Positions 1 through 51,292 of a DNA stretch of 51,292 bases are shown one piece after another. How positions within the stretch are numbered: position 1 is the first letter of the stretch; every line of letters starts with the position of its first letter. The notes beneath the pieces are model-generated. The model worked only from the letters and a program-made list of their open reading frames with translations. It was not told the origin of the DNA and did not search any database. Source of the DNA: an uncultured Candidatus Poseidoniales archaeon (GTDB taxonomy: Archaea; Thermoplasmatota; Poseidoniia; Poseidoniales; Thalassarchaeaceae); NCBI GenBank assembly GCA_963990035.1, contig CAXDMJ010000006.1:1-51292 (forward strand), read 5' to 3'. The position numbers and the translations under genes were made by a program.

Positions 1-1
1 G

Positions 2-85
2 ATTGTTGATGAAAATCTCGAAGAGACTGTTATAATTCCTGATATAAGCACTGAACTAAAAGAAGCTGAATGGTGGAAAGAGTAG
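2..85 (+). CDS. 3' end of a CDS truncated by the window edge, product unknown
   Basis: Open frame IVDENLEETVIIPDISTELKEAEWWKE ends at TAG 83-85; hand translated. Confidence 0.5.
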   Translation: MVDENLEETVIIPDISTELKEAEWWKE

Positions 86-157
86 AAGATTTAACGTCAA
101 TAACCTACTACTCAGATTAGTTAAATCCATTTTTAGTCTTAATTTCAATTATTTCGT

Positions 158-343
158 GACGGAACGGCTGAGGGAACTAAGTTAGCTATTGATGCAGTAC
201 CTGGTGAAAATGGCAGTTGGCCATTATGGTTAATCAGCATTGGCGACAAGATCTATTTTACAGCCAATAATGATGAACACGGACGGCAAATGTGGTTCCA
301 TTGGGATAATCCTGGTCCATTAGTTGTAGTTAATTCGGTATAG
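158..343 (+). pseudogene. Start-less fragment of an ELWxxDGT-repeat (beta-propeller) protein
   Basis: Hand translation DGTAEGTKLAIDAVPGENGSWPLWLISIGDKIYFTANNDEHGRQMW... matches one ELWxxDGT repeat unit. In-frame TAA at 140-142 and no start codon before the repeat. Confidence 0.65.
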
Positions 344-406
344 AATTTCCTATCCTGCAGAATTCTTATTAAATGAATACTACTCAGTTAATTGAGATTG
401 ACTGGC

Positions 407-781
407 ATGGATGTAGACTTACAAAAAGAATTAACTTGGGCATTTGGAGCATTAGCGACTTTCATCGTATTTTTATTATTAGGAGGAATCACTGAAGTTA
501 CAGAAATTGCAATAACAGTGGGTGCTTTTGTATTAAGTTGGACTGTGATGAGTTATTTTATCAAAAATTTTGGTTCAGGAGGTACTTCGAAACAAGAATT
601 AGAAAATGAATTCAAATGGTATACTGCCATCCTAGTTATATTCATTGCAATTATGACTCTTATTGGGAAAACTGATGGTGAATTAGAATTAACCTCGACA
701 TTATATGGGATATTAGTATTTGGTTTCACATTAATTTGGGTGATTCGTAGTTCTGCAATTAAATATTTTAGTAAATCATAA
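407..781 (+). CDS. Hypothetical membrane protein (about 4 TM)
   Basis: ORF 392..781, ATG at 407 preferred; four hydrophobic segments. Confidence 0.7.
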   Translation: MDVDLQKELTWAFGALATFIVFLLLGGITEVTEIAITVGAFVLSWTVMSYFIKNFGSGGTSKQELENEFKWYTAILVIFIAIMTLIGKTDGELELTSTLYGILVFGFTLIWVIRSSAIKYFSKS

Positions 782-894
782 TTTATTTTCTGATAGATCT
801 CTAATCCTATTATAATATCAAGTCGAACAATTTTTATCTTGAGTTTACTTTTCTATACAGTAAACTTGAATTACAAATCATTGTTGGTAAATAT

Positions 895-1026
895 GTGGAT
901 GATGATATTACGAAGGTTCGTAAAACAGCAATGGGCTTGGCAATAGCCATCACAGCAATAGCTGTTATTTTAGCAGTCGTAGTCATAATGACTTTCTCAC
1001 TAATGGTATATGCCATTAATGGATGA
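895..1026 (+). CDS. Small single-pass membrane protein (43 aa)
   Basis: GTG start; MDDDITKVRKTAMGLAIAITAIAVILAVVVIMTFSLMVYAING; charged N-terminus followed by a long hydrophobic helix. Not in the ORF track. Confidence 0.55.
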   Translation: MDDDITKVRKTAMGLAIAITAIAVILAVVVIMTFSLMVYAING

Positions 1027-1039
1027 TAGTGGTTTTTAT

Positions 1040-1129
1040 TTATCCTAATATGGGTGATATAGTCATCACTGTAATAGCGAATAATGCGTAACCACCAATA
1101 AGGAAAGTAAGTATTTGTCCTGAGTTCAT
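1040..1129 (-). CDS. Small hydrophobic peptide (29 aa)
   Basis: MNSGQILTFLIGGYALFAITVMTISPILG; converges on 895..1026 without overlap. Not in the ORF track. Confidence 0.4.
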   Translation of the reverse strand: MNSGQILTFLIGGYALFAITVMTISPILG

Positions 1130-1255
1130 GTTGTGAGGGATGCATGTTCACTAATGAAGAAGTGTTTCATTTTCTCTTCCCACCATAAGTAACTTTGTAT
1201 CTCTGCACATCATAATTGACATTAAGATAACTAAAAATAATAATTATTTTGTCGA

Positions 1256-1486
1256 ATGAATATGCTTACCGGAACTTGTCCCAAGTGTGGAGGGGATAAT
1301 TTGGAAGGACCTGAGAACTTTCGTAATTTTGGAATTAATAAAATTTCCTGCAATCATTGTAGATATACAGAATTATATGGATTAGATAGTAATGAGAGCG
1401 TTGTTTACAAAAGAAAAATAGCATTTATATGGTTAATCTGTGTTATATTACCCATTACAGTATCGTTGTATTTTTGGTTGAGTTGA
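1256..1486 (+). CDS. Zinc-ribbon protein with a C-terminal membrane anchor
   Basis: CPKC...CNHC...YTELY motif followed by a hydrophobic C-terminal helix. Confidence 0.65.
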   Translation: MNMLTGTCPKCGGDNLEGPENFRNFGINKISCNHCRYTELYGLDSNESVVYKRKIAFIWLICVILPITVSLYFWLS

Positions 1487-1487
1487 A

Positions 1488-2141
1488 ATGATGTTAGTAA
1501 AAGAGTCTATTATATCGACGTTAGTTAATACAAGAAGTATCCATATTCTTGGTGCTGGATTGAATAAAGAGCGAACTGCACATACAGCTGTTGGGGAATT
1601 ATCTCTAAGAGGATGGCGAATTATTCCAATCCATCCTCGTGATGCCGGGGCTACGATATCTGGAATTCCGATTAGACCTAATATTGAGGAAGGCGTTGAA
1701 CTAGAGATCATTGTTCTTTTTCTAGCGCCAGAACGCGCTCGTAATGTAGTTAGAGAATTACTTCTCAGAGAATTAGAAACACCACCTATAGTTTGGTTTC
1801 AACCAGGAGCTGAAGATGAAATCGCTATTTCTTGGTTGAATGAGGCAGGATGGTCGTTCGTTTTCGATGATTGTATAGTTCGATTTACTGAAAGAAATGA
1901 TTTAGTCCATCCTCCAACAATTGTACCTTGGTTTCGACAAGTACAGGATAGTGATGATTCAGGATGCTCAGTTTGGTCAGTTCACGAATATCAGGAAGAA
2001 TCCATATTACCTAGCACTGACTTAGAGTGGGTTGGTGACTTGATAGATCTAGAACTTTCTGACCACCTAGTAGCAAAATATATCAGAAGTTTAGTCGAAG
2101 AGAGAGAAGACCTCGAGAATTGTGGACGGAGATTAGCATAA
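1488..2141 (+). CDS. CoA-binding protein (YccU-like) with a C-terminal extension
   Basis: SIHILGAG, IIPIHP, VWFQPGAE and DDCI motifs of the CoA_binding_2 family. Confidence 0.8.
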   Translation: MMLVKESIISTLVNTRSIHILGAGLNKERTAHTAVGELSLRGWRIIPIHPRDAGATISGIPIRPNIEEGVELEIIVLFLAPERARNVVRELLLRELETPPIVWFQPGAEDEIAISWLNEAGWSFVFDDCIVRFTERNDLVHPPTIVPWFRQVQDSDDSGCSVWSVHEYQEESILPSTDLEWVGDLIDLELSDHLVAKYIRSLVEEREDLENCGRRLA

Positions 2142-2214
2142 TCATAGTTTATTTTTGTTTTCATAACTAATTATTGATAGATACAACGAAAAAGAGATTT
2201 GATTCAGCAAAGTT

Positions 2215-3129
2215 ATGGCTTACACTGAGGTCTCATTCGATGAAGCTTCAGAAGTAATTATTTCTGCTGGATTCTCTGATTTAATTAGTTTAGAAAAGTT
2301 AGCAGGTGGTTGGGCTAATTCAAACTACATATTAAATTTAAAAAATAATGAAAAACTTGTGCTTAAGATATGGAATGAACAAACTCTTCAAGAAGTAGAC
2401 TATCTTCTTTCAATGACTACCTATTTATCTGATATGGGAGTTCCAACTCCTGCCCCTATTCGCTTCAATAATGGGACATTAATGACTGTTAGAGATGAAC
2501 TTGCCTGGACTCTATTGCCTTTTATTGAAGGAGATTGGTTAGAACCTAACCATTCCTCCTTGTACGATCTAGGAACTATACAAGCCAGTTTACACATGAC
2601 TACTCCTCATAGAGACTTAAAGTCAAATTTTTCTATGGGGAATATATTATTTGAGAAGTTATTTGCAATGGCTGATGCAAATAATCAATGGACTAATTTT
2701 TTGGATATGTTGAAAATTGAGAACTCCGAAATAAGAGAAAATATCAAAGATCTCCCTAAGGGGGTAATACATGGCGATTTATTTCCAGATAATGTTTTAG
2801 GAAACAAAGATAAAGTTTGGGCTATACTTGATTTCGAAGAAATTTGCTTTGATATTTTAGCATTTGATTTAGTAATGACTTTTGTCGGTTTTGGTTGGGA
2901 GAATGGAGAGCCCATAACAGAGCGTTGGCAAGCATTACTGGATGGCTATCAATCTGTAAGGAAATTAAGTGATGTTGAAATCAATGCCTTACCTCACTTA
3001 CATCGTCTAGCGACCCTATCAATAGCGGCATGGCGTTATTGGCAATTTGTAATAAATTTACCAAATACTGAACATACTGATAGATATCTTGAAATGACTC
3101 AGAGACTTGATAAGAAATTACCTTTCTAA
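2215..3129 (+). CDS. Type II homoserine kinase / APH-family phosphotransferase
   Basis: GxxNSNY, LPKGVIHGDLFPDNV and ILDFE motifs. Confidence 0.75.
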   Translation: MAYTEVSFDEASEVIISAGFSDLISLEKLAGGWANSNYILNLKNNEKLVLKIWNEQTLQEVDYLLSMTTYLSDMGVPTPAPIRFNNGTLMTVRDELAWTLLPFIEGDWLEPNHSSLYDLGTIQASLHMTTPHRDLKSNFSMGNILFEKLFAMADANNQWTNFLDMLKIENSEIRENIKDLPKGVIHGDLFPDNVLGNKDKVWAILDFEEICFDILAFDLVMTFVGFGWENGEPITERWQALLDGYQSVRKLSDVEINALPHLHRLATLSIAAWRYWQFVINLPNTEHTDRYLEMTQRLDKKLPF

Positions 3130-3261
3130 CTTGTTCTAAATTCAGATATTAATATGAATATTAGTGTTATAATAATTACTTAGTGTAGTAAATACAATTA
3201 ACAGTAATTTACAAAAGTGAGTGTCAATTTTACCATTCAGTGTAATTATTTCCACTTTCGG

Positions 3262-3268
3262 TTTAATA
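3262..3268 (+). promoter_or_regulatory. Candidate TATA box for a leaderless beta-oxidation operon transcript
   Basis: TTTAATA ends 24 nt before ATG 3292, and there is no SD motif in between. Confidence 0.4.
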
Positions 3269-3291
3269 GCCCATACCCCCTTGGCCATACT

Positions 3292-4425
3292 ATGAAAGCT
3301 GTGGTTGTCGGATATTCCCGTTCCCCTTTCACTCCCGCTAAGAGGGGTGAACTCGCCAAAACAAGACCTGATGATATAGCTGCTACTGTAGTTAATGGGC
3401 TCCTTAAAAAGACTGGAATTGACCCCTCACTTATTGAAGATTTGATTGTTGGAACCGCCTTTCCAGAAGCTGAACAAGGTTTCAATATGGCACGAATGGT
3501 TACTTTCCTTAGTGATTTACCAGAGACTGTTCCTGGCGTCACAATAAACCGATTCTGTGGATCTTCTATGCAGGCCATACACGACGCTGTTGGTCGAATT
3601 TCAATGGGTGCAGGTGATGCATTTATTGCAGGAGGGGTCGAATCAATGAGTCGAATACCAATGACTGGATTCAATCCTATGCCTAATCCAAAACTTAGTC
3701 TAGAATTTCCTGAAGCATTTACATCAATGGGTGTAACTGCAGAAAATCTTGCTCAAATGTATTCTATCGGTCGCGAAGAACAAGAGAAATTTGCTATTGA
3801 AAGTCAACGAAGAGCTACTAAATTTAGAGAATCTGGTGCATTTAAGGACGAAATAGTGGTCATAGAAACAACAACAGGTGTTGTTGATTCTGACGGTTGT
3901 CTCCGTCCCGAAACAGATTCTGCAGCACTTTCCAATCTAAGTCCTGCCTTCGATATTAATGGCACCGTTACTGCAGGTACCGCCTCACCATTAACTGATG
4001 GTGCCGCCTTCGTCCTAGTTTGTTCTGAACATTTTGCCGAAGAGAATGGGCTAACACCATTGGCCAGAATTTTGAGTACTGCTGTAACTGCTTGTTCTCC
4101 GGAAATCATGGGTATTGGTCCAGTTGAAGCTACACGTAAAGCATTAAAGAGAGCTGGAATATCACTAGATGAAATTGGAATTATTGAATTAAATGAAGCC
4201 TTTGCAGCTCAATCACTTGCCGTTATTAGTGAGTTGAAAATGGATAAATCGAAAGTCAATATTGAAGGTGGAGCTATAGCATTAGGTCATCCGCTAGGTG
4301 CAAGTGGTGCTAGAATTACTGGTAAAGCAGCACAATTAATGAGTAATAATGACGAAAAATATGCACTCGCAACAATGTGCATAGGCGGTGGACAAGGAAT
4401 TGCCACAATTTTAGAAAGAATCTAG
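3292..4425 (+). CDS. fadA: Acetyl-CoA C-acyltransferase (thiolase)
   Basis: NRFCGSS, NEAFA, GHPLGASG and CIGGGQG thiolase motifs; start moved to ATG 3292. Confidence 0.95.
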   Translation: MKAVVVGYSRSPFTPAKRGELAKTRPDDIAATVVNGLLKKTGIDPSLIEDLIVGTAFPEAEQGFNMARMVTFLSDLPETVPGVTINRFCGSSMQAIHDAVGRISMGAGDAFIAGGVESMSRIPMTGFNPMPNPKLSLEFPEAFTSMGVTAENLAQMYSIGREEQEKFAIESQRRATKFRESGAFKDEIVVIETTTGVVDSDGCLRPETDSAALSNLSPAFDINGTVTAGTASPLTDGAAFVLVCSEHFAEENGLTPLARILSTAVTACSPEIMGIGPVEATRKALKRAGISLDEIGIIELNEAFAAQSLAVISELKMDKSKVNIEGGAIALGHPLGASGARITGKAAQLMSNNDEKYALATMCIGGGQGIATILERI

Positions 4426-4436
4426 GAGTTCAATAT

Positions 4437-6776
4437 ATGTCTCAGACAATAAAAAAAGTAGCCGTCATTGGAAGCGGAGTTATGGGTGCTGGTATAGCCG
4501 CTCACTGCGCAAATGCTGGATGCGAGGTTCTCCTGCTAGACATTGTTCCTGAAGATTCATCTGATCGAAATATTGTTGCTAAGGGTGCAATTAAGAAGAT
4601 GCTTAAATCAAATCCCGAAATGCTTACACTAAAGAGAAATGCTAAATTAATTTCTCCTGGGAATATTGATGATGACCTTGCACAATTAAAAGACTTTGAC
4701 TGGGTAATCGAAGTGATAGTTGAAAATCTTCAAATCAAAAGAAATTTATATAAAAATCTTGCAAAAAATATAGGACCGGATACTATATTATCTTCTAATA
4801 CCTCTACAATACCACGTTCAGAACTTATTGCTGATATGTCACCAGATTTATCTTCCAGATTCTTAATTACACATTTCTTTAATCCTCCAAGATATCTCCC
4901 TTTACTAGAAGTTGTCAGTTCAACTGATGTTGCTGAGGGAGTTTTACAGAGATTCTGTTCATTTGCTGATATTGAACTTGGTAAGAGGGTGATCATCTGT
5001 AATGACAGTCCAGGGTTCATTGGTAATAGACTTGGAATTTACTTTATTCAAAGAGCATTTAAAGCAACTATAGATCATGAATTATCGGTCGAAGAAGCTG
5101 ATGCTATGCTTGGCAGACCTATTGGTTTACCCAAGACTGCTGTATTTGGATTGATGGATTTAGTTGGAATTGATTTAATACCGCATGTTACGGAAAGTCT
5201 TGTATCTAATCTCCCTACTAATGACCCATTTCATCAGATAGCGGGTGCGGGTAAAGAATCTGTCATTTCGATGATTAAGGATGGTTACACTGGCCGTAAA
5301 GGAAAAGGTGGTTTTTATCGACTTAACAAAGATGATGGCAATAAGGTAAAGGAAGCTAGAAACTTGGTAACTGGAACATACCAAACTGCAAATCGCAGAG
5401 CGGGTTTCCCTTCAGCCAAGATGGGGAAACGTGGGCTTTCATCTATAATGGATTGTAATGACAAAGGTGCTGAATTTGTTACAGATGTATTACTGGACTC
5501 ACTATCTTATGCAGCCTATATAGTCCCTGAAGTTAGTGATGATATTTATGCAATTGATGGGGCTATGAAAGTTGGGTATAACTGGAAAAATGGGCCGTTC
5601 GAAATGATGGATGCAATAGGTGCTAAATCCATGGTTAAAAGACTTCAAGATTCTAATAGATTAGTTCCACCTTTCTTGGCTCTTGCAGCAGAAAGAGGTT
5701 CATTCTACAATATTCAATCTGGTGAAATCACAAGACTTTCTCCAAATGGTGAAATGATAATTGTTGAAAGATCAGGAGATTATCTTACCGTAGCCGATTT
5801 GAAACGTCGTGGAAAACCATTGAAGAGAAATGGTTCTGCTAGTATATGGGATATGGGTGAACAAGTTTTACTTGTTGAATACCACACGAAAATGAATGCG
5901 ATGGATCCGATGAATATGGAAATGCTTCTGAATGCAGTTGACATGGCTGAATCGGGTAATTGGAAAGGAGTTGTGGTAGGTAATGATGCTACGAATTTTT
6001 GTGCAGGTGCAAATCTTGGGTTAGCTTTGTTCGCAGCTAATTTAGCTGCATGGAAAGATTTGGACGATTTTATTGCTTTAGGACAAGATACCTATCAAAC
6101 ATTGAAGTACTCTGAGGTTCCAATTGTGGCTGCCTCAGCAGGCCTCTGTTTGGGTGGTGGTGCTGAAGTACTGATGCATTGTGATGCTGTCCAAGCACAT
6201 TCAGAATCGTATGTAGGACTAGTCGAAGTAGGTGTTGGAATTATTCCCGCTTGGGGAGGTTGTAAGGAATACTTAGGGCGAGTCGAAGAGTTTGGTCTAG
6301 CACCAAATGGACCCATGGGTGCAGTAATGAAAGCATTCGAAGTAATTGGTACTGCCCAAGTGGCAAAGTCAGCAGAACAAGCTCGATCTATGGGTTTTTT
6401 GAGTCCAAGTGATGGCATTACTATGAATAGAGATAGGCTACTATCTGATGCCAAAAAGTTACTAATTGAGATTTCTGTGGGATATACACCTCCGGAACCC
6501 AGGACTTATTCATTACCTGGTAAATCAGGTAAGGCTGCGTTGCAATTAGCAGTTAATGATCTAGCCTTAGCAGGTAAAGTCACACCTCATGATATCATCG
6601 TCACTAATGCATTAGCAGAGATATTGACAGGGGGAGATACTGATATTACTGAGTTATTAGAAGAGGATGATATTCTATCCATGGAGAGGGATACAATATC
6701 AATACTAGCGAAGAATACAGATACATTAGATCGAATGCAGCATATGCTGGAGAAAGGTAAACCTCTGAGGAATTAA
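4437..6776 (+). CDS. 3-hydroxyacyl-CoA dehydrogenase/enoyl-CoA hydratase (FadN-type domain order)
   Basis: GSGVMG Rossmann motif, SNTS, HFFNPP and PGFIGNR; C-terminal crotonase domain (FCAGAN, GGGAE, GLVEVGVG); AGGAG RBS upstream of 4437. Confidence 0.93.
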   Translation: MSQTIKKVAVIGSGVMGAGIAAHCANAGCEVLLLDIVPEDSSDRNIVAKGAIKKMLKSNPEMLTLKRNAKLISPGNIDDDLAQLKDFDWVIEVIVENLQIKRNLYKNLAKNIGPDTILSSNTSTIPRSELIADMSPDLSSRFLITHFFNPPRYLPLLEVVSSTDVAEGVLQRFCSFADIELGKRVIICNDSPGFIGNRLGIYFIQRAFKATIDHELSVEEADAMLGRPIGLPKTAVFGLMDLVGIDLIPHVTESLVSNLPTNDPFHQIAGAGKESVISMIKDGYTGRKGKGGFYRLNKDDGNKVKEARNLVTGTYQTANRRAGFPSAKMGKRGLSSIMDCNDKGAEFVTDVLLDSLSYAAYIVPEVSDDIYAIDGAMKVGYNWKNGPFEMMDAIGAKSMVKRLQDSNRLVPPFLALAAERGSFYNIQSGEITRLSPNGEMIIVERSGDYLTVADLKRRGKPLKRNGSASIWDMGEQVLLVEYHTKMNAMDPMNMEMLLNAVDMAESGNWKGVVVGNDATNFCAGANLGLALFAANLAAWKDLDDFIALGQDTYQTLKYSEVPIVAASAGLCLGGGAEVLMHCDAVQAHSESYVGLVEVGVGIIPAWGGCKEYLGRVEEFGLAPNGPMGAVMKAFEVIGTAQVAKSAEQARSMGFLSPSDGITMNRDRLLSDAKKLLIEISVGYTPPEPRTYSLPGKSGKAALQLAVNDLALAGKVTPHDIIVTNALAEILTGGDTDITELLEEDDILSMERDTISILAKNTDTLDRMQHMLEKGKPLRN

Positions 6777-6785
6777 GGTGAGAAT

Positions 6786-8591
6786 ATGGTAGATTACAAT
6801 GCACCCAAAAAAGATTATGATTTCCTATTGAATGAAGTATTAGATGCAATTCCAATTGTGCAGAGGTTAGGATATTCTGAATTTGACAAAGATTTTCTGT
6901 CTATGCTCACTGAAGGTTGGGGGGAACATGTAAAGGAAGTATGGCTGCCAATCAATCAATTAGGAGACAGAGTAGGATTGAATTATAATGATGGTAAAAT
7001 ATCAATGCCTGAAGAATTCAAAAAAGCATACAAAGAAAGTTCTGAAGCCGGTTGGTTATCCACTGCATGTAAACCTGAACATGGAGGAATGGGAGTGCCA
7101 ATTTTCTTCCAATCTGTTATTTGGGCCGAATTCGGTACTTCAGCAAATATGGCATTAAGCGTCCTCCCCGCTCTTACCGTAGGTGTTTACGAGGTTTTAG
7201 TAGAACATGGTAAAAAAGAGTTAATTGATTATTTTGCTAAAAATATTGCTTCAGGAAAATGGTCTGGGACAATGTGTCTGACAGAACCGCATGCTGGTAC
7301 TGATTTAGGCATGATATCTACCAAAGCAGTACCGCAGAATGATGGGTCATACCATCTGAGTGGGACTAAGATATTCATCACATATGGTGAGCACGATATG
7401 ACAGAAAATATTGTCCATCTAGTACTTGCAAAGACTCCAGATGCACCTAAAGGTACCAAAGGCATCTCTCTCTTCCTAGTTCCTAAATTTATGCCTTCAG
7501 GTTGGAATTCTGAAGGTCTTTCAGAAATGACAAGTGATCTTAATTCAGAACATAATGGAGTCACCTGTTCAGGAAGTGAAGAAAAGATGGGAGTTCATGC
7601 ATCCCCTACTTGTGTTATGAATTTCAACCAAAGTATCGGATGGAGAGTCGGGGATCTATATTCAGGAATGCCTCTAATGTTTGAAATGATGAATAGAGAA
7701 AGGTTAGCAACTGGGATGATGGGGATTGGGCTTGCCGAAATAGCATATCAAAATGCTCTATCCTGGGCTAAGGAAAGACGCCAAGGAAGAGATCTCAAGG
7801 GTACACAAGATCCTAATGAAGCTGCAGATAATATCCTTGTTCATCCCGATGTTCGCCGAATGTTGTTGGAGGCTAAGGTCAACAATGAAGGTTGTCGGGC
7901 ACTAGCAGCATGGACTGGAATTCTCCTCGATCAATCACACAGTGATGATCCTGAAGAAGCAGAAATGGCTACCGCATTAGTTGCTTTATTTACACCAATT
8001 GTAAAAGCACATTTCACAGATCTTGGTTGTGAAACTGTAAGTACTTGTATGCAAGTAATGGGAGGTGCGGGATATTGTTCTGAATATGGTGTAGAACAAT
8101 TTTATCGAGATGTCAGGATTTCTAAGATATGGGAAGGAACAAACGGGATTCAAGCATTGGACTTAGCAGGCCGAAAAGTCACTCAAAATCTAGGTAAAAA
8201 TCTGAGGCATATTATGTGGCCTCTAACTGACTTTATTAATGAAAATAAAAATGATTCACAGATGGCTGAATTCAATAAACCACTCCATCAAGGTGTTCGT
8301 GGTCTGCAGCAATTAACGCTGCTAATGATCGCAGAGGGGCAGTCTAATCCTCACTTCCTCGCTGCAGGTGCTACTGACTATTGTAGATATTTCAGTAACG
8401 TATTAATTGCGTATATGTGGGCTAGAATTGCTAAAGTATCTCTACTAAAAAAAGGTGAACCATTTTATGATGCTAAATTAGCTAGTGCACGATTCTTTTT
8501 CAAAAAAATATTCCCTGAAACAGTTGGTCTCGCAGCAAAAATTCAAGCTGGACATAATACACTAATGGACTATCCTTTGGAGATGATGTGA
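6786..8591 (+). CDS. Acyl-CoA dehydrogenase
   Basis: MCLTEPHAGTD, GTKIFIT, EEKMG, GGAGY and IWEGTNGIQ motifs; AGGTGA RBS. Confidence 0.95.
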   Translation: MVDYNAPKKDYDFLLNEVLDAIPIVQRLGYSEFDKDFLSMLTEGWGEHVKEVWLPINQLGDRVGLNYNDGKISMPEEFKKAYKESSEAGWLSTACKPEHGGMGVPIFFQSVIWAEFGTSANMALSVLPALTVGVYEVLVEHGKKELIDYFAKNIASGKWSGTMCLTEPHAGTDLGMISTKAVPQNDGSYHLSGTKIFITYGEHDMTENIVHLVLAKTPDAPKGTKGISLFLVPKFMPSGWNSEGLSEMTSDLNSEHNGVTCSGSEEKMGVHASPTCVMNFNQSIGWRVGDLYSGMPLMFEMMNRERLATGMMGIGLAEIAYQNALSWAKERRQGRDLKGTQDPNEAADNILVHPDVRRMLLEAKVNNEGCRALAAWTGILLDQSHSDDPEEAEMATALVALFTPIVKAHFTDLGCETVSTCMQVMGGAGYCSEYGVEQFYRDVRISKIWEGTNGIQALDLAGRKVTQNLGKNLRHIMWPLTDFINENKNDSQMAEFNKPLHQGVRGLQQLTLLMIAEGQSNPHFLAAGATDYCRYFSNVLIAYMWARIAKVSLLKKGEPFYDAKLASARFFFKKIFPETVGLAAKIQAGHNTLMDYPLEMM

Positions 8592-8863
8592 TGTCTGTTA
8601 AAATTAGTCAAACACTAAAAATTCGATTCAAAAGGGCTATTAAAAGAGTGCAAAATCTTTCATCAAGGCCATCAAATCAACTTCTTCTCCAACTTTATGC
8701 CCTGTATAAACAGGCCAATGAGGGTGATTGTAATGGTAAGGCTAGCGGTGGTTTGAGGGAAAGAGCAAAATGGAAAGCCTGGAACTCGATTTTAGGTACT
8801 TCCGAATTTGATGCTATGACAAAGTATTGCGAAGTCGTCGATCATTTAGTCCAAGCAGAATAG
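8588..8863 (+). CDS. Acyl-CoA-binding protein (ACBP)
   Basis: LQLYALYKQA.EGD...RAKWKAW...G.S...AM..Y ACBP signature; overlaps the upstream stop. Confidence 0.88.
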   Translation: MMSVKISQTLKIRFKRAIKRVQNLSSRPSNQLLLQLYALYKQANEGDCNGKASGGLRERAKWKAWNSILGTSEFDAMTKYCEVVDHLVQAE

Positions 8864-8871
8864 GTGAGAGG

Positions 8872-9372
8872 ATGCTAATCGATGAAAAAAAATTAGATGC
8901 AGAGTATAAAAGCCTGTTAAATGGTGTTAAATTTAGGGTTTTTACAGCACTTTCTATGCCTACAGCTTGGTTTGCCGGACTCCATATTAAGCAATTAGAT
9001 GATAATATTTGCATATCATCACTTCAAGGAGGTTGGCGTACTCAAAATCCCTTCAAAACCATGTATTGGGCTGTACAAGGAATGGGTGCAGAGCTGAGTA
9101 CAGGTGCTGCCGCATTTGCAATTTCAAAATCTATGACTAAAAAAATAAGGATGTTTGTAGTGGCTACTGAAGCTAAATTTACTAAGGTGGCAAAAGGAAA
9201 GATAATATTCACATGTGATCAAAATTCTTTAGTTAAATCATCTATAGAAGAAAGTATGGTTACTGGTAATTCAGTTGAATGTAAGTTAACTTCAATCGCG
9301 ACAGATTCATCAGGTGACGTCGTATCAGAATGGATATTCACATGGAACTTTTTAGTAATTAGTGGAGAGTGA
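8872..9372 (+). CDS. Hotdog-fold thioesterase-like protein (DUF4442-like)
   Basis: TQNPFKTMYWA...GAELSTG and FTKVAKG.I.F.C motifs; AGGTGA RBS before ATG 8872. Confidence 0.75.
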   Translation: MLIDEKKLDAEYKSLLNGVKFRVFTALSMPTAWFAGLHIKQLDDNICISSLQGGWRTQNPFKTMYWAVQGMGAELSTGAAAFAISKSMTKKIRMFVVATEAKFTKVAKGKIIFTCDQNSLVKSSIEESMVTGNSVECKLTSIATDSSGDVVSEWIFTWNFLVISGE

Positions 9373-9375
9373 AAT

Positions 9376-10371
9376 ATGATAAATACAAGGCTGACGAAAG
9401 ATGCTGGTATTAGGTATCCTATTATCTGTGGTGCAATGTACCCCTGCTCGAATCCAGAGTTAGTTTCGGCAGCTTCTGAAGGTGGTGGTATAGCTATTTT
9501 ACAGCCAGTTTCTTTAACTATGGTTCATGGATTCGATAAACCCAATCGGAAGGAAGGCCTTAGAGCTGGAATTAGACATATCAGAACACTTACTGATAAA
9601 CCAATTGGATTTAATGCTTTAATAGAGAAGGGAAGTGAAAAATATATTCAACAAATGTCCGAATGGATTGATATTGCACTTGAGGAAGGAGTACTTTTCT
9701 ACGTAACCTCTCTAGGTAAACCGGATTGGGTTTGTGATAAAGTTCATGCCAAAGGAGGTGTCGTTTATCACGATGTCACTAATAGAAAATGGGCTGAGAA
9801 AGGTAAGGAGTGTGGAGTTGATGGTTTGATATGCGTCAACAATAGAGCAGGTGGACATTTAGGTGAATTTTCTATGGAGGAAATGTACGTGCAACTTTCA
9901 GACATGGGTCTTCCATTGATCTGTGCTGGTGGAGTTGGCAGTGAATTAGAATTAGCAAAGGCATTAAAGATTGGATATGATGGTGTTCAAATGGGTACTA
10001 GATTCATTGCTACTGATGAATGTACTACTCCTCAAGACTATAAAGATGCAATCATTAAAGCCAAAGAAGAAGATATTACATGGACTACCAAATTAACAGG
10101 AGTACCAATTTCAGTTATCAATAATAGTAAATTGAAAAAGAATAATTCGTGGCCTATCAGACGCCTACTTGATAGTAGATTCAAACATAGAATCAGAGTA
10201 CTCATTACTGCAATCTCTTTCTGGAGGATGAGAGCTTTTTCTAAAGGAAAGGGTAAATCATCGAAGGATTTATGGTCTGCTGGAAAAAGTGTAGAAACAG
10301 TGAATAGTATAGAATCCGCTACTGTTATCATGGAAAGATTGGGTAAATCTATTGATGGAGATATATTGTAG
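9376..10371 (+). CDS. Nitronate monooxygenase/FabK-like FMN oxidoreductase
   Basis: YPII.GAM, AGGH, AGGVG and GVQMGTRF motifs. Confidence 0.85.
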   Translation: MINTRLTKDAGIRYPIICGAMYPCSNPELVSAASEGGGIAILQPVSLTMVHGFDKPNRKEGLRAGIRHIRTLTDKPIGFNALIEKGSEKYIQQMSEWIDIALEEGVLFYVTSLGKPDWVCDKVHAKGGVVYHDVTNRKWAEKGKECGVDGLICVNNRAGGHLGEFSMEEMYVQLSDMGLPLICAGGVGSELELAKALKIGYDGVQMGTRFIATDECTTPQDYKDAIIKAKEEDITWTTKLTGVPISVINNSKLKKNNSWPIRRLLDSRFKHRIRVLITAISFWRMRAFSKGKGKSSKDLWSAGKSVETVNSIESATVIMERLGKSIDGDIL

Positions 10372-11403
10372 ATGGATACTTCTAAACCAAGTCATAGATC
10401 ACGACTTAAAGCAGCAGTTTATCAGAAAACTCCTGCACCTCTGCTTCCGAGTAAACCGAAGGTTTTGACAGCATTAATAACCATTCAAATTATTGCACTG
10501 ATAATATCTCCTAGTTGGAGAGATTATAATACCGCATGGGTAATTTTTGGTGCATCAATTCCAGTTGCTGGTTGGTTAATTCTGAGATGGAGGATATATT
10601 CTTCAGTATTCATCACACCACCAAGAATCATAAATAGAATTAGTGATCCTAGATGGGAAGAATTTGCTTACAAAGGATGGGGAGAAGAAAATATGAAAGC
10701 TCATTTACTTAGGTCTGAAATAGAAAGTGAAGACACGATATTATATCTCCATGGATACAATTCAAACCTTGGAAATGGAGAGTCTAGATGTTTACATATG
10801 AACTCAATTGGACTGAATGTTATTGGATTAGATCAAAGAGGATTTGGTGAGCAAAAAGGGAAATATGAATGGACGATTCTTAAAGTAATTGCAGATATTG
10901 AACTATTACTTGAAAGAATTCCTTCAATATTGGGATATACACCTGATAAACTTTGGATATATGGACATTCAATGGGCGGTTTTCTATCAATTAGGCTCTC
11001 TTCGCACCTATCTGGATGGTGGGGTGAATCGCTAAGTGGTGTAATTCTAGAATCCCCAGTGACATCTTTTCCATTAATAATTGAGAAAAAATTACCTGGT
11101 AGAGCGGTAATGGCCAGCCCATGGGTACGGCATATACTGAGAAGAGAGTACCAGCGCATACATCCGGATCTTAATATTGGATATGCAAATTCCCAGATTC
11201 CATTTTGGGGTTTACCAAAAGTTCCAATTCTTGTTATGCAAGCTGCAAATGATGAAACATTAGGTGATGAGCACTTTGACCTATTAATGAAACATTTTGA
11301 GACCATTGCGGAAATTAATGTCTTAGATGATATGCCGCATACTTCAAAAGTTGATATCGAGGAACGAAGAAATATTCTTGAGAAATGGTTAAAAATCCAT
11401 TAG
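10372..11403 (+). CDS. Membrane-anchored alpha/beta hydrolase
   Basis: Two N-terminal hydrophobic helices; LHGY, DQRGFG, GHSMGG nucleophile elbow, and C-terminal D/H. Confidence 0.88.
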   Translation: MDTSKPSHRSRLKAAVYQKTPAPLLPSKPKVLTALITIQIIALIISPSWRDYNTAWVIFGASIPVAGWLILRWRIYSSVFITPPRIINRISDPRWEEFAYKGWGEENMKAHLLRSEIESEDTILYLHGYNSNLGNGESRCLHMNSIGLNVIGLDQRGFGEQKGKYEWTILKVIADIELLLERIPSILGYTPDKLWIYGHSMGGFLSIRLSSHLSGWWGESLSGVILESPVTSFPLIIEKKLPGRAVMASPWVRHILRREYQRIHPDLNIGYANSQIPFWGLPKVPILVMQAANDETLGDEHFDLLMKHFETIAEINVLDDMPHTSKVDIEERRNILEKWLKIH

Positions 11404-11466
11404 TAATTATCTCGTTTGATTTGAGCGACTATATTAGTCCTTTAATCTGGTATTCGGCTTATATGT

Positions 11467-12717
11467 CTATGAACTTATTGACTTTGTAGAAGATAATCGC
11501 GACTCTTCTAAAATTGGTATATGTATGATAGCTGAGAATATTCCTGCTGCTATTCCAACCCACCAAACGAATGTATATGACCCATATATGTCGTATAGAA
11601 CACCTCCTAGCCAAACACCAATGAAGCTGCCCAATTGATGTGAGAAGAATACAATTCCATACAGTGTCCCCATATATTTTAATCCGTAGATATGAGCTAC
11701 TAATCCACTAGTTAGAGGGACTGTTGCTAACCAAAGGAATCCCATGGAAAATGAGAATATTAATACTGAATCTGGAGAAACTGGTGTTAATATAAACCAT
11801 GTCGCTGCTATTGAACGGCCTAGATATATGCCTGAAAGTAACCATTTTTTAGAATATCTTTTTCCAGCCCAGCCTGCTACTAATGTGCCCAGAATATTAG
11901 AAAAACCTATGATTGAAATAGCAAACCCTCCTAATGCTGCTGTAGTTTCTATACCCAAACCACCACACCAACCACTAGCATCAATTGGTGAACTCATTTC
12001 AGTAACTAATGCTGGGAAATGTGCAGTTATGAATGCAAGTTGATAACCACAGGAAAAGAAACCAACGAAAATCATGGAAAATGAAGGATCCTTAAATGCT
12101 AACTTTAAGATATCAGTCATACTTTCTTCTATCTGCTCCTTACTAGCCATTTCAGGGGCTCGCATAAATGGTAATAGTAATAATGTACTGAGAATCGCTA
12201 TTGAAAATATTAGGAATACTGATTGCCATGGCATTTGTTCTAGTAATCCTACTGCAACTGGTGGTCCTACTACTTGACCTAGTGATCCAGCAGCAGTAGC
12301 TATTGCCAGACTCATTGAACGATGCTCATCAGCACTCGCTCTTCCAACAACTGCTAGTATGACACCAAAACCTGTTCCAGCAACACCAAATCCAACTAAG
12401 ATCCCATAAATTTGATGTTCTATAGGTGTAGTAGCTCCGGCAGATAGTATCAATCCTAAAGAATATAATATAGCGCCAATAATTATTGCCTTTCTATCTC
12501 CAATTTTCTCAGCAATTGCACCAAAAAACGGTTGTCCAAATCCCCAAGCTAGATTTTGAATTGCAATTGCAAGACTGAATTCTGCTCGAGGCCAGCCGTA
12601 TTCAAGAGAGATTGGAATTTGGAAGATTCCATATGTTGCTCTTATTCCAAAACCAATCAATATTATGAGACAACCTGATATTAATACTGGAGTGAAAAGT
12701 GTATTCCTCTTCTCCAT
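11467..12717 (-). CDS. MFS transporter
   Basis: About 12 TM helices; GAIAEKIGDRK motif A-like sequence; FFSCGYQ and HQLGSF motifs; ATG at 12717 preferred. Confidence 0.9.
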   Translation of the reverse strand: MEKRNTLFTPVLISGCLIILIGFGIRATYGIFQIPISLEYGWPRAEFSLAIAIQNLAWGFGQPFFGAIAEKIGDRKAIIIGAILYSLGLILSAGATTPIEHQIYGILVGFGVAGTGFGVILAVVGRASADEHRSMSLAIATAAGSLGQVVGPPVAVGLLEQMPWQSVFLIFSIAILSTLLLLPFMRAPEMASKEQIEESMTDILKLAFKDPSFSMIFVGFFSCGYQLAFITAHFPALVTEMSSPIDASGWCGGLGIETTAALGGFAISIIGFSNILGTLVAGWAGKRYSKKWLLSGIYLGRSIAATWFILTPVSPDSVLIFSFSMGFLWLATVPLTSGLVAHIYGLKYMGTLYGIVFFSHQLGSFIGVWLGGVLYDIYGSYTFVWWVGIAAGIFSAIIHIPILEESRLSSTKSISS

Positions 12718-12841
12718 ATGTTTGGGTAATTTAAGACGCAATTAAGAATATCTATTCTAATCCCTGTAATTAGACAATGAATATAGGAAACAGCCAAATA
12801 ATTTTGTCCATAACAAAAGTCTATCAGTGTGAGGGTAGACT

Positions 12842-13093
12842 ATGGTAAATGATAAAATAGAAAAATTCCTAAATAATGATATTATTAAATCATTCATATT
12901 TTATTCAATATTCAGAGCATTTTATGGGGCAGGCATTCTATTGGTTACTTGGTTGTTCGCCACAAAGAGTGAAGCACCAATTTGGGTATCAATTGTATTT
13001 TTATTATTCTCAATGGTGTTTTCAAGAATACTATTGAAAAGAATCAAAGCATATCAATCTTCTAAAGGAGATGTAGGTAAAGATTCTAAATAG
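12842..13093 (+). CDS. Hypothetical small membrane protein
   Basis: 83 aa ORF with two hydrophobic helices. Confidence 0.6.
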   Translation: MVNDKIEKFLNNDIIKSFIFYSIFRAFYGAGILLVTWLFATKSEAPIWVSIVFLLFSMVFSRILLKRIKAYQSSKGDVGKDSK

Positions 13094-14165
13094 TTTCATC
13101 TAATGAATCATTTTCTTCCTGTCTGATCTTAGCAAGTTCCCGCATATCTTCGTGGTGGTGACCTTCCTCAATAGCATCTTGGTCATCCTCATCGACAATT
13201 TCAACACCAAGTAATGTTTCAATTATATCTTCCATCGTTACTAAACCAACAGTGCCGCCAAACTCATCTTCAACAATCAAGATTTGTTCTTTATTATCAA
13301 GTAAAATATCTAATGCCTTATCCACTGAATCAATATCTCTACATGGATGAATTGTCCTGGATATATCACTCATTAAGATATCGTCATGATCTGCCGCTGC
13401 TTCTCTGAGTATGTCGCTTCGCAATACCATTCCTTGAATCTCATCTATATTTTGATTAATTGTTACTGGCATTCGACCATGAATCATAATTGGTATACGT
13501 TCCAATACTTGTGAAACCGTTTGATTGCCTGAAACCGTTTCCATGACAACTCTTGGAGTCATGATAGAGGCAACTGTTCTTTCTCTTAAACCGAGTAAGT
13601 TCTGAATTACCTTTTCTTCATCTCTTTCAATTACTTGCGTTTCTTCTGCAATATCAGCAAGATGTGATAATTCATCTCTGGTTACTGCCTCATTTTGAAT
13701 ATCAGGGAATAACGACCTAATTATCTCAATAGGATATACAATTGGCCAAAGTAAGAGTATTAATATTCGCAAAATTCTTGCTGAACTTACAGTTAATTTC
13801 CTCCAATATAGTGCACCTATTGTTTTAGGTAAAATTTCACTCAGTAGCAATATAGCCAGTGTAAGTAATGATGCTGATATCGCTAAAGCATATGCATCTT
13901 CTCCATATATCTTACCGACCTCATGTCCAACACCTAAAGCACCAACAGTGTGAGCGATTGTATTCAGAGTTAGTATGGCTGTTAGAGGCCCTTCTGGATC
14001 TTCTTTGAATTCACTCCAGGTTTTACTTATTTTAGGATGAGTGTCTTTCAAGGCAACAATATGCCCATGAGTTGTGGATAGCAAAACGGCCTCAAGTATA
14101 CTACAAAGGAACGAAGCGCCCAGTGCTATTAATGCGTAAATAATAATTAATGTTTCTGATTCCAA
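13086..14165 (-). CDS. CNNM (DUF21)/CBS-domain hemolysin-family membrane protein
   Basis: SFLCSILEA, ILTLNTIAHT, SEILPK, IMTPR and DEFGGTVGLVTMED motifs. Confidence 0.9.
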   Translation of the reverse strand: MESETLIIIYALIALGASFLCSILEAVLLSTTHGHIVALKDTHPKISKTWSEFKEDPEGPLTAILTLNTIAHTVGALGVGHEVGKIYGEDAYALAISASLLTLAILLLSEILPKTIGALYWRKLTVSSARILRILILLLWPIVYPIEIIRSLFPDIQNEAVTRDELSHLADIAEETQVIERDEEKVIQNLLGLRERTVASIMTPRVVMETVSGNQTVSQVLERIPIMIHGRMPVTINQNIDEIQGMVLRSDILREAAADHDDILMSDISRTIHPCRDIDSVDKALDILLDNKEQILIVEDEFGGTVGLVTMEDIIETLLGVEIVDEDDQDAIEEGHHHEDMRELAKIRQEENDSLDETI

Positions 14166-14265
14166 TTTTTTTGCCTCTGAGAGTACTTTTTTTAGTGAAT
14201 AAAAATTTATGTTGCCGGTTAAGTTGCTCGGCTGCGGACCTAAGAGAGGCGATTAAGACATAAAC

Positions 14266-16488
14266 ATGGTGCCTCAGGCATTTGTTTGTAAGAACAGTTG
14301 GGAGGTGAGAGAAATCGATTATGTTGCTATATTTATGGCTTGGCCATATGCTAATGGACCATTGCATTTAGGCCATGTTGCAGGTAATTGTTTACCTGCT
14401 GATATACAATATAGGTATGAACGATCTAGAGGTCGTGCTGTCATAATGTGTAGTGGATCAGACGAACATGGCACACCCATTACAGTAACTGCAGAACAGG
14501 AAAATGTCGGTCCTCAAGAAATAGTAGATCGCTTCCATTCTATTAATACTAAGGCATTAATTGATTTAGGTTGCTCATGGGATAATAATGTAGACCTTAG
14601 AGGTAAAGAATATGGTGGCGCGTTGTATAATCGTACAACTGATCCCAGACATAAACAATTAGTCCAGGAATATTTTTCAGAATTACATGCATCTGGATTC
14701 CTTAAGAAACAAACTATGCAACAATATTGTTCTATAAGTTCTAATGGTAAAACTAAATTCTTACCTGATAGATACGTTGAGGGTCAATGTCCCGTTTGTA
14801 ATGAAGATGGCGCCAGAGGGGACCAGTGTGACGAGTGTGGTTCCACATACGAATCTAATGAATTAGTTAATCCTCGCTCAAAAATGGATCCTGATGCGAA
14901 AATTGAGATTAGAGATACTGATCACTTCTTCTTCCAATTAAATGAGTTTCAAGATCAACTTGAGATTCATGCTGCGAGTAAACAAACTATTTGGAAGCCT
15001 AACGTCCGAGCCATGACTAAAAATTGGCTTGATATGGGTTTGAGACCTAGAGCTGTTACTCGAGATATGGAGTGGGGTATTGAGTTACCGTTACTCGATG
15101 ACGATATGCAATCAAAGAGAATATATGTTTGGTTTGAAGCGGTTCAGGGTTACTTAACCTGTTCAAGAATTTGGGCGGAAAATTATTCTAATCCTGATGA
15201 CTGGGAAAAATGGTGGAAAAAAGATGAAAATGGTGTTGAACCTAAACATATTTATTTCATGGGTAAAGATAACATTCCATTCCATACAGTGATATGGCCC
15301 GCTATAATAATGGGTCTTAATTCTGCTAAATCTGGTGAAAAACCTAATGCTAATATTTCTGTTGGGGATTTAGTTCTTGAATCTAATGTTCCAGCGATGG
15401 AGTTTTTAATGCTCCAAGGCGGACAATTTAGTAAAAGTCGTAAACATGCTGTTTGGTTGCCTTCCTTCCTAGAAAATCATGACCCAGATACATTGCGATA
15501 TTTCTTATCAATTAATATGCCTGAAGGACATGATACTGACTTCCGATGGGAGGAATATGTTGACAAAGTTAACAATGAATTAATTGGAACATATGGTAAT
15601 TTTGTACACCGAGTAATGACACTTGCACACAGACTTGATGCAAAGGATGGTACGAATCCGCTATCTCGATATATTGGAATGAAAGACATGAAAGATTCGG
15701 AGTTAAAAATTAATGAATTATTATCCAATGCTATTCAGTCTATGGAAAAACAACGTTTCAAAGAAGCATTAAGATCAATAATGAATATTTCCCAGTTAGG
15801 TAATGGATTGATTCAACACTCAGAACCATGGAAATATCTCAATGCTGACGATTCAAATGAAAAATCTGAATCTATGGCGACATTAGCTTTCTGCTGGCAA
15901 ATTTGCAAGGGACTATCTGTTACTCTAAGACCATTTATCCCTTTTCAATCAGACAAGTTATGGACAATGCTAGGTGAAATCGGTAAATTAGATGATATTC
16001 TCTATGAAAATGCATTTAATTTCAGTTCAGATTTATCCTGGAATGATGAAAAACCAATGCCATTATTTACTAGACTTGATATAGAAAATATACTTGAGCG
16101 TGAAAAGTCGATAGCCGGTAAAGGCGATATGGCAGATGAGAATGAAGAAAAGGATGTGGAATATATCGAATTTGAAGATTTTATGAAAGTAGAAATGAAA
16201 ACTGGGAAAGTAATTGCAATTGATGACCATCCTAATGCTGACAAATTATATGTTGTCACCATAGAAGATGGACCTGATTCAACTAGAACAGTTTGCGCTG
16301 GACTCAAAGGAATATACAAAAAAGAGCAATTACTTGGGAAACAAGTAGTATTTGTAGCGAATCTAAAACCAAGAAAGCTTCGTGGAATTATGTCAGAAGG
16401 GATGATATTGGCTGCTGATGATGGTGAGGGGAAAGTCTCAGTTTTGACATTAGATGGTGATATGCCAACTGGTTCACAAGTCAGATGA
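14266..16488 (+). CDS. metG: Methionine--tRNA ligase with C-terminal tRNA-binding domain (start codon uncertain)
   Basis: PYANGPLHLGH, DEHGTP, Zn knuckle CPVC..GDQCDEC, FSKS, and C-terminal HPNADKL...SEGMIL. Confidence 0.97.
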   Translation: MVPQAFVCKNSWEVREIDYVAIFMAWPYANGPLHLGHVAGNCLPADIQYRYERSRGRAVIMCSGSDEHGTPITVTAEQENVGPQEIVDRFHSINTKALIDLGCSWDNNVDLRGKEYGGALYNRTTDPRHKQLVQEYFSELHASGFLKKQTMQQYCSISSNGKTKFLPDRYVEGQCPVCNEDGARGDQCDECGSTYESNELVNPRSKMDPDAKIEIRDTDHFFFQLNEFQDQLEIHAASKQTIWKPNVRAMTKNWLDMGLRPRAVTRDMEWGIELPLLDDDMQSKRIYVWFEAVQGYLTCSRIWAENYSNPDDWEKWWKKDENGVEPKHIYFMGKDNIPFHTVIWPAIIMGLNSAKSGEKPNANISVGDLVLESNVPAMEFLMLQGGQFSKSRKHAVWLPSFLENHDPDTLRYFLSINMPEGHDTDFRWEEYVDKVNNELIGTYGNFVHRVMTLAHRLDAKDGTNPLSRYIGMKDMKDSELKINELLSNAIQSMEKQRFKEALRSIMNISQLGNGLIQHSEPWKYLNADDSNEKSESMATLAFCWQICKGLSVTLRPFIPFQSDKLWTMLGEIGKLDDILYENAFNFSSDLSWNDEKPMPLFTRLDIENILEREKSIAGKGDMADENEEKDVEYIEFEDFMKVEMKTGKVIAIDDHPNADKLYVVTIEDGPDSTRTVCAGLKGIYKKEQLLGKQVVFVANLKPRKLRGIMSEGMILAADDGEGKVSVLTLDGDMPTGSQVR

Positions 16489-17019
16489 GTCCGGTTTATC
16501 AAAAAATTCCCATTGAATCTCTGCCAGTTCTGCATTATTTTTTGCTTTAGAATATGCTTCTAATGGCTGTTCATTTAGGTGGAAGAAAGAATCTGCAAAT
16601 CTGAATGGCTTCATTATTTCTTTAGCTTGTTCCCATCTGTCTATTAGTACTAAACTGAGTGCCAATGCTTCTGCAGTTGAAAGCCTTCCAGGCTTACCCC
16701 AAGATACAGGATTTGCCGCTAATACGCAAGGTAATGTTCTTCCATCTAGCCTTGTGTTCCTTTGAATAAACTCTAATGAACTATCTATTTGCTTCCATGA
16801 ACAATCTAAAGCGACGATTGATGCTCCTCTTTCTATAGTATTTCTATCATCAGGGCCGACAAGTATACCTGCCTTAGGATCTAATAACAAACCTCTTTTG
16901 GGAGTTTTTTTGATGTTTGTGTGTAGAATTGCATGTCCGAATTTATGCAATCTTCTTGCTGTACATTTCTTTGGATCATCTTGATCTAGGTGAATAATAT
17001 GTAGTGGAACATCATCCAC
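16474..17019 (-). CDS. tsr3: 16S rRNA aminocarboxypropyltransferase (Tsr3/DUF367)
   Basis: QDDPKKCT, LDCSW, R.LP..LAANPV..G...LSTAEA motifs. Confidence 0.9.
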   Translation of the reverse strand: MDDVPLHIIHLDQDDPKKCTARRLHKFGHAILHTNIKKTPKRGLLLDPKAGILVGPDDRNTIERGASIVALDCSWKQIDSSLEFIQRNTRLDGRTLPCVLAANPVSWGKPGRLSTAEALALSLVLIDRWEQAKEIMKPFRFADSFFHLNEQPLEAYSKAKNNAELAEIQWEFFDKPDSSDL

Positions 17020-17519
17020 TATTCTTCCCTCCGAGATAGTAAATCTTCGAGAGCATCTCCTATTGTCATATTTCTTTTAACTGTATTAATCGCACTAGTA
17101 TGTTCTGAATCTCTTTCTATATTCAGTTCAATTGATAATATTTTTTCAATCTTCGAAATTAATTTATCTGTAGGTCTCCCACCATTTTCTACTTTTTGAA
17201 CTATATTCAATCTTTCATTCATTTTTGAAGCAAATTTCCGCTGATCCCATCCTTTTGCTTTGCGTGCTTCAATTATTCTTTTATGGAAATCAGGTGCTAA
17301 TTCAGTAGATTTTTTTGCCATAATATCTTTTCCTGCTATACCTCTACTTGTCACAGTATTGACTTTATTACTGCGCACTTTAGAGAAAGTTCTTGGTAGT
17401 TCAACCACTTGTAGATTCATAGACTCAATACATCTGCTGCAAGCCTCTACTTGTATGCCCGCAGTACGTGCTTTTTTTGTAGAAATTTTCTCATTCCCAC
17501 ATAACTCGCAAGATGCCAT
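17019..17519 (-). CDS. mbf1: Archaeal multiprotein bridging factor 1 (Zn ribbon + HTH)
   Basis: CELCG...CSRC ribbon, C-terminal HTH and TIGD motif; divergent from pan; ATG at 17519 preferred. Confidence 0.85.
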   Translation of the reverse strand: MASCELCGNEKISTKKARTAGIQVEACSRCIESMNLQVVELPRTFSKVRSNKVNTVTSRGIAGKDIMAKKSTELAPDFHKRIIEARKAKGWDQRKFASKMNERLNIVQKVENGGRPTDKLISKIEKILSIELNIERDSEHTSAINTVKRNMTIGDALEDLLSRREE

Positions 17520-17594
17520 ATTACTGGGAGTGCGAGGTGATACAAGACTGCTTCGGATAATAAGCGTCAAATGTAGGTGGCATTAGGTCACGTT

Positions 17595-18833
17595 ATGGCA
17601 AGTCGAGCCGGGTCACCCCCGAAGGATAAATCATTAACAGATTCCGCACAAGAAACTGTCACTGAACTTGACTTAAAGGAACTAAAAGAACAGTATTCTT
17701 TACTAGCAGATGATGCTAAACAATTGATGACTGAAAAAATGTATCTTGAAAATGAATTAAGTCAACTAAAGAAAAGATTGAATAGGCTCGACGAAGAAAT
17801 CAGAAGCCTTCGTACTCCACCCTATATTATCGGAAACATACAAGATGTAGTTGGTGAAAAGGTAGTAGTTAGGAGTTCTAATGGGACTATATTTTTGGTA
17901 TCTAAAAATCCTAGGATTGATTCATCTAAAATCCAGCCCGGTGTTCGAGTATCAATGAATCAAGATACATTAGCTGTAATTGATGTATTAGACGAAGCAT
18001 TTGATCCATTAGTCTCTGGAGCTGAGATAATTGAAAAACCGAACGTTAAGTATTCTGATCTTGGAGGTCTAGATGAACAGATTAGAGAAATTAGAGATGC
18101 AATTGAATTATCATTAGAAAAACCTGAAGAATTTAAGAAATTTGGCATTCAACCTCCAAAAGGTGTACTATTAACTGGGCCTCCTGGTACTGGTAAGACA
18201 ATGTTGGCGAAAGCAGTTGCAAGTCAAACAAATGCAACATTTCTCGGTTTAGTTGGCTCAGAGTTAGCTCAAAAATATATTGGTGAAGGCGGCAGAATGG
18301 TTCGAGAACTTTTTTCACTAGCTAGAAAAAGAGCACCTTGCATCATATTTATTGATGAAATAGATGCTATTGGTTCAAAGAGGTTAGATTCATCAACCTC
18401 AGGAGATAGAGAGGTTCAGCGTACACTCATGCAACTATTGTCTGAATTAGATGGTTTTGATTCCTTAGAAAATGTCAAAGTGATTGCTGCTACAAATAGG
18501 CCTGAACTACTTGACAAAGCGTTACTCAGACCAGGGAGATTTGATAGAATTGTAGAGATACCTCTCCCTGACACAGAAGGTAGGGAAGCTATCCTCAAAG
18601 TTCATGCTAAGAATATGCCTCTTAATAAGAATGTAGATTTTGCTAAATTGTCTATAATTACTGAAGGTTATAGTGGTGCTGAATTAAAGGCAATTACAAT
18701 CGATGTAGGTATGAATGCAATTTCGCAAGGTGTAAAAATTTGTAAAATGTCTCATTTTAAAGAAGCAATTTCTTCTATCGATAGTAAAAGAAAAGGTTCT
18801 CAAAACGATAGCCCAGATCGCCTATATGGATGA
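17595..18833 (+). CDS. pan: Proteasome-activating nucleotidase
   Basis: N-terminal coiled coil, PKGVLL.GPPGTGKT, FIDEIDA, GDREVQRT, LLRPGRFDR, and C-terminal LYG (HbYX). Confidence 0.95.
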   Translation: MASRAGSPPKDKSLTDSAQETVTELDLKELKEQYSLLADDAKQLMTEKMYLENELSQLKKRLNRLDEEIRSLRTPPYIIGNIQDVVGEKVVVRSSNGTIFLVSKNPRIDSSKIQPGVRVSMNQDTLAVIDVLDEAFDPLVSGAEIIEKPNVKYSDLGGLDEQIREIRDAIELSLEKPEEFKKFGIQPPKGVLLTGPPGTGKTMLAKAVASQTNATFLGLVGSELAQKYIGEGGRMVRELFSLARKRAPCIIFIDEIDAIGSKRLDSSTSGDREVQRTLMQLLSELDGFDSLENVKVIAATNRPELLDKALLRPGRFDRIVEIPLPDTEGREAILKVHAKNMPLNKNVDFAKLSIITEGYSGAELKAITIDVGMNAISQGVKICKMSHFKEAISSIDSKRKGSQNDSPDRLYG

Positions 18834-19882
18834 GTGGTTTTCTAATGAGCGATATACTAATTGAATGCGTCCCTAATATCAGTGAAGGGCGAAATATCGA
18901 TGTTATTGACGCTATTGTTGATTCCGCCAGATCTGTAGAGGGAGCCTTTATTTTGGGTTGTGAGGCTGATTCTGACTACAATCGGACTGTAATCACAATT
19001 GCAGGCGAACCAGAAGCAGTCACAAAAGCAGCATATCAACTGATTCTCAAATCATCAGAGTTAATCGATATGCGAAATCACAAGGGAAATCATCCAAGAA
19101 TGGGAGCTGTTGATGTATGTCCTTTCGTACCATTATCTGAAGGTTCAATGGATTATTGTGTCGAAGCAGCGCGTAATTTATCTAATTTAATTGATAAGAA
19201 ATTCCCTATATTTTTATATGGTGAGGCTGCAAGTAGTACTTCAAGAAAATCTCTTTCTTCTTTAAGAAAACAGGGTTATGAAGGCTTAGAATCTCGTTTT
19301 AATGGAGGCGACTGGAAAGATGAAAATACAAGATTACCCGACTCGTGGTCTGGTTCATGGAACACTATTGAGAGCCGTTTTGGTGCAATAGCAATAGGTG
19401 CAAGAAACATTTTAGTTGCATATAATGTGAATGTCAATGAAAAAGATGCCAAAGCTTCAAAAATTGCGGGTTCAATTATCCGTACCTCTGGAAGACTAAT
19501 AAAAAAAGGTGAAAAGAAATTTAGAATCTCTGGAATGCTAGATCATGTTCAAGGAATGGGGGTGCCATTACCATCCTCATCAATATCACAAGTTTCAATG
19601 AATTTACAAAATGTTTCAGAAACCCCAATGCATATGGCATTTGAAGCTGTTAAATCGATTGTTAATGACCATGGAATTGAAACCTGCGGTTCAGAATTGG
19701 TTGGCTTAGTTCCATTAAGTGCTATGCTAGAGTCAGGTCAATGGTTTCACCAAGATCCAAGTAATGCCACTGATGAGGAATTAGTTGATTCAGCAATAGA
19801 AGGTCTTGGTCTCGATTATCTCAAAGAATTTGATTCAGAGTCTAGCATTATTGAATGGGCTATTAGGAAGGAAGTGAATTGA
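18830..19882 (+). CDS. ftcD: Glutamate formiminotransferase
   Basis: IECVPNISEGR, HPRMGAVDVCPFVP, GAR..LVAYNVN, QVSMNL and SELVGLVP motifs. Confidence 0.93.
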   Translation: MSGFLMSDILIECVPNISEGRNIDVIDAIVDSARSVEGAFILGCEADSDYNRTVITIAGEPEAVTKAAYQLILKSSELIDMRNHKGNHPRMGAVDVCPFVPLSEGSMDYCVEAARNLSNLIDKKFPIFLYGEAASSTSRKSLSSLRKQGYEGLESRFNGGDWKDENTRLPDSWSGSWNTIESRFGAIAIGARNILVAYNVNVNEKDAKASKIAGSIIRTSGRLIKKGEKKFRISGMLDHVQGMGVPLPSSSISQVSMNLQNVSETPMHMAFEAVKSIVNDHGIETCGSELVGLVPLSAMLESGQWFHQDPSNATDEELVDSAIEGLGLDYLKEFDSESSIIEWAIRKEVN

Positions 19883-20499
19883 TGAATGAAGGCTATATTT
19901 CAGTGTTAAATAAAATTGCTTCAGACTCTCCTACACCAGGTGGTGGGACTGTTGCTGCTCTGACATTATCTCATGCTAATTCTCTAGCAATGATGGTTGC
20001 AAGATTGACCTTAGGTAAAAGTAAGTGGGAAAATGGACAAGAAATCGCTAGTGAAGTTATAAAATTTTCAGAACATTCATTGAAAAAATCATTATCTCTT
20101 GCAAATGATGATGCTAAAGCATTTGATAAAGTCATGGATGCTTATAGATTACCAAAATCTAATGAAATGGAAATTAAACTACGAAAAGAGATGATATTAG
20201 CGGCAACCATAGGTGCAGCATCTACTCCCTCATTAATCGCTTTAGAAGGGGAAAAGTTACTGTCCAAATTACCTCATTTAGCAGAGTTTGGTAATGCTAA
20301 TGCAATTACTGACCTAGCAGCATCAGCTGAATTAGCCTACACTGCCGTTTATATTGCATCATTAAACGTAAAAATTAATGTTGATTCATTAGATAATGAA
20401 GAATTAAGTAAAATTCAAGAAATAACATTGTTAGTTCTCGCGGAATCTAAGGTATTATTGGATGAAATTCGTAATATTGTATCTAGAAGGATGGAGTAA
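19879..20499 (+). CDS. Formiminotetrahydrofolate cyclodeaminase
   Basis: ASDSPTPGGG, D..AF..VM.AY.LPK, GN.NAITD and NVKIN motifs. Confidence 0.9.
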   Translation: MMNEGYISVLNKIASDSPTPGGGTVAALTLSHANSLAMMVARLTLGKSKWENGQEIASEVIKFSEHSLKKSLSLANDDAKAFDKVMDAYRLPKSNEMEIKLRKEMILAATIGAASTPSLIALEGEKLLSKLPHLAEFGNANAITDLAASAELAYTAVYIASLNVKINVDSLDNEELSKIQEITLLVLAESKVLLDEIRNIVSRRME

Positions 20500-20500
20500 A

Positions 20501-22513
20501 ATGACAAAATTTATGGATGATTTTAATCATGGTATTCCATTAAAATTACCTCCAGCAAAGGAATATGATAAATCTGTAGATCATGCCCCTAAAAGACCCG
20601 CAGTTCTAAATAAAAAACAAAGAAAATTAGCAATAGCAAATGCATTGAGATATTTCCCCTCAGAGTGGCATGAGGAATTAGCTTTAGAGTTCAGTAATGA
20701 ATTGGAAGATTATGGCCATATCTACATGTATCGATTCAGACCTGATTATGAAATGTATGCACGTCCGATTAATGATTATCCTTATGCTGATAAAAAAGCA
20801 GGTTGTATCATGCTGATGATACAAAATAATTTAGATCCAAACATAGCTCAATATCCTCATGAATTAGTTACATATGGCGGCAATGGTACAGTATTCCAAA
20901 ATTGGATACAATATCGAATAACTATGCATTATTTGTCAATCATGAATGGAAGTCAAACATTAGTTATGTACTCAGGTCATCCACTTGGATTGTTCCCCTC
21001 ACATGATAATAGCCCACGTGTAGTGATTACTAATGGTATGACAATTCCCAATCATTCATCACAAAATGACTATGAAGTAATGAATGCTTTAGGTGTTACA
21101 CAATATGGTCAAATGACTGCTGGTTCCTACATGTATATTGGTCCACAAGGGATAGTACATGGCACTACCTTAACTATTCTTAACGCTGCAAGAAAGTATC
21201 TTGATTTCGATACCAAAAATGGATTGGGAGGATTACTCTATGTTACTTCTGGCCTAGGCGGGATGTCTGGAGCCCAAGCCAAAGCTGCAGTAATTACTGG
21301 AGCTGTTTCAATTATAGCTGATCCTAATCATTATGCTGCAAAGAAAAGGTATGAACAAGGTTGGTTATCAGAATTATTTGATAATTTAGATGATTTAATT
21401 AATAGAACAAAAGAATGTATTTCACAAAAAGAGGCTGTATCTCTTGGTTATGTAGGGAATATAATTGATGTTTGGGAACGATTAGATATAGAGAATATTA
21501 CTCCTGAATTAGGTAGTGACCAGACGAGTCTCCACAATCCATGGCTAGGCGGTTATACGCCCCATGGAATGAATTATGAGGAGATGAAAGAAATGATTAC
21601 AACTAATCCTGATGAATTCAGAATTAAGGTGAAAGCTAGTCTCGTTAGACATGTAGATGTTATCAATAAATTATCTGATAAGGGGATGTATTTTTGGGAT
21701 TATGGCAATGCATTCTTACTAGAAGCAGGACGGGCTGGTGCTGATGTATTTTCAGATAAAACACATTCAGGTTTTAGATATCCATCATATGTTGAAGATA
21801 TCATGGGCCCGATATGTTTCGACTATGGTTTTGGTCCATTTAGATGGGTATGCTCGTCTGGTAAAAATGAAGATTTAGTTGTTACTGACGAAATTGCATC
21901 TAAAGTTTTGAGAAGACTTGCAAATGATGCACCATCTGAAATTCAGAGTCAATTTTATGATAATATCCGATGGATAGAAAATGCTGAGGATAATGGATTA
22001 GTAGTAGGAAGTAAGGCAAGAATTCTTTATGCTGACGAGAGAGGAAGAGTTGAAATTGCTGAAGAATTTAATCAAGCAATAGCAGATGGAAGAATTTCAG
22101 CACCTATAATCTTGGGACGTGATCACCACGACGTTAGTGGCACGGATAGCCCATATCGAGAAACTGCTAATATCAGGGATGGATCTATGTTTACAGCCGA
22201 TATGGCTGTTCAAAATTTCATTGGTGACTCATTTAGAGGAGCTACATGGGTAAGTCTTCACAACGGTGGAGGTGTTGGTTGGGGTGAAGTCGTTAATGGA
22301 GGGTTCGGCTTAGTTATTGATGGTAGTGAACAATCACATTCTAATATTAATTCAATGTTATCTTGGGATGTTAATAACGGCATAGCGAGACGTGCTTGGG
22401 CACAGAATCCCGAGGCTAAATTTGCAATTCAAAGAGCGATGGATATCGATGAAAATCTAACTGTTACAGTTGCAAGTGATGTATCGAAGAGTTTACTTGA
22501 AAGAATACCCTGA
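20501..22513 (+). CDS. hutU: Urocanate hydratase (long form)
   Basis: GQMTAGSYMYIGPQGI, GLGGMSGAQ, SDQTS.H, GRDHHD and HNGGGVGWG motifs; GGAG RBS before ATG 20501. Confidence 0.96.
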   Translation: MTKFMDDFNHGIPLKLPPAKEYDKSVDHAPKRPAVLNKKQRKLAIANALRYFPSEWHEELALEFSNELEDYGHIYMYRFRPDYEMYARPINDYPYADKKAGCIMLMIQNNLDPNIAQYPHELVTYGGNGTVFQNWIQYRITMHYLSIMNGSQTLVMYSGHPLGLFPSHDNSPRVVITNGMTIPNHSSQNDYEVMNALGVTQYGQMTAGSYMYIGPQGIVHGTTLTILNAARKYLDFDTKNGLGGLLYVTSGLGGMSGAQAKAAVITGAVSIIADPNHYAAKKRYEQGWLSELFDNLDDLINRTKECISQKEAVSLGYVGNIIDVWERLDIENITPELGSDQTSLHNPWLGGYTPHGMNYEEMKEMITTNPDEFRIKVKASLVRHVDVINKLSDKGMYFWDYGNAFLLEAGRAGADVFSDKTHSGFRYPSYVEDIMGPICFDYGFGPFRWVCSSGKNEDLVVTDEIASKVLRRLANDAPSEIQSQFYDNIRWIENAEDNGLVVGSKARILYADERGRVEIAEEFNQAIADGRISAPIILGRDHHDVSGTDSPYRETANIRDGSMFTADMAVQNFIGDSFRGATWVSLHNGGGVGWGEVVNGGFGLVIDGSEQSHSNINSMLSWDVNNGIARRAWAQNPEAKFAIQRAMDIDENLTVTVASDVSKSLLERIP

Positions 22514-22522
22514 GGTGAACTG

Positions 22523-24058
22523 ATGGTAGATATCGAGATAGTAATAGATGGGCATTCATTAACATTAGAACAGATAATGTCAATCAAAGATATGAATACT
22601 CAAGTAAGACTTTCTCAAGACTCAATGACTTCAATTATTGAATCAAGAAAATTAGTGGACCAAATAGTCTCTAGTGGAGAAGTTGTTTACGGGATTAATA
22701 CTGGCTTTGGGGCATTATCTAACGTCACAATCCCATCTGAACAACTTGAGCAATTACAAACTAATCTGATTCGCTCTCATGCTTGTGGAGTTGGTGATAA
22801 AATGGACCCTGATTCTGTATTGATGATGATGTTGGTTCGTGTCAATTCATTAGCCAAAGGATATTCAGGAGCAAGATTAGAATTAGTTCAACTTTTAATC
22901 GATATGATTAACAATCGAATATCGCCAATAATCCCTAGAATAGGATCTTTAGGTGCTTCTGGAGACCTTGCACCCCTTTCCCATATGACATTAGCAATGA
23001 TGGGTGAAAGTCAATCTCAAATTCAATCCAATGAAGGGGAATGGAGTACGGGAAATTCGAGTGAAATACTAGAGAATTGCGGATTATCTGCAATTACTTT
23101 GAAAGCTAAAGAGGGGCTATCATTGATTAATGGAACAAGTCAAATGTGTAGTTATTTATGTCAAAGTATAATTAATTGTGAGAAGCTAATATTTTCTGCT
23201 GATGCTGCCTTAGCAACATCGATTGAAGCCATAAAAGGGTCCTATGTTGCATTTGATCATAGGATTCATGACGTGAGACCACAGTATGGGCAATCTATTT
23301 CAGCCAGTAGAATTAGAAGTTTTTTAACTGATTCTGACATTAATATCTCTCATATTGATTGTGGCCGTGTTCAGGATTCTTATTCATTTCGATGTGGTCC
23401 TCAAGTTCATGGGCCAATGATTGATATTCTTCGAGAAGCACGAAGAATTTTATCGATTGAAATTAATTCTGCTACGGATAATCCGTTAGTATTCTCAAAT
23501 AATGGTAAGGCGGAAGTAATTAGTGGTGGAAATTTCCATGGACAAATATTAGCTCTTGTAAGCGATAATATGGCAATTTGCATACATGAAATTGCGAGCA
23601 TATCTGAAAGAAGAATCAATCAAGTTTTAGATCCACAATGGAGCAATCAGAAGGCATTTCTTGGAAATAATGAAGGTTTAGACAGTGGGTTAATGATAGT
23701 ACAATATGTTGCTGCAGCAGTAATCGCCGAACTATCATTATTAGCTAACCCTGTAACTACTACCAATATATCTGTAAGTATGGGTAAAGAAGATCATGTA
23801 TCTATGGGAGCTACTGGAGCATATCGAACATTCAAAGCAAGTAAACTGCTATCTAGTGTAATATCCAGTGAACTTATTTGCGCTTGTCAAGCATTAGATA
23901 ATATTCCAGAGAATGCATCTTCATCTGTTATGATAATTCAGTCATGGCTTAGAAAATATGTCCCAATATTAATTGAAGATAGAAGTACCTCTAAAGATAC
24001 AGATATTATTGCTGAAAAATTATTATCTTCTGAATTTACAGATATTTTTAGGAGTTGA
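22523..24058 (+). CDS. hutH: Histidine ammonia-lyase
   Basis: YGINTGFG, SH, MIO-forming ASG (GASGDL), QDSYSFRC, GGNFHG and EDHVSMG motifs. Confidence 0.95.
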   Translation: MVDIEIVIDGHSLTLEQIMSIKDMNTQVRLSQDSMTSIIESRKLVDQIVSSGEVVYGINTGFGALSNVTIPSEQLEQLQTNLIRSHACGVGDKMDPDSVLMMMLVRVNSLAKGYSGARLELVQLLIDMINNRISPIIPRIGSLGASGDLAPLSHMTLAMMGESQSQIQSNEGEWSTGNSSEILENCGLSAITLKAKEGLSLINGTSQMCSYLCQSIINCEKLIFSADAALATSIEAIKGSYVAFDHRIHDVRPQYGQSISASRIRSFLTDSDINISHIDCGRVQDSYSFRCGPQVHGPMIDILREARRILSIEINSATDNPLVFSNNGKAEVISGGNFHGQILALVSDNMAICIHEIASISERRINQVLDPQWSNQKAFLGNNEGLDSGLMIVQYVAAAVIAELSLLANPVTTTNISVSMGKEDHVSMGATGAYRTFKASKLLSSVISSELICACQALDNIPENASSSVMIIQSWLRKYVPILIEDRSTSKDTDIIAEKLLSSEFTDIFRS

Positions 24059-24789
24059 AACAGTTGCAAGAAAAATTGCATATGACTCAACACCCAGGTA
24101 CAAATCCACCATTATTCACCACTACAATAGAGGATATTGTAGATGAAAACTTATACTTAAAAGAAACATTTTGTTTTCCAAGAGGCGGTGGACAACAAGG
24201 GGATACAGGAATTATATCCAACTCTAAAGTAAAGGCAGATTTGCTCGAAACAATGCCTGGAGATTTAATATCACATCCACTTAATTCTGTGAAAGGGTTC
24301 AACGTAGGAGATATGATTGATTGCCAAATAAATCAGGAAAGAAGGAATAAGAATACAACAATGCATACTGTACAGCATATTGTTTCTGCTTTAGCGAATG
24401 ATTTGTTTGCAGCAGAAACAGTAGGTAATCAGATAAGCGAGGAGTATACAAGAATTGATTTACTTTTTCCAGATAGAGACAAGTTCTCATCAACTGATCT
24501 TGAACAATCAGTAAACGATGTGATTAATTCACAAAAAGAAGTAAGGATACATAATTGGGACAGAGAAACAATATTGTCCCATGAACAAATGAGACATACG
24601 AAATTCATGGATAGAATACCTGCTAGTATTACTGAACTAAGAGTTGTTGAAATAGCAGACATTGATCTATGCCCTTGCGGAGGTACACATGTTGGCAATA
24701 CATCTGAATTAAATCTAATGAATATTACAAATGTTAAATCAAAAGGCTCTGGAAAATTGAGATTAAGCTATAACTTGAATAATCTTTAA
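24055..24789 (+). CDS. alaX: Alanyl-tRNA editing protein AlaX
   Basis: P.GGGQ..DTG, HTVQH (HxxxH) and CGGTH (CxxxH) Zn motifs. Confidence 0.9.
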   Translation: MKQLQEKLHMTQHPGTNPPLFTTTIEDIVDENLYLKETFCFPRGGGQQGDTGIISNSKVKADLLETMPGDLISHPLNSVKGFNVGDMIDCQINQERRNKNTTMHTVQHIVSALANDLFAAETVGNQISEEYTRIDLLFPDRDKFSSTDLEQSVNDVINSQKEVRIHNWDRETILSHEQMRHTKFMDRIPASITELRVVEIADIDLCPCGGTHVGNTSELNLMNITNVKSKGSGKLRLSYNLNNL

Positions 24790-24806
24790 CATAGATATGT
24801 AGTTAC

Positions 24807-24882
24807 TGGTGGGCTCGGCAGGAATTGAACCTGCGATCTCCACCATGTCAAGGTGGCGTCATAACCCCTAGACCACGAGCCC
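24807..24882 (-). tRNA. tRNA-Val(GAC), intronless, CCA encoded
   Basis: Reverse complement GGGCTCGTGGTCTAGGGGTTATGACGCCACCTTGACATGGTGGAGATCGCAGGTTCAATTCCTGCCGAGCCCACCA folds as a cloverleaf with anticodon GAC. Confidence 0.97.
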
Positions 24883-24937
24883 AGTATTTGATTGGGAGAA
24901 TCAACCCCTGATGAATGATTCTCTCCGTATATTAGAA

Positions 24938-25087
24938 TTAGCTAATTATCTTAGATAGCTTTCCGTCACAATTTAGTCGTGAACATAAGCCAGATACTCT
25001 GGTTCTACCATTAGACATAACAATTTTTTTCGCAGATCTAACTGTGACTGTATTTTTACATTTCATACAATAGGCCTGATAAGACAT
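24938..25087 (-). CDS. Small zinc-ribbon protein (DUF5679-like, 49 aa)
   Basis: MSYQAYCMKCKNTVTVRSAKKIVMSNGRTRVSGLCSRLNCDGKLSKIIS; AYCxKC...NG....G.C...C pattern. Not in the ORF track. Confidence 0.75.
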   Translation of the reverse strand: MSYQAYCMKCKNTVTVRSAKKIVMSNGRTRVSGLCSRLNCDGKLSKIIS

Positions 25088-25379
25088 CACAAATATCTCT
25101 ACTAAGCCTACACAACTAAACCTTGCTAATACCCCCTCCTATAGGCTCGGAAATACCTTTTATTGCATAAACGTTGTACTGCAAGGCTATTTGGGTCAGG
25201 ACTAGTAATTCTTTTTCTGATAACTACCATTATCAGCCATACATGCATCGGTGTTTTGTAACGATATCTGCATAAGAACATCACAATAAAAAAATTATGG
25301 AATTATGTGTATTGATTAATCCCTAAAGAAAATACGAATGAGCGTTAAAATAAAACATTGTATGAAACGTTGTTTACAG

Positions 25380-26651
25380 TTATACAAGGCCACCGGAAAA
25401 AATAGTTTTTTCTATTGGGGACATTCCAGGTGTTTGACACCAATGATCTAAATATTTACTTTTGAGAATATTAAGGTCAGCAGGTCCACCTTCGTATAAT
25501 GAACCAACATCATGATTCATTTCTTGATTTAATGTTGATGCAGGGTTACGGGTACAGGCGACTAATGTAGCCAATGGATCGATTCCTAACCTATGAGTTG
25601 CAAGACTGGCGACAAATGGTAATGACAAAGTTTGACAATTAGGATTGAAATCAGTTGCAAGAGAAAAATTCCAATTATGCTCTAAACAATCATTTATCCC
25701 ATTACCTAGATGTTTTCCTAACACATAGGGTGTGCCTGGTAAGAATACTTGCATAGTTCCAGAATGATGTGCCTTTGATCTAGAGTCTAAATTACTGAAA
25801 CCAACATGATCAGCACTACTACTGCCTAACTCTGCAGCAAGAGCAAGTCCATTTGAGTCTACAAATTCATCAACATGTAATCTGCTTTTCAACCCTAATT
25901 CTTTAGAAGCATTAACGATTAATTCTGTTTGCTCTAGATTATACCATCCTGGCTCACAAAATACATCTACCCAAATTGCTAGTTTATTTTCAGCAACATG
26001 AGGTAATTGCTCTGTAATTAATTCTTCAATATACTCATCTTTACTTTTTCCTTTAGGGAAATCATGTGCACCTAACCATGTTGGTAGTAAATTACATTTA
26101 TCTTCTAAAATTTCAGATGATGCTTCAAGAAGTTTAATCTCACTATCAAGAGATAAACCATAACCACTTTTTGCTTCAAGAGTAGTTGTGCCATACATAG
26201 AGGCTTGATTTATTCTTTCTTGACCAATAGTAATTAGTTGTTCTTTAGATGAATTTCTAGTAGATTCAACTGTTCTACTAATACCTCCTCCAAACTTAGA
26301 TATCTCTTGATAAGTTTGACCATTTTGACGCATGATCATTTCATTAGAGCGATCGCCGGTCCATAACAAATGTGTGTGACAATCAATAAGTCCTGGAATA
26401 ATTGCATTACCATTAGCATCAATTAGATTTACTAAATCAGACTTACCATCAGAAAAATCAGGAATATATTCTTGTATTAATTCTTCTTGATTGGAAATTT
26501 TTTTGATTATACCTTCTGATATTAGGATAGCATTACCAGCTTCTAAAGTCAGTTTTTCCCTGTCAGACATTTCTGTACCAGATAGAGGTTTAGAAACATC
26601 TCCATATGACAAAGTGGCGATTTCTCCGATGTTGTATAACAGGAGATCCAT
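25380..26651 (-). CDS. hutI: Imidazolonepropionase
   Basis: PGLIDCHTH, GTTTLEAKSGYG, LGAH, DVFCE, HVDE and ATDFNP motifs. Confidence 0.95.
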   Translation of the reverse strand: MDLLLYNIGEIATLSYGDVSKPLSGTEMSDREKLTLEAGNAILISEGIIKKISNQEELIQEYIPDFSDGKSDLVNLIDANGNAIIPGLIDCHTHLLWTGDRSNEMIMRQNGQTYQEISKFGGGISRTVESTRNSSKEQLITIGQERINQASMYGTTTLEAKSGYGLSLDSEIKLLEASSEILEDKCNLLPTWLGAHDFPKGKSKDEYIEELITEQLPHVAENKLAIWVDVFCEPGWYNLEQTELIVNASKELGLKSRLHVDEFVDSNGLALAAELGSSSADHVGFSNLDSRSKAHHSGTMQVFLPGTPYVLGKHLGNGINDCLEHNWNFSLATDFNPNCQTLSLPFVASLATHRLGIDPLATLVACTRNPASTLNQEMNHDVGSLYEGGPADLNILKSKYLDHWCQTPGMSPIEKTIFSGGLV

Positions 26652-26702
26652 GACACCGGACAGGAGTGATGCTTGAAAGGGCTCTCCTCTTCGCCTATGC
26701 TA

Positions 26703-27710
26703 ATGGGCATTATTTTAGGCATAGAAAGTACAGCCCATACATTCTCTTTTGGTGGTGTGTCTACAAACGGAGAGACTATCCAATCTACATCTGCATTATT
26801 TCGACCAGAGACAGGGGGAATACACCCGAGGGAAGCTGCAGATCACCATTCACTAATTTCTGGTAAGAAATTTAAAGAATTTATAGTCGATAATAATTTG
26901 CAATTAAATCAAATTGATGCGATTGCTTACAGTCAAGGACCTGGTTTAGGGCCATGTTTGAGGGTAGGGGCATCTGTGGCACGCTCATTATCAGAAAAAT
27001 TGTCAGTACCACTAATCGGTGTAAATCACTGTGTTGCGCATATAGAAATAGGTAGACTCCAAACTGGTTGTGATGACCCAGTCCTGCTATACGTTAGTGG
27101 AGGTAATACTCAAGTAATTGCTAGGAAAGGGGGGAGATATCGAGTAATAGGTGAAACTTTAGATATTGGTATCGGAAATATGCTAGATAAATTCGCCAGG
27201 ACACAAGGAATTCCATTCCCTGGCGGGCCTAAGATAGAACAATTAGCCTTAGAATGGGAGAGGCTTAATCCAACAACTAGTCTCGATAATATTATCTTAC
27301 CATATTCTGTACAAGGCATGGATCTTTCATTCTCAGGGATACTAACAGCAGCTATACAGAAAATTAATGATGGACATCCATTAGAAGAAGTATGCTGGTC
27401 ACTCCAAGAACACACATTTTCAAGTTGTATAGAAGTTGCTGAAAGGGCATTAGCTCATACAGGGAAAAAAGAATTACTATTAGGTGGAGGAGTTGCCTGT
27501 AATGAACGAATAAGAACTATGTCGAAATTAATGTGCAATGATCGTGGAGCAGTGGCTCATTGGCCCGAAAAACAATACTGCGTAGATAATGGTACAATGA
27601 TAGCAGAACTTGGCCGAAAGATGTTAAAACATGATTTAGTGACTAAATTAGAGGATAGTGCCATCGATCCTTCAATGAGAACAGACCATGCAGAAGTTGT
27701 ATGGAAGTGA
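26703..27710 (+). CDS. kae1: tRNA N6-adenosine threonylcarbamoyltransferase (Kae1/TsaD)
   Basis: LGIESTAH, GGIHPREAA.HH, GPGL, HCVAHIE, SGGNT, GGVACN and DNG.MIA motifs; not fused to Bud32. Confidence 0.95.
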   Translation: MGIILGIESTAHTFSFGGVSTNGETIQSTSALFRPETGGIHPREAADHHSLISGKKFKEFIVDNNLQLNQIDAIAYSQGPGLGPCLRVGASVARSLSEKLSVPLIGVNHCVAHIEIGRLQTGCDDPVLLYVSGGNTQVIARKGGRYRVIGETLDIGIGNMLDKFARTQGIPFPGGPKIEQLALEWERLNPTTSLDNIILPYSVQGMDLSFSGILTAAIQKINDGHPLEEVCWSLQEHTFSSCIEVAERALAHTGKKELLLGGGVACNERIRTMSKLMCNDRGAVAHWPEKQYCVDNGTMIAELGRKMLKHDLVTKLEDSAIDPSMRTDHAEVVWK

Positions 27711-27755
27711 TTTGCCACCTAAGAAGGCTTATCTAAGGCACTTGAGGGCCGTGTA

Positions 27756-28565
27756 ATGGAGATTGAGTACTTGAGAGGAGGACGAAGACGTGGCCCGCCT
27801 AGAAGGGCACCAAAAAATGTCTTCAGTCGAGGGGCAACTAAAGAGCCAAAAAAACCTCAACCAGTATCTCTTCCAACACCTTCTGAACCTAGGTTCGCAA
27901 CACCACCACCAAAGGCTCCAGTAAGTCTGCCTAAGCCGGCAGTTAAGGAAGTAAAAAAAACTACAAAGAAGAAAAAAGTAATTAAAGAAATTGTTGAGAA
28001 GGTTGTAGAAGAGAAAGTTGTTGTTGAAGAAGTCATAACTCCAGTGCAAGATAAAGAGGAAGTTATTTCTAAAGAAATCATAACAGATCAAATTCTTGGT
28101 AATATCCCTAAGAAAAGTCGTGGACTGAAGCAAATTAAGAAAAAGCATGTCGTTAAAGAGACTAATGTTCAGAGCGATAGGGCTGCAGCATTAATTGAAC
28201 AAAGTCGTAAAAGAGCTATGGTACCATTACCAAACAAAGTAGTTCCTGAGAAAAAAGTAGCTAAACCTGCATTCAAAAGACGCAGGGCACCAAAATCTAG
28301 TTATCAACCAGCGAATAGAGCTAAGAGGCTTAATCGAAGTAGACATATGGAATACAAATATGAAATGCGTAAATTATTACAAGATATTAAGGTCTCTGAA
28401 GAACATAGATCAAGTCTTCTGGGAACAATTTGGGCAAAAGGCGAAAGGCAAACTACAGCAGATGCAAAATCTTGGTTACATGAAAAATTTGATGAGGGTG
28501 CAATCAATGAGGAACAAAAGTCAAGACTTGAGAAGGTCATTGATGATTATACAATAAGAAGGTGA
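27756..28565 (+). CDS. Hypothetical basic low-complexity protein
   Basis: 269 aa; K/P/V/E-rich N-terminal region and a helical-looking C-terminal domain; the RBS of the next gene overlaps its stop. Confidence 0.75.
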   Translation: MEIEYLRGGRRRGPPRRAPKNVFSRGATKEPKKPQPVSLPTPSEPRFATPPPKAPVSLPKPAVKEVKKTTKKKKVIKEIVEKVVEEKVVVEEVITPVQDKEEVISKEIITDQILGNIPKKSRGLKQIKKKHVVKETNVQSDRAAALIEQSRKRAMVPLPNKVVPEKKVAKPAFKRRRAPKSSYQPANRAKRLNRSRHMEYKYEMRKLLQDIKVSEEHRSSLLGTIWAKGERQTTADAKSWLHEKFDEGAINEEQKSRLEKVIDDYTIRR

Positions 28566-28569
28566 GAAT

Positions 28570-29049
28570 ATGATAGTAGAAAATAATACAGTAGTAGCAG
28601 TGCATTATCATGGATATTTCCATGGAACCGAAGAAGTATTCGACAGTTCATTGGAGAGAGAACCACTGACATTCCTTGTAGGACATGGACAAATGATTCC
28701 TGGATTTGAAGCAGAAGTATTAGGGGCTGAAATTGGTGAAAAAAGAACCTTTACTCTAGAGCCTGATAGAGCATATGGACATCGCGAAGAAGATAGAGTA
28801 ATGTCAATGCCAATTGGTGATTTCCCAGATGAAATCGAGATAGGAATGAAGTTCCAAGCAGAAGTACAAGGTATGCCTATGCCATTCGAGATAATTACCA
28901 TCAATGAAGAAACAGTTGATTGTGATTTTAATCATCCAATGGCCGGTAAGACTCTAACGTTTGATGTAGAAATCATTTCTGTGAGAGTTGCTGGAGAAGA
29001 AGAAATATCTCATGGGCATGTCCATGGCGATGGTGGACATCACCACTAA
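28570..29049 (+). CDS. slyD: FKBP-type peptidyl-prolyl isomerase SlyD
   Basis: FDSS, G.GQMIPGFE, AYG and DFNHPMAGK.L.F motifs; His-rich tail HGHVHGDGGHHH. Confidence 0.93.
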   Translation: MIVENNTVVAVHYHGYFHGTEEVFDSSLEREPLTFLVGHGQMIPGFEAEVLGAEIGEKRTFTLEPDRAYGHREEDRVMSMPIGDFPDEIEIGMKFQAEVQGMPMPFEIITINEETVDCDFNHPMAGKTLTFDVEIISVRVAGEEEISHGHVHGDGGHHH

Positions 29050-29067
29050 GCAAATCACATAATTCAT

Positions 29068-30690
29068 TTGCTTGGACACATCCCGTGGCACGTGGAAGGA
29101 CGTAAGAGTAGATCAACCACACGCAGTGGTTTACCTCGAAGTGACATTTCGACTGCTGATACATTATTCAATTCAGGTCATCCAGAGAAGGGGCATAATT
29201 TACCAGGTATACCACCATATACCAGAGGAATACATTCGAAAATGTATAAGCAAAAATTATGGACAATGAGGCAATATGCTGGATTTTCAACTGCAAAAGA
29301 AACAAATCAAAGATTCAAACTATTACTTGAGTCAGGACAAACAGGGCTTTCAGTGGCATTTGATTTACCTACACAACTGGGAATGGATTCTGATGATGAA
29401 GATTCGCTAGGAGAAGTAGGTAAGGTTGGCGTTCCTATCGATTCATTAAATGATATGGAAACATTATTTGAAGAAATAAATTTAGGTGAAGTTTCAACTT
29501 CGATGACAATTAATGCTCCAGCTACCACTTTACTAGCTCTATATGTTGCTGCTGCTGATAACCAAGGTGTAGATAGAAGTCAGTTAAGAGGAACTGTTCA
29601 AAATGATATACTGAAAGAATATATTGCTAGAGGTTTGTACGTATACCCTCCTAAAGAATCCATCAGACTAACTACGGATTTATTCGAATGGTGTAGTATC
29701 AATACCCCTAAATGGAATACTATTTCTGTTAGTGGTTACCATATTCGAGAAGCAGGATCAACTGCAGTTGAAGAAGTAGCACTCACTCTAGCGAATGGGA
29801 TATTCTATGCTGAAGAGGCTGTCAAAGCAGGATTAGATATTGATGAATTCGCACCTAGAATGTCATTTTTCTTTGGTTGCCATAATGACTTCTTTGAAGA
29901 AATATCTAAATTTAGAGCTGCCAGAGAATTATGGTATGAACTAGTAAATGAACGTTTTAATCCGAAAAATCCTAAATCGTCCCAATTAAGATTCCATACA
30001 CAGACAGCTGGAGTCACTCTAACTGCTCAACAACCAATGAATAATGCAATCAGAGTATCTTATCAAGCACTATCTGCAGTTTTAGGAGGTACTCAATCAC
30101 TCCATACTAATAGCTATGATGAGGCTATTGGCTTACCAACTAATAAATCGGTCAAAATTGCTCTTAGAACACAACAAATAATTGCTCATGAGACAGGTGT
30201 CGCAGATGTTGTTGATCCACTTGCTGGCTCATATTTAGTAGAAGAATTAACATCAAAAATAAAAAATGAATCATATAAGATGATATTAGAACTAGAAAAT
30301 CAAGGAGGAGTGTTAAATTGTTTGAAATCAGGGATCCAACAAAGGATGATACACGAAAGTGCTTGGAAAGAAATTCAAGATACTGAAAGGAAAGAAATGT
30401 TAGTTGTAGGAGTAAATACAAATATTGAAGATTCGGATAATATGGATTTAGGTCAGAAAATTGATTCAGACAATGAATCAAAACAAATTTCTAAACTAAA
30501 AAAGTTCAAGGAAAATAGAGATAACACTATTGTCTTACAAAAATTAGAATTTTTGAAAGTTATATGTGAAGGGTCAGAAAATGTCATGCCTTCATTAATC
30601 GATGCATTGAAATCAGGAGCTACCGTTGGTGAAGTAAACGGAGTTATGAGAGATGTTTTTGGAACATGGATTTCTCCGAGTGGTGTTTAA
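29068..30690 (+). CDS. Methylmalonyl-CoA mutase, substrate-binding (large) subunit
   Basis: PYTRG, WTMRQYAGF, GLSVAFD, QNDILKE, SGYHIREAG and QSLHTN motifs; no B12-binding domain. Confidence 0.92.
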   Translation: MLGHIPWHVEGRKSRSTTRSGLPRSDISTADTLFNSGHPEKGHNLPGIPPYTRGIHSKMYKQKLWTMRQYAGFSTAKETNQRFKLLLESGQTGLSVAFDLPTQLGMDSDDEDSLGEVGKVGVPIDSLNDMETLFEEINLGEVSTSMTINAPATTLLALYVAAADNQGVDRSQLRGTVQNDILKEYIARGLYVYPPKESIRLTTDLFEWCSINTPKWNTISVSGYHIREAGSTAVEEVALTLANGIFYAEEAVKAGLDIDEFAPRMSFFFGCHNDFFEEISKFRAARELWYELVNERFNPKNPKSSQLRFHTQTAGVTLTAQQPMNNAIRVSYQALSAVLGGTQSLHTNSYDEAIGLPTNKSVKIALRTQQIIAHETGVADVVDPLAGSYLVEELTSKIKNESYKMILELENQGGVLNCLKSGIQQRMIHESAWKEIQDTERKEMLVVGVNTNIEDSDNMDLGQKIDSDNESKQISKLKKFKENRDNTIVLQKLEFLKVICEGSENVMPSLIDALKSGATVGEVNGVMRDVFGTWISPSGV

Positions 30691-31116
30691 ATGAGTAGAA
30701 TTGATCATATCGGTATTGCGACTAATAACATCGAGAAAGCTTCGAGGTTTTGGGAGCAAATTGGACTCATATCTGATGGATTGATTGAGAACAACGATGA
30801 ACAAGATGTCAAGATAAAAATGTTCTATGGAATCGATAGTAATGGAATGAAAACGCACTCAAAGGTAGAATTAATAGAAGCATTGTCTGATAAATCACCT
30901 ATCGCTAAATTTATCTCAAAAAAAGGTCAGGGCATTCAACAATTGGCCATTAGTGTAGAGGATTTAGATCAATTAATAATTGATTTAATATCTTCTGGAA
31001 TACGTATGATTAATTCACAATCTACTCAAGGATCAGGCGGACATAAAATAGCCTTTGTACACCCAGAATCAACTGGTGGAGTTCTAGTTGAATTAGTTGA
31101 AAGGAACGAAAATTAA
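30691..31116 (+). CDS. mce: Methylmalonyl-CoA epimerase (VOC fold)
   Basis: IDHIGIA, VELIE, GIQQLA and AFVHP..TGGVLVELVE motifs; adjacent to the mutase. Confidence 0.9.
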   Translation: MSRIDHIGIATNNIEKASRFWEQIGLISDGLIENNDEQDVKIKMFYGIDSNGMKTHSKVELIEALSDKSPIAKFISKKGQGIQQLAISVEDLDQLIIDLISSGIRMINSQSTQGSGGHKIAFVHPESTGGVLVELVERNEN

Positions 31117-31118
31117 TC

Positions 31119-31454
31119 TTGAGTGGTCGGAATCGTATGCTAAATATAATCACATCATTAATTGAAATTGTTTCTAGTAACAAAGAACTCACTAGTAAGA
31201 GAGTGAATTTAGAGGTTAATTATGTCTCGAATACGCTTGAATTAATGAGAGATGCAAGGAAGATTTCGAATGATGCGTATCTTGACTCGGGCTCGATTCA
31301 AGGAGGATTATCAGTAGTTTCAAGCCTATTAGAGCAAGATATTCCAAGTGAGGAAATAAGTTTACTCTTGGATACTCTTTTCCAACGAGCTGAAATCTTA
31401 AATTCTAGGTATCCTGAATTAAATAAATTAATTGAATCATATAGGGACAACTAA
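31119..31454 (+). CDS. Hypothetical protein
   Basis: 111 aa ORF with TTG start, 2 nt after the mce stop. Confidence 0.6.
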   Translation: MSGRNRMLNIITSLIEIVSSNKELTSKRVNLEVNYVSNTLELMRDARKISNDAYLDSGSIQGGLSVVSSLLEQDIPSEEISLLLDTLFQRAEILNSRYPELNKLIESYRDN

Positions 31455-31466
31455 TATTCATATAGT

Positions 31467-31497
31467 AATACTCTAAGAATACTTAAAAGAAAGTATT
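31467..31497. promoter_or_regulatory. Candidate RHH operator overlapping the promoter of the preQ0 operon
   Basis: Inverted repeat AATACTT-n6-AAGTATT (31478-31497) plus a third AATACT at 31467-31472. Confidence 0.4.
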
Positions 31498-31510
31498 AGT
31501 TGCGACGGTT

Positions 31511-31675
31511 ATGCCGAAAATAAGTCTGGATATACCTTCAGAACTATTAGAAGATCTAAAAAAACATGTAGGCGATGATAAAAAATTTATTTCATTAGCA
31601 GATGCTGTAAGAACTGCATGCAGAAAAATATTGGATCAATTAGATACAATAGACGAATTCCATGGTAGGAGATGA
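31511..31675 (+). CDS. CopG/ribbon-helix-helix transcriptional regulator (54 aa)
   Basis: MPKISLDIPSELLEDLKKHVGDDKKFISLADAVRTACRKILDQLDTIDEFHGRR; RHH pattern. Not in the ORF track. Confidence 0.85.
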   Translation: MPKISLDIPSELLEDLKKHVGDDKKFISLADAVRTACRKILDQLDTIDEFHGRR

Positions 31676-31679
31676 TGAA

Positions 31680-32270
31680 ATGATAAAGCAAATACCTAGT
31701 AAAGATGATGCGAAAAGGGCTATTGAAACCTTAGTTAGATATATTGAAAAAATAGATGGACCATTAAGAGAGGGACTTATAGATACACCTAAGAGAGTAG
31801 TGGAATCATATGAAGAGCTTTATCAAGGGTACAATATGGATGCTGATTCTCTTTTAGAATCTACTTTTAATGCAGAAGGATATGATGGCATTGTTCTACT
31901 CAAAGATATAGAATTTCATTCAACATGTGAACATCATATGTTACCCTTCACTGGTTCAGCACATGTTGCTTACATCCCCGTAGAAAATATCGTTGGTATT
32001 AGTAAACTAGCTAGGTTGGTAGAACTTCATTCACTAAGACTGCAGAATCAAGAAAGGATAACTAAGTCAATAGCGGACGATTTAGAGCGAGTATTGAATC
32101 CTTTAGGTTGTGCAGTCATCATTGAAGCCAAACATGGATGTATGCAATGTCGAGGCGTCAAAAAGCAGAACTCAGTAATGACTACAAGTTCTATGAAAGG
32201 AGTATTCTTTGAAAATTCACAAGCAAGAGTAGAATTACTTCAATTAATCAATAATCCAAGAAATAAATGA
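31680..32270 (+). CDS. folE: GTP cyclohydrolase I
   Basis: REGL.DTP.RV, CEHH.LPF, VGISKLAR, LQNQER and H.CM..RGV motifs. Confidence 0.96.
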   Translation: MIKQIPSKDDAKRAIETLVRYIEKIDGPLREGLIDTPKRVVESYEELYQGYNMDADSLLESTFNAEGYDGIVLLKDIEFHSTCEHHMLPFTGSAHVAYIPVENIVGISKLARLVELHSLRLQNQERITKSIADDLERVLNPLGCAVIIEAKHGCMQCRGVKKQNSVMTTSSMKGVFFENSQARVELLQLINNPRNK

Positions 32271-32279
32271 GGTCTGAAT

Positions 32280-32909
32280 ATGGTAATCCTCGGTCAAAAT
32301 ATGGATTTAGAAAAATTATACCCTATTGTAGAAATTTTTCATAGTGTACAAGGTGAAGGTTACCATAATGGAATACCATCGATTTTCATTCGATTTGGAG
32401 GTTGTAATCTTAGGTGCCCATGGTGCGACACTGATTTCGACGTTTGGACTGATATGAGTATTGGGGAAATAGTTAATGAGTTATCGAAATATGATTGTGA
32501 TAGAATTATTTTTACTGGTGGAGAGCCTGCTTTGCAAGATCTTGTTACTCTTTCTGCTTGTCTCAAACCTCTTGGATATTACTTAAGTATAGAAACAAAT
32601 GGAACAATTCATATCCCTGAGGATACTATTGATTGGATATGTGTTAGCCCAAAAGATCAGGAATATGCGGATCTAAAAATAAAGCAAACTACAGGGAATG
32701 AACTAAAGGTTGTATATTTAGGCCAGGATTTAGGTATGTACAGCGTATTAAAAGAAGGTTTTGAACATTTATTTCTCCAGCCACTTTATGATGAAGGGCA
32801 AAGTACTGAATGGAATGGAATGAGCTTTCACAGCACATTCGAAAAAGTAAGAAATAATCCTGAATGGAGATTATCTCTACAAACACATAAGTGGATGGGT
32901 GTAGAATGA
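32280..32909 (+). CDS. queE: 7-carboxy-7-deazaguanine synthase (radical SAM)
   Basis: EIF.SVQGEG, FIRF.GCNL.C.WCDT, TGGEP, IETNG, VSPK and LSLQTHK motifs. Confidence 0.95.
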   Translation: MVILGQNMDLEKLYPIVEIFHSVQGEGYHNGIPSIFIRFGGCNLRCPWCDTDFDVWTDMSIGEIVNELSKYDCDRIIFTGGEPALQDLVTLSACLKPLGYYLSIETNGTIHIPEDTIDWICVSPKDQEYADLKIKQTTGNELKVVYLGQDLGMYSVLKEGFEHLFLQPLYDEGQSTEWNGMSFHSTFEKVRNNPEWRLSLQTHKWMGVE

Positions 32910-34054
32910 AAAGAGCAGTTATGGCTTTGAGTGGAGGTATGGATTCTACAAGCCTCTTGATACACTTATTGTCTAAGGGGTACAAAGTTGATTGTATATC
33001 ATTTAATTATGGGCAAAAACATTTGATTGAAGTTGAAAAGGCTAAAGAGAATATATCTTATCTAAAGCATAATGGGTTTTTAGTTAATCATGAGATTGTA
33101 GATTTATCCTCGGCAATGTCAATATTTCATTCTGCTCTAACAAATCCAGAAATTATTGTACCAGAAGGGCACTATGAAGAAGAACAGATGAAATCTACTG
33201 TAGTCCCTAATAGAAACGCAATATTTTCTTCGATCATATATGGATACGCACTTTCTATAGTATCAAAGGAAGAAATGAACGTAATAATTGCTCTGGGAGT
33301 TCATAGTGGTGACCATGCAATATACCCTGATTGTCGCCCTGAGTTCTATGAAAGTCTGGAAGAATCATTTAGGATTGGTAACTGGGATTCTGAAAAAGTA
33401 AGTTTCCATCTCCCATACATAAATGGTGATAAAACAGAGATATTACGAGACGCAGAAAATTCATGTGAAAAACTTAATTTAAATTTCAATACTATTTTTG
33501 CTAATACAATCACCTCGTATAATCCTGATTCTAACGGTAGAAGTTCGGGGAGAACTGGATCAGATATTGAGAGGATTCTAGCATTTAGAGACGTAGGTAA
33601 AATTGATCCCATAGACTATGTTGACTCATGGGATGTTGTGCTTGCAAATGCAATAACTATTGAAGAGAAACATAAGGATAATTATTACAAAGATAATTTA
33701 ACTAATTTACAATATAATGTCACTAGAAGAAGTGCTACTGAGCGTCCTTTTACTGGTGAATCATGGGATGAGAAAAGAGATGGGCAATATACCTGTATTT
33801 GTTGTGGACATCTGCTATTCACTTCAGAAATGAAGTTTGATTCAGGTTGTGGTTGGCCTTCATTCCATTCAGAGCATAACGATGCTGGGATTAATCAAAT
33901 AGAAGATATGACACATGGAATGATCCGAATCGAAGTTAAATGTTCGAAATGTGACGCTCATTTAGGGCATATATTCAACGATGGACCGATCCAATTCGGA
34001 GGCGAGAGGTACTGCATTAATTCAGCATCAATGAATTTTGAGGAGAGAGAATAA
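32906..34054 (+). CDS. queC: Fusion of 7-cyano-7-deazaguanine synthase QueC and methionine-R-sulfoxide reductase MsrB
   Basis: N-terminal SGGMDS, YGQKH, VP.RN and YPDCR (QueC); C-terminal TERPF, CICC, KFDSGCGWPSF, CSKC.AHLGH and RYCINS (MsrB); single uninterrupted frame. Confidence 0.92.
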   Translation: MKRAVMALSGGMDSTSLLIHLLSKGYKVDCISFNYGQKHLIEVEKAKENISYLKHNGFLVNHEIVDLSSAMSIFHSALTNPEIIVPEGHYEEEQMKSTVVPNRNAIFSSIIYGYALSIVSKEEMNVIIALGVHSGDHAIYPDCRPEFYESLEESFRIGNWDSEKVSFHLPYINGDKTEILRDAENSCEKLNLNFNTIFANTITSYNPDSNGRSSGRTGSDIERILAFRDVGKIDPIDYVDSWDVVLANAITIEEKHKDNYYKDNLTNLQYNVTRRSATERPFTGESWDEKRDGQYTCICCGHLLFTSEMKFDSGCGWPSFHSEHNDAGINQIEDMTHGMIRIEVKCSKCDAHLGHIFNDGPIQFGGERYCINSASMNFEERE

Positions 34055-34509
34055 TGGTTACAACAATTAGAAGATTTGTAGAAACAGATACAGGGCATAG
34101 AGTGCCGAATCATAAAAGCAAATGTCGACATATGCATGGACATAGATATCGCTGGGAAGTAGAAATCGAGGGTGATGTAGTTATTGAAGAAGGTGTATCA
34201 GATGAAGGGATGTTGATGGATTTCTCTGATATATCTAAGATATTAGAGGAACATATTCACGATGTTGTTGATCACGCATTTATCGTATACAACCAAGACC
34301 ATGAGGCCTTAGAAGCTTTAGCAATTTTAGGAGACACACATCGAACATTTGTAGTTTCATTCATACCTACTGCTGAGAATTTGGCTAAATGGGCTTTCGA
34401 ACAGGTAGAACCTATGATAACATCAAAATATCATCAAAAATTAAGATTAGTTGCATTTCATGTCAGAGAAACTCCTAAATCATGGGCTAGTTGGAGAAAA
34501 GACAACTAG
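34054..34509 (+). CDS. queD: 6-carboxytetrahydropterin synthase
   Basis: GHR...H..KC..MHGH.Y, DH, PTAENLA and ETP motifs. Confidence 0.93.
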   Translation: MVTTIRRFVETDTGHRVPNHKSKCRHMHGHRYRWEVEIEGDVVIEEGVSDEGMLMDFSDISKILEEHIHDVVDHAFIVYNQDHEALEALAILGDTHRTFVVSFIPTAENLAKWAFEQVEPMITSKYHQKLRLVAFHVRETPKSWASWRKDN

Positions 34510-35321
34510 TTATTATCATTATATTCAGAAATTATTTCTTCCCAAATCTCAGGATTCTGTGAAAAATAATCAAATGCGATATTGGTAGTTTGTATTACAC
34601 CCAATAGTCGATGAATTTCGTCATCTTTTGGTAAACCTCGCAGAATTATTCTTTGCAGTGTTTCATCAATACCATTTCTTCTGAAATCGATAGTGGGGAT
34701 TAATTCAGATAATCTAGTAATTTCATTGGTTAAAACATTCTTTAATTCCGCTGAAAGAAGCTTCTCTGTTAGAGAGTCATCAGAAGGTGTGATGTTATTT
34801 CGATACCACGAGTAACAAATAATCGAAACAGCATGACTCAGATTCATTATTGGATACCCAGGCCAGGTAGGAATGTTCACTAGTAAATCGCATAATTTTA
34901 ATTCATTATTCAGTAGACCTTTACCTTCAGGACCGAATACAATAGAAATTTTTCCTTCAATATTACTCAGTTGTTTTGGTAAATCCTCAGGCTCAAGGAA
35001 ATGTCGAAAAGAAATTTTACTCCCTAGTTCTCTTTTTCCAGAAGTTCCGATTACTAAACTGGAATCAGAAACTGCAGACTTAATATCATCATAGAACTTT
35101 GCATCATCTAATACTGATTGAGCATGTTTAGCTCTATTCCTAACTTCATCTGACCAAACATTATCTCTTCCCACTACTCTAAGATCAGTGAAACCAAAAT
35201 TTTTCATAGAACGAGCAACAGCACCAATATTACCATCAAATTGAGGTCTTACAAGTATTATTGATACTCTTTTTGAGTAAAATGGAGGAGGAACATCAAG
35301 CATTTCGCCCATCTGAATCAA
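34506..35321 (-). CDS. TrmJ-family SPOUT RNA methyltransferase
   Basis: LVRP...GNIGAVARSMKNFG, VFGPE..GL and IP....YP.MNLSHAV motifs. Confidence 0.9.
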   Translation of the reverse strand: MIQMGEMLDVPPPFYSKRVSIILVRPQFDGNIGAVARSMKNFGFTDLRVVGRDNVWSDEVRNRAKHAQSVLDDAKFYDDIKSAVSDSSLVIGTSGKRELGSKISFRHFLEPEDLPKQLSNIEGKISIVFGPEGKGLLNNELKLCDLLVNIPTWPGYPIMNLSHAVSIICYSWYRNNITPSDDSLTEKLLSAELKNVLTNEITRLSELIPTIDFRRNGIDETLQRIILRGLPKDDEIHRLLGVIQTTNIAFDYFSQNPEIWEEIISEYNDNN

Positions 35322-35354
35322 ATGTCCGACATCAAGGATTAGAATAATACTTCT

Positions 35355-35546
35355 CTAATCAACTCTACGTTGTCTATACCTAGTGATATATCCAGCGATC
35401 CAATTTCTCATACGCTTATTTGATACATCTGTGTATTCAGTAACATAGTGTTTGTTGTTTTCAAAATCAGCATTAAACATATCTGGATATAGTTCAACTA
35501 ATCTTAAAGCTCTAATTTTGATAAATGATGGTCTGATATTACCCAT
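35355..35546 (-). CDS. rps17e: 30S ribosomal protein S17e
   Basis: MGNIRP..IK, DFE.NK and K.MRN.IAGYITR motifs. Confidence 0.95.
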   Translation of the reverse strand: MGNIRPSFIKIRALRLVELYPDMFNADFENNKHYVTEYTDVSNKRMRNWIAGYITRYRQRRVD

Positions 35547-35548
35547 GT

Positions 35549-35812
35549 TTAATCCTCCAATAATTTGACTTCCAATGGAAATCCTTCTTCTCGAGTAACT
35601 TGTACACGTATCTTCCTAGGAGGTTTTTGCATTCCTCTAGCCCAGATGACGTGATTAATAGCTTCATCAATCCAAATTTCTTCTTCATCAGTCTTCTTCA
35701 TGTGTTGAGAAACATGTTTTTTGATTTCAGCCATTGCACGATTAGCTCTTCTTGTCCTTGGAACAGACCAAGCAGCACGTAGTGGTATTGTCATCTCTCT
35801 TACTTCAGCCAT
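35549..35812 (-). CDS. rpl31e: 50S ribosomal protein L31e
   Basis: TIPLR, RRA.RA and IN..IWARG..KPP.KIRV motifs. Confidence 0.95.
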   Translation of the reverse strand: MAEVREMTIPLRAAWSVPRTRRANRAMAEIKKHVSQHMKKTDEEEIWIDEAINHVIWARGMQKPPRKIRVQVTREEGFPLEVKLLED

Positions 35813-35818
35813 ATTTAC

Positions 35819-35974
35819 TCACCTTTGTAATTTAGATCTGCGCCACATATGTCTTTTTGGATGACTTGTGACACTCCTATTAGTTCGGAGCATAACCCAA
35901 ACAGGAACACGACGATTCTGCTTAGTGACTTTGTTAAGTCTGAGTTTTTTTGCTAGGGGTTTAACACGAGCCAT
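35819..35974 (-). CDS. rpl39e: 50S ribosomal protein L39e (51 aa)
   Basis: [51 protein letters not shown]; hand translated, not in the ORF track. Confidence 0.95.
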
Positions 35975-35983
35975 TTAATCACC

Positions 35984-36454
35984 TTAATATTTTGAAAGTC
36001 CAGGATATTTCTCTTCTGCTGCACCTCTAACTGAGTGTGCAACCTTATCCAAAAGTGCGTGACCCTCAGGTGTCAATACCTTACCGAAGTTTACAGAGTT
36101 AGCGGGGTTCCACTTACTTGTAATTAATCCAGCCTCAGTTAACTGCTGTAAAACAGTCCTTGCTACATTTCTTGATCCTGCTGCTGCACGTGTTGGTTTA
36201 ACTCCTCTATCTTTTGGACCACCAAATAATTGCGCCATATGGTTTGCGCCGATAGGACCTTTCATCCCTACCTTGCGTAATACTGCTGCTGAACGAATGA
36301 ACCACCAGTCATCTTGTGTTGGTGGACGTTCACGGTGAATCCCTGTTTTTACGTATTCTGCCCACTCTGGAGGCGAAATATGCTCTAATTCTTGAAGCTC
36401 AGAAGAAAGACTACCAATTAGTAAATCAGCAGGTACATCGTAATACGTGGTCAT
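35984..36454 (-). CDS. rps19e: 30S ribosomal protein S19e
   Basis: YDVPA, PEWA..VKTG...ERPP...DWW..R.A..LRK and LQQL motifs; AGGTGA RBS before ATG 36454. Confidence 0.95.
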   Translation of the reverse strand: MTTYYDVPADLLIGSLSSELQELEHISPPEWAEYVKTGIHRERPPTQDDWWFIRSAAVLRKVGMKGPIGANHMAQLFGGPKDRGVKPTRAAAGSRNVARTVLQQLTEAGLITSKWNPANSVNFGKVLTPEGHALLDKVAHSVRGAAEEKYPGLSKY

Positions 36455-36593
36455 ACTCTCACCTTTGTGCGGACCGCCCGTCCTAGAGTCTGTATTTAAC
36501 CGTGATGACAAGAGTGACCGCTGGATACAGAGAAGTCATACTGTAACACTGTTCAACAAGTATTCAAAAACATCCCCCTAACCGCCCTACAAT

Positions 36594-37412
36594 ATGGAGA
36601 AGTCAATGTCGCGTAATCCCAATATGTTACGGACACTAATTGGGCTAGGTCTAGTACTAATATTAATACTCGGATATGCGGTTCATTCGAATACTGTAGA
36701 TTCAGAATATTATCTGTTTGAAACCTCTAATTCAGAAGAGAGCTTAGAGTATATTCAATTAGAAGAAAATATGTCTGAGTGGTACGTTGTGACAAATTCA
36801 GCAATTACCTGGATTAACACTACAGTAGATGGTGCACCACAAGGAAGTTTGCTCAAACTAGATGCATCTGGAGTTAACTGGTACCATACACCCTCATTAG
36901 GTCAAGAGGATAAAGATTTCAATTGTAAAGAATTCGCACCAGATTACGTTGGTTTAATAGAAACATGTAGAATGGGGGCCTTTCATGAAATTAATTTAGA
37001 TGAACAAAATGACATGATAGGTCTTGTATCGTTAGATCTGCCAATTGGAGGGCTTGGATCCATTCAGGCGGATGATTTAGATGAGGCTAATCAGACTGCT
37101 AAGAAAATTGTCGATGATGAAGTTAATACAATAACTTGGAAATTAACTATTACTGATTCTGATGGGAATATAACCTCTTCACAAGGTATAGAAATAACTA
37201 GTACTATCACAACACATGAATTAATCTCTGTAAATGAATTCAAACTGGATCCTATTCAAGAATCGATTTACAGTTTAGCTACACTTGTTGGTTGTTTCAC
37301 ACTTCTACTAGTATTACCAATGATTGCATATGTTTCTGCATTATATAAAGAAAAAAGAGACGAGGAAGCAAGAGTCAGCACCCCCGAATGGCAAGAACCT
37401 CAAGACGAATAA
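36594..37412 (+). CDS. Hypothetical membrane protein with an acidic extracytoplasmic domain
   Basis: N- and C-terminal hydrophobic helices flank an acidic domain containing a Cys pair. Confidence 0.75.
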   Translation: MEKSMSRNPNMLRTLIGLGLVLILILGYAVHSNTVDSEYYLFETSNSEESLEYIQLEENMSEWYVVTNSAITWINTTVDGAPQGSLLKLDASGVNWYHTPSLGQEDKDFNCKEFAPDYVGLIETCRMGAFHEINLDEQNDMIGLVSLDLPIGGLGSIQADDLDEANQTAKKIVDDEVNTITWKLTITDSDGNITSSQGIEITSTITTHELISVNEFKLDPIQESIYSLATLVGCFTLLLVLPMIAYVSALYKEKRDEEARVSTPEWQEPQDE

Positions 37413-37780
37413 TCATTAGTTTCTACAATGACTGCTAAATTTAAGTTAATAAAATTAGTTAGCGATACTTCTAGCCGTTCAGATACAGGGGCTATTCTTT
37501 CATGAAAAGTATTGTCCATAATGTTACAAATCTCATCAAATGTCCTTGAGCCGTCAATTAGTTCCCAGAATAATGAATTCATATCATCCAGCGGTCTTTC
37601 TAATATTTTTGGAGCTCGAAATAATTTAACTAATACTTTTTCAATTAAACTAAATTTTTTATCTATTATGATTACTACCTTTTTCCCAGTGACACCAGGG
37701 ATGTCAGGATGCTTCCCTACAGGGTTCTTTGTATACCATTCAACTGGTAAACGAATTGGATAACTATTACCTTTTATCAT
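37400..37780 (-). CDS. PqqD-family-like protein
   Basis: LD....FWELIDG.RT..EI pattern typical of the PqqD/RRE fold; ATG overlaps the upstream stop (ATGA). Confidence 0.6.
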   Translation of the reverse strand: MIKGNSYPIRLPVEWYTKNPVGKHPDIPGVTGKKVVIIIDKKFSLIEKVLVKLFRAPKILERPLDDMNSLFWELIDGSRTFDEICNIMDNTFHERIAPVSERLEVSLTNFINLNLAVIVETNDYSS

Positions 37781-37953
37781 AAATTCACCCAATATAATAG
37801 TGATATTACAGATGCTGAACCTAATAAAGCAAAGAATAACGTGTGAGGTTTGGATTTAATAATATTTTTTGACCACCATGTAGCTACACCAGAGGCTGAA
37901 ATAAGGAATAGTAACAATTCAGAACCCGGAGGTAATATTTCCAAAATAATCAC
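37777..37953 (-). CDS. Small two-helix membrane protein (58 aa)
   Basis: MIILEILPPGSELLLFLISASGVATWWSKNIIKSKPHTLFFALLGSASVISLLYWVNL; 4-nt overlaps with both neighbours. Not in the ORF track. Confidence 0.7.
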   Translation of the reverse strand: MIILEILPPGSELLLFLISASGVATWWSKNIIKSKPHTLFFALLGSASVISLLYWVNL

Positions 37954-38501
37954 TCTGAGAGTCTTAACTTACTGGTGTGAAGAATAAGGCTATTGACAAA
38001 TTTTTCTACCCGGGTATTCAGATCTTCATCAATGATTTTCCCCTCGTCATCAAAAGCACTTTTGATTTTTGCAACTACTAACTGTTCTGGTATAGAAATT
38101 CCGTGAATCCACCTAGCTACGAGCCTCATGTGATTCAGAGTTGTAGTGTTAGCCTGACCGCCTAATGTACTAATAAATCCAAATATTTTACCTGTTGTTT
38201 GATCGAAAGATAGCCAATCCAAGGAGTTTTTCATAACTCCACTCATTGTACCATGATATTCAGGACTGGAAAGAACAAAAGCATCAGCAGATTCTGCCAT
38301 TTCTTTATACATTTTAACATTAGGATGACTCCAACATCCATCTTCTCCAACAAAAGGCAATGGGTTAGCGGCATTATCCCAAACTATCCATTCAATTCCC
38401 TTCTCTTTAAGGAGTTTAGAAACTATCTCTAACATTCTTCCATTAGCGGAATCTAAACCATAAGTTCCACAAATCCCCATCACTCTAAGTTGCCGTGCCA
38501 T
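37950..38501 (-). CDS. NAD(P)H-dependent FMN reductase
   Basis: ADAFVL.SPEYHG.MSG.MKN.LDW signature. Confidence 0.9.
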   Translation of the reverse strand: MARQLRVMGICGTYGLDSANGRMLEIVSKLLKEKGIEWIVWDNAANPLPFVGEDGCWSHPNVKMYKEMAESADAFVLSSPEYHGTMSGVMKNSLDWLSFDQTTGKIFGFISTLGGQANTTTLNHMRLVARWIHGISIPEQLVVAKIKSAFDDEGKIIDEDLNTRVEKFVNSLILHTSKLRLSE

Positions 38502-38592
38502 ATATGCCGGAATATGTATGTGACTTCAATCCATGGCCTAAACAGAGACATATACTGCCAATGCTTAACTCAAAGAAGTACATGCGAGTTAT

Positions 38593-39852
38593 ATGTCTGA
38601 TTTTGGGTTGAGGGCGTTACTCCATGATGCTGAAGTATCTGCAAACAATGGAAAGCACCTAAAATCAGTTAGTTTGTACTTAAAGGCTACAGAAATAGAT
38701 CATAATTGTACAGCAGCATGGTACGGCTTAGGAGTAATTAATGCAAAATTGGGGAATTTAGAAGAATCAATAAAATCTTTTGAGCAGGCACATAGAATTA
38801 ATCCTGATTATGCACCAATTAATGCTAATTTAGCAATATTATTACAACAACTTGATCCTGAGAGAGCATCTAATTTCGCTCAAATAGCTATTGGGATCAT
38901 AGGGGAAAATCAGGAGTTAGTAAGAATTTCAAAATTAAGTAAGGATAAAGAAATACAATTATTTGACAATTCACATATCTATATCGATAATATTGAAGAA
39001 AATGTATCATCCGAACAAGAAAATGAAAAAACATATCCACATTCAGAAAATAATGAACAGGGTTCACCGATTGAAGAAGATAATGGCGAGGAACAAGATG
39101 ATGGAAATTTAAATGATTTTGTTAATAGTAAAACGGCAAGGAAATCTCGAGCCATGAAAATGAGTGGGAAAGGAGATCATGCAGCTGCAGTCAATGAATG
39201 GAAAGAATTACTGAAAAAAGATAACTCAGATATTGATGCATGGAGGGGATTAGCAGATGCTCTTTCACAGGCCGGGTATGTCGAAAGAGCTGATCAATGT
39301 ATGCAGAGAATGCAAGAATTGATTGAAATAAAAGAAAATAATATCAAAGTAGATGAGCAAGAAGAACTAGAAAACTTAGTTGAAGCTGCTAAAGAAGTTA
39401 AAGAAAAAATAATTATAGATAATGAAAAAGAAAAAGTTAATGTCAATGTATCGATTGAATGGTTCAATAAAGGGATTGTTTTACTGGCTGAAAATAATGC
39501 TGCTGAAGCACTAAATTGTTTCAATAAAGCACTCTCTGATGCACCGAGAGAGGAAATTGAACTCAGAGTTAGAACTCATAATGGTAAAGGGCACGCACTC
39601 TACCTGCTGGAAGAATTCCCTGAAAGTATACAAGAGTATCATGCTGCAGTAGTTTTAGATCCAAATTCAGTAACAGGACGAACACTATACAACATGGGTT
39701 CATCGTATGCCGCTATAGAACTATATGCTGATGCAGTAAAATGCTTTGAACAAGCTAAAAATAGAGGTTTGGATAAAGAAGATTTGAAATTATGTAAAAC
39801 TCAAATCAATAGGTGTAAACTGATAATAAAGGAACAAAATAAATTTAATTAA
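38593..39852 (+). CDS. Tetratricopeptide-repeat protein
   Basis: AWYGLG, AWRGLA, WFNKG and YNMG TPR patterns separated by acidic linkers. Confidence 0.85.
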   Translation: MSDFGLRALLHDAEVSANNGKHLKSVSLYLKATEIDHNCTAAWYGLGVINAKLGNLEESIKSFEQAHRINPDYAPINANLAILLQQLDPERASNFAQIAIGIIGENQELVRISKLSKDKEIQLFDNSHIYIDNIEENVSSEQENEKTYPHSENNEQGSPIEEDNGEEQDDGNLNDFVNSKTARKSRAMKMSGKGDHAAAVNEWKELLKKDNSDIDAWRGLADALSQAGYVERADQCMQRMQELIEIKENNIKVDEQEELENLVEAAKEVKEKIIIDNEKEKVNVNVSIEWFNKGIVLLAENNAAEALNCFNKALSDAPREEIELRVRTHNGKGHALYLLEEFPESIQEYHAAVVLDPNSVTGRTLYNMGSSYAAIELYADAVKCFEQAKNRGLDKEDLKLCKTQINRCKLIIKEQNKFN

Positions 39853-42127
39853 TCGATTTACTAATTCCAATTGGTACCGATTTACTGGTAGGAGTATTAC
39901 TTCGATCAGCAACACTTTCAAGAGGTATAAGAACATTTGACTCAGGGAAATAGGTTGCCACATTACCCTTAGGTATGTCGTAGGAAACAACATACCAGCT
40001 TGGAGACATCACAGGTCCTGTTTCTCTATTAGAACTAAGATCTACTAAATCACCTTCATTGAGATCATTCTCTAAAATATCTTCACTATTCATCAGAACA
40101 ACCCTACGTCCATTTTTGATCCCTCGGTACCTATCATCTAAACCATAAATTGTCGTATTATACTGATCGTGAGAACGAATTGTCATCATCATGAATTGTT
40201 CGTCATTAGTTACGCATGAAATATCGTGAGTAAAGAAATTAGCAAGAGCATTTTTTGTTTTGAAAGTACGACTATCTCGAGGAGGATTTGGTAAATAAAA
40301 TCCAGATTTAGACCTGACTCTTTCGTTATAGTTTTCGAATTCAGGTATTGTTTTTTCGATTAAATCACGTATTAGATCATAATCTTCTGAAAGGTTCTGC
40401 CAAGCAATTCCACTCCTCTCCAATCTTGTTTCTAGAGCACCACCAATTCCAGATACAATTGATGGTTCAGATATTAAATGTAAACTCGCAGGTTTGGACT
40501 GACCCTTAGATGAGTGAACTACACCCATCGAATTTTCCACAGTGACAAATTGCCTCCCAACGAGTGAATTATCTATTTCTGTTCGCCCTAAGCAAGGCAA
40601 AATCAAGCCCGTTTTACCTGTAATTAAATGAGAACGATTAGGTTTTGTAGAAATATGAACCGTCAGATCACATTTACTGATAGCATTTGAAGTTCTATTG
40701 GTATCAGACATAGCAGAAACAAAGTTACCTCCCATCGCTAAGAATACTTTCGCTGCACCTGATTCCATAGCCTTAACTGCTTCAACAGAATCATAACCAT
40801 GTTCTTCTGGAGATATAATACCTGTTGCTTTGTCAAGATTTTGTATGAATGAGGGAGATGGTTTGTGATTAATACCAACGGTTCTATCACCTTGTACATT
40901 TGAATGACCTCTTACAGGACAAACTCCTGCACCTGGCCTACCAATATTACCACCTAGAAGTAGAAAATTAACAATCTCTTGGATAGTTGCAACTGAATTT
41001 TTATGTTGAGTTATCCCCATTGCCCAGCAAACAATAGTGGATTTGGAATTAGAAATTTTCTGAGAGACTTCGATAATCTCCTCTGAACTGAGACCAGTGA
41101 CTTCAGAAAGATTTCCTATATCTGAATTTAATACTAATTCTTTATATTCATCAAAACCATTAGTATATTCATTGATAAATTCCTTATCAATACTATCTGA
41201 TTCTATTATATATTTGGAAAATGCTCTAAACAATGCTTGATCTGAATTGATTTTTATTTTCAAATGTTTATCAGCTATAGAAGAGCCTAAACCAAACATT
41301 TCTATAGGATTTTGAGGATGCTTAAATCTCTTCATGCCCGTTTCGATTAATGGATTGATACTTATGACAGACGCACCATTTTTACGTGCATCTCTCAATG
41401 CTGTCAGCATCCTAGGATGATTAGTTCCAGGATTTTGTCCTACAACAATGATTAATTCTGCAGAATTGAAATCATCTAGTGTCACAGTACCCTTACCAAT
41501 ACCTATGGACTCACCGAGGGCAACACCTGATGATTCATGACACATGTTTGAGCAATCAGGTAAATTATTTGTACCAAATCGCCGTGCTAATAGTTGCCAA
41601 AGAAAGGCTGCTTCATTACTGGTCCTTCCAGAGGTGTAGAATATTGCTTCATTAGGATTATCTAATGATATCAAATTATCAGCTATCAGGTCAAATGAAT
41701 CATTCCATGATATAGGTTGATAGTATTCTTCATTGGGAGACAGAATCATTGGTTGAGTAATTCGACCTTGTGAATTCAACCAATGATCAGACTTCTGAGA
41801 TAATTCTGCGACACTCCATTTAGACCAAAAATTAGCATCTGCTCGACTCCTAGTCCCTTCATCTGCTACTGCTTTCGCGCCATTTTCACAAAATTCGGCA
41901 AATGAACGATGATTATCGGGGTCGGGCCAAGCACAACCAGGGCAATCAAATCCGTCGAAATCATTAACTTTTGTTAATTTCTTTATAGAAGCAATTAATC
42001 CCATATTTCCTAATCCATATTTAGCGGTAGAAATTAAAGCAGGAATGCCTGCAGCTGAGTTTTTTGGCTTAGATAATCGTGGAGGTTCTGATTCAAGTGG
42101 AGTAAGAGCTTTAATTTTCTTATCCAT
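39845..42127 (-). CDS. FdhF/YdeP-family molybdopterin oxidoreductase
   Basis: GFDCPGCAWPD, FCENG.KA, YTSGRTSNE, NLPDCSNMCHE, RGHSNVQG and RSHDQYNTT motifs. Confidence 0.93.
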   Translation of the reverse strand: MDKKIKALTPLESEPPRLSKPKNSAAGIPALISTAKYGLGNMGLIASIKKLTKVNDFDGFDCPGCAWPDPDNHRSFAEFCENGAKAVADEGTRSRADANFWSKWSVAELSQKSDHWLNSQGRITQPMILSPNEEYYQPISWNDSFDLIADNLISLDNPNEAIFYTSGRTSNEAAFLWQLLARRFGTNNLPDCSNMCHESSGVALGESIGIGKGTVTLDDFNSAELIIVVGQNPGTNHPRMLTALRDARKNGASVISINPLIETGMKRFKHPQNPIEMFGLGSSIADKHLKIKINSDQALFRAFSKYIIESDSIDKEFINEYTNGFDEYKELVLNSDIGNLSEVTGLSSEEIIEVSQKISNSKSTIVCWAMGITQHKNSVATIQEIVNFLLLGGNIGRPGAGVCPVRGHSNVQGDRTVGINHKPSPSFIQNLDKATGIISPEEHGYDSVEAVKAMESGAAKVFLAMGGNFVSAMSDTNRTSNAISKCDLTVHISTKPNRSHLITGKTGLILPCLGRTEIDNSLVGRQFVTVENSMGVVHSSKGQSKPASLHLISEPSIVSGIGGALETRLERSGIAWQNLSEDYDLIRDLIEKTIPEFENYNERVRSKSGFYLPNPPRDSRTFKTKNALANFFTHDISCVTNDEQFMMMTIRSHDQYNTTIYGLDDRYRGIKNGRRVVLMNSEDILENDLNEGDLVDLSSNRETGPVMSPSWYVVSYDIPKGNVATYFPESNVLIPLESVADRSNTPTSKSVPIGISKSIN

Positions 42128-42146
42128 AATTCCACCTTTAATGTAA

Positions 42147-42953
42147 TCAGTAATGGCTGATCCTACCCCTACCAGAATATACAGTCATATTATTATTTTT
42201 AGCAAACCCAACTAATGTCAAGCCATGTTCGAGTGCAATATCTATCGCCAGACTACTAGGTGCACCTATAGCGACAAGAACTGGAATCCCTGCTCTGCGA
42301 GCTTTGTGGACTAGTTCGAAAGACAATCTGCCAGAAAAAAGTATGAAACTGTCGGCAAATAATTGTGGAGATTCACACAAAATAGAACCTACAAGTTTAT
42401 CCATTGCATTATGCCTTCCTATGTCTTCAGCAATAAATAATAATTCCCCATTAATATTGAATAAACCACTAGCATGAGCACCTCCTGTATTTTGGAATAA
42501 AAACTGACTTTTTCTTAAATCATCTAAGCATTTATTGATTACAGACGATTTAATTATAATGTTATCAGACAACTCAGGACCATGAATATGGAGAAGATTA
42601 GAAATTGAATCTTTTCCACATACACCACATGATGAAGTTGAGGATATTCTTCTTTGAAAATCAGATATGTCTTTTTCAATAAGACTTGGTATTGTTACTA
42701 ATACGTCATCATCAATAATACTAAAATCACTTATTTGATTGAAATTATCTATTATTCCCTCGGAAAATAATAAACCAATCACTAGTTCTTTATCCATGCC
42801 AGGAGTTCTCATTGTCATCCCCAGAGAAAAGATATACTCTGAACCATCAGTAATTGAAATTGATAATGCGGACTCTTGGCATACGGTGTCCACACCTTTC
42901 TTTATTCCCTCGGAACTATACCAATTAGCAGGTACTTCGCTAATCCCAACCAT
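42147..42953 (-). CDS. fdhD: Formate dehydrogenase accessory sulfurtransferase FdhD
   Basis: MRTPG, SSCGVCG, TGG.H, EDIGRHNA.DK, SGR.SFE and APSSLA motifs. Confidence 0.93.
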   Translation of the reverse strand: MVGISEVPANWYSSEGIKKGVDTVCQESALSISITDGSEYIFSLGMTMRTPGMDKELVIGLLFSEGIIDNFNQISDFSIIDDDVLVTIPSLIEKDISDFQRRISSTSSCGVCGKDSISNLLHIHGPELSDNIIIKSSVINKCLDDLRKSQFLFQNTGGAHASGLFNINGELLFIAEDIGRHNAMDKLVGSILCESPQLFADSFILFSGRLSFELVHKARRAGIPVLVAIGAPSSLAIDIALEHGLTLVGFAKNNNMTVYSGRGRISHY

Positions 42954-43043
42954 GACACTGCGAGATGTGCTTATCTTATCTTACCATAGGTTGCCATGTA
43001 TAACTACACGATTGTTCATATAGCCCTACTAAGTCAAGAGTTC

Positions 43044-43430
43044 ATGGGAATATTAGGCGGAGGTGGTTTCTCCCTACCAGTAATAACACAAACAGAAGTT
43101 GTTGATGTTAAAATTACAGTAACTGATTCAGCCTTGAAACAAATGAAAAACACTATCAAGGGCGAAGAAGATACTCATTGTTTAGTTGTAAGCGCTCAAT
43201 CAGGGGGCTGTTCAGGATACTTATATGACATGAAAATAATGGAAAAGCCTGATCTAGAAAATTTTCAAATTCAAGATTTTGAAGGTGTGAAGGTCTATAT
43301 CCATGATAATGATAGTATATTGCTCAATGGAATTGAGTTAGACTTCAAAGATACTTTGATGGGTGGAGGGTTTAATATTACTAATCCTAATGCTTCGAGA
43401 GCATGTGGTTGTGGACAATCCTTTGGTTGA
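43044..43430 (+). CDS. A-type iron-sulfur carrier (HesB/IscA)
   Basis: GGCSG and NPNA...CGCG.SF motifs; ATG at 43044 preferred. Confidence 0.92.
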   Translation: MGILGGGGFSLPVITQTEVVDVKITVTDSALKQMKNTIKGEEDTHCLVVSAQSGGCSGYLYDMKIMEKPDLENFQIQDFEGVKVYIHDNDSILLNGIELDFKDTLMGGGFNITNPNASRACGCGQSFG

Positions 43431-43439
43431 GGGATATAG

Positions 43440-44327
43440 TTGCAACCTGAAGATATAATATCTAGTTATTTTATTCATGATTGTAGTGTAACAGTTATCG
43501 AAGGGAAAGACTCAATCACCCATTTAAATCGAATAATTACTTCAGACATTAGAGAAATTAAAAACTTAGATTATCATCAAAGCTTAATTTGTGACGCGAA
43601 CGGAAAAATAATAGATGCAATTGAAATTAGTAGTATCTCTAATCAACTCCTCATATTAGGAATCTCAAATAATTCTAAAACTACTAGGGATCTAATCGTT
43701 TCAGGCATACACTGGAATGAAGAAGTGAAAATGATGAATGGTGATGGAGCTCTGTCTATCCTCTCGATTTATTCTAGTAATTTAGAACAAATTCAAAAAA
43801 TATTAGGAGAAAATTCAGTAAATGAAGAATATAATATTTGGAAAGAATACAATGATTATTATACGCTTCAAATTAAATTGATAAATGATGTGCAAGTTAA
43901 TATATTGATACAAACTAATAAAATCCCAGATTTCATAGATAAAATAGAAAAAAAAGGAGTTTTATGTTCGAGCATAGACTCTTGGAATAATCACAGAATA
44001 GAAAATGGAATATTTTCTGATGAAGAGTATGCACACAAACCCATACCATCTGAATTAGGGTTAGACGACATTGTAAATTTGAAAAAAGGTTGCTATCCTG
44101 GCCAAGAAATTCATGCTAGACTGGAAAGTAGAGGTAAAGTCACTAAGGAAATTATGAGATATACTACGGATGTTCAATTACAACCTGGAGTTTACAAATC
44201 AAATTTAGGTAGAAAAGTCAGAGTAACATCTTCTTCTAAAAATATAGGCTTTGCAGTTGTAAGCGTCAAGGAGAGTAATGAAATTATTCTAGATGGGAAT
44301 ATTTCATTACTAACAGAAAAAATATGA
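43440..44327 (+). CDS. YgfZ/Iba57-like folate-binding Fe-S maturation protein
   Basis: KGCYPGQE signature; directly downstream of IscA. Confidence 0.85.
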   Translation: MQPEDIISSYFIHDCSVTVIEGKDSITHLNRIITSDIREIKNLDYHQSLICDANGKIIDAIEISSISNQLLILGISNNSKTTRDLIVSGIHWNEEVKMMNGDGALSILSIYSSNLEQIQKILGENSVNEEYNIWKEYNDYYTLQIKLINDVQVNILIQTNKIPDFIDKIEKKGVLCSSIDSWNNHRIENGIFSDEEYAHKPIPSELGLDDIVNLKKGCYPGQEIHARLESRGKVTKEIMRYTTDVQLQPGVYKSNLGRKVRVTSSSKNIGFAVVSVKESNEIILDGNISLLTEKI

Positions 44328-45413
44328 CTAATTAAAGTCACTTGATTCGAAATCTTCGCCTCTTTTGACCCAATCATCTAAAGACATTAGTGGGGAAATC
44401 TTCAGATCGCCCAAGTGTTGAGTGAAAAGATACAAGGTCGGAGAATGCTCTTCAACAACTTGTAATTGAAACTTTAACTTTACAGATTTACCTCTATTCC
44501 TGAAGAATGTCACTTCAATCATTAAACCAATAATAGTCGCTGTGTATAAAACTAATAATATAGCCAAAGAAAATATAATTGGATCGGCAAATAATGTATC
44601 TTCACGAATCCCTTTGTACGAGAATGTTAATTGTCTGACTAAAAAGAATATTAGGCCAGCCCCCACCCATGGTGCCATCCATGTTTCTACTAATGTATCC
44701 ATTGGAATAACCCTCCTTCTAGGAAGATCTGCAAATGAAAGTGCGCTAGCAGTGGCTGCTCGAATAACAGAAATAAATGAAACCAATATGATATACAATA
44801 ATGAGGATAAAAGAATAGTGTTCTGAATACTAAAACCAGCTAGCCAATGTAAATTCATTATTAAAAGATAAGAAAAAAGACCTAAGAACACAGTTATTGG
44901 CATACGGTGTATTGATGTTAAAATTCTATCTGAAGTTTTTATTCCAATATCTAATCTCGGTATTCCAATAATCTCCCATCGATTAATTTTTTTAACAGTA
45001 CTAGTAATTTTCAATAATAGTTTTTTTTCTATTAATATCCATTCAAAGATCTTCAATGGGAACCATGCAAAAAGACCAATTATGACTGAGAACGGAAACA
45101 GTATAGGCCAAGCTATTAGTGCTGGAAATAAAATGAAATGCGTGATCCCTAGGGGATTCAATAAATCAGATTCAATACGTGCTTGTCTATCTGGATCAAG
45201 ATATACTCTTCTTGCTTCGGCATCTAATTCAGAACGATAGCGACTTAATGGTATTCCTGAATCTAAAACTACTCTGACTTTTTCTCTATAATGTTCATGC
45301 TCTGGCTCCATTCCTGTCCACCATTTCCACGCAAAGGATAGAGGGATAGCAAGGAATAATGGCGAAATCAGTACCAAGACTGCTACGAATGTGGACTCAA
45401 GTCCTGCAACCAT
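44328..45413 (-). CDS. Hypothetical multi-pass membrane protein
   Basis: 361 aa with about 7 hydrophobic segments; no motif recognised. Confidence 0.75.
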   Translation of the reverse strand: MVAGLESTFVAVLVLISPLFLAIPLSFAWKWWTGMEPEHEHYREKVRVVLDSGIPLSRYRSELDAEARRVYLDPDRQARIESDLLNPLGITHFILFPALIAWPILFPFSVIIGLFAWFPLKIFEWILIEKKLLLKITSTVKKINRWEIIGIPRLDIGIKTSDRILTSIHRMPITVFLGLFSYLLIMNLHWLAGFSIQNTILLSSLLYIILVSFISVIRAATASALSFADLPRRRVIPMDTLVETWMAPWVGAGLIFFLVRQLTFSYKGIREDTLFADPIIFSLAILLVLYTATIIGLMIEVTFFRNRGKSVKLKFQLQVVEEHSPTLYLFTQHLGDLKISPLMSLDDWVKRGEDFESSDFN

Positions 45414-45571
45414 AGCCGTCCCAAAACCAATCCTTCAATAAAGAAATGGTGAATAAATAATAAAAATTGGCAATTGAGTACTAAAATAACAAAAATGAAA
45501 TGATTAATATTCATTTCAATACAAGAATTCGTAAACAGTCATTAATATGCTAAACTATATTCAGACGTAAT

Positions 45572-45805
45572 ATGAGTAGAGTTTGCAATATAGATGCCAA
45601 AGGACAAGTAGTTCGTTTAATTACAGGAGTTATTGCTGTATCTGTTGGGTTAGTTATGGCTTTGCTAATAACTCAAAACATGCTTTCCTCAGAGGTTTAT
45701 TGGATTCCAGTAATAGGAAGTATTGCTGGAGGCATGTTTGCTATGTGGGAAGCAAGAACCGGTTGGTGTGTTGTACGAGCAATGGGTATTAGAACACCAA
45801 TATAA
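45572..45805 (+). CDS. Small membrane protein (possibly YgaP/DUF2892-like)
   Basis: CNI.....R..G, two TM helices, and GWC....G..T C-terminus. Confidence 0.65.
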   Translation: MSRVCNIDAKGQVVRLITGVIAVSVGLVMALLITQNMLSSEVYWIPVIGSIAGGMFAMWEARTGWCVVRAMGIRTPI

Positions 45806-45864
45806 CATCGATATTACTAATACTAACTTAAACAGTCGCACCTCGACCAAGATATAGAATTACT

Positions 45865-46044
45865 ATGGGTGGAACAAATAGTGATATATTCTCTGAAATA
45901 TTTGCAGCAATATTTGGTGCTATATTTGACCAATTAGATAAAAAGAACTGGTGGATTAACTGGGTTAAACCAATTTTGTATTATGGTTCAATAATTATTC
46001 CATTCGCTTATTTATTAGGTTGGCAACAAGGATATTTTAACTAA
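45865..46044 (+). CDS. Small hypothetical membrane protein (59 aa)
   Basis: MGGTNSDIFSEIFAAIFGAIFDQLDKKNWWINWVKPILYYGSIIIPFAYLLGWQQGYFN; its stop abuts the convergent gene's stop. Not in the ORF track. Confidence 0.55.
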   Translation: MGGTNSDIFSEIFAAIFGAIFDQLDKKNWWINWVKPILYYGSIIIPFAYLLGWQQGYFN

Positions 46045-46045
46045 C

Positions 46046-47200
46046 CTACATTGTAAATAAGAAATAATAAGAAATAATTAATGCGGGAATTGCACTGTAT
46101 AATGTAGCAATTATAGCCATTTTTGGCGTTAAAGCGATAGCAGGGAACAAAGCATCACCATCATTTGATATAGCATTTCCAATTAATGCAGCAAAGGGAA
46201 TTATTCCATTAAGATACAAGGTTGTAACTAATATTTGAGGCCCGCAACCAGGAATAAATCCAATTAATATAGCTAATAATGGAATAAATATCAATGCTGA
46301 CTCTGACAATACAGCTAAATCAAGACCCAAAAATGAATTAGCATATTCATAGGCTAAATAAGCAGAAATAACCCATGCAGTGACAAAAGAGGATTCTTCA
46401 GTTGAACGTGTAAATGGATGATCACTACCAACTGTTACCGCATTAACCGGTGATGAGGCCCAAATAATAACTGAAAGAATCGCCCCAGTTAGACCAATCA
46501 ATAGCACTGGATCACCTAAGGCATAGATATCTACTTGCATGAGTTGCATTGTACCGATTACTAGACCTGGAATCGCAATTACCATGTAGATTTTATCTCT
46601 AATCCGAAGCTTACCAATTTCTTTCAATTCGAGACTCTGCACCTCAGTATTGTAAAGTTCCCCCCGATGGAATCTATCCACTAACCATCCACAAACTACA
46701 GCTGCAAAGAAAGAAATTAGTATTACCTTGACATAAGTGGCAGGCGCTTTAGCTAATAGAAGGAAAGCTGCATCTCCCATAGTGCTAATCAATGCTGCAA
46801 CCATTGCTCCTAATGTGATATTACCTCGAGCAAATGCAGTGATTGCAACTACTGCACCACCGCAACCAGGGAGTGCGCCCAATAAACTCGCAGTAGGTAC
46901 TTGCCAAACTCCACCTCTTTCCATGAGAGCACCAACATCAATTTTAAGAAAATGCTCTAAACCAAAGAAAAATAATAATGTTGCTGCTACAAAAACTGTG
47001 ACCTGAGTATATGCATCAAATATAGAAAGACGAGTGATTTCACCTAACTCACCGGGATATATAATTGCGATAATTAAAAGTCCTACAGCAATAACTCTGC
47101 GATATCTTTTAGTTAACAAATCAACTAATTCATTAGAACTACCATCAGCACCAGATGGTTTATTAGAATTGGGAATATTAAACAAATTATCAGTCCTCAA
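46046..47200 (-). CDS. Putative manganese transporter (DUF2899-like)
   Basis: Duplicated PGCG motifs (LPGCGG, IPGCGPQ) with MGDAAF and NDGDALFP; downstream of a DtxR-family gene. Confidence 0.8.
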   Translation of the reverse strand: MRTDNLFNIPNSNKPSGADGSSNELVDLLTKRYRRVIAVGLLIIAIIYPGELGEITRLSIFDAYTQVTVFVAATLLFFFGLEHFLKIDVGALMERGGVWQVPTASLLGALPGCGGAVVAITAFARGNITLGAMVAALISTMGDAAFLLLAKAPATYVKVILISFFAAVVCGWLVDRFHRGELYNTEVQSLELKEIGKLRIRDKIYMVIAIPGLVIGTMQLMQVDIYALGDPVLLIGLTGAILSVIIWASSPVNAVTVGSDHPFTRSTEESSFVTAWVISAYLAYEYANSFLGLDLAVLSESALIFIPLLAILIGFIPGCGPQILVTTLYLNGIIPFAALIGNAISNDGDALFPAIALTPKMAIIATLYSAIPALIISYYFLFTM

Positions 47201-47840
47201 AAGATATTTTTACTAGACTAGCTATAGAGGAAGATATTCTTATTTTCCTATTATTAATACTAACATTGATTCCACCATCGAAATCATCTCTTGAGAGGAT
47301 TTTTAGTTGAATACCAGGATGAATGCCATTTTTCTCCAACCATGAAAGAACATTGGAATCATCATCTGGAACCTGCATTACAGTCAAAGACATATTCAAA
47401 GGTGAATCCGAAAGAGGTAAGTCTGTCTCATTGTATAATTCACCATTAGGCCCTGGAATTGGATGCCCATGTGGATCACGTTTAGGATTACCAAGATAAT
47501 CTGCTATCGCATTCTCAAGATTCTTAGAAAGTGCATGTTCAAGCTTCTCAGCTTCATCATGTAATTGCTCACGACCGAGTCCCAACGTCTGAGACAAAAA
47601 TGTCTCTAATAATCGATGTCTCCGTACTACTGATAGAGCCTCTAATTCTCCTTTTTTAGTTAAAGATGCACCTCTGTAAGGTATATGGTCTACTAATCCT
47701 CTTTCAGTCAGTCTTTGTATCATTTTCGTTGCTGATGCGGGAGTAACATCTAGGTTATCAGCAAGTTCCTGTGTACCTACATTTTTAGGACCAAGTTTCC
47801 AAAGAGACTTCAGATAGTCCTCGATTGCGACTGAGTACAC
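47190..47840 (-). CDS. DtxR/MntR-family metal-dependent repressor with FeoA-like C-terminal domain
   Basis: EDYLK, HTH, RRHRLLETFL, EAEKLEH and DPHGHPIP motifs. Confidence 0.93.
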   Translation of the reverse strand: MYSVAIEDYLKSLWKLGPKNVGTQELADNLDVTPASATKMIQRLTERGLVDHIPYRGASLTKKGELEALSVVRRHRLLETFLSQTLGLGREQLHDEAEKLEHALSKNLENAIADYLGNPKRDPHGHPIPGPNGELYNETDLPLSDSPLNMSLTVMQVPDDDSNVLSWLEKNGIHPGIQLKILSRDDFDGGINVSINNRKIRISSSIASLVKISFED

Positions 47841-47848
47841 ATGCTTGG

Positions 47849-47886
47849 TTTAGCCATGACTAATATAAAGTTTAGCCAAGGCTAAA
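47849..47886. promoter_or_regulatory. Tandem DtxR/MntR-type operators flanking a TATA box
   Basis: TTTAGCC-AA-GGCTAAA palindrome (47871-47886) and a degenerate copy TTTAGCC-AT-GACTAAT (47849-47864); minus-strand TTTATATTA lies between them. Confidence 0.75.
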
Positions 47887-47915
47887 TTCAAATTAAAAAT
47901 TATCTAATGACAATC

Positions 47916-49499
47916 CTAATTACCCTTACTCAAATTAGCATTACTTTCTTTGAATCGTATTAGATTTTCTTTTCGACTTTCTTTTCTGTTCACTATTGGA
48001 TTAGGATAGTCTTGACCTATAATACAGTTTGAACTTCTTTGTATTTCTAAGGAAGCCAGATGAGGTTCAAAGATATACTTTGAAGGAAAAGAAATTAATT
48101 CAGGCACCCAATAACGTATGAAATCTGCATCTACAGTTTCAGCATTAAGGCTGGATTTAGAATCAGGACATGGATTATAAACGCGATAATAGGGCATGGA
48201 AAAAGGAGCCACTCCAGCTAGCCAAAGCCAATTACCATTATTTAGTGCCCAATCAGAATCAATTAACTTTCTATCAAAAATATCTCTACCTATTTTCCAA
48301 TTCTGCCAAAGTTGTCCCCTAGTTAAGAAACAAGAAACTGCATGTCTGCCTAGGTGGTGCATCCATCCCGTAGATTCGAGTTGTCGCATCATTGCATCGA
48401 TGTAAGGGAAGCCAGTCATCCCTAATTCCCATGCTGTAATTTTATCAATATCATATTCTCCCCAATCTATTGGTTTACAGTTAGAATTATTTTGGTCATC
48501 ATCCCAGTTTTCGACAGATCTTGAAAGAAGATAGAACATTTCTCTGAACATAAGTTGCCCAAGTAGTGACTCTGGTGGCTTTGTATGGCTGGAATTGAAA
48601 TTAGCCTTTCGACATTCATTCCATAACAGCCTAACGGAAAGACATCCGTTGCTAATATATGGTGAAAGACCTGTAGTACTAGGCTCTAAAGGATTACCTT
48701 GCTCATTTGTAGAAACTGAGTGTGGCTTACTAAAATCATTAACAAAATTATGCGAATCAGAAACCTTCCTCTTCAGTCTAACCAGAGCTTCATTTTCGCC
48801 ACCTAAGAAATAATGCGTACCTGTTTCTAAATTCGAATCTATTTTCATTGCTTCTTGCTGTAAATCAGTAAAAGGAATATAATATTTCGACAAAATATCG
48901 TTGTTTGCTAAAGATTGCATCACATTAATATTAGGTTTAATCTGCTTTGGAGGAGCAAGTGATTCTCCAACAAGGTATCCATCTGGGTCTGTCTCAAGAT
49001 TATTTGCGAATATCTTATCAATGTCCTTCAATGATTTTGGATTAATAAAATCCTCAGATCGTATCACTTTTTCAATGTCCAGGATAGTGCTAACTGCGGG
49101 GAATACCTTTGTTTGAATACTTGAATCAGATAAGAGAAGTTGTATTTCATCCATACTCTTGAGACCCTCGGGTTCTGAGCAAAAATCACATAATAACCAT
49201 GTTATTTCTGTATCCAACATTTCGAATATTGATTTAAAAATCTCTACAGCATTACCAGAAAAAATAAGAATTCCAGATTGCAATTTTTCTTCTAAATTCC
49301 GATTTAAGCCTAATATCGACTCATAAAGGAACTTTTTCCTGTTAACTGTCGGACTATGGTTACTTTGATTGACCCATTTATCATCTAATATGTAGATTGG
49401 AATAATTGTATCGATTCCATCACAATCGGACGCCCAACTCAGTACAGGGTTATCATGCAGCCTCAGTATATTCCGAAACCAAACAATAGCCGTACTCAT
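47916..49499 (-). CDS. Cryptochrome/photolyase, (6-4) photolyase/animal-cryptochrome type
   Basis: WFR..LRLHDNP, GGE..AL, TT.LSPY...GCLS.R, TGFP.IDA.MRQL, GWMHHL.RHAV.CFLTRG.LW..W and D.DWALN.GNWLWL motifs. Confidence 0.88.
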   Translation of the reverse strand: MSTAIVWFRNILRLHDNPVLSWASDCDGIDTIIPIYILDDKWVNQSNHSPTVNRKKFLYESILGLNRNLEEKLQSGILIFSGNAVEIFKSIFEMLDTEITWLLCDFCSEPEGLKSMDEIQLLLSDSSIQTKVFPAVSTILDIEKVIRSEDFINPKSLKDIDKIFANNLETDPDGYLVGESLAPPKQIKPNINVMQSLANNDILSKYYIPFTDLQQEAMKIDSNLETGTHYFLGGENEALVRLKRKVSDSHNFVNDFSKPHSVSTNEQGNPLEPSTTGLSPYISNGCLSVRLLWNECRKANFNSSHTKPPESLLGQLMFREMFYLLSRSVENWDDDQNNSNCKPIDWGEYDIDKITAWELGMTGFPYIDAMMRQLESTGWMHHLGRHAVSCFLTRGQLWQNWKIGRDIFDRKLIDSDWALNNGNWLWLAGVAPFSMPYYRVYNPCPDSKSSLNAETVDADFIRYWVPELISFPSKYIFEPHLASLEIQRSSNCIIGQDYPNPIVNRKESRKENLIRFKESNANLSKGN

Positions 49500-49544
49500 G
49501 TATTAAATCCATTTCCACATGGCTTTTAATATTCTGTATTAAAA

Positions 49545-50672
49545 TTAATGGCCATGTTCAATCAAACCAGAAATATCCATAGCAAATAATATCAAAGTCA
49601 GTATTATTGCACCTAATAAGACATTAAGCATTGCTTTCTTACCTGTTTCCGGATTATGGATATCAGGAAGAGTATCTACTGTTGCGACATAAAGGAAGGT
49701 ACCTGCAGAGAATAGCATAGTCAAACCGATAATATGAGTTTCTAAATCTTCAAGAGCATAGAATGCAAGTAGAATCATTACAGGAGTAGCTAGTGAAAAT
49801 ATCAATACGTCACGAATAGAATCATTACGATATTCTCTCTCATGCATAGAAAATACTCCAAGACTGAAAGCAGCAGGACCCTTATGTATCAATACTGCAA
49901 GAGCTACAGCAGCAGTCACAGTTACACTGCCAGATGCTGCTGCTGCCCCAATCGCAATACCATCAGTTGCCGCGTGAAGCGTTAGTCCGAATAGTAAAAG
50001 CCATCCCGATGAACTATGATGTATATGTCCATGATTATGCTCAAGGTCATGATCATGATGCTCTTCATGAACTGCATGCCCTATACCAGACCCTTCAAGG
50101 ATAAGCATGAGCAAGAAACCACCAAGTATTGCTCCCCCTAATAGTAAGCCACTAGTATGTTCATCTTCTTCCTCATGAATTTCATCATGAGAATGGCTGG
50201 TGATTAATTCTTCAATTTCTTCCAATCCTACTGTGGCATTAATTTCACCATCTTCTACTTCTTCTACTACGTGAAGTACTGATTCCGAGAGTAATTCATC
50301 AGTAAGATCTTCATCACTATGAGTGGATTCCTCTTCAGAATGTGCATCATGACCTCCAGCTAATTCTTCGATTTCTTCTATCGCCTGAGATGCATTAATA
50401 TCTCCATGATCGACTTCTAACATCACCAGAGCTATGGAACCGGCTAATCCATCTTCATCGCCATGAGAATCGTGTTCATCATTAGTAGCAAGTTCGAAAC
50501 CTTCTGGAATCACAACTAACGCTGCAGATGCAAGGATTATCCCCGCTGCGATTCCTGTCATTATCTTTAATTTGTTTGCATCTTCCTTTATTTTTGATAA
50601 AACCGGTATTAAACCACAGATAAGAGCGACCATTAAAGTTAGTGCAACATACATTAGCGGGAGTTCTGCCAT
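49545..50672 (-). CDS. ZIP-family metal transporter with a large His/Glu-rich insert
   Basis: IPEG, HAATDGIAIG, HKGPAAF and AGTFLYVA..D.LP motifs; His-rich loops. Confidence 0.9.
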   Translation of the reverse strand: MAELPLMYVALTLMVALICGLIPVLSKIKEDANKLKIMTGIAAGIILASAALVVIPEGFELATNDEHDSHGDEDGLAGSIALVMLEVDHGDINASQAIEEIEELAGGHDAHSEEESTHSDEDLTDELLSESVLHVVEEVEDGEINATVGLEEIEELITSHSHDEIHEEEDEHTSGLLLGGAILGGFLLMLILEGSGIGHAVHEEHHDHDLEHNHGHIHHSSSGWLLLFGLTLHAATDGIAIGAAAASGSVTVTAAVALAVLIHKGPAAFSLGVFSMHEREYRNDSIRDVLIFSLATPVMILLAFYALEDLETHIIGLTMLFSAGTFLYVATVDTLPDIHNPETGKKAMLNVLLGAIILTLILFAMDISGLIEHGH

Positions 50673-50711
50673 ACCCTTCCGGTAATTAATAAGTATTTAA
50701 GAAATGTTATT

Positions 50712-50728
50712 AATTGTTACTAACAATT
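50712..50728. promoter_or_regulatory. Candidate operator between the divergent ZIP and NikR-like genes
   Basis: Perfect inverted repeat AATTGTTA-C-TAACAATT. Confidence 0.5.
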
Positions 50729-50765
50729 CAACAAATATTATTAATTCGATGACAATGCGAGTATC

Positions 50766-51191
50766 ATGAGTCGAATACTCTCATTTAGTACTGACAAACA
50801 ATTCGCCGAGCAATTAGAAGATCTAGTGAAGAAAAGCGGGTATAATAATCGTAGTATGTTTCTCAGAGACGCCAGTATTCATTTTTGTGATGCAATGACT
50901 AGGGGAGATATATATTCAATGGTTGATACAATTGAAGTTGAGGGGACAATGGTTATCTATTACCAGCATAGTGTTGAAAATAAACTTCTGGAATTAAGGC
51001 ATTCTCATTCAATCGAAATTTCATCTTACAGCCATAATTGCTTAGTTTCGAGTCATACTTGCGTAGATACTATGCAAATTAAAGGAACAGCATTATTAAT
51101 TCGTGAAGCGATACAAAAATTGCAAAATACAAATGATATAGATAGGGTTGAATTTATTGCAGCACCAGTAAGAGAAGAAGGTTGTTGCTAA
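50766..51191 (+). CDS. NikR-like regulator (RHH + ACT-like metal-binding domain)
   Basis: ILSFS...GYNNRS.FLRDA RHH domain; GT..IYYQH, H.C....HTC and KG pattern; C-terminal CC. Confidence 0.8.
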   Translation: MSRILSFSTDKQFAEQLEDLVKKSGYNNRSMFLRDASIHFCDAMTRGDIYSMVDTIEVEGTMVIYYQHSVENKLLELRHSHSIEISSYSHNCLVSSHTCVDTMQIKGTALLIREAIQKLQNTNDIDRVEFIAAPVREEGCC

Positions 51192-51202
51192 AATTACTCA
51201 CT

Positions 51203-51292
51203 TCACTCTTCCATATATTTTGCAATGATTTCTGAAAGTTTAATTGAACCGAAATTATGACTGTCCTCACTTGCATTAGGGTCAGGATTATC
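51203..51292 (-). CDS. 3' end of a CDS truncated by the window edge, product unknown
   Basis: Open frame DNPDPNASEDSHNFGSIKLSEIIAKYMEE then TGA. Confidence 0.5.
   Translation of the reverse strand, partial: DNPDPNASEDSHNFGSIKLSEIIAKYMEE

Follow-up and report, generated by a model that had tools for sequence, protein, structure and literature searches.

A QueC–MsrB fusion gene within the preQ0 operon of Poseidoniales archaea

Poseidoniales (Marine Group II), which are uncultured, rank with the most abundant archaea in surface seawater. The window analysed here is a stretch of 51,292 nucleotides from one such archaeon (contig CAXDMJ010000006.1), in which a single open frame appears to encode QueC, the enzyme that makes preQ0, followed by MsrB, which repairs Met-R-sulfoxide. 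The locus raises the question of whether the two enzymes really form one protein and, if they do, whether their union reflects a functional link, a new role for the MsrB fold, or the merger of two neighbouring genes. A literature search found no paper on a QueC–MsrB fusion or on a zinc-free QueC, although the supplements of a 2026 QueC-family preprint (neighbourhood tables and logos) may mention either.

The fused gene and its operon

The open frame extends from 32891 to 34054 on the forward strand, and the ORF listing gives a protein of 382 amino acids from the ATG at 32906. The original prediction placed QueC and then MsrB in this one frame, inside an intact preQ0 operon with the order folE-queE-[queC::msrB]-queD, and the ORF, Pfam and NCBIfam analyses bear this out, as shown in Table 1. 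The folE product exceeds the cut-off of the NCBIfam FolE subfamily model NF006825 (227.8 against 174). The top NCBIfam matches of the queE product are QueE models, none of which reaches its cut-off (TIGR04508, 143 against 240), and the queD product falls slightly short of the cut-off of the QueD model TIGR03367 (85.3 against 89.25). The three genes are confirmed by Pfam and NCBIfam together. The predicted overlaps are both seen in the sequence: the queE stop overlaps the queC start in ATGA (32906–32909), and the stop of the fusion overlaps the queD start in TAATG (34052–34056). The linker had been described as lacking a stop or Met; reading the codons of the connector by eye from about 33650 to 33720 agrees with this, since neither a stop nor an in-frame ATG, GTG or TTG occurs there.

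Table 1. Coordinates of the fusion gene, its parts and its operon neighbours in the window
Feature	Position	Strand	Size or evidence
QueC–MsrB fusion ORF, type I junction	32906..34054	+	382 aa plus stop
folE, GTP cyclohydrolase I, preQ0 operon gene 1	31662..32270	+	Pfam GTP_cyclohydroI 1.7e-64
queE, radical-SAM 7-carboxy-7-deazaguanine synthase	32280..32909	+	Pfam Radical_SAM 5.2e-10
queD, 6-carboxytetrahydropterin synthase	34054..34509	+	Pfam PTPS 9e-29
QueC catalytic part, residues 1–241	32906..33628	+	Pfam PF06508, residues 3–229
Former QueC zinc-binding segment, residues 203–227	33512..33586	+	Alignments to Cys-bearing relatives and PDB 2pg3
Connector, residues 242–264	33629..33697	+	AlphaFold2 model, codon reading, junction alignment
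MsrB (SelR) domain, residues 265–379	33698..34042	+	Pfam SelR, TIGR00357, PDB 6sym match

A joined frame of this kind could in principle be an artefact of assembly or sequencing, for example if a stop had been missed or the frame had shifted at the junction. We found nothing in favour of this and regard it as extremely improbable. An identical database protein (P0001), with the same length of 382 amino acids, is present on 20 contigs; the 120 best protein matches to the fusion contain both domains in every case; and the fused frame occurs in 75 of 151 species genomes. The region 33600–33720, proposed originally as the place to check, is crossed without indel or joint by contigs from four runs in four studies, where one run is possibly the source of this DNA and another is an RNA library (its contigs are not proof of transcription). 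The fusion is thus confirmed as a real single gene.

The MsrB and QueC halves

Residues 265–379 match Pfam SelR (PF01641) with an E-value of 8.4e-48 and 161.6 bits against a cut-off of 24.9, and exceed the cut-off of the NCBIfam equivalog domain TIGR00357 (169.5 against 113.05). The top PDB match is 6sym (5.5e-41), over the full length, and 3cez is also matched (1.3e-38). As noted in the original prediction, the MsrB half keeps the two CxxC pairs of the zinc site (C297/C300 and C346/C349), the resolving C315 (GCGWPSF) and the catalytic C370 (RYCINS), and we found all of them conserved in 62 of 62 relatives; the HLGH histidines are also present, as HLGHIF. These cysteines and the full-length likeness are common to the fused domain and the stand-alone MsrB proteins 6sym and 3cez, whereas the fused MsrB has no start of its own and its N-terminal helix continues the last helix of QueC. 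There is no SelR match elsewhere in the genome, making the fusion its sole MsrB.

Bifunctional MsrA/MsrB and MsrB/MsrA proteins (NF010625 and NF004042; PDB 3e0m and 7e43) likewise carry MsrB and a second enzyme in one chain. In the present protein the partner is instead QueC: its only Pfam domains are QueC and SelR, with no MsrA (PMSR) domain, and MsrA is a gene of its own, found as a PMSR match on a separate contig and unlinked to the fusion. The NF010625 and NF004042 models match the MsrB part only, far under their cut-offs (126.5 against 522, and 137.9 against 330, respectively).

Residues 3–229 match Pfam QueC (PF06508; 1.9e-43, 148.8 bits against a cut-off of 22) but score 137.4 against the NCBIfam equivalog TIGR00364, under its cut-off of 150.3. 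This is the only clear QueC in the genome. QueC is currently described as a zinc-dependent enzyme, for which a preprint lists the motifs SGGxDS, YxQxHxxE, VPxRN and YPDC together with an essential Tyr in the zinc region (10.64898/2026.04.08.717055). The fusion contains SGGMDS (residues 9–14), YGQKHLIE (35–42), VPNRN (100–104), YPDC (140–143) and Y205. All 72 relatives examined share the same SGGMDS, VPNRN and YPDC, while YGQKHxxE is kept and Y205 is invariant.

A feature that went unnoticed in the original prediction is the loss of the zinc motif. Alignment to Cys-bearing relatives and to PDB 2pg3 shows that the QueC half lacks C(x)8CxxCxxC, the four cysteines being replaced by S204, S214, T217 and D220, and the former zinc segment contains no Cys in any of the 72 relatives from the order. 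The QueC of this order belongs to a Cys-less clade shared with marine bacteria, in a tree whose deep branches are poorly resolved; bacterial relatives are 56–63% identical. A phage origin for this type of QueC was considered and rejected, as the best phage match (from a Flavobacterium phage) is only 39.8% identical, farther than the bacterial relatives. We know of no QueC without a zinc site that has been shown to be active. Because the four zinc cysteines are absent, we classify the QueC half as a variant and not as a canonical member, and to judge from its residues it most likely works like QueC.

Compared with known QueC proteins, the fused one shares the fold family (PF06508), the four motifs, the Tyr beside the first zinc ligand and the operon partners folE, queE and queD; it differs in lacking the zinc motif, in having M for Q in the P-loop, in an extra C-terminal helix, in its score under the TIGR00364 cut-off and in being joined to MsrB. 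The GAT-QueC of Crenarchaeota is likewise a QueC with a second catalytic domain. There the partner is a glutamine amidotransferase that acts in the same pathway, whereas MsrB has no known role in it.

Fused, split and msrB-less operons

The occurrence of the fusion was analysed in 151 genomes of the same order (relatives named Poseidoniales). Alongside the 75 genomes with a fused frame, 47 have a separate msrB and 28 lack MsrB altogether; in one more, the frame is truncated where the contig ends. Each of the 123 MsrB-bearing genomes has one MsrB. The separate msrB lies directly downstream of queC in 45 of 47 cases, such that 120 of the 123 have msrB either joined to queC or immediately behind it. 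These counts support an old association of msrB with queC that extends throughout the order. The comparison with relatives proposed originally, in which split genes in all close relatives would have spoken against the fusion, gave a mixed result: a close relative may have either form, even within one genus.

Operons were examined in 72 cases, which are not a random sample: 12 are best hits, all of them fused, and 60 were chosen to cover genera and states. In the 35 split operons, msrB follows queC and precedes queD, as a rule overlapping queC in ATGA fashion or set off from it by a small gap; in four of the 35, the two genes share a reading frame and only one stop separates them. Fused and split forms agree in their genes, in the order folE-queE-queC-msrB-queD and in their residues; the split forms are two ORFs, whose MsrB has an N-terminal leader of 10–25 residues that the fusion lacks. 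Ten further operons have the order folE-queE-queC-queD, with no msrB. PF01641 was searched for in five genomes with such an operon (88–98% complete) and was absent from all five. The QueC of these MsrB-less lineages has the same motifs as the fused QueC.

Only one full-length cluster matched the fusion among the 150 representatives listed at 50% identity. Long open frames of 370–500 amino acids had suggested QueC fusions in other Thermoplasmatota. The nine loci fetched all encode an ordinary QueC of approximately 220–240 amino acids with four Cys each; the extra length comes from open frame that reads through upstream in GC-rich DNA, and the idea was rejected.

This distribution bears on the suggestion, made in the original prediction, that the MsrB fold was co-opted for another role in deazaguanine synthesis. 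Such a role could, for example, be that of a structural stand-in for the QueC zinc domain or of a reductase acting on a pathway intermediate. In its favour, a Cys4 zinc site has been lost from the fused QueC and is retained in the MsrB joined to it, and the connector is short and helical. We consider the suggestion very unlikely, because the MsrB-less lineages keep the same QueC. Cys-less QueC occurs without MsrB in the ten examined operons and in 21 bacterial loci (msrB was found in the flanks of 0 of 22 bacterial loci with this type of QueC), so that the loss of zinc is independent of MsrB, and replacement of the lost site by the MsrB zinc knuckle can be rejected. In addition, all residues for Met-R-sulfoxide reduction are conserved (62 of 62), the domain passes TIGR00357 as an equivalog, and the genome has no other MsrB.

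Two types of junction were found: type I, as in the present protein of roughly 382 residues, and type II, which lacks 14 junction residues. In a tree with 38 outgroups, the 62 MsrB proteins examined from the order group together as one clade (99% support), within which type II fusions have their own clade (98% support). FolE+QueE+QueD reject the placing of all type I operons in one clade (p-AU 0.0008), and QueC+MsrB do not (p-AU 0.30). The trees come from ‘quick’ IQ-TREE searches, and the p-AU values are weakened by the fusion types having been named after the junction alignment was seen. The fusion seems to have arisen at least twice. The contrast between the two gene sets fits movement of the fused gene between lineages, and such movement could reflect selection.

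AlphaFold2 predicted the connector as a helix (residues 242–264) followed by a second (267–274), with pLDDT of 90–95. In its models (pTM 0.81 and 0.83) an unbroken helix spans the junction, a hint that the domains are arranged in a defined way and are not floppy. Prediction of a complex between QueC 1–252 and MsrB 258–382, made with alignments, gave a score of 0.00, in a run in which the controls were not folded, and speaks neither for nor against binding. Given the 14 residues by which type I and type II junctions differ, no single inter-domain geometry is required.

Coupling or merger

The original prediction also raised the possibility that deazaguanine synthesis is coupled to oxidative repair. 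In this reading the cell's sole MsrB would be tethered so as to keep QueC, or the preQ0 pathway, active in oxidative, high-light surface seawater, possibly by reducing oxidised Met such as Met12, in the ATP loop SGGMDS, or Met95, and the supply of archaeosine would be tied to redox state. Both methionines are invariant across fused proteins, and the P-loop has M in 72 of 72 relatives at a position occupied by Q in the two solved QueCs; the sensitivity of these methionines to oxidation is a supposition, and lineages without any MsrB retain the same Met-bearing QueC. The order-wide adjacency of queC and msrB would favour selected coupling, but none of the 22 bacterial loci with this type of QueC has a neighbouring msrB. 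The existence of two distinct junctions also favours it, although their difference of 14 residues means that geometry is not conserved. The models with a helical connector (pTM 0.81 and 0.83), and a type I fused gene compatible with one origin where its flanking genes reject one, also count in its favour; against it, the sole MsrB must also serve the whole proteome. On balance we consider coupling unlikely, together with its methionine route and its redox-dependent archaeosine supply.

A wider proposal is more doubtful still. It holds that the fusion is adaptive and was invented at least twice, that type I was passed as a cassette between the order's two families, that the MsrB tether sustains the archaeosine precursor under photo-oxidative stress, and that the zinc-free QueC clade, shared with marine Planctomycetota, Verrucomicrobiota and Entotheonella, represents an enzyme that spares zinc and was exchanged between archaea and bacteria where surface seawater is poor in zinc.

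We think it probable that queC and msrB, as overlapping operon neighbours, merged to give a bifunctional protein whose halves work independently. In this order the place of msrB is between queC and queD, usually with a 4-nt ATGA overlap or a gap of a few nucleotides, and the two genes would have been translationally coupled; given this overlap or near-adjacency, an indel of a single base or the loss of a stop codon would be enough to join the frames. From its residues and context, the zinc-free QueC half would use ATP and ammonia to convert 7-carboxy-7-deazaguanine to preQ0, which would then be put into tRNA at G15 by TgtA, an enzyme encoded elsewhere in the genome (TIGR00432, 413 against a cut-off of 350). 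On similar grounds the MsrB half, as the only MsrB of the cell, would reduce protein Met-R-sulfoxide via Cys370 and be recycled via Cys315 and thioredoxin. The fusion would fix co-expression and a 1:1 dosage, leaving the two chemistries unlinked.

The merger of neighbours is favoured by the reality of the fusion, the queC-adjacent split forms, the two junctions, the msrB-less operons, the bacterial loci without msrB, the conserved residues of both halves, the presence of TgtA and the unlinked position of MsrA. Against it, the link between queC and msrB is more persistent than random neighbourhood, and msrB almost never leaves queC where this can be determined. The apparent occurrence of at least two fusions, the AU contrast and the predicted junction helix also weigh somewhat against a mere merger.

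Whatever its cause, the fused or split queC–msrB pair is a lineage-wide trait of Poseidoniales. Databases name the fusion proteins after one half only, either MsrB or QueC, which conceals either the archaeosine pathway or the cell's sole MsrB in metabolic reconstructions. That a QueC intact in other respects has lost its zinc site is relevant to the description of QueC as zinc-dependent, as worded in the preprint (10.64898/2026.04.08.717055). With two kinds of fused form, split forms and msrB-less forms available for direct comparison in one lineage, the fusion provides a natural test case of whether ‘Rosetta-stone’ fusions imply function.

The fused gene, its operon and its junction

A single open frame in the window encodes a protein of 382 amino acids with only two Pfam domains: QueC (residues 3–229, 1.9e-43), followed by SelR/MsrB (residues 265–379, 8.4e-48). 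The protein passes the NCBIfam MsrB equivalog domain TIGR00357 (169.5 against a cut-off of 113) and does not reach the NCBIfam QueC model TIGR00364 (137.4, cut-off 150.3). Its neighbours in the operon were identified by Pfam and NCBIfam. At its ends the frame shares ATGA with queE and TAATG with queD, and reading the codons between the two domains by eye gave neither a stop nor an in-frame ATG, GTG or TTG. The original prediction, of QueC and then MsrB in one frame of a preQ0 operon, with these overlaps and a linker free of stops and starts, is thus correct in every detail that could be checked.

Upstream of the operon are a methylmalonyl-CoA mutase gene, an adjoining glyoxalase-fold gene (possibly methylmalonyl-CoA epimerase) and an ORF without a Pfam family. 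Downstream, on the opposite strand, are a SpoU methylase gene and the genes for ribosomal proteins S17e, L31e and S19e.

Features of the fused gene and its surroundings (window positions)
Feature	Position	Strand	Remark
111-aa ORF	31119-31454	+	between glyoxalase-fold gene and folE
folE	31662-32270	+	operon neighbour
queE	32280-32909	+	operon neighbour
queC–msrB open frame	32891-34054	+	fusion from ATG 32906
QueC zinc segment	33512-33586	+	residues 203-227
queD	34054-34509	+	operon neighbour

The fusion is not an artefact. Its product is 100% identical to database protein P0001, which occurs on 20 contigs, and both Pfam domains are present in all 120 best of the 7996 database matches (73–100% identity). 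The window stretch is present nearly whole in 13 sequencing runs. Contigs assembled from four runs, each of a different study, were aligned to the window: X10, possibly the source of the window DNA, covers the whole stretch, X12 covers 32899-34045, X13 covers 33608-34300, and X15, from an RNA library, covers 33587-33768. Over the junction these contigs were reported free of indels, joints and loose ends, which speaks against the stop or frameshift considered in the original prediction. The RNA-library contig is also a weak hint that the fusion is expressed.

The fusion is already in public databases, where the names that the sources give to the proteins cover just one half, as in ‘MsrB [Candidatus Poseidoniales archaeon]’; no discussion of it in print was found in the literature searched. 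Known MsrB fusions have MsrA as the partner, and GAT-QueC joins QueC to an enzyme from its own pathway; QueC–MsrB matches neither case. Among the best 150 of 16619 representatives at 50% identity, P0121 is the sole full-length fused cluster, although a few short entries also have a matched stretch that crosses the junction. The architecture therefore looks confined to the order Poseidoniales.

Sequence features of the QueC and MsrB halves

The QueC catalytic signature given in a 2026 preprint on the family consists of SGGxDS, YxQxHxxE, VPxRN, YPDC and an essential Tyr in the zinc region (10.64898/2026.04.08.717055), and all of these are retained in the window protein. SGGMDS, VPNRN and YPDC are identical in 72/72 QueCs of the order, which likewise retain the YGQKHxxE pattern. 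The preprint describes canonical QueC as zinc-dependent, with the motif C(x)8CxxCxxC; the window protein has S204, S214, T217 and D220 instead of the four cysteines. The segment is free of cysteine in all 72 QueCs of the order, with msrB present or absent. As this half lacks the zinc motif and scores under the NCBIfam equivalog threshold, we term it a zinc-motif-less variant, which most likely works like QueC.

QueCs of the order (window 32906-33670, compared with genomes G151-G269) share only 27–41% identity with those of the rest of their own phylum, and all nine fetched QueCs of other phylum members have the four cysteines. Of 22 loci with bacterial titles found in a scan of species genomes, 21 (from Entotheonella, Verrucomicrobiota, Planctomycetota and Neomarinimicrobiota) carry a Cys-less QueC with 56–63% identity to that of the order; the remaining one, from a Pseudomonadota MAG, has a QueC with cysteines. 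The window QueC therefore falls in a Cys-less clade common to marine bacteria and the order, of which no description was found in the literature searched, a search that covered the preprint apart from its supplements. On the simplest reading of this distribution, the gene or the operon as a whole would have passed between the domains of life.

Four QueC-like representatives of 631–734 aa (P0123, P0126, P0138 and P0159) each align with the query in two blocks, of which the first runs from residue 2 to about 140, and may be QueCs into which a large element, for instance an intein, has been inserted.

The MsrB half matches solved MsrBs over its full length (6sym, 5.5e-41). As had been predicted, it retains the catalytic cysteine (Cys370), the resolving one (Cys315) and both CxxC pairs of the zinc site, and these cysteines are kept in all 62 MsrBs extracted from the order, fused and split. 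By every feature tested it belongs to the MsrB family. In most type II fusions (described below; L036-L039, L046, L047, L049 and L075) the FxDGP....GG that follows HLGH is changed to FHEAR/FHEYT-GP with a four-residue deletion. Most type II MsrBs likewise have another residue in place of the additional Cys at position 299, with the catalytic and zinc cysteines unchanged.

The window's genome (1.41 Mb, 85% complete) has the fusion as its sole SelR match and its sole clear QueC match, and its MsrA is on another contig. TgtA is present (score 413, cut-off 350), so that preQ0 made by the fusion would have its expected user at tRNA position 15. From their sequences, both halves look functional. A weak second PF06508 match (E 1.2e-4) at G000:C31:11557-11739 (L003), in a 317-aa open frame of the same genome, is probably another PP-loop ATPase.

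Fused, split and msrB-less states in the order

The original prediction looked to relatives for comparison, and their answer is divided. In 151 genomes of the order (our counts from one search table, cross-checked against a second), exactly one MsrB over the Pfam cut-off was found in 123: fused with QueC in an open frame of 336–438 aa in 75, a separate gene in a frame of 108–231 aa in 47, and cut by a contig end in one. The remaining 28 have no MsrB over the cut-off, and include all sampled members of six genera; PF01641 was absent from all five msrB-less genomes tested (88–98% complete).

In 45/47 genomes the separate msrB immediately follows queC on the same strand; for the other two, G075 and G115, the search table shows no QueC match beside msrB. 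In G115 the N-terminal QueC part and msrB are on different contigs (G115:C6:57273-57680 and G115:C3:116825-117172), which could reflect an assembly break or a rearranged locus.

The 72 operons fetched, a non-random sample of 12 best hits and 60 picked by us across genera, comprise 27 fused, 35 split (folE-queE-queC-msrB-queD) and 10 without msrB. The two genes of a split pair mostly share an ATGA overlap or are separated by a few bases; in four pairs msrB continues the frame of queC after one stop codon. Three split operons have gaps of about 0.5–1.3 kb, between folE and queE in L016 (G061) and L017 (G127) and between queE and queC in L021 (G001). None of the five query proteins matched there, and the gaps may hold extra inserted genes.

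Junction types and the origin of the fusion

Two junction types occur in the order, each in both of its large families. In type I, that of the window, the QueC tail is retained and joined to the MsrB N-terminal helix; type II has 14 residues fewer and runs from the last QueC helix directly into MsrB. AlphaFold2 modelled the window protein from 37 aligned sequences (mean pLDDT 90.8, pTM 0.81) with the domains bridged by helix 242–264 and then helix 267–274, and one type II protein (pLDDT 86.7, pTM 0.83) with a single helix 241–259 across the junction.

All 62 MsrBs of the order group together, apart from the 38 outgroup representatives (99% support), and those of type II form their own clade (98% support). 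Fused and split operons coexist within single genera (g1 and g4). Monophyly of the type I operons is rejected by FolE, QueE and QueD together (delta lnL 251.6, p-AU 0.0008) but not by QueC and MsrB with junction columns removed (delta lnL 6.0, p-AU 0.30); the groups were defined after the junctions had been seen, the tree searches were quick, and non-rejection is not proof of a clade. These tests fit a type I fused gene that arose once and was later exchanged among lineages.

That the fusion reflects a selected functional link between its halves appears unlikely to us. Such a link is favoured by the order-wide linkage of queC and msrB, by the repetition of the fusion, by a possible spread of the fused form and by the confidently predicted two-domain models, with the invariant Met12 in the QueC ATP loop as a possible, concrete target. 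That junctions differ in length, that some lineages have no msrB and that the bacterial relatives have none nearby all argue that QueC does not need MsrB. The suggested co-option of the MsrB fold for another role in the pathway is very improbable.

The mechanism by which the fusion arose is visible in the relatives. The most economical account, which we favour with some reserve, is that two overlapping, co-translated operon neighbours, queC and msrB, merged, and that the product would be a bifunctional protein with independent halves.

Follow-up and report, generated by a model that had tools for sequence, protein, structure and literature searches.

The analyses presented here indicated that a planktonic marine archaeon carries an intact gene of the eukaryotic (6-4) photolyase/animal-like cryptochrome family. 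The gene was found in a 51,292-nucleotide stretch of DNA, here called the window, from a Marine Group IIb (Thalassarchaeaceae) genome, and its product was a Phe-pocket, loop-insert variant of the family in an unusual host. The reading that we favor, and in which we place good confidence, is that the predicted protein repairs (6-4) photoproducts under blue light, that its gene goes back to a single acquisition from a dinoflagellate-related eukaryote, and that in Poseidoniia, this gene and that of the prokaryotic Fe-S (6-4) photolyase are interchangeable, the one substituting for the other.

Two classes of (6-4) photolyases are usually distinguished, one eukaryotic and the other prokaryotic and of the Fe-S type, and the Gloeobacter enzyme is the exception; to our knowledge, transfers from eukaryotes to archaea have rarely been documented. 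We lean modestly toward a wider picture in which planktonic marine archaea have one slot for (6-4) repair. This slot would be filled either by the bacterial Fe-S type or by an iron-free eukaryotic type, which would have been captured once from a dinoflagellate/Syndiniales source, spread via MGIIa, MGIIb, MGIII, and marine Opitutales, been swapped by recombination, and still be moving between species. If this is true, a eukaryote-to-prokaryote transfer swept a major class of ocean archaea, and the class is a natural experiment that bears on what is gained from the Fe-S type and not from the eukaryotic type.

Family membership and active-site residues

The first-pass annotation had placed the predicted protein in the (6-4) photolyase/animal cryptochrome clade, and not among the class I CPD photolyases or the Fe-S prokaryotic (6-4) enzymes, and this placement was borne out. 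CraCRY and the Drosophila and Arabidopsis (6-4) photolyases were matched in the PDB with 293-294 bits, compared to no more than 133 bits for class I/III photolyases, DASH proteins, and plant cryptochromes, and the trees described below agreed. Scores against the NCBIfam class I, DASH, 8-HDF, and plant cryptochrome models were far under their cut-offs. In the case of the class I/III CPD photolyases, the protein had HHLGRH instead of HNRxRM and scored 166 bits against a cut-off of 506. In the case of CRY-DASH, the TIGR02765 score was 157 bits against a cut-off of 317, and His and Trp occupied two substrate positions for which Table 1 of PMC7560933 gives Gln and Tyr in DASH proteins. As for the Fe-S class (FeS-BCP), PF04244 was absent from the protein and from the host genome, and PhrB and CryB were absent among the 45 PDB matches. 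The protein also differed from the animal signaling cryptochromes, which have His at the site of the DNA-binding Arg or Cys at N5 and carry a C-terminal extension, as R439 and N420 were kept and there was no tail. The features that placed it with the eukaryotic (6-4) photolyases and animal-like cryptochromes were the two-domain homology region, the catalytic triad, the electron-transfer tetrad with the flavin-N5 Asn, and the position in the trees. The features are collected in Table 1.

Table 1. Positions of the photolyase gene, its domains and key residues, and the neighboring genes in the window
Feature	Position	Strand	Remarks
Eukaryote-type (6-4) photolyase gene	47916..49499	-	527 aa, ATG start, no internal stops
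N-terminal alpha/beta (antenna) domain, residues 4-148	49056..49490	-	Pfam PF00875 DNA_photolyase
FAD-binding catalytic domain, residues 313-517	47949..48563	-	PF03441 FAD_binding_7
QLMFREM: Q315 (Dm Q299, CraCRY Q291), F318 at Dm W302	48537..48557	-	From alignment; Q and F in 120/120 listed homologs
W346, third electron-transfer Trp (CraCRY W322)	48462..48464	-	120/120 listed homologs
HHLGRH: His1 H382 (Dm H365), His2 H386 (Dm H369)	48342..48359	-	Both His in 120/120 listed homologs; roles from sections of PMC6125616
LWQNW: W398, fourth aromatic (CraCRY Y373); W401, second Trp (CraCRY W376)	48297..48311	-	Both in 120/120 listed homologs
DWALNNGNWLWL: flavin-N5 Asn N420 (CraCRY N395), proximal Trp W424 (CraCRY W399), W426 (Dm W409)	48219..48254	-	120/120 listed homologs
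Clade-specific loop, residues 428-452, with R439 (Dm R421, Xl R410) and triad Tyr Y441 (Dm Y423)	48144..48218	-	From alignments
ZIP zinc transporter	49545..50672	-	45 bp upstream of photolyase, same strand; recently shared block, not a conserved partner
NikR-like regulator	50766..51191	+	Divergent from zip; recently shared block
DtxR/MntR-type metal repressor	47190..47840	-	Directly downstream of photolyase; recently shared block
ArsP_2 putative metal exporter	46046..47200	-	Edge of recently shared block

The cluster representative P0001 served as the query in places, and S261T is the only difference between it and the window protein. On P0001, the motifs picked out in the first-pass annotation were located at residues 378-401, 416-427, 315-321 (QLMFREM), and 343-346 (PIDW). 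An AlphaFold model of the photolyase (pLDDT of 82.5, pTM of 0.88) matched CraCRY, Dm(6-4), and mouse CRY1 with TM scores of about 0.8. The fold was shared with CraCRY (PDB 6fn0, 5zm0), the Drosophila enzyme (3cvu, 7ayv), and Arabidopsis UVR3 (3fy4), as were the His-His-Tyr triad, the aromatic tetrad, the N5 Asn, and the lesion-binding Gln, Lys, and Arg. Unlike these enzymes, the archaeal protein has Phe at the position of Dm W302, a Gly in HHLGRH, and an insertion of about five residues at 428-452; it has also lost most of the 8-HDF contacts, has no C-terminal extension, and has an archaeal host. The match to CraCRY stopped at residue 516 (CraCRY residue 486) and the protein ends at residue 527, so no C-terminal cryptochrome extension is present.

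Residues were numbered via alignments to 6fn0 and 7ayv, their roles were taken from sections of PMC6125616 and PMC6061865, and their conservation was checked in the 120 homologs listed out of 1126 matches. As first proposed, the two catalytic His residues (H382 and H386) and a four-Trp chain (W424, W401, W346, and W398) were present. The triad, the tetrad, N420, K258, Q315, and R439 were invariant in 120 of 120 listed homologs. An Asn at flavin N5 is described as a mark of repair-competent members (in sections of PMC6125616), and animal cryptochromes are described as carrying His instead of Arg at the R439 position (in sections of PMC6061865).

Among the lesion-pocket residues, Q315, K258, R439, and W426 were kept, and the Trp at Dm 302 was Phe. 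The Trp-to-Phe change noticed in the first-pass annotation was therefore real, with F318 standing for Dm W302, which we take to line the lesion pocket. It was no archaeal novelty, however, because Phe was found in 12 of 12 dinoflagellate-side proteins and 12 of 12 sister-clade proteins checked. The loop at residues 428-452 contained an insertion of about five residues that was common to the dinoflagellate/pelagophyte paralogs, and its predicted structure was poor (pLDDT of <50 at residues 430-445). All of the characterized enzymes differ from the photolyase in this loop, and the pocket Trp is replaced by F318; these differences count against the favored reading.

The putative mechanism is modeled on CraCRY, Dm64, and Xl64. 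FAD would be photoreduced to FADH- through W424, W401, W346, and W398, and N420 would permit the full reduction of FAD. The lesion would flip into a pocket formed by Q315, F318, W426, K258, and R439, and excited FADH- would give an electron to it. H382, H386, and Y441 would then catalyze a group transfer by which both pyrimidines are restored. An 8-HDF antenna is unlikely for this photolyase because four of the six mapped contacts were lost (CraCRY D105, R113, D114, and K258 correspond to C107, S115, M116, and S283) and because CofG (F0 synthase) was not found above the cut-off in the host genome, which is 85% complete. The two contacts that were kept, CraCRY R55 and E107, correspond to R54 and E109; the roles of the contact residues in CraCRY are given in section 18 of PMC6125616.

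The first-pass annotation had offered a repair enzyme or a blue-light sensor. Repair was much better supported: sensing was at odds with the missing C-terminal extension, with an Arg in place of the animal cryptochrome His, and with the exclusion of the Fe-S type and the sharing of its slots. It seems rather unlikely that the protein is bifunctional, as CraCRY or diatom CPF1 are, and combines (6-4) repair with blue-light sensing for gene expression. In favor of such a protein, the full Trp tetrad was invariant in the 120 listed homologs, and the host genome has a rhodopsin; sections of PMC6125616 also indicate that an extended chain may accompany signaling or bifunctionality, but that the tetrad serves repair, too. 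Against it, no conserved regulatory neighbor was found across the loci examined, and a C-terminal extension was absent. A pure photoreceptor, or an enzyme with changed specificity (e.g., for single-stranded or CPD substrates) in which the Phe pocket and the loop removed or shifted (6-4) repair, is very unlikely. The W302-to-Phe replacement, the loop insertion, and an Ala-Gly...Pro-Tyr segment that resembled class I photolyases in the alignment would suit such a protein, but the protein still has His1, His2, and the Tyr, along with the N5 Asn and an Arg of the photolyase type, whereas in the vertebrate cryptochrome-like rows, His takes the place of this Arg and Cys that of the Tyr.

Distribution and alternation with the Fe-S (6-4) photolyase

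In a survey of archaeal genomes for homologs, the eukaryote-type clade was found in 65 of 400 Poseidoniia genomes, a figure that was counted by hand among the matches listed and that leaves aside 47 weak matches; four of the 65 were N-terminal or partial fragments. The carriers were 40 of 165 genomes of Thalassarchaeaceae, 17 of 189 of the other large Poseidoniales family, which we infer to be MGIIa, 8 of 43 of a family outside the order, and 0 of 3 of two small families. The family outside the order is apparently MGIII, judging from its grouping with a named MGIII protein. In 400 genomes sampled across Thermoplasmatota, those outside the class yielded no clade member and no more than distant matches.

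Bacterial proteins also belonged to the prokaryotic clade. Proteins labeled Opitutales, Opitutae, or Verrucomicrobia, in three 90% clusters whose assignment follows the NCBI names of MAG proteins, sat in one 20-row subgroup, and the Opitutales-labeled proteins retained every key residue. A further subgroup without a host label (P0054, P0057, P0060, P0061, P0063, P0066, P0080, P0082, P0106, and P0413) stood apart from the archaeal and Opitutales subgroups and is possibly another marine bacterial lineage. In a genome-wide scan across all prokaryotic species that relied on single-protein patterns, only four loci were recovered, which is no measure of the bacterial range. Viral carriage was considered and rejected, as there was no match in IMG/VR by protein or by alignment. 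Searches of phage and plasmid collections returned distant class I-like matches only, the Opitutales protein matched nothing in plasmids at 1e-60, and an ESM Atlas search returned nothing beyond the family.

PF04244, the family of the Fe-S-type prokaryotic (6-4) photolyases, was found in 133 of the same 400 Poseidoniia genomes, and the one PF04244 protein that was checked was an FeS-BCP (PhrB 4dja, 254 bits). The two types were found together in 0 of 400 genomes, compared to 21.6 expected overall and 12.9 expected with stratification by genus; the significance of this difference is overstated, since the MAGs were 54-98% complete and mutually related. Relatedness and incompleteness inflate the significance of the exclusion, but not its repetition across genera. 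Ten genera held both types, in different genomes (11 and 34 of 59 in genus g14). When 15 PF04244 carriers with weak or unlisted matches were rechecked by clade alignment, they scored no more than 90 bits, and PF04244 was not detected, even at an E value of 1, in four eukaryote-type carriers and the L001 genome. As a positive control for co-occurrence, another gene of the photolyase family, with a weaker score, was seen in at least 33 of the 65 carriers. Part of the exclusion could also come from a habitat split.

The balance between the types differed by family. Eukaryotic and Fe-S types were found in 40 versus 12 of 165 Thalassarchaeaceae genomes, 8 versus 0 of 43 genomes of the MGIII family, and 17 versus 121 of 189 genomes of the other Poseidoniales family. 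The eukaryotic class thus predominates in Thalassarchaeaceae and the MGIII family and is outnumbered in the other Poseidoniales family. Saving iron would be an attractive reason for the swap, but it was not supported by an Fe/Mn superoxide dismutase proxy, which was found by hand count in 25 of 65 eukaryote-type carriers versus 6 of 133 Fe-S carriers and followed genus. The Fe/Mn superoxide dismutase was nearly absent in family f2 (4/189) and patchy by genus in f1 (71/165), a pattern that suggests a genus-level exchange with the nickel enzyme.

We compared the flanks of 48 loci from ten genera, with the Fe-S row from G036 left out, and found that the two genes adjoined the same flanking genes in three of the ten genera. 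In g14, a Tudor/EF-hand gene and a flavin oxidoreductase gene flanked both the Fe-S gene (G179, G242, G112) and, in inverted orientation, the eukaryotic gene (G058, G297). In g12, five upstream genes were common to G334 and G305, which carry the two types, and in g9 an adjacent fasciclin gene was common to G236 and G310, which likewise carry the two types. Shared genes were nearby, but not adjacent, in g13, g15, g23, and a second g14 pair, and no shared flank was found in g5, g6, g16, and g17 (4 of the 10 genera examined). Because the two genes were never co-resident and shared slots, it is likely that they replace each other in place, presumably by recombination, and the same observations support a (6-4) repair function.

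This alternation and in-place exchange, as read from the genomes, is the best available evidence for the predicted function of the photolyase. It also bears on the two rival readings of function, since exchangeability with FeS-BCP requires repair only, which argues against a bifunctional protein, and since other genes of the photolyase family readily occur in the same genomes as this one, with only the (6-4) Fe-S type excluded, which argues against changed specificity. With (6-4) repair as the favored reading, the strict either/or pattern amounts to a test of function without culture. Close relatives that differ only in enzyme class bear on why two convergent (6-4) enzymes persist and on the purpose of the unexplained Fe-S cluster. 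FeS-BCP enzymes (Agrobacterium PhrB, Rhodobacter CryB) act on the same lesion but form a separate class with a 4Fe-4S cluster, the mutually exclusive alternative in Poseidoniia, and PMC8476157 inferred that (6-4) repair was gained independently by the FeS-BCP and eukaryotic classes.

The pattern resembles a replacement in place that was proposed for proteorhodopsin types in Poseidoniales, for which section 25 of PMC6461757 reports one copy per genome and neighborhoods that are conserved whatever the type. The proteorhodopsin swap involves two clades of one family, whereas the photolyase swap involves two classes, one of likely eukaryotic origin. The presence of the (6-4) class in archaea is already known: in sections of PMC9498864, (6-4) photolyases are listed for 33% of archaea (n = 9) and 15% of bacteria (n = 20), and one 'Euryarchaeota archaeon' is named as having both a CPD III enzyme and a (6-4) enzyme. 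This clade may already have been named in the supplement of PMC9498864 or in the work of Haro-Moreno and colleagues on MGIII. In sections of PMC6461757 and PMC10480650, the MGII photolyases are phrB with a patchy history of transfer; patchy 'phrB' is the only photolyase mentioned in those of PMC6461757, and those of PMC10480650 place Verrucomicrobia among the possible bacterial donors of MGII phrB. We found no paper that deals with the mutual exclusion, with the sharing of slots, with a dinoflagellate origin, or with the members labeled Opitutales, judging mostly from titles and the openings of abstracts and with few subscription papers included. Two points appear to be new: that the gene strictly alternates with that of the Fe-S (6-4) photolyase and is exchanged with it in place, and that the clade reaches into marine Verrucomicrobia.

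Phylogenetic origin

In our trees, the protein branched inside the (6-4) family and not with the CPD class I/III photolyases, which were the only outgroup in trees that held no DASH or Gloeobacter sequences; the relatives were gathered by similarity, and the rows of the smaller trees were chosen by hand. The nearest nonprokaryotic relatives were protists, namely, Amoebophrya, Crypthecodinium, Durusdinium, and Oxyrrhis, with a second paralog in Symbiodiniaceae, Polarella, and pelagophytes, and these relatives carry the same Phe and loop insertion. The dinoflagellate (6-4) paralogs, which have database names only, were the nearest named relatives (best identity, 47%); they differ from the archaeal protein in having eukaryotic hosts and in the fourth aromatic residue, which is Tyr in 8 of 12. 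We found no literature in which these paralogs are characterized. The Phe-pocket, loop-insert subfamily is uncharacterized on the dinoflagellate side too, and the intronless archaeal member is easy to express.

The prokaryotic clade was nested within the first dinoflagellate paralog in a FastTree tree (100 rows), a quick C20 tree (56 rows), and an LG+G4 tree (42 rows). In the LG+G4 tree, support (SH-aLRT/UFBoot values taken from the unrooted tree) was 100/100 for the prokaryotic clade, 96.6/98 for this clade plus its sister group, 97/98 with Amoebophrya added, and 96.6/97 for the joining with Crypthecodinium, Durusdinium, and Oxyrrhis. Support for the whole insert-bearing group was weak (49.6/85). 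The archaea formed one branch (90.6/93), and the Opitutales and no-host-label rows fell outside this branch; the first recipient may therefore have been a bacterium.

Sister-group rows without names were taken as eukaryotic in the tree and in the AU test. The sister group is likely eukaryotic, since its one contig with context carried a mitochondrial-type SHMT in three pieces. At L095:109-4228, an intronless sister-group (6-4) photolyase lay beside a split mitochondrial-type SHMT in what looks to be an AT-rich marine eukaryote, which is a candidate for the donor lineage. Taken with the nesting described above, the donor was likely dinoflagellate related.

The first-pass annotation had proposed either horizontal acquisition or a deep prokaryotic sister lineage, and the trees supported the former. 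When the 29 eukaryote-side rows were forced into one clade, the cost was 36 log-likelihood units (p-AU of 0.003 under LG+G4, one model), which rejected the latter. We therefore regard as unlikely the alternative that the clade is an ancient prokaryotic lineage, or that it was the donor to dinoflagellates rather than the recipient. The clade does span MGIIa, MGIIb, MGIII, the Opitutales-labeled proteins, and the group without a host label on a long stem, and the quick mixture-model tree did not resolve the root of the family; against this, several eukaryotic branches were successively paraphyletic to the prokaryotic clade, and no member was found outside Poseidoniia in the sample of 400 Thermoplasmatota genomes. 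The Gloeobacter (6-4) photolyase is likewise a eukaryote-type enzyme in a prokaryote, and a transfer involving green algae is discussed in sections of PMC7560933 and PMC9498864. In those sections, the Gloeobacter enzyme is near algal enzymes and is found in two species, whereas the clade described here was apart from Chlorella and Closterium, in trees without Gloeobacter, and spans a class. Three database proteins (P0219, P0122, and P0139) looked chimeric or frameshifted, and P0219 had a clade-type front and a class I-type FAD domain.

Locus integrity, neighboring genes, and a second photolyase-family gene

The closest genome record was a Ca. Thalassarchaeaceae MAG (L001; 98% protein identity), and in this separate assembly, the 11 genes that run from nikR to fdhF, on either side of the photolyase gene, were all in the order seen in the window. 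Contigs from DNA run X13 were identical to the window over positions 46000-48400 and 48526-51292 and spanned both gene ends; a gap of 125 bases within the gene was not bridged. The gene boundaries thus showed no assembly chimera. An assembly or binning artifact that joined eukaryotic DNA to an archaeal contig is extremely unlikely. The codon fit of the photolyase gene did rank low among 558 long ORFs (2.5th percentile), and its GC3 was 28.5% versus 23.3 ± 3.0%, but the gene was intronless, 65 related genomes carry the clade, and the L001 gene order and X13 contigs stand as described. The slightly atypical codon use fits a mobile gene.

Nucleotide identity between the window and L001 was 95-100% from position 51292 to about 46100, compared to 72-86% below 44900 and 85% on the other flank. 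The difference between the block and its flanks suggests a recent recombination between species of a metal-homeostasis island (nikR-zip-photolyase-mntR-arsP), with mixed binning in one MAG as the alternative. A functional link between the photolyase and the metal genes was rejected, as the neighbors were not conserved beyond the closest relatives. The ZIP transporter, which is divergent from the NikR-like gene, was His-rich. A promoter/terminator scan was at chance level (13 found versus 14.6 expected). In three RNA runs with small word shares, contigs lay on zip, mntR, and arsP only, which says nothing for or against expression of the photolyase. In G133 (L002, L015), a close relative of the gene had frameshifts near its 5' end, which indicates a pseudogene or an assembly error.

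The host genome also carried a second photolyase-family gene (510 aa; L006:691-2223, G000:C3) with a WINFRMR-type motif that was about equally distant from all solved classes. It probably belongs to the DASH-like prokaryote group of PMC8476157, and it is a candidate for CPD repair. No DASH protein above the cut-off was found in 61 genomes. In genus g4, the second gene and the eukaryote-type gene formed a tandem pair. The end of contig C3 and the window end (51238-51292) had an exact overlap of 55 bases, which fell within a 68-bp repeat; this repeat was also found at C3:62104. The 8.8-kb block between the repeats (G000:C3:62104-70962, L098) held the second photolyase-family gene and was missing in L001, and a nickel superoxide dismutase gene was located just before the block. 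The two photolyase genes are thus probably about 11 kb apart in one variable island.
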